From Fidelibacterota bacterium (lineage in GTDB: Bacteria; Fidelibacterota; Marinisomatia; Marinisomatales; JABMOV01): 22,902 nt of DNA. Under the pieces are notes generated by a model. It saw only the letters and a program-made list of their open reading frames with translations. It had not been told where the DNA came from and did no database searches. The translations under genes were made by a program, and so were the position numbers. Of the stretch, positions 1 to 22,902 are shown piece after piece. The stretch is from contig JBHHUC010000033.1 of NCBI GenBank assembly GCA_046861395.1, positions 1-22,902 on the forward strand, in the 5' to 3' direction. Position 1 is the first letter of the stretch. Each line of letters starts with the position of its first letter.

Positions 1-15
1 GTACGTGTAATACAT
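1..15 (-). CDS. N-terminal fragment (MYYTY...) of a second GIY-YIG nuclease copy, running off the left edge
   Basis: 1..55 is identical to 311..365, which contains the GIY-YIG start codon; the equivalent ATG is at 15..13. Confidence 0.6.
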
Positions 16-22
16 AAACACA

Positions 23-42
23 AACGCCCCGTAAGGGGCGTT
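23..42 (-). terminator. Terminator-like hairpin, duplicated copy
   Basis: Minus strand AACGCCCC-TTAC-GGGGCGTT followed by TGTGTTT. Confidence 0.55.
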
Positions 43-48
43 GCTATG

Positions 49-92
49 AGCGAGACGGGCTTCCCGAACCTTCGGGACGACATCAACCTTGG
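49..92 (-). pseudogene. Degenerate 3' half of tRNA-Gly, from the anticodon loop to the discriminator, with a palindrome in the T-arm
   Basis: 78..92 matches tRNA 383..397 at 14/15; 49..55 matches 359..365; palindrome TCCCGAA-CC-TTCGGGA at 62..77. Confidence 0.8.
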
Positions 93-325
93 ATCAGTGC
101 CTCCAAACGTTCGCGGCTCTTCCATCGCTTTAGCTCCTGCTCACGTTTGATTGCATCCGTTTTATTCTCATATATTTCATAATACACAATCTTCCACGGT
201 ATACCCGATTTCGTACTCCGGGACCAGCCGGCATTATGGCGGGCCAATCGTTTGTCCAAGTCACCCGTATATCCCACATAATATCGGCCTGTCTTCTCTG
301 ACGCTATGATGTACGTGTAATACAT
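83..325 (-). CDS. Stand-alone GIY-YIG nuclease (UPF0213-like), 80 aa
   Basis: YTYII...RYYVGYTGDLDKRLARHNAG...T...PWKIVYYE...A..RE..LK motifs; ATG at 325 chosen because the longer ORF runs through the tRNA. Confidence 0.9.
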   Translation of the reverse strand: MYYTYIIASEKTGRYYVGYTGDLDKRLARHNAGWSRSTKSGIPWKIVYYEIYENKTDAIKREQELKRWKSRERLEALIQG

Positions 326-358
326 AAACACAAACGCCCCGTAAGGGGCGTTGCTATG

Positions 359-365
<7 letters not shown>
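311..365. repeat. Direct repeat copy 2
   Basis: Identical to 1..55. Confidence 0.95.
333..352 (-). terminator. Terminator-like hairpin just downstream of tRNA-Gly
   Basis: 8-bp perfect stem AACGCCCC/GGGGCGTT, 4-nt loop, imperfect U tract, 6 nt after the tRNA 3' end. Confidence 0.6.
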
Positions 366-431
<66 letters not shown>

Positions 432-454
432 ATATATGTATTAAAAAAGCGTGG

Positions 455-485
455 CAAATTTACAATATTGCTCATGAGAGACAAA
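455..485 (-). promoter_or_regulatory. Putative tRNA-Gly promoter of the Bacteroidota type (TTTG-N19-TAnnTTTG)
   Basis: Minus strand TTTG (485..482), 19 nt spacer, TAAATTTG (462..455), 23 nt before the tRNA. Confidence 0.55.
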
Positions 486-490
486 TATTT

Positions 491-934
491 TTACGCCTTT
501 GTCCGGGGATAATATTCACATCGTTTTTCCCGGCGAAACAGGATTATGATACTCATGACCAGTAAAACCAGATCTTCGACGATTTTTCCCATTCCGACCA
601 TTTGCCCTTCCCGGAGACCACAACCGCATTCAATGTTGTAACCCCTTAATATGGCCGAAGCAATCGCAAAAATGAAGAATAACAGCAGCGCCCCGGACAA
701 CACGGCGGAACCGTCAACATAAATCCCGATGATCAATCCCAGACCCAATAGTAATTCCACCCAGGGGAGAACAATGGCAAATGCATTTTCCAGTCCCCAC
801 GGCAGAAGATGATAATTCCCGATCGCTCGTGCAAAAGTATCGGGATGGAGTATCTTATCGAATCCGGCGTCCACGAATATATATCCGAGGACCAACCGAA
901 AAAGAATAATCAGCCAGGGCAGGACTTTTTTCAT
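491..934 (-). CDS. DoxX/MauE family membrane protein
   Basis: RLVLG..F..AG..KI..P..F, LPWVELLLGLGL and RGYNIECGCG (MauE-type CGC) motifs; about 4 TM segments; ATG at 934 overlaps the rhodanese stop (ATGA); alternative start 964. Confidence 0.9.
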   Translation of the reverse strand: MKKVLPWLIILFRLVLGYIFVDAGFDKILHPDTFARAIGNYHLLPWGLENAFAIVLPWVELLLGLGLIIGIYVDGSAVLSGALLLFFIFAIASAILRGYNIECGCGLREGQMVGMGKIVEDLVLLVMSIIILFRREKRCEYYPRTKA

Positions 935-1416
935 GGCGCGATTGGCATCCCGGCGTTTTTCCATTCACTCCAGCCACCCAGAAATATATAAATATTCGTA
1001 AATCCACTGGCTTGCAGGTCATAGGCCAGTTCTTCGCTGGAACCACACTCGTCACCGTCACAATAGGTTACAATGGGTTGGTCACGTCCCTGCAGGGAAT
1101 CCAGCGTAAAGACCAGTGCCATATAATTATCCGCGTTATACGCTCCTGCAATGTGCCCTTCGGCATAGTAGTCCCATTCCCGGGCATCGATAAAAGGAAT
1201 GCCCCGGGCGTAAAATTCTTTGGCCTGAGCGAGCGTTATCGCTGCCAATCCCGGAGTCTCATCAGCCGTCACCGAACTGTCCTGATTCTCTGCCAGAACG
1301 GGGATGTCCGGTCGAAGCCAATCAATGCCATTGGGTCGAAAGGTGTTCGCTAGGGCACCCAGAACAACACCTGTAATGACAAAAATTACCGCTTGCCGAA
1401 TAGCCGTTTTAATCAC
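931..1416 (-). CDS. Membrane-anchored single-domain rhodanese (sulfurtransferase-like)
   Basis: N-terminal hydrophobic helix; FIDAR...YAEGHIAGA, active-site loop YCDGDECGSS, GF.NIYIFLGGWSEW; GTG start overlaps the upstream stop (GTGA). Confidence 0.92.
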   Translation of the reverse strand: MIKTAIRQAVIFVITGVVLGALANTFRPNGIDWLRPDIPVLAENQDSSVTADETPGLAAITLAQAKEFYARGIPFIDAREWDYYAEGHIAGAYNADNYMALVFTLDSLQGRDQPIVTYCDGDECGSSEELAYDLQASGFTNIYIFLGGWSEWKNAGMPIAP

Positions 1417-2582
1417 TGTTTTATCGGTTTTACCGGATTATTACGCCGGGCACCTTTAAGCTTATTTCTGGTATTAGGTTTCAATGCTTTGATTTCCGCC
1501 AGGGCTGTATTGACGAATTCCAACATCTCCGGATCATCACCAATTTTTCGATTCATGGCAACCCGTTTGAATTCACTGCGATTAACAGCCCGGTCCAGGA
1601 TGGCCTGTGCTTCCGCCCTTTGCTGACGATAATCCTTCACCAGTTTCAGCATGGTCTTATTATCGGCAAATATTTCTTCCAATGATTTTTCCGGATTCCG
1701 CTTCTGTAATCCGTCCAAACGTGTGCTGGTCATTTTCAATCGGGCGGCAGCCCCCGAAACATCGACAATGGGAGAATCAATATTTGCAATTGTTAGATGA
1801 ATTTCCGTGAGGAATTTACCCTGCTTGCCACATTTATAACCCAGAGGACCATTGGCAAGCTGTTTATCCGTGGGCCGGGTTTGCTGCAGACTGCCGCTGA
1901 AGAACAAATAGTCGGCACCGGAAAATGTATCCGTGGCCTGTTGATATTCATTGCTCTTGGCATTGACCATGACCACCACGATATCTGCTTTCCCCTGCAG
2001 TTCCTGGATCATATCCTTACCGGCCGTTAAATAGGGTTCCATGGCCAATTCGCCAATGGTGGCCGGCAACTGACTGGTCACGCCCGTGATGCCGATCTTG
2101 AGACCATCCCGCTCGATGATCCGGAACGGAATAAAGGCATATTCGCCGGTATCCTTGTAACGCAGGTTGGCCGATATGAAGGGAATACGAGTCGTATCCG
2201 TTATTGATTTCAGGAAATCAAATCCGGCTGCAAATTCAAAGGTCCCCACATTGACACCGTCACTGCCGATCCGGGATTGTCCCTGGATGATCTTTTTGGC
2301 CGTCAATAATTCGACTTCACGATTAGCATCCGTCAGACGCGGAGTGGTGAACAACAGGTCACCGGCATCCAATATGACGGGCTGCACGCCCTTTTCCTGC
2401 AGGGATTGAATGTAATATGCTTTCCTGGACAGACCGCCCAGGGGATTCTTTTTTCACCCACAGGGGTCGAGTTGACCGTGGACGTTCGCTGTGACTACAA
2501 ACGTGACTTCTCCGGATACGGGTTCTGTTTTAGAACAGGACCATAACGCCAGAAATACCAAAACCAGCGACCAGAATTTCAT
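1413..2582 (-). CDS. UshA-like (metallophosphoesterase/5'-nucleotidase N-domain fold) selenoprotein with probable lipoprotein signal; Sec at codon 43; 389 aa
   Basis: Frame of ORF 1413..2387 continues upstream as MKFWSLVLVFLALWSCSKTEPVSGEVTFVVTANVHGQLDPCG(UGA)KKNPLGGLSRKAYYIQSLQEKGVQPVILDAGDLLF; single in-frame TGA at 2456..2454; SECIS follows; alternative in-frame ATG at 2600. Confidence 0.9.
2424..2442 (-). promoter_or_regulatory. Bacterial SECIS element
   Basis: CCUGGGC-GGUCU-GUCCAGG: 7-bp stem with one G-U pair, starting 11 nt after the UGA; loop resembles the GGUCU of E. coli fdhF SECIS. Confidence 0.88.
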
Positions 2583-2608
2583 TTTATTATTCCAATTCAT
2601 ATTTTTAA

Positions 2609-3019
2609 TTAAACCTTCGGTTTTTCAGCTAATTCTACTAATACGCCGCCCGTCCCTTTGGGATGGATGAATATAATACGATATCCTTCGGCTCCCGTTA
2701 TAGGATTTTCATTGACCAACGGAATATTTTTTTCACTTAATTCCCGGACCGCTTCATCAATACATTCCACTTCCAGACAAATATGGTGGATTCCAGGTCC
2801 ACGTTTATCAAGAAAGGTCTGAATGACGGATGACATATCCAATGGAACTAACAGTTCCACTTTCCCATTTGACATGGTATAAATATCGGTTCGAATTTTT
2901 TGTGATGCGATGAATTCCGACCCTGATTTCTTTAATCCCAGGATATTCTCCCAGAATTCTCCGGTCCGACCACCATCGTCAGTGGCAATTCCAATATGCT
3001 CGATACCCAATATTTTCAT
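2609..3019 (-). CDS. mce: Methylmalonyl-CoA epimerase (VOC family)
   Basis: IEHIGIA, KVELL.P, FLDKRGPGIHHICLEV, FIHPKGTGGVLVELAE. Confidence 0.9.
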   Translation of the reverse strand: MKILGIEHIGIATDDGGRTGEFWENILGLKKSGSEFIASQKIRTDIYTMSNGKVELLVPLDMSSVIQTFLDKRGPGIHHICLEVECIDEAVRELSEKNIPLVNENPITGAEGYRIIFIHPKGTGGVLVELAEKPKV

Positions 3020-4047
3020 AATAGTTCCCGGGGCGAATGTGTTCGTTTAGTAAGGCCCAGACCAATCCCCGTAGGCAAATGCAAACGACCTTCGCGGACT
3101 TCAGTTCCATGATAGGGATCATTGTCAATCAGGATATGTCCGTCCAGATCGGCAAAATCGACCAAAGGAGACAAATGGGACGCGGCCGTAATTCCTACGG
3201 ATGATTCCACCATACACCCCAGCATAATCTGCAGTTCATTTTTCCGAGCCAGATCAATCATGCGTTTCCCTTCCTGGAGACTACCACACTTCATGAGTTT
3301 GATGTTAATCCCATGAAAGGCGTGGGCAATGTTCGGAATATCGTCAGCCGTAAGACTGTTTTCATCCGCGAAAATCGGTAGCGGTGATTTCTTCTTTAAT
3401 TCTGCTGTGTTTCTCAGATCGCCTGCAGGTAATGGTTGTTCTACGAATTCTACGTTTTGCTGGGCCAGCCAGTGGCACATGTTCAGGGCCCGGTCCAGAT
3501 CCCAGCCTTCATTGGCATCAACACGAATGACCTTATCGGTATACCGTCGAATGATTTTAACAATGTCTTTATCCTGTCGGGTTCCCAACTTCACTTTCAG
3601 AAGGGGATAGGGAGTCGCTTCTTCAATTTTTTCCTCCAGTCCGTCCAGGTCCCCAATGGCAATAGTGAAAGAGGTCAGCAGTGATTCGGGGTTTCTGACA
3701 CCAAAATAATTGTATAACGGTATTTCCTGCTTCTGTGTCCACCAGTCCAGACAGGCCATGCTAAATGCCGCCCCCAGGGATCGCAAGCGGCCACTCCGGC
3801 GACGTAGATAATTCCAGAGTTCATCATGATCATTGGCGGACAAATCCCCGAAATCCTGCTCCTGCAAATGACGGAGAATCAAATCGGGATTTTCCTGGTA
3901 TCGCAGGGATGGTGCGGCTTCTCCCCGCCCGATGACATCTCCGTCAATCAGGTAAATATAAATAACATCATAATAGGTATGGGTACTTCGGGAAATACCA
4001 AACGGGTGGGTGCATTGCAGCCGGTATGTCGTCCATTTCAGCTCCAT
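3016..4047 (-). CDS. Dipeptide epimerase (L-Ala-D/L-Glu epimerase/DgcA-like, enolase superfamily)
   Basis: G.GEAAP, KVKLG, RVDANEGW, VEQP, ADE, INIKLMKCG, GCMVES, DLDG. Confidence 0.92.
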   Translation of the reverse strand: MELKWTTYRLQCTHPFGISRSTHTYYDVIYIYLIDGDVIGRGEAAPSLRYQENPDLILRHLQEQDFGDLSANDHDELWNYLRRRSGRLRSLGAAFSMACLDWWTQKQEIPLYNYFGVRNPESLLTSFTIAIGDLDGLEEKIEEATPYPLLKVKLGTRQDKDIVKIIRRYTDKVIRVDANEGWDLDRALNMCHWLAQQNVEFVEQPLPAGDLRNTAELKKKSPLPIFADENSLTADDIPNIAHAFHGINIKLMKCGSLQEGKRMIDLARKNELQIMLGCMVESSVGITAASHLSPLVDFADLDGHILIDNDPYHGTEVREGRLHLPTGIGLGLTKRTHSPRELL

Positions 4048-5072
4048 GAGGTCAATTCATAGGTAATCCGGTTAAGAATATTGCGGGCGCCGAAGCGAAT
4101 AAAATCATTGGTTGGGATTTGATATTTTTCCTCATATTCTTCCACAATGCGGCGGGCCGCAGCAACGGACATGGCATGGGTCAACAGATTCATTCCTACA
4201 TATTTGGTCTGTTTAAACGGTTTCATTAACCGGACATGGATATCCAGAAGCATTTTCATATCCGGAATGGGATAATCCGAAACATCAAACTTGCGAACTG
4301 GTTCATGGCACATGATCAGGTAATCCGGCATTGTACCGTGCAAAAGTCCTAATGTTACACCCGAATATAACATATTCACGATGGAACCCTGACCTTCCAC
4401 AATGATCAGGTCGGCCTTTTTAAATTTATCCATTTCATATTCAATTTCACCCGCCATGAAATCGGCCACCACCGCATCGACCGGGACGCCCCGTCCACTC
4501 AGTAAAATACCCGTCTGTCCGGTTCCGATAAACGGCGCGTTCAAACCCTGTTCTTCCAGCAAACGGGAAATTTCCCAGGCCGTAGTCATTTTTCCCGTGT
4601 CGCAATCCGATCCGATGGTCAACAAGACGGGGATTTTTCTCAGGCGCCAGGATTTTTTGGGGAAATGAGGCGGCGTCGGTGGCTTCCGAAGATCGGTAAT
4701 GGTTACATCATGCGTGGCAGCCAGGTCGGTGAAATAGGGATCATCGGAAAGAAAATCATGCATCCCGCTGATCAAATGCATCCCGGCTTTCAGTGCTTTA
4801 ACGATTTGCGTTTTATACGCCGGGGATATTCGTCCGCCCTGAGGGGCATTGCCCAGCACCAGCGTATCCGGTTTGAAAGCAAACAATTCTTCAATATCGG
4901 CCACGACGGGAATATCACCACCATAGCGAAGGATATCCGAAACAGTTTTCCCTGCAAATCGGGAATCAATGACGCCCACCACCTCTTTGGGCCGGTACCG
5001 GATTAAGGTATTGCCGGTTTTGCTGTATAAATAATTGAAGGATTGTTCGGCAAGAATGGCGAAACGTGGCAT
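4038..5072 (-). CDS. DUF1611 domain protein (DgcN-like)
   Basis: SKTG..L.RY, SGMHDFL, GSDCDTGKMT P-loop-like motif, GTGQTG, VEGQGS, YSGVTLGLLHG. Confidence 0.9.
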   Translation of the reverse strand: MPRFAILAEQSFNYLYSKTGNTLIRYRPKEVVGVIDSRFAGKTVSDILRYGGDIPVVADIEELFAFKPDTLVLGNAPQGGRISPAYKTQIVKALKAGMHLISGMHDFLSDDPYFTDLAATHDVTITDLRKPPTPPHFPKKSWRLRKIPVLLTIGSDCDTGKMTTAWEISRLLEEQGLNAPFIGTGQTGILLSGRGVPVDAVVADFMAGEIEYEMDKFKKADLIIVEGQGSIVNMLYSGVTLGLLHGTMPDYLIMCHEPVRKFDVSDYPIPDMKMLLDIHVRLMKPFKQTKYVGMNLLTHAMSVAAARRIVEEYEEKYQIPTNDFIRFGARNILNRITYELTSWS

Positions 5073-5075
5073 GGA

Positions 5076-6545
5076 TTACTTCCAGAATGTGCGACTGAAC
5101 AGGACCATGACGGTGAAAATCTCAAGCCGTCCCAGAAGCATACAAAACGAGAGTAGCCATTTCCCGGCCGCCGGCATCAGGGCATAATTATCGGTTGGTC
5201 CGTATTGTCCCAGGGCCGGACCGATATTCCCCAGCGCCGACGCTGCGGCGCCGATTGCGGATTCCAGATCGATACTCATGGCCGTCAACATGAGGGTGGT
5301 TATGACAAAAATGGAAACGTAGAACAGGAAGAATCCCAACGTATTCCGGATGACATCTTCATTGATATAACGATTACCAATCCGAATCGGAATAATGGCT
5401 CGGGCATGAAGTAAGCGGCGCGTTTCCATAGCGGCATATTTGATAATAAGCATGACCCGCACGATCTTCATTCCACCGCCGGTAGATCCGCCCATCCCAC
5501 CGATAAACATAAGAGCCAGGAGTAAAAACTGCGATATATAGGCCCATCGTTCATAATCGGCCGTTCCGAATCCCGTTGTAGTTACAATGGACACGGTCTG
5601 GAAAAGCGAGTCGCGGAAATTCGTATGATTCCATTCTCCCTGAGTCGAAGATACTGCCAGAAAAATTATCGCTGTTACCGTGAGTGTCAAACCCAGAAAA
5701 CTCAGGAACTCACGGTCACGGAGGTAAGACCGGATATCGCCTGTTACCGCCTTGAAATGAAGGGTAAAATTCACACCGGCGATGAACATGAAAAAAATAA
5801 TGATATAATGTACCATGGAATTATTATAATGCGCGATACTGGCATTTTTGGTGGAAAAACCGCCCGTCGGCATGGTTGTAAACGAATGACATATGGCGTC
5901 GAACCAGCCCATTCCACTGATACCCAGCAGAAGTATTTCAGCACCGGTGATCCCCACGTAAACCATCCATAACAATTTTGCCGTTTCCTGCACGCGTGGT
6001 TTGATTTTGTCAGCTACCGGCCCGGGGACTTCTGCTTTGAATAATTGGACCCCACCCACGCCTAACAAAGGCAGGATGGCAATATAGAAAACGATGATTC
6101 CCATACCGCCAATCCACTGAATGAACGAACGCCAGAAAAGGATTCCATGGGATAGACTTTCAATCCCGTTGGGTAAATGAGGTAGCGTGACCGGACTGCC
6201 AATGATTGAGGCCCCGGTTGTTGTGACCCCGGACATGGATTCAAAAAAGGCATCGGTAAAGGTCGGCAAGGCACCCGATAAATAAAATGGTAATGCCCCG
6301 GCCAGGGCCGTCACCAACCAGGCAAAGGTCACGATGGCAAAACCATCCTTATTTGTCAATTTGTGATATTTACGGGTAATAATCCAAATGGGGAATCCAA
6401 TAACCACGCAGGCCCCGGCGGCACGTAGAATTTCCCGATAGTCCGATTCGCCATACCCCCAGGATATGAGGGCCGGGATTACCATACTTAGACCCAATAA
6501 GGTCAGAAAACCAGCCAGAATATTGAACAGGGTCCGAATATTCAC
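5076..6545 (-). CDS. trkH: Trk potassium uptake permease
   Basis: FESMSGVTTTGA, WRSFIQWIGGMG, TGGFS, TTTGF, GGSTGGG.K, GNIGP, MLLGRLEI. Confidence 0.97.
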   Translation of the reverse strand: MNIRTLFNILAGFLTLLGLSMVIPALISWGYGESDYREILRAAGACVVIGFPIWIITRKYHKLTNKDGFAIVTFAWLVTALAGALPFYLSGALPTFTDAFFESMSGVTTTGASIIGSPVTLPHLPNGIESLSHGILFWRSFIQWIGGMGIIVFYIAILPLLGVGGVQLFKAEVPGPVADKIKPRVQETAKLLWMVYVGITGAEILLLGISGMGWFDAICHSFTTMPTGGFSTKNASIAHYNNSMVHYIIIFFMFIAGVNFTLHFKAVTGDIRSYLRDREFLSFLGLTLTVTAIIFLAVSSTQGEWNHTNFRDSLFQTVSIVTTTGFGTADYERWAYISQFLLLALMFIGGMGGSTGGGMKIVRVMLIIKYAAMETRRLLHARAIIPIRIGNRYINEDVIRNTLGFFLFYVSIFVITTLMLTAMSIDLESAIGAAASALGNIGPALGQYGPTDNYALMPAAGKWLLSFCMLLGRLEIFTVMVLFSRTFWK

Positions 6546-6546
6546 T

Positions 6547-7893
6547 TCAGTTGGTGAACAATTTTTTCAATTTGGGGATGGCCGTGGGTTTGGCAAACAC
6601 CAGTACCGTGTCTTCATCCGTGACCTGGGAATTTCCCCGTGCCATGGCCAGGTTACCGTGATGATTGATGATGCCGACGATACTATCCTTGGGGAAAGCC
6701 AGATCCTGCAAGGTCCGCTGGGTAACCTTGCTACCAGGTTCAGGATGAAATTCAAGAACTTCCACATCCAGTTCCTCAAAAGTCTGAATGGAACTTTCAA
6801 ATTGGTCATTGCGGATTTCCCGCAGAATAGTATTCACCGTGGACATATTTTTTGATACGACCGTACCCACTGCCAATTCCTGTATGATCGGCAGATATTC
6901 AGTGGTTGTTATATGAATGATATTCTGTCGTACACCAAGATTGTTGGCTAGTAGACCGGCTAGCAGATTGGTTTGTTCATCATTGGTTACACTGATAAAG
7001 CTGTCGACCTCCGACACATTTTCCGATTTGAGAAACTCCACATCAGTGCCTTCACCATGGATGATCATTGTTTCCGACAATACATTGGCCACCTGATTGG
7101 CTTTTTCCCGCCGCTTGTCAATGAGTCTTACTGACATTTCATTTTGCAATTCTTCGGACACGGACCGTCCGATCTTGCTGGCGCCAATGATCATGACACG
7201 GTTGGAACGTTTCATGCGCCGGCCCAGCATATAGAGAAGGTTTTCCAGATTTCCCGTCTTAATCAGGAAATAGACAATATCTCCGGATTCCAGGACGTAT
7301 TCACCCCAGGGAATATTGGTTTCACTGCCCCGTACGACACTGATAATCCCGAAACGGAAATTGTCACTTTCACTGCAGATATCCTTGACCGTTTTATTAA
7401 TGATGGGACATTTTTTCGTCAGTCTGAAACCCATGAGTTTCAATCGTCCACCTTCAAAATCTTCAACCTGATGGGCATAAGGATTGCGAACCAGGCGCAC
7501 AATTTCCTCGCTGACGGCCTGTTCCGGATGAATCACCAGATCCACACCAAATTTCTCCGGACGGATGATGGATTCACGCATGGTATATTGTTGGTTCCGT
7601 AACCGGGCGATGATTTTTATGGCGCCCAGGACATGGGCCTGTTGCGACGCAATCAGATTCACTTCGTCCACACTGGTCAATGCCAGGACGTAGTCTGCCC
7701 CCTCAATATTGGCGCTTTGCAATATTTTTGGACTGGCCCCGTTTCCTTCGATAACGATAACGTCCAGATTTTCAGCCGCCCGGCGACATTTTACTGGATC
7801 AATATCAATCACCGTAATATCGTGATCTCCAAGACTCAGGGCTTTCGCGACATGAAACCCGACTTCGCCCACTCCGATGATGATAATTCTCAT
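6547..7893 (-). CDS. trkA: Trk potassium uptake NAD-binding subunit
   Basis: Two RCK-N/RCK-C pairs, IIIIGVGEVG and IIGASKIG; adjacent to trkH. Confidence 0.96.
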   Translation of the reverse strand: MRIIIIGVGEVGFHVAKALSLGDHDITVIDIDPVKCRRAAENLDVIVIEGNGASPKILQSANIEGADYVLALTSVDEVNLIASQQAHVLGAIKIIARLRNQQYTMRESIIRPEKFGVDLVIHPEQAVSEEIVRLVRNPYAHQVEDFEGGRLKLMGFRLTKKCPIINKTVKDICSESDNFRFGIISVVRGSETNIPWGEYVLESGDIVYFLIKTGNLENLLYMLGRRMKRSNRVMIIGASKIGRSVSEELQNEMSVRLIDKRREKANQVANVLSETMIIHGEGTDVEFLKSENVSEVDSFISVTNDEQTNLLAGLLANNLGVRQNIIHITTTEYLPIIQELAVGTVVSKNMSTVNTILREIRNDQFESSIQTFEELDVEVLEFHPEPGSKVTQRTLQDLAFPKDSIVGIINHHGNLAMARGNSQVTDEDTVLVFAKPTAIPKLKKLFTN

Positions 7894-7953
7894 TTATTTT
7901 CCAGTTTCAATTTTGTAAGTAATGGAAAAGTTACACTAATCCGGAATATGATG

Positions 7954-9210
7954 CTACTCAGATTCCCGCCAAATGTCGGCCCCTAAACCTTTGAATTTTT
8001 CTTCGATTTTCTCATAACCGCGATCGATATGATAGACACGGCTCACTTCGGTGCGGTTCTGAGCAATCAATCCGGCAATGATCAGCGAAGCGCTGGCCCG
8101 AATATCGGTGGACATCACCGGCGCTCCCTCCAACCTCTCCACACCGCGAATGAAAGCTACATTATTTTCAACATTGATGCGGCAACCCAGCCGGTTCAGT
8201 TCCGGAACGTGGGAAAAGCGATCGTGATATATCGTATCGGTAATCACGGAAGAACCGTCTGCTACAGTCATCAGGGCAATCCATTGGGCCTGCAGATCCG
8301 TCGCGAAACCCGGGTAAACATCGGTGGTCATATCCATCGGCTGCAGTTTGTCCGGCGCCGTAACGGTTATGTCATAATTCTCAATACCGATGGTGGCCCC
8401 TGTACTTTCCAGTTTATCCAACACTGCCGACAAATGTTCGGGAATGACATCCTGAATGGTGACATTTCCCAGCGCGGCTCCGGCAATCAGGAAGGTCCCT
8501 GCTTCAATACGATCAGGGATAATTTTCATCCCAACCGGTCGCAAGGAATCAATGTCCACTCCCTGAACATTCAACGTGGTTGTACCCAGTCCGGAGATTT
8601 CGGCGCCCATCAGATTCAGAAATTCTCCCAATTGCACGATTTCCGGTTCCCGGGCGGCATTTTCAATGACGGTTTCGCCCCGAGCTGTTGCCGCAGCCAT
8701 TAAAACATTCCCGGTGGCCCCGACGCTGGGAATATCAAATCGGATCCTGGTTCCTGTTAAACGAGGACTCTTGGCAATAATATATCCCCCTTCCAGATCA
8801 ATCGACGCACCCAGTTTTTTCAATGCTTCTATATGAAAATTGACCGGTCGCGGTCCCCAGGCACATCCGCCTGGTAGGGATACCTTAGCAATTCCACAGC
8901 GACTGATGAGAGGTCCGAGAACATAGAATGACGCCCGCATGGTTTTGACCAAATCGTATGGTGCTTCCGGTGTCAAGTCCCCGGCGGCGTCAATTGTCAT
9001 CCGACCGTCCTGGTACGCGACCCCGGCCCCGATCATGGCCAACAGCCGTTGCATCGTACGTGTATCCCGCAGATCGGGAACTCGTTCCAGTATTGTTTTT
9101 CCCTGAGCCAGCAAGGCAGCCGTCATAATGGGTAAAACCGCATTTTTCGCCCCACTGATGGACACCGTCCCCGATAGTCTTTTCCCACCGTTAATGATAA
9201 TCTTATCCAT
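7954..9210 (-). CDS. murA: UDP-N-acetylglucosamine 1-carboxyvinyltransferase
   Basis: SGAKNAVLP, MRAS, LPGGCAWGPRP (catalytic Cys), PDRIEAGT, YPGFATDLQ, DIRA, HIDRGYE. Confidence 0.98.
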   Translation of the reverse strand: MDKIIINGGKRLSGTVSISGAKNAVLPIMTAALLAQGKTILERVPDLRDTRTMQRLLAMIGAGVAYQDGRMTIDAAGDLTPEAPYDLVKTMRASFYVLGPLISRCGIAKVSLPGGCAWGPRPVNFHIEALKKLGASIDLEGGYIIAKSPRLTGTRIRFDIPSVGATGNVLMAAATARGETVIENAAREPEIVQLGEFLNLMGAEISGLGTTTLNVQGVDIDSLRPVGMKIIPDRIEAGTFLIAGAALGNVTIQDVIPEHLSAVLDKLESTGATIGIENYDITVTAPDKLQPMDMTTDVYPGFATDLQAQWIALMTVADGSSVITDTIYHDRFSHVPELNRLGCRINVENNVAFIRGVERLEGAPVMSTDIRASASLIIAGLIAQNRTEVSRVYHIDRGYEKIEEKFKGLGADIWRESE

Positions 9211-9211
9211 A

Positions 9212-10810
9212 TTAAACCTTTACTGATTCGGCCCCAGCCAGGGTACCGATAACATTTTTTCTTTCTTCCGGATTCAGGTAGGAAGCCGTTACTACAGGGG
9301 AACCATTATCAATGCGTTTCCTGATATGAAGGTGATGATCCGCCATTTTGGCGATTTGAGGTAAGTGAGTAATACATAAAACCTGCCGATGATGTGCGAT
9401 GCGTTTTAGATTTGACGCCACCTTTCCGGCTGTCGCTCCCGAGATTCCTGCATCAATCTCATCAAAGACAAGACAAGGAACGGGATCCACCTGATTGAAT
9501 ACGGTCTTCAGGGCTAACATGATTCGTGACACTTCTCCCCCGGAAGCTACTTTTATCAGGGGCAGCGGTGGAATTCCAGGGTTGGCGCTGATGTAAAATT
9601 CAATTGAATCAACACCGAACTCCAGTGCCTGGACCGGTTCACCTGCAATTGTTATAAACGATTTTTCATCTTTCCTCAATCGATTGCGGATTTCAAAGCG
9701 GGCCCCGCTCATATTCATGACTTCCATCTCGGAAACCAGTTTCTGTTCCAGCCGGGGAATCATATCCGCGCGCTTTTGATGAAGTTCATGTGCAATCACC
9801 TGATAACGATCCTGCAGGTTATCGATTTCTTCCCCATGTTTACGAATGGATGCCGAGATCTCAGTCAAGGTCGTCGATTCCTTCTGGAATTCTTCCAAGG
9901 CGATGAGGACGCTGGCCAGGGTACCGCCGAATTTTCGTTTCAACGATTCCAACTGTCCTATACGTTCCTCGATTTCAACCAACCGGTCCTCGTCATACTG
10001 GATGTTATCGGCATGAAGAACCAATCCGGTGGCAATTTCCTGTACTGTAATCAGCAGTGCTTCAATTTCCTGAAAATAATCGTGAATGGAAGGATCGAGG
10101 GAAGTCAGCTTCTGCACTTTTCTTAAAACATCACTCATCTGGTTAGTGACGGAATATTCATCCTCAACCAGCATCATTTTCAGAGCATTGACGGTAGCCA
10201 GAATTTCATCGAAATGGCGGTATGACCGGGCTTCATTTTCCAGCGTCTCATCCTCTCCCAGTTGCGGATTTACGGCCTGAATTTCCTGGAGTCGGAACCG
10301 GTTCAATTCCGCCTGTTGTTCCAGGTCGGCTTTTTTCCGGCGCAAAGATTGTAATGTATTCCGTTTGGCGTGCAGTGATGCGAATATATCGCTGATTTCA
10401 TTTGCCTTTTCGGTTAAACCTGCGAAACGGTCCAAATACTGGATATGGGAATGGACATCAAGGATATATTGCTGATCGTGCTGGCCGTGGAAATCCACAA
10501 GGCCCCGGACTTTTTCCTTAAAATCGCTTTCCTTGATAGGGACATTATCCGTATAGGACTTTAGCCGGCCGGAAATATACTGAACACGGGTAATCGCGAA
10601 ACGGGTAGTTTGGATCATAACTCTGGCGGTGCGGGCACCGTTTTTTACATACGTCCCATCTCCCTTCCCGCCGGTTCCGATATTCAGGGCTTCCATGATG
10701 AGTGATTTCCCCGAACCTGTTTCGCCGGTGATAACCGTGAGACCGGGAAAAAATTCTAGGCTCAGCTCATCAATGATGGCAAAGTTTTCCAGGGTGAGTT
10801 TTTGAATCAT
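9212..10810 (-). CDS. recN: DNA repair protein RecN
   Basis: TGETGSGKS Walker A, HGQHD, coiled coil, ASGGEVSR signature, FDEIDAGISG, QVLCITHLPQIA. Confidence 0.96.
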   Translation of the reverse strand: MIQKLTLENFAIIDELSLEFFPGLTVITGETGSGKSLIMEALNIGTGGKGDGTYVKNGARTARVMIQTTRFAITRVQYISGRLKSYTDNVPIKESDFKEKVRGLVDFHGQHDQQYILDVHSHIQYLDRFAGLTEKANEISDIFASLHAKRNTLQSLRRKKADLEQQAELNRFRLQEIQAVNPQLGEDETLENEARSYRHFDEILATVNALKMMLVEDEYSVTNQMSDVLRKVQKLTSLDPSIHDYFQEIEALLITVQEIATGLVLHADNIQYDEDRLVEIEERIGQLESLKRKFGGTLASVLIALEEFQKESTTLTEISASIRKHGEEIDNLQDRYQVIAHELHQKRADMIPRLEQKLVSEMEVMNMSGARFEIRNRLRKDEKSFITIAGEPVQALEFGVDSIEFYISANPGIPPLPLIKVASGGEVSRIMLALKTVFNQVDPVPCLVFDEIDAGISGATAGKVASNLKRIAHHRQVLCITHLPQIAKMADHHLHIRKRIDNGSPVVTASYLNPEERKNVIGTLAGAESVKV

Positions 10811-11148
10811 TTATGCACCTTGAAGGCAATGATCAACCCGGTGATACTGCCAGAAACATCCGCTATCCAATCATAGACACTTGAGAAACGTCCGGGAATC
10901 ATGAGTTGCCATGATTCATCTACTGCTCCGAAAATTGCACAGAAAATAAATCCCAGCAAAATACTCCTTTTTACTGAAAATAAATAGCGGCCAACAAGGA
11001 CGCCCAGAATGCCATATTCAATGAAATGAATCCCTTTATCAAAGGTAAGAATGGCCAAGGGCGGCATGGACTGACCGGGGATACTGGACAAGGTCAGAAT
11101 CAACGCCAGATAGGCCAGGGTCAATTGCTTAATGTTCTTGTTGTTCAT
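10807..11148 (-). CDS. VanZ family membrane protein
   Basis: LSSIPG, DKGIHFIEYG.L, DESWQ..IPGR..S..DW.AD. Confidence 0.9.
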   Translation of the reverse strand: MNNKNIKQLTLAYLALILTLSSIPGQSMPPLAILTFDKGIHFIEYGILGVLVGRYLFSVKRSILLGFIFCAIFGAVDESWQLMIPGRFSSVYDWIADVSGSITGLIIAFKVHK

Positions 11149-12664
11149 ATTCGGTTAAAACCGTCGGTATCGTGGCGACAATATCACTGGCAATGAGTCC
11201 CCGGATTCCTTTTTCCTTTTTCAGTCGATCGGCGCAGGCTCCGTGAACATAAGCCGCCGTCCGGGCAGCGTCGAAGGCTGATAGGCCCTGTCCTCGCAGG
11301 GCAACCATGATACCAGCCAATACATCTCCGGTCCCGCCGCTGGCCAGCCCCTGATATCCGGTGGTATTCAGGACGACCCTTTCTCCCTGGGCCGTGAGCG
11401 ATGGAGCATTCTTGAGATGCAACACACCTTTGAAAGAAGTTAAAAACTGTTCCAGATAGTGATTTAGTTCCGGTCTGAATTCGGCTACTGGTACCTGAAT
11501 TATCCCGGACCATTCACCGTAATGTGGTGTAATGATTGTATCAGGCTTCAGGTCGGCAAACGTTATATGATTTTGTAATACAGCTAATCCATCCGCGTCC
11601 AGAATAAGTGGTTTATTTATAATCTGCACAATATCCGCCACCAAATCCAGCGTGGATGGATCGCGGCCCAATCCCGGCCCGACTAAAACGACATCACACC
11701 AGTCAATACTATCCAGTATTTTTGCTTTGTTATCCAAAGATAAAATTCCCCGGTCCTGATCATCACAGGGGATGGTAATGCCTTCAATAACATTCGTTTC
11801 AATTATGGTATTCAGGGATGCCGGAATGCAGATTTTAACCAATCCGCCGCCGGAACGAATTGCAGCCTGAGCCGCCAGAATTGCGGCACCTGTCATTCCT
11901 CGCGAACCGGTAATGATCAGGATTCTTCCCATCTTGTATTTATGTACGGTTCGCTCCGGTATGGGCAATAAGGGATCAATGTCCCGGGCTTCAATTTCTG
12001 TGTAGTATAATCCATCAAGACGATCGCCGGCATCGGGGAATCCGATATCGGCAGTTACGATTCGGCCACAATACCCGGCGCCCGGATACAGGCGCAAACC
12101 CAACTTCGGGTAGCCCATGGTAACCGTTACTGCAGCCGATACCGTTTCACTGGCAACCAGCCCTGAATCGGTGTGTAGTCCCGTGGGAACATCGGCCGCC
12201 ACCACAGGACAGGGTGATTCATTCATCCAGCGGACCCAATCGGTGGTAGGCTCCCGCAATTCACCCCGAACCCCGGTGCCCAACATGGCATCCAGGATGA
12301 CGGACCAGGGTTCCAAGAACGGTGGACTTTCTTCATAATGAATCGAAATACCTGCAACTAAGCATTTTTGATGAAACACTTCCGCATCGCCTTTTATTTG
12401 GCCATATGCAGGTATTGCATAAACCATTACTGGAATAGTCCATTCCTGTAAAAATGTAGCCGCTGCAAAGCCGTCACCGCCATTATTTCCTTTACCACAA
12501 ACGATGCAGACTGGATCCTGAGAACAAGTTTGTGTCAGGAGTTTCTTTATTTCTTCGGCCACGGCTAGGCCGGCGCGGTACATGAGATCGACACCAGGAA
12601 TTTTTTCTTCTTCCATGGCCAGCCGATCCAGCTGCCGGGCCTGATTTTGCGTTAATAATCGCAT
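11129..12664 (-). CDS. nnr: Bifunctional NAD(P)H-hydrate epimerase/dehydratase (YjeF, NnrE-NnrD)
   Basis: GKGNNGGDG, DVPTG, HK...G.ILIITGS..MTGAA, GPGLG, DADGL, TPH.GE, GGTGDVLAG. Confidence 0.96.
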   Translation of the reverse strand: MRLLTQNQARQLDRLAMEEEKIPGVDLMYRAGLAVAEEIKKLLTQTCSQDPVCIVCGKGNNGGDGFAAATFLQEWTIPVMVYAIPAYGQIKGDAEVFHQKCLVAGISIHYEESPPFLEPWSVILDAMLGTGVRGELREPTTDWVRWMNESPCPVVAADVPTGLHTDSGLVASETVSAAVTVTMGYPKLGLRLYPGAGYCGRIVTADIGFPDAGDRLDGLYYTEIEARDIDPLLPIPERTVHKYKMGRILIITGSRGMTGAAILAAQAAIRSGGGLVKICIPASLNTIIETNVIEGITIPCDDQDRGILSLDNKAKILDSIDWCDVVLVGPGLGRDPSTLDLVADIVQIINKPLILDADGLAVLQNHITFADLKPDTIITPHYGEWSGIIQVPVAEFRPELNHYLEQFLTSFKGVLHLKNAPSLTAQGERVVLNTTGYQGLASGGTGDVLAGIMVALRGQGLSAFDAARTAAYVHGACADRLKKEKGIRGLIASDIVATIPTVLTEYEQQEH

Positions 12665-13035
12665 GAATCCGGGAAGAAAATAGCACCGGCAATGGCATAT
12701 TCGCCATCATGAGAAATTGATATTCGGCAGGTTCCGGTCGGAACCTCCTCAAGATGTATTATCACCTGCGGACCACGCCGGTTATGAGGAAGGACTTCCA
12801 GCGATTGAAAAGAAATAGGATCGGGAAAGCCCGATTGCATGAGACATTTCTTGATGGCTTCCTTGGCGGCAAATCGACCGGCATAATGCACGGCAGGATC
12901 CGGCTTGGACTGGCAATAGGTTTGCTCCGCCGGAGTGTAAATCCGATGAAGAAAACGTGGTGAATGCGGTGCTTGGAGGATGGTTCTGATGCGGGGAATG
13001 TGGACAATGTCCGTCCCGATGTAACACTCAGGCAC
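12652..13035 (-). CDS. acpS: Holo-ACP synthase
   Basis: IGTDIVHIPRI, AGRFAAKEA.KK, ISISHDGEYA.A. Confidence 0.95.
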   Translation of the reverse strand: MPECYIGTDIVHIPRIRTILQAPHSPRFLHRIYTPAEQTYCQSKPDPAVHYAGRFAAKEAIKKCLMQSGFPDPISFQSLEVLPHNRRGPQVIIHLEEVPTGTCRISISHDGEYAIAGAIFFPDSCDY

Positions 13036-13711
13036 TGTTCAGCTCGGTGACAATCCGGACGACTTCATAGATATCGTCGATGTCCCAATCTGCTCCGGAC
13101 TCCCTGGTTCCGAAGGTATCACCGTACCGCGCGAAAATAGTTCGAATTCCCAACTGTTTGGCACCAACCACATCCCGCTCCGGCCAGTCACCGATCATCA
13201 AGGCCTCCGAAGCCGAAATGTTCAATTTGTCCAGGGCCATCTGGAAGGGTATCGGTGACGGTTTCCGAACACCGGTGTCATCGAAGGTCAATACGACATC
13301 GAACATATGATGCAGGTTCAAGAGGTAAATCCTCATCCAGGCTTCCTGGCTGGGTGCGTCGGAAACAACAGCGATACGGATTCCTGACTTCAATAATTCC
13401 ACTAGAGTTCGCTGGACGTTGGGGTACACCAAAAGATTGGCTTCCCGTGCCCGGCGATAGGTGACAATGCCGGCCGCCAGAATCTTATGATCGACGTGTC
13501 CCAGTTCCTGATTCAGGAAATCATTGAAGATTCGCTGATTCTCCCAGCCACTTTCTTCATACATGCGAAATATGGCTTTATAGGCATAATCCTGTTTTAC
13601 ATTCAAACCCGCTTCAATCATGGCGGAAATTGCGGCGGAAACAGCCGTCTGCTTCATTTTCACAAAATCAAGCAGGGTGTTATCCATGTCAAAAATGACA
13701 GATTTAATCAT
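13028..13711 (-). CDS. HAD-superfamily hydrolase, subfamily IA
   Basis: FDMDNTL (motif I), VVSD, KPSP, IGDWPERDVVGA (motif IV). Confidence 0.92.
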   Translation of the reverse strand: MIKSVIFDMDNTLLDFVKMKQTAVSAAISAMIEAGLNVKQDYAYKAIFRMYEESGWENQRIFNDFLNQELGHVDHKILAAGIVTYRRAREANLLVYPNVQRTLVELLKSGIRIAVVSDAPSQEAWMRIYLLNLHHMFDVVLTFDDTGVRKPSPIPFQMALDKLNISASEALMIGDWPERDVVGAKQLGIRTIFARYGDTFGTRESGADWDIDDIYEVVRIVTELNSA

Positions 13712-13737
13712 AGAACCCTCAACGGGTGAAAGGAGAA

Positions 13738-15048
13738 TTAATTATCCTGGTATTTTTGCGGATTCTTAATTTTATCCATTAAATATTCGGCATTCCGGCG
13801 CCAGCTGCGATCTTTCCGCGCTTTTTCAAGATGATTCAAGGCCGCCGTTTTATTGCCCTGCCCGTCACACCATTCGGCACGCGCCATTTCATACCAGGCA
13901 CCACCAAAGTTGCGTTTTAAATCCGTGGCTTCCATAGCCGCATTTTTCGCCTTCTCACATTCACCAACTTCGTTATAAGACTGCGCCAACAGGAACCAAG
14001 CCTGGTGTTTCTTGGGATTAAGACTAGTAGTCATTTCAAGACTCTGAACGGCATTTTCATATTGTCCCAATTCGATATAAACCATTCCCAGCTTGAGATA
14101 ACCCTTGTCATAGGTCGGATCGACCTGAGTAGCCGTCTGCAGTACACTGGCCGCTTCATCATATTTTTTCTGATCGTAATAAATTTCTCCCATCGTCCCG
14201 TAAGCCTTGGCATAACCGGGGTGAATATCTACGACCCGCTGCAATGATTTCATCGCTTCATCCGTTTTCCCTTGTCGTTTCTGAACCAGGGCAACGGCAA
14301 ACCACCCCTTGTAAAATTCGGGATTCTGTTCCAGGGCGGCTCGATAGTTACGAATTGCTTCGTCATAATTACCCTGTTTTGCCGCAATGACACCGATCTG
14401 ATAGTAGGCCTGATAAAAACCGGGGTCGATGCTCACGACTTTCATATACTTTTCAACGGCACAGTCCAGGTCACGAAGCTTATAACATTTATTTCCGTCA
14501 TTAAAGGACATCTTAGCGACATTGGTAATGGCAGCACGGGCGTTTTCATGCTGACCGTTTAATTCCAAGGCCTTGCGGAAATGTTTGACAGCCTCATCAT
14601 AATCATTCTGTCGCATCATTGCCAGCCCCATGCTGTAGGCGGCTTCTGCAAAAAAGGGAAATTTTTCCAGGACCAGTTCATAGGAAATGTAGGCATCTTC
14701 GAACTGACCGCTACGCATATTGCGGTTACCGTCATTCATCATGGTATTGATTTTATTGATGCGGTCGAACTCTTCCCTGTATTCTTCATTTTTCGGCTCG
14801 GCTTCAATCGCTTCATCGATATATTCCTTTGTTTTTACCATATCGCCGATCCGAAGGTAACAATGGGATAACTGAAACATGGCTGGTGCGAAGGTAGGAT
14901 CGAGTTTCAGAACCTCTTCGTATTGTGTAATAGCATTGGTATAGTCACCAGCATCGAAAAACTGGTTTCCCTTGTCCAGGAGTTCTTCCGGGCTCTGACC
15001 CAATACCAGACTGGCGGTCAAAAGACATAATATCATGTTTAGCTTCAT
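13738..15048 (-). CDS. Secreted tetratricopeptide-repeat protein
   Basis: Signal peptide MKLNMILCLLTASLVLG followed by roughly 11 repeats of about 34 aa with the A/G..Y...G.Y..A...Y..A..L.P pattern. Confidence 0.92.
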   Translation of the reverse strand: MKLNMILCLLTASLVLGQSPEELLDKGNQFFDAGDYTNAITQYEEVLKLDPTFAPAMFQLSHCYLRIGDMVKTKEYIDEAIEAEPKNEEYREEFDRINKINTMMNDGNRNMRSGQFEDAYISYELVLEKFPFFAEAAYSMGLAMMRQNDYDEAVKHFRKALELNGQHENARAAITNVAKMSFNDGNKCYKLRDLDCAVEKYMKVVSIDPGFYQAYYQIGVIAAKQGNYDEAIRNYRAALEQNPEFYKGWFAVALVQKRQGKTDEAMKSLQRVVDIHPGYAKAYGTMGEIYYDQKKYDEAASVLQTATQVDPTYDKGYLKLGMVYIELGQYENAVQSLEMTTSLNPKKHQAWFLLAQSYNEVGECEKAKNAAMEATDLKRNFGGAWYEMARAEWCDGQGNKTAALNHLEKARKDRSWRRNAEYLMDKIKNPQKYQDN

Positions 15049-15067
15049 AAAGTTGTCCTATTTATTG

Positions 15068-15151
15068 TGCCGAAGGCGGGACTCGAACCCGCACGAGGTT
15101 TCCCCCACTGCCCCCTCAAGACAGCGTGTCTACCAGTTCCACCACTTCGGC
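15068..15151 (-). tRNA. tRNA-Leu (GAG), CCA not encoded
   Basis: GCCGAAG acceptor stem, CTGTC-TTGAGGG-GGCAG anticodon arm, long variable arm, GGTTCGAGTCC T-arm; classic secG-tRNA-Leu(GAG) linkage. Confidence 0.96.
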
Positions 15152-15157
15152 AGAGAA

Positions 15158-15496
15158 TTAATTGTCAAGCTTCAGTGGTTCCTGGACAGCGGGCGTGGAA
15201 AGATCCAGGGCCGGAGCAACCTGCGTTTCCGCCTGTTGCTTGAGGATGGATTCAGGTTCCTCAGTGGACGGCGATGTAATAAAACTGATCAGAATAGCCA
15301 GTGCAATGAAACCCACGGCTAACCAGCTGGTCAGTTTACTCAATACGGTGGCAGCCGAACGTCCTCCCAGGATGGAGCTGGTTGCGGCGGAACCAAAAGT
15401 TCCAGACAACCCACCGCCCTGGCTGGACTGCATCAGAATGACCAGCACCAGAAAAATGCTCAATAGTGTGTGAATGGTAATTAAAAATCCTTGCAC
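15158..15496 (-). CDS. secG: Preprotein translocase subunit SecG
   Basis: Two TM segments, LVILMQSSQGGGLSGTFG, LSKLT; between tpiA and tRNA-Leu. Confidence 0.95.
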   Translation of the reverse strand: MQGFLITIHTLLSIFLVLVILMQSSQGGGLSGTFGSAATSSILGGRSAATVLSKLTSWLAVGFIALAILISFITSPSTEEPESILKQQAETQVAPALDLSTPAVQEPLKLDN

Positions 15497-15505
15497 AAAT
15501 TCCTC

Positions 15506-16270
15506 TCAAATCCGTTGATGAACTTCATCAATTATGGTTGTAAATGAATCGATTTCAAGCGCAGCTCCGCCGATTAGAAATCCGTCTACGCCTTCGGTCT
15601 CAATCAGTTCCCCGGCATTGGCCGGTTTGACCGAGCCACCATAGAGAATTGGAATACGACGGGCAGCCTCCTCAGAATACAGTTGGGCCAGTACGGACCG
15701 AATAACGGCATGTGCTTCGGCGGCCTGTTCCTTGGTAGCTGTGACGCCGGTACCAATGGCCCAGACCGGTTCATAAGCAATGACTATGTCGTCCAGCCCG
15801 GGAATCCCGTCCAATCCGGCCTGAAGCTGTTCCGTCAGAACGGTTTCGGTTTGTCCTGAATTCCGTTCCTCCAGTGTTTCTCCAATGCAAAAAATGGGAA
15901 TTAATCCCCCATCCAACACTGCTCCGATTTTCCGGTTGATCCACGCATTCGTCTCACCGAAAATGTGACGTCGTTCCGAATGTCCCAGGATCACATGTGA
16001 CACGTCGCAATCCTGCAACATGGCGACGGATATTTCACCGGTAAAGGCACCCTTTGTCTCCCAGTGGCAATTCTGCGCACCCAGATAAAAATGGCGCCCT
16101 GATTGAAACAATTCCTTCATGTTAAAAAGCGCTGAAAAAGGCGGGCAGAATATAATGTCCACCCTATTCTTATCCAACACCATTTTCATGACTTTATCGA
16201 CGAAAGCGAACCCTTCGGAGGGTGTCTTATTCATCTTCCAGTTACCTGCAATAATTGGTCGTTTTATCAT
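15506..16270 (-). CDS. tpiA: Triosephosphate isomerase
   Basis: AGNWKMN, GAFTGE, GHSERR, AYEPVWAIGTG, LYGGSV. Confidence 0.98.
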   Translation of the reverse strand: MIKRPIIAGNWKMNKTPSEGFAFVDKVMKMVLDKNRVDIIFCPPFSALFNMKELFQSGRHFYLGAQNCHWETKGAFTGEISVAMLQDCDVSHVILGHSERRHIFGETNAWINRKIGAVLDGGLIPIFCIGETLEERNSGQTETVLTEQLQAGLDGIPGLDDIVIAYEPVWAIGTGVTATKEQAAEAHAVIRSVLAQLYSEEAARRIPILYGGSVKPANAGELIETEGVDGFLIGGAALEIDSFTTIIDEVHQRI

Positions 16271-17463
16271 GTTTTCTCCAATGCGGCAATTGCCGGCAAT
16301 GATTTACCACTTAATAATTCCAATGATGCGCCGCCGCCGGTGCTGACATGGGACATTTCTTCGGACAATCCAAATTTTCTCACGGCCGACGCCGTATCAC
16401 CACCACCCACCACGGCAATGCCACTGGCCAGGCGCAACCGGGCCAGCGACTGGGCGATGGCCTGGGATCCCCTGTCAAAGCCCGACATTTCAAAGATTCC
16501 CATGGGTCCGTTCCAGATCACGGTGCCGGCGCCTTCGATTACCTGAGAAAAGGCAGCCACCGTTTTTGGACCGATATCCAATCCCATGGCATCGGCCGGG
16601 ATTTTATTGATCGGCACATACCGAGGATGATCGACCGGTTCAATAGCCGTATGAACGGCCACATCCAACGGCAGGTGCAGCACCACTTTCTGGGTCCGTG
16701 CCAGGCGCAGGATTCGCTTGGCTTCCTCCAGCATTGATGTATCTACCAGTGAACCACCGACCGGCACCCCTTTGGCCTTGAGAAACGTAAACGCCATCCC
16801 ACCCCCAATGAGAATCTGGTCCGCATCTTCCAGGAAGCGTTGAATTAAATCCAGCTTGCCCCGGATTTTCGCTCCTCCCAAAGCCAGGATCAGAGGTCGG
16901 CGAGGATTCTTAACGACCTGTCGTAAATATTCCAATTCCTTTTCCACCAGGAAACCTATCCCCTTCTGGGAAAAATGGCGTGTAACACCCACATTCGAAG
17001 CATGGGCCCGGTGGGCCGTTCCAAAGGCATCATTGATATAAATCTGGCCATGCTTGGCCAGGGCACCGCTGAAGGCCGGATCATTATTCGTTTCGCCGGG
17101 ATGAAAACGCAGGTTTTCCAGTAGATGAATTTCACCGGGACGCAATCCCAGTGACACGTCAGCCGAATCTTCGGAAATACAACTATCGGAAAATTTGATC
17201 GGCATTTCCAGCAATTCCGCCAGTTTTTCTCCCACGGGAACCAAACTGAATTTCGGATTCACTTCACCTCCGGGACGCCCCAGGTGACTCATTAGGACAA
17301 CCGAAGCACCGGAATTCAGACAATATTTGATGGTTGGTATGGCCGATCGTATACGGAAGTCATCCATGACAATTTCGTCTTCAATCGGAACATTGAAATC
17401 GACCCGGATTAAAATCTGTTTATGTTTCAGATCGAAAGATTTAACGCTACGTATCATTCCCAT
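16267..17463 (-). CDS. pgk: Phosphoglycerate kinase
   Basis: RVDFNVP, SHLGRP, LLENLRF, NDAFGTAHRAHAS, WNGPMGIFE, GGGDT, STGGGASLE; start may be 17457. Confidence 0.98.
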   Translation of the reverse strand: MGMIRSVKSFDLKHKQILIRVDFNVPIEDEIVMDDFRIRSAIPTIKYCLNSGASVVLMSHLGRPGGEVNPKFSLVPVGEKLAELLEMPIKFSDSCISEDSADVSLGLRPGEIHLLENLRFHPGETNNDPAFSGALAKHGQIYINDAFGTAHRAHASNVGVTRHFSQKGIGFLVEKELEYLRQVVKNPRRPLILALGGAKIRGKLDLIQRFLEDADQILIGGGMAFTFLKAKGVPVGGSLVDTSMLEEAKRILRLARTQKVVLHLPLDVAVHTAIEPVDHPRYVPINKIPADAMGLDIGPKTVAAFSQVIEGAGTVIWNGPMGIFEMSGFDRGSQAIAQSLARLRLASGIAVVGGGDTASAVRKFGLSEEMSHVSTGGGASLELLSGKSLPAIAALEKT

Positions 17464-18154
17464 TTCCCTTTTTTGTGTCCTGTGGTGTAGCCAGTGTAAT
17501 TCCTAAAGTTTCTTTCGCCCCCGCCGCTTTACAGGCCTGAGCCACCCCCGAAAGTGTGGACCCTGTTGTCAACACATCGTCAACAATGGCTACCGTCAAG
17601 CCCGTCATATCCTGAGTAACCATAAAGGCGCCGGATACATTTTCCTTCCGCTGAAAGACGGTCAAGGCCGTCTGCGATTCAGTATATCGAATCCGTTTCA
17701 CCCAGTGGGAAACAACCGGGAGCGATAATTCCCGACTCATGCCGCGGGCAATCCATTCAGCTTGATTATAGCCGCGATCCCTGGCTTTTACCGCATGAAG
17801 CGGAACCGGAATCAACACATCCGGATCAGCCTGCATAAACTCCGGGCGAAGTTCCCGGGCTAAAAAGCGCCCTAAATGGAATGCGAATTTAGGGGTATCC
17901 TGATATTTGAACGAATGAATTACAGCCTGTAATTTTTCATCAAAGTACCATCCGGACCAAGCGGCATCCAAAGCGGCATGATTGGTAACCCTGTCCACCC
18001 AGTTCCCCAGACCGGTGGCGGGGACACTATCCCAGCAGGTGCGGCATAATCCAATGGGCGTTATGGCTGTGAAACCATTGCAATACATACAGGTGCGGGG
18101 ATAGATCAGATTAAGAATGATCGAAAATATATCAGTGATAATTGACGGGGCCAT
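17447..18154 (-). CDS. comF: ComF family protein (zinc ribbon plus phosphoribosyltransferase domain)
   Basis: CxxC...CxxC, PVPLH, RGYNQA, IVDDVLTTGSTL. Confidence 0.92.
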   Translation of the reverse strand: MAPSIITDIFSIILNLIYPRTCMYCNGFTAITPIGLCRTCWDSVPATGLGNWVDRVTNHAALDAAWSGWYFDEKLQAVIHSFKYQDTPKFAFHLGRFLARELRPEFMQADPDVLIPVPLHAVKARDRGYNQAEWIARGMSRELSLPVVSHWVKRIRYTESQTALTVFQRKENVSGAFMVTQDMTGLTVAIVDDVLTTGSTLSGVAQACKAAGAKETLGITLATPQDTKKGNGNDT

Positions 18155-18265
18155 AAAACACCAGAATATTTTTATAATTGCGACTCAAAATAGGAATTAT
18201 ATTACAGGAATTCTAATGGAAATTTTTCGGTAATACACCTATATTTGAAAGAAGCAAGGATTACA

Positions 18266-21259
18266 ATGCCTCACAGGATTCAACACACCGGTTTACGAGA
18301 AATTGACTTCCAGGACCTCATGGTTTTCCGGATTTATGAAATCATGCTGGTGTCCAGTCCCTATGATGCCTTCGTGCTGGAGGAAGGAGGGCGATTAACG
18401 GAACAAATCCTGGAAGAATATCATGGTATGAATTTCAACTATCCTCCCCGGGTCTGGCATGTCAATTCGGGGAAGGAAGCGCTGCAGTTGCTCAGTAGCC
18501 GCAAACTGGATCTTATCCTGATTATGACACGCATCACCGATATGAATCCGCTCCAGCTGGCGGAGCGAATCAAGGTCCGTTATCCCAAAAAACCCGTAAT
18601 CCTGCTGGCTTTTGACCAGAGCGAAGTGCACGAACTGCTTGATGTCAATCTCCTCCCCACCTTGCCGGTGGATCATATTTTTCTATGGACCGGACACGCG
18701 GAAGTACTGCTTGCCATTATCAAATTTATTGAAGACAAACGAAACGCGTCCCGGGATATCAAGAAAGGGGATGTGCGGGCAATTATTTTTATCGAGGATA
18801 CACCCAAGTATTATTCCACTATTCTGCCCATTCTGTATAAAGTGATCATGTATCACCAAACCAAACTATTGAACAAACATGCCTCAATCGCCGACCGGTT
18901 ACTGCATTTACGGGCCCGGCCAAAAATACTTTTCGCCACCACATATGAGGAAGCAAAATCATATTTCACTAAATTCCATCGCAATCTCTTTGGGGTCATA
19001 TCCGATATTCGTTTTCCCAAGGACGGGGTCATGAACCCCCGGGCAGGGATTGAATTGACCCACTATATCCGGGAAAAGGAACCTACCATACCAGTCATGC
19101 TGCAAAGTTCCGATCTCAGGCGCCAGGATGAGGCCCACCGAGAACAGGCAGCTTTTCTGAACAAACTATCCACTACCTTATTGCAGGATATCCGGGATTT
19201 TGTCTCGGAAAATTTCGGGTTTGGTGATTTTGTCTTTCGTTTGCCGTCTGGTGAAGAGGTTGGACGGGTCAGGGACCTGGAAGAACTGGAAGCGATCCTG
19301 TCTTCCATTCCGATAGAATCCATCCGGTACCATGCCAACAGCAATCATTTTTCCAATTGGCTGGCCGCTCGCGGAGAATTCGAATTGGCCTCCAAAATCC
19401 GAAGCCGGTCGGAAACCGATTATGATTTCCCGGAAGAAAGAAGACAGTATTATATCACAATCATCCATGACCGCCTACACCCGGACCAGGAAAGAACCAG
19501 ACGGAAAATCAGCACCATTCAGGGGGATTTACCGCCCTTAATCCGCATTGGGAATGGTTCCATGGGTGGGAAAGCCCGGGGCTTGGTTTTTATTAATCGG
19601 ATTATCCGTGAACCGTCCTTCCGGAAGGAATTCCCCGGTGTCAATATCCGTATTCCATTGTCCATCATCATTGATACGGATGAATTTGATCATTTCATGG
19701 ACGAAAACAAACTTTGGGACGTGGCACTGGCGTCCAAATCCAACGACGAAATACTCGCTTCCTTCACACAGGCCAAACTTTCCAATAAACTGCTCATTGA
19801 ATTAAAAGCCTTTACCAAGAAAGTGACTTTTCCTATCGCTGTGCGGTCCTCCGGTATTCTGGAAGATTCCCAGTACCGACCCCTGGCCGGTTTCTATTCC
19901 ACCTTCATGCTCCCGAACAACCACCCGGAGCAAGCCGTACGTTTCAGTCAGCTGTGTGAGGCTATCAAGCGCATTTATGCCAGTATGTATTATCAGGTCC
20001 CCAAGAGTTATTCCCAGAAATCCCAGCATCGCCATGATGAAGAAAAAATGGCCATTATCATCATGGAACTTATCGGTCATCCTTATGGTGATAAATTTTA
20101 CCCAACCCTGAGTGGAACAGCACAATCCATTAACTACTACCCCGTGTCCTACATGGAACGATCGGATGGTATTGCCACCATCGCCCTGGGGTTTGGAAAA
20201 ACAGTTGTGGAGGGAGAACGATCTCTGCGTTTTTCACCCAAATACACACATATCCTGCCGCAGTATTATTCGGTAAAAGCAACCCTGGCCAGCTCCCAGA
20301 CCCATTTTTACGCGTTATCCCTTGATCCGGGGAAAGATCCCCTTGAGCAAGGTGAAGAAGGCAACCTGCAACGCTATCATATCGACGTCGCCGAAAAGGA
20401 TGGCACCCTCTACTGGGCCGGAAGTGTCATCGATTACGAGGACAATATCGTCCGCGATTCGCTGCGTTATTCCGGACCCCGTGTGATTACATTTGCTCCC
20501 ATTTTGAAATATAATCAATTTCCACTGGCTGATATTATCACCCGATTATTAAAAATGGGGGAACACGCTTTGGGCTCACCGGTGGAAATCGAATTTGCCG
20601 TTAATCTCTTTCGCAAGAAAGAATTAACCCCGGAATTTTGTCTTCTTCAGATTAAACCCATGGCAATGAATACACTCGAGTATCACGAAGATGCCACGAC
20701 CCTGGAAAAACAGAATATCTTTGCCCGTAGTTCCGTTGCCCTGGGAAATGGTCGGATCGATGGCCTGCAATATATTCTCTACGTAAATCCGGACACCTTC
20801 GACACTGGACGAACCAAGGATATCACTGTTGAAATTGAGACTCTCAACAATGCCATGCAGGAAGATTATATCCTGATCGGACCCGGACGCTGGGGAACGG
20901 CCGATCCGTGGCTTGGTGTGCCGGTTCGCTGGAACCAGATTTCAAATGCTAAAATCATCGTTGAAATCGGAATCGAAGATTTTCCCATTGATCCCTCTTT
21001 CGGCAGTCATTTTTTCCAGAATGTGACCAGTATGCGACTAGGCTATTTCACAATTAATCATAAAAGTACGGTGGATGGTCTGGATTCGGATTGGATTCAA
21101 TCGCTGGAAATCGTTGAACAATTAAAATACACTACCCTCTATAAAACACCGCGTCCCATGTTGGTTACCATCGATGGTAATACCGGCGAAGGGTTGATTC
21201 TGAAACAAATCATCGATGAACGCCTGATCATGGACGAACAGGAAAGCAGCGGTATATAA
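18266..21259 (+). CDS. Receiver-like domains fused to a PEP-synthase/PPDK-type ATP-grasp domain and a C-terminal swivel-like domain; function unknown
   Basis: IIFIED...VISDIRFP...QSS...FLNK receiver; GGKARGL, AVRSS..EDS....AG.Y, EIEFA, LLQIKP ATP-grasp; GSHFFQN; ATG at 18266 preceded by AAGGA (track start 18245 is TTG). Confidence 0.88.
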   Translation: MPHRIQHTGLREIDFQDLMVFRIYEIMLVSSPYDAFVLEEGGRLTEQILEEYHGMNFNYPPRVWHVNSGKEALQLLSSRKLDLILIMTRITDMNPLQLAERIKVRYPKKPVILLAFDQSEVHELLDVNLLPTLPVDHIFLWTGHAEVLLAIIKFIEDKRNASRDIKKGDVRAIIFIEDTPKYYSTILPILYKVIMYHQTKLLNKHASIADRLLHLRARPKILFATTYEEAKSYFTKFHRNLFGVISDIRFPKDGVMNPRAGIELTHYIREKEPTIPVMLQSSDLRRQDEAHREQAAFLNKLSTTLLQDIRDFVSENFGFGDFVFRLPSGEEVGRVRDLEELEAILSSIPIESIRYHANSNHFSNWLAARGEFELASKIRSRSETDYDFPEERRQYYITIIHDRLHPDQERTRRKISTIQGDLPPLIRIGNGSMGGKARGLVFINRIIREPSFRKEFPGVNIRIPLSIIIDTDEFDHFMDENKLWDVALASKSNDEILASFTQAKLSNKLLIELKAFTKKVTFPIAVRSSGILEDSQYRPLAGFYSTFMLPNNHPEQAVRFSQLCEAIKRIYASMYYQVPKSYSQKSQHRHDEEKMAIIIMELIGHPYGDKFYPTLSGTAQSINYYPVSYMERSDGIATIALGFGKTVVEGERSLRFSPKYTHILPQYYSVKATLASSQTHFYALSLDPGKDPLEQGEEGNLQRYHIDVAEKDGTLYWAGSVIDYEDNIVRDSLRYSGPRVITFAPILKYNQFPLADIITRLLKMGEHALGSPVEIEFAVNLFRKKELTPEFCLLQIKPMAMNTLEYHEDATTLEKQNIFARSSVALGNGRIDGLQYILYVNPDTFDTGRTKDITVEIETLNNAMQEDYILIGPGRWGTADPWLGVPVRWNQISNAKIIVEIGIEDFPIDPSFGSHFFQNVTSMRLGYFTINHKSTVDGLDSDWIQSLEIVEQLKYTTLYKTPRPMLVTIDGNTGEGLILKQIIDERLIMDEQESSGI

Positions 21260-21287
21260 TAACAGGGGGCCGCAGCCCCCTGTTATT
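21258..21287. terminator. Bidirectional intrinsic terminator between convergent genes
   Basis: 13-bp perfect inverted repeat AATAACAGGGGGC-CGCA-GCCCCCTGTTATT. Confidence 0.88.
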
Positions 21288-21304
21288 GCAGAGATTAAGT
21301 ACGT

Positions 21305-22654
<1,350 letters not shown>

Positions 22655-22787
22655 TTATTTAATTAAAAATACCTGACAATTCTATCTAGAATTATCGGGT
22701 GAAATTACGGAGCTAACGTGACTCAATTTGTAAGAAATTTAATGCTTTGAAAAAATATTTTCGTGTTGACTGGGACTGGAATAAGAT

Positions 22788-22819
22788 TTTGATTTCCAAC
22801 AAGCCCTCCCCTAATTTTC
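22788..22819 (+). promoter_or_regulatory. Possible promoter for a divergent gene beyond the window
   Basis: TTTG-N20-TAATTTTC followed by GCCGCTTTTTT, resembling TAAATTTGCCACGCTTTTTT upstream of tRNA-Gly. Confidence 0.35.
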
Positions 22820-22849
22820 GCCGCTTTTTTACCCTAAGGTACAAGTACT

Positions 22850-22887
22850 TCCACCTACATCACCTCACGGTGATTACGGTGGACAGG
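22850..22887. repeat. REP-like interrupted palindrome
   Basis: TCCACC-TAC-ATCACC-TCAC-GGTGAT-TAC-GGTGGA-CAGG: two 6-bp stems separated by a symmetric TAC/TAC internal loop. Confidence 0.5.
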
Positions 22888-22902
22888 CAGTTGGTCAGTT
22901 CT

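Follow-up and report, generated by a model that had tools for sequence, protein, structure and literature searches.

A candidate outward-facing thiol relay of a CxU selenoprotein, a two-cysteine rhodanese and a MauE-family protein in Marinisomatota

Three overlapping genes with thiol or selenol motifs

The window analysed here, a stretch of 22,902 nucleotides from a Marinisomatota genome, carries on its minus strand three genes that are joined by two 4-nt overlaps and that each encode a thiol or selenol motif. The first gene (2582..1413) specifies an UshA-like CxU selenoprotein of 389 residues when its in-frame UGA (2456..2454) is read as U43. The second (1416..931) encodes a rhodanese-fold protein of 161 residues, with a single PF00581 domain and an N-terminal membrane anchor, and the third (934..491) a MauE-family protein (PF07291) of 147 residues, counted from the conserved ATG at 934 and not from the upstream ATG at 964 that the ORF list gives as its start. 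Selenoprotein and rhodanese genes share the stop/start overlap GTGA (1416..1413), as most relatives do with a joint of -4/-1, and rhodanese and MauE genes share ATGA (934..931). A re-reading of the window bears out the three genes, both overlaps and the motifs C-G-U, C-DGDE-C and C-G-C as the initial annotation had described them. The trio stands last in a long series of otherwise unrelated genes, all read from the same strand. A promoter and terminator scan gave a result at chance level, and mauA, mauB, mauD and mauG are absent from the direct neighbours. Standard annotation misses the trio, either truncating the selenoprotein or taking its UGA as Trp.

The reading of this UGA as selenocysteine is well supported. 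The codon lies in the C41-G42-U43 motif (2462..2454, minus strand), which presents the PCG[U/C] signature of family NF041198 as DPCGU at residues 39-43; C41 and U43 are invariant in 21/21 aligned copies, and 111 of the 133 homologues in the phylum have the in-frame UGA. Among distinct Sec copies, the two Gly codons that stand 15 nt further on are GGC (84/84) and GGT (83/84), a combination seen in 0/7 Cys copies, so that synonymous codons are fixed in the Sec copies only. Both codons are included in a bacterial SECIS-type hairpin (2442..2424, minus strand) whose G-led loop, GGUCU, starts 18 nt after the UGA, although the folding energy of the hairpin by itself is not significant (z = -1.05). 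The source genome carries tRNA-Sec, selA, selB and selD, and among the genomes tested selA scores above its cut-off in 2/2 with the Sec form vs. 0/3 with the Cys form. Many database proteins have Trp at this position (code 4); we rejected that reading because UGA also terminates the selenoprotein and rhodanese genes, Cys homologues exist (a Sec/Cys exchange) and the Sec machinery is present.

A 5'-nucleotidase fold that has lost its metal site

An AlphaFold2 model of the selenoprotein (pLDDT 89.6) matches 3ivd and UshA in Foldseek (E 2e-19), and its predicted fold is that of a metallophosphoesterase or 5'-nucleotidase N-terminal domain. It aligns to positions 4-393 of the 519 in the NF041198 model and scores 202.2 bits, below the cut-off of 275, because the C-terminal c554 tetrahaem domain covered by that model is missing; the protein also lacks any CxxCH. 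Relatives fused to c554 clear the cut-off and match PF13435. We take DxH, GD, GNH and the later histidines to be the dimetal ligand motifs of this fold, GNHE being visible in the alignments. In the selenoprotein these are lost: DxH has become N-V-[H/R], GNHE has become GTFE, and N207 and S229 stand where the later histidines would be. With the ligands gone, an active nucleotidase or SoxB was rejected; the protein scores 33 bits against the SoxB model, whose cut-off is 550. The selenoprotein is probably a lipoprotein anchored via C16, judging from a non-canonical lipobox, L-W-S-C16, whose cysteine is kept in 29/30 copies. The portion of the GOS marine survey consulted (PMC2398784) places UshA-like CxU proteins among twenty major selenoprotein families, with 76 sequences, and assigns them no function there.

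Outside Marinisomatota, the UshA-like domain bears a four-haem tail in 53 of 68 flanked loci, and in those phyla the c554 tail could possibly serve as the domain's own electron sink. Within a Desulfobacterota sample whose lineages are not independent, MauE is found in 4/44 genomes with a full-length NF041198 match over the cut-off vs. 74/157 others. A strict exclusion of c554-fused forms and MauE is refuted by one Desulfobacterota locus, L463, and by 11 genomes that have a fused form and, at another place, MauE. From matching coordinates, some Marinisomatota appear to hold a c554-fused paralogue beside the haem-less gene. The many multihaem genes of the source genome prompted the idea of a role specific to the maturation of multihaem cytochromes; it is not supported, since in one family of 27 genomes the selenoprotein gene (25/27) and MauE (21/27) are common but c554, the one cytochrome family tested, matches in only 3/27.

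Rhodanese and MauE form the conserved core

GlpE/PspE-type rhodaneses have a short single-Cys loop fitted to an anionic sulfur donor. The rhodanese of the trio has the GlpE/PspE-type fold, with C119 at the canonical catalytic position, but not the short single-Cys loop. Its loop is C119-DGDE-C124 (1062..1045, minus strand); compared with 6mxv it contains a two-residue insertion and an added second Cys. The pattern [YF]Cx4C recurs in 73/74 distinct homologues, whose aligned loops hold 168 acidic vs. 3 basic residues, the usual basic residue being missing. Scores against the models for GlpE (27 bits, cut-off 102), TsoB (31/805), rhodanese_LYCAU (44/115) and PQQ_CXXCW (22/128) are all below cut-off. 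Six genomes of other phyla have a MauE-adjoining rhodanese without any loop cysteine; the dithiol is therefore not universally required, and the rhodanese domain may be a structural subunit.

The membrane protein matches PF07291 at 93.6 bits (cut-off 27), and the Pfam scan returned MauE, DoxX and DoxX_2 only. DoxD gave no match, and the protein is a MauE and not a DoxD. It has four helices, and K27, E60 and CGC are invariant in 16/16 aligned copies. The loop that joins helices 3 and 4, on the predicted outer face, bears the C103-G-C105 motif (628..620, minus strand). CGC is present in 79/79 distinct homologues and is followed by Gly in the trio's MauE and 25/79 copies, and by Phe (CGCF) in 54/79. 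From hydropathy, from charge bias and from a fusion that occurs in nature, all the motifs are predicted to lie on the same outer membrane face, with no indication of the opposite faces that would have spoken against a shared module.

A 2026 preprint, not peer reviewed, reports that MauE proteins of Caldithrix and Desulfatibacillum make dsbB mutants of E. coli motile again and give them back PhoA activity, that both CGC cysteines are required, and that the predicted site for quinone has a conserved Lys and Glu (bioRxiv 10.64898/2026.03.05.709764). The complementation succeeded without a native MauE partner; the preprint expects one of the thioredoxin family, and rhodanese, selenium and this phylum have 0 occurrences in its text (bioRxiv 10.64898/2026.03.05.709764). 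The trio's MauE is probably a DsbB-like membrane oxidase.

Among 151 Marinisomatota genomes, 108 have MauE, and in 103 of these a rhodanese adjoins it; the same holds at 26 of the 30 top Desulfobacterota MauE loci. Two genomes of the phylum (G126 and G072) fuse the two proteins via an extra membrane helix, and PF00581-type rhodanese and MauE domains are combined in 29 database proteins. Four of the five genomes without an adjoining rhodanese belong to one family, f21, in which MauE continues into a C-terminal domain with a CxxC motif (CPHC, CDHC, CHDC or CEHC) and the rhodanese of the pair is found in 0/5 genomes; in the fifth, the locus is cut by a contig end. A thioredoxin fold for the f21 domain is weakly supported (best PDB match YkuV, E = 0.2; AhpC-TSA_2, E = 0.045), and BLASTP gave no alignment between the fusion and a redoxin.

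Complex prediction for MauE and rhodanese reached 0.32 vs. 0.00 for the best control, with at least 79% of contacts agreeing between runs and a partner pLDDT of at least 70. Of 157 solved complexes, 116 attain the mark applied, as do 2 of 215 mismatches; only 18 of the 157, but both mismatches, do so with a score of at most 0.60. The prediction lends weak support to contact between the two proteins. The rhodanese-MauE pair is the robust, conserved core of the trio, and the rhodanese is, on balance, the likely physical redox partner of MauE. Both this core, to which the selenoprotein is linked in part of the phylum, and the experimental DsbB-like activity of MauE had been overlooked in the initial annotation.

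Other disulfide-forming genes are sparse. A DsbB match in 1/151 genomes of the phylum is marginal, contains four internal stops and is not credible; VKOR occurs in 35/151 and the DsbA-type PF13462 in 19/151, and 59 of the 103 genomes with the pair have neither. The source genome has no match to DsbB, PF13462 or PF01323; it does have two genes of the DsbD/CcdA type and a VKOR-like gene that lies among clustered hydrogenase genes.

Linkage of the selenoprotein to the pair

The UshA-like gene is found in 133 of the 151 genomes, MauE in 108 and the rhodanese in 106. An extracytoplasmic thiol/selenol redox module with conserved linkage, as first proposed, is borne out in the source class, where 44/44 genomes with the selenoprotein gene as well as the pair have the trio linked; in other classes the count is 0/58. 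The class has two opposite gene orders (35 and 9 genomes), and a quick tree places each order in a clade of its own. The gene is kept without the pair in 31 genomes of the phylum and hence does not need MauE everywhere; its Cys form is present in 9/12 small genomes of one group (g14) that have no MauE, rhodanese or c554 match. Beyond the phylum, L463 (Desulfobacterota) has MauE and a rhodanese close to a UxxC redoxin and a PCGU-c554 gene, all four encoded in the same direction inside 4.5 kb. Apart from L463, linkage was found in 0/68 GTDB loci, in 0/30 Desulfobacterota loci with flanks of only 1.5 kb, and in 0/78 metagenome loci, of which 31 span at least 5 kb. Elsewhere the UshA-like gene adjoins unrelated housekeeping genes such as IDI-2.

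These data raise the question as to whether the selenoprotein belongs to the system at all. The rhodanese-MauE pair could form disulfides by itself, with the selenoprotein having a task of its own, such as thiol reduction in the envelope, isomerisation or sensing, and being merely a co-transcribed neighbour in the source class. The 0/58 linkage in other classes, the 31 genomes that retain the gene without the pair, its housekeeping neighbours and the position of the trio at the end of a run of unrelated genes all fit such independence. Against it stand a linkage that recurs in the reverse order in a second clade, the tight stop/start overlaps, the separate Desulfobacterota cluster and the rarity, in Desulfobacterota, of genomes with both a c554-fused form and MauE; we consider it unlikely, if the strongest of the alternatives. 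Functional coupling of the selenoprotein to the pair is the weakest link of the relay proposed below, and our confidence in it falls slightly short of even.

A proposed oxidative relay

Our preferred reading, to which we assign a probability of about 0.5, is that the trio is an outward-facing oxidative thiol relay that forms envelope disulfides. Electrons would pass from CxU to the rhodanese CxxxxC, to the MauE CGC and on to quinone. MauE would be the DsbB-like membrane oxidase that hands electrons to quinone, and the anchored two-cysteine rhodanese its dedicated non-thioredoxin partner, standing in for DsbA. The CxU selenoprotein would be a client or an upstream exchange catalyst, re-oxidised by rhodanese and MauE. 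The genes, motifs, Sec signals, metal loss, adjacency, fusion and domain swap are observations made here, and the DsbB-like activity and the need for CGC come from the preprint and from other species; from these we infer the shuttle role of the rhodanese, the electron direction, the quinone acceptor and the place of the selenoprotein in the chain.

The same components could run in the reducing direction, from quinol via MauE and rhodanese to the CxU protein, which would then reduce peroxides or the oxidised thiols of the envelope. Selenols tend to be reducing sites of low potential; in L463 a UxxC redoxin is encoded close to MauE, and at another locus (L280) MauE and an AhpC-TSA domain form one protein. 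Earlier work, as far as it is summarised in the preprint, took MauE as a possible reductase (bioRxiv 10.64898/2026.03.05.709764). However, two MauE proteins complement dsbB mutants, and in the source genome reduction is already provided for by two DsbD/CcdA-type genes and neither DsbB nor DsbA gave a match, which makes a reducing relay improbable.

Least probable, by our estimate, is the initial annotation's SoxB/rhodanese/DoxD-like relay of sulfane sulfur or selenium (thiosulfate, polysulfide, selenite), or selenoprotein maturation: Sec is inserted during translation, so that an outward-facing relay cannot mature a selenoprotein, and the rhodanese fold with Cys at the catalytic position and the membership of MauE in the DoxX clan are set against lost metal ligands, a two-Cys loop that is acidic and lacks the basic residue usual there, no DoxD in the Pfam scan, neither DoxA (PF07680) nor SoxY in the 94%-complete source genome, and a near-core distribution (133, 108 and 106 of 151) that fits housekeeping better than a sulfur energy pathway. 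The sections consulted of two papers lean the other way, describing a DoxX-SseA-SodA complex in M. tuberculosis (PMC6930017) and cataloguing Sec-containing rhodaneses (PMC13188914).

Returning to the oxidative relay, a broader version may be envisaged, in which Marinisomatota and several other phyla have a thioredoxin-free envelope disulfide pathway, with the rhodanese as the DsbA-equivalent for MauE. The selenoprotein, a defunct 5'-nucleotidase, would catalyse oxidative folding through its CxU and feed into this pair, or in other phyla discharge into fused c554 haems. We regard this extension as speculative and, taken as a whole, rather unlikely; if true, the haem tail and the rhodanese-MauE pair would be interchangeable electron sinks. 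Gene context and domain swap together give a first concrete functional hypothesis for the UshA-like CxU family.

Comparison with known systems

Like the trio's MauE, the MauE proteins of the preprint have four helices, a CGC loop between helices 3 and 4 and the Lys and Glu, and come from genomes without DsbB. They differ in the thioredoxin-family partner expected for them, where the trio has a CxxxxC rhodanese, and in the Phe after CGC, where the trio has Gly. The preprint leaves open the MauE partner in genomes without DsbA, for which the present locus supplies a candidate; a rhodanese fold acting as a thiol-disulfide shuttle would, if true, be a new use of the fold. The NF041198 or 'COG0737 UshA-like CxU' family shares PCGU, GG-L-x-R, the 5'-nucleotidase N-domain fold and the Sec/Cys exchange with the trio's selenoprotein, but its model covers the c554 tetrahaem tail that the latter lacks (202 vs. 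275 bits). Of the DoxDA thiosulfate:quinone oxidoreductase, neither the DoxD subunit, in the Pfam scan, nor the DoxA partner, in the source genome, was found.

In DsbA-DsbB and DsbA-VKOR, as in the proposed chain, a soluble or anchored dithiol passes electrons to a membrane dithiol and then to quinone; the trio differs in having no thioredoxin fold and a single cysteine pair in MauE. The second pair of DsbB is its shuttle pair, and as MauE has one pair only, that of the rhodanese may act either as DsbA or as this second pair. SseA is a tandem-domain cytosolic enzyme, unlike the trio's anchored two-Cys single domain. According to the part consulted of the study on DoxX-SseA-SodA in M. tuberculosis, a DoxX-clan membrane protein and a rhodanese-family protein cooperate in thiol redox balance, as they would in the trio, but with a superoxide dismutase included and no selenoprotein (PMC6930017). 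TsoB (NF045694, UxxxxU) likewise combines a rhodanese bearing a four-residue-spaced chalcogen pair with a membrane redox domain; it differs as a rhodanese/DsbD fusion-like selenoprotein whose membrane part is DsbD-like and not MauE, and the trio's rhodanese reaches 31 bits against its cut-off of 805. In the mitochondrial Mia40-Erv1-cytochrome c system, a CxC motif passes electrons to a shuttle dithiol and on to a respiratory acceptor. The parallel with the trio is one of analogy and not of homology, and the c554-fused relatives suggest the same logic.

Organisation of the three genes

The minus-strand trio at 491..2582 is a real, conserved module. An UshA-like selenoprotein gene (2582..1413), a rhodanese gene (1416..931; PF00581) and a MauE gene (934..491; PF07291, 93.6 bits) are joined by GTGA and ATGA stop/start overlaps, as described in the initial annotation. 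The paired thiol or selenol motifs it reported are likewise present: the selenoprotein (389 aa with UGA read as U) has a signal peptide, C16 and DPCGU, the rhodanese has an N-terminal hydrophobic helix followed by YC-DGDE-C, and MauE carries ECGCG. Directly upstream (2609-5072) lie a methylmalonyl-CoA epimerase gene scoring over its cut-off and DgcA-like and DgcN-like genes scoring below theirs; the epimerase and DgcA-like genes were found adjoining the trio only in the window's own family and family f14. At the contig start (1-431), an exact 55-nt direct repeat (1-55 = 311-365) takes in the 3' end of a tRNA-Gly, a hairpin resembling a terminator and the beginning of a small GIY-YIG gene (400..83). 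A degenerate tRNA-like fragment near 48-90 points to tandem tRNA-piece/GIY-YIG units that continue past the contig end.

The in-frame UGA encodes selenocysteine

Under table 11 the selenoprotein frame is interrupted by UGA at 2456..2454 (minus strand), which is a selenocysteine codon. The window's genome (94% complete) contains tRNA-Sec, selA, selB and selD. Among 151 sampled Marinisomatota genomes the gene is found in 133 (E <= 1e-25), with TGA inside 111 of these matches, and selA was above cut-off in 2/2 Sec-form vs. 0/3 Cys-form genomes tested. A SECIS-type hairpin with a G-led loop starts 18 nt past the UGA. Taken by itself, its folding energy does not stand out (z -1.05). Of its two Gly codons, one is GGC in 84/84 and the other GGT in 83/84 distinct Sec copies, a pair that occurs jointly in 0/7 Cys copies, and individual stem pairs are kept in 55-84 of the 84 Sec copies, the outermost in only 36. 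Close GTDB loci are titled Neomarinimicrobiota, Marinimicrobia or Fidelibacterota, which we take to be Marinisomatota. The Sec codon is rendered as Trp (PCGW) in 72 of 120 database matches (P0008-P0112), and most remaining gene calls, including the window's own entry, begin downstream of it. DsbA-type genes with one in-frame TGA each, from several families of the window's class (loci L238, L239, L241-L243, L245-L247), are probably selenoproteins as well.

The selenoprotein is a haem-less family variant

The best family match of the selenoprotein is NF041198 (202 bits vs. a cut-off of 275; model positions 4-393 of 519), catalogued as 'UshA-like, CxU' (PMC2398784, PMC13188914). A GTDB motif scan gave at least 120 stretches, of which 80 with flanks were used and 40 left out. 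The 80 divide into 12 haem-less, Marinisomatota-like loci, 53 with four CxxCH motifs in a tail (23 Sec and 30 Cys forms), 10 that are intact but lack haem motifs in frame, and 5 truncated ones. The tail belongs to PF13435 (c554) in each of four database fusions that were scanned, and these fusions exceed the NF041198 cut-off; the window's protein is therefore a haem-less variant of that family. Its AlphaFold2 model (pLDDT 89.6) fits the 5'-nucleotidase N-domain. Since substitutions have removed the metal ligands (N-V-[H/R] for DxH, G-x-[F/Y]-[D/E] for GNHE, N207 and S229 for the later His) and C41, G42, U43, G49, G50 and R53 are invariant in 21/21 aligned copies, the protein is likely a scaffold for the CxU redox loop rather than a hydrolase. 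The analogy with the hydrolase SoxB drawn earlier from the fold thus becomes unlikely.

The same genome encodes another, shorter UshA-like paralogue, whose CYC motif has Cys only (contig C114, 10948-11889). Three database proteins of ~1,200 aa (P0159, P0198, P0219) combine two UshA-like stretches with a four-haem tail, P0159 with a DsbA-like domain between the stretches. Multihaem c-type cytochromes with 31, 20, 17, 13, 12, 11 and 10 CxxCH motifs (contigs C35, C39, C88, C71, C8 and C109) suggest extensive extracytoplasmic electron transfer in this organism.

A rhodanese-MauE pair

MauE is present in 108 and an anchored rhodanese in 106 of the 151 genomes, and the two adjoin in 103 of the 108 MauE genomes. 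Of the remaining five, one has MauE at a contig end and four, from family f21, have a MauE-CxxC fusion and no rhodanese; the CxxC domain (L232, L233, L248, L249) is divergent and BT_3928-like, below cut-off, and a YkuV match (E 0.2) weakly supports a thioredoxin fold. The rhodanese loop [YF]Cx4C occurs in 73/74 distinct copies, with 168 acidic vs. 3 basic residues, and CGC in 79/79 MauE copies. Beyond the phylum, a rhodanese-like neighbour is found at 26 of the 30 top Desulfobacterota MauE loci, 19 of them fitting Cx4C. Six genomes of other phyla (L265, L266, L269-L272) have a rhodanese-like domain without the loop cysteine directly beside MauE, which counts against a universal dithiol role; five of the six have a c554-fused selenoprotein. 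In Desulfobacterota, L448 (genome G252) and similar ~500-aa frames fuse MauE to a cation-efflux (CDF) transporter.

In two genomes (G126, G072) rhodanese is fused to MauE via a single additional membrane helix, placing the rhodanese domain on the opposite side from the MauE N-terminus. Both MauE termini are basic, at 0.18 and 0.28 K/R per residue, and loops 1 and 3 are net acidic; on this basis the CGC loop and rhodanese alike are predicted to face outwards, in line with the extracytoplasmic placement first proposed. Complex prediction gave 0.32 for MauE plus rhodanese vs. 0.00 for the best control (partner pLDDT 70 or above, contacts agreeing to 79% or more). This mark is reached by 116/157 solved complexes and 2/215 mismatches; 18 of those complexes, and both mismatches, reach it at or under 0.60, and the predicted complex lends weak support to a partnership.

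Linkage of the selenoprotein to the pair

All three genes occur together at 28/30 loci of close relatives, the other two being cut by contig ends, and at 7/12 further loci. The proposed linkage in other genomes holds within the window's class and fails in the other classes of the phylum: by a tally of the matches listed, the trio is found in 44/44 class genomes having gene and pair, whereas the figure is 0/58 for other classes. Class gene orders are selenoprotein-rhodanese-MauE (35) and rhodanese-MauE-selenoprotein (9). A quick tree built from 48 sequences of the selenoprotein places the two orders in separate clades and the unlinked f21 as sister of the second-order clade (SH-aLRT 97-99), implying two joinings, or one link rearranged and lost once.

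The foremost alternative, that the selenoprotein is just a neighbour of the pair, is less probable than the relay proposed below; on its side are 31 phylum genomes having the selenoprotein gene without the pair. Outside the phylum, 68 GTDB loci, 30 Desulfobacterota loci and 78 of 124 metagenome stretches, many of them short, were examined, and no rhodanese or MauE was seen beside the gene. Among 201 Desulfobacterota genomes, 35 have both matches, and the coordinates of the matches listed (42 unlisted) give one cluster, L463, with a PCGU-c554 gene, a UxxC redoxin, MauE and rhodanese. In this sample MauE occurs in 4/44 genomes with NF041198 over cut-off vs. 74/157 others, an apparent avoidance that is a lead only, because kin are not independent and the MauE model may miss divergent copies. 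In other classes (L077, L079, L089, L091, L093) the selenoprotein gene often adjoins a type 2 IPP isomerase gene, the family being confirmed for L077 only.

A possible electron route

Two MauE proteins substitute for DsbB in E. coli, which requires both CGC cysteines; a conserved Lys and Glu are predicted to bind quinone, and a thioredoxin-family intermediary is expected (bioRxiv 10.64898/2026.03.05.709764). Our MauE alignment shows K27, E60 and CGC without exception, and an oxidase activity of the window's MauE is predicted by analogy with those two other species. DsbB gave one marginal match, with stops, among the 151 genomes; VKOR is found in 35 and a DsbA-type model in 19, and 59 of the 103 pair genomes have neither. 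The window's genome gave no DsbA-type match at 94% completeness; contig C119 (7700-13400) holds a VKOR-like and a CxxC redoxin-like gene in what looks from sequence like a [NiFe]-hydrogenase cluster.

With a probability of about 0.5, electrons would leave substrate thiols and/or selenoprotein C41/U43, pass to rhodanese C119/C124 as the next carrier, then to MauE C103/C105 and on to quinone. The gene layout, the Sec decoding and the linkage are observed; we infer the shuttle role of the rhodanese, the electron direction and the coupling of the selenoprotein. The same relay running in the reducing direction, in a genome with two DsbD/CcdA-type genes, seems improbable beside MauE proteins that replace DsbB. 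Sulfur or selenium transfer, the thiosulfate, polysulfide or selenium relay first envisaged, is slightly less probable still, as searches of this genome for DoxA and SoxY found neither.

Comparison with known systems

Each part of the trio is a member of a catalogued family or a variant of one. A full-text literature search, with most subscription papers outside its reach, never returned rhodanese, MauE and DoxX together, and the papers naming MauE with rhodanese are, by the search listing, unrelated to the present pair. The MauE preprint (bioRxiv 10.64898/2026.03.05.709764) mentions neither rhodanese nor any selen- term. A precedent lies in M. tuberculosis, where DoxX is described together with a rhodanese (PMC6930017), an arrangement resembling the MauE-rhodanese pair.
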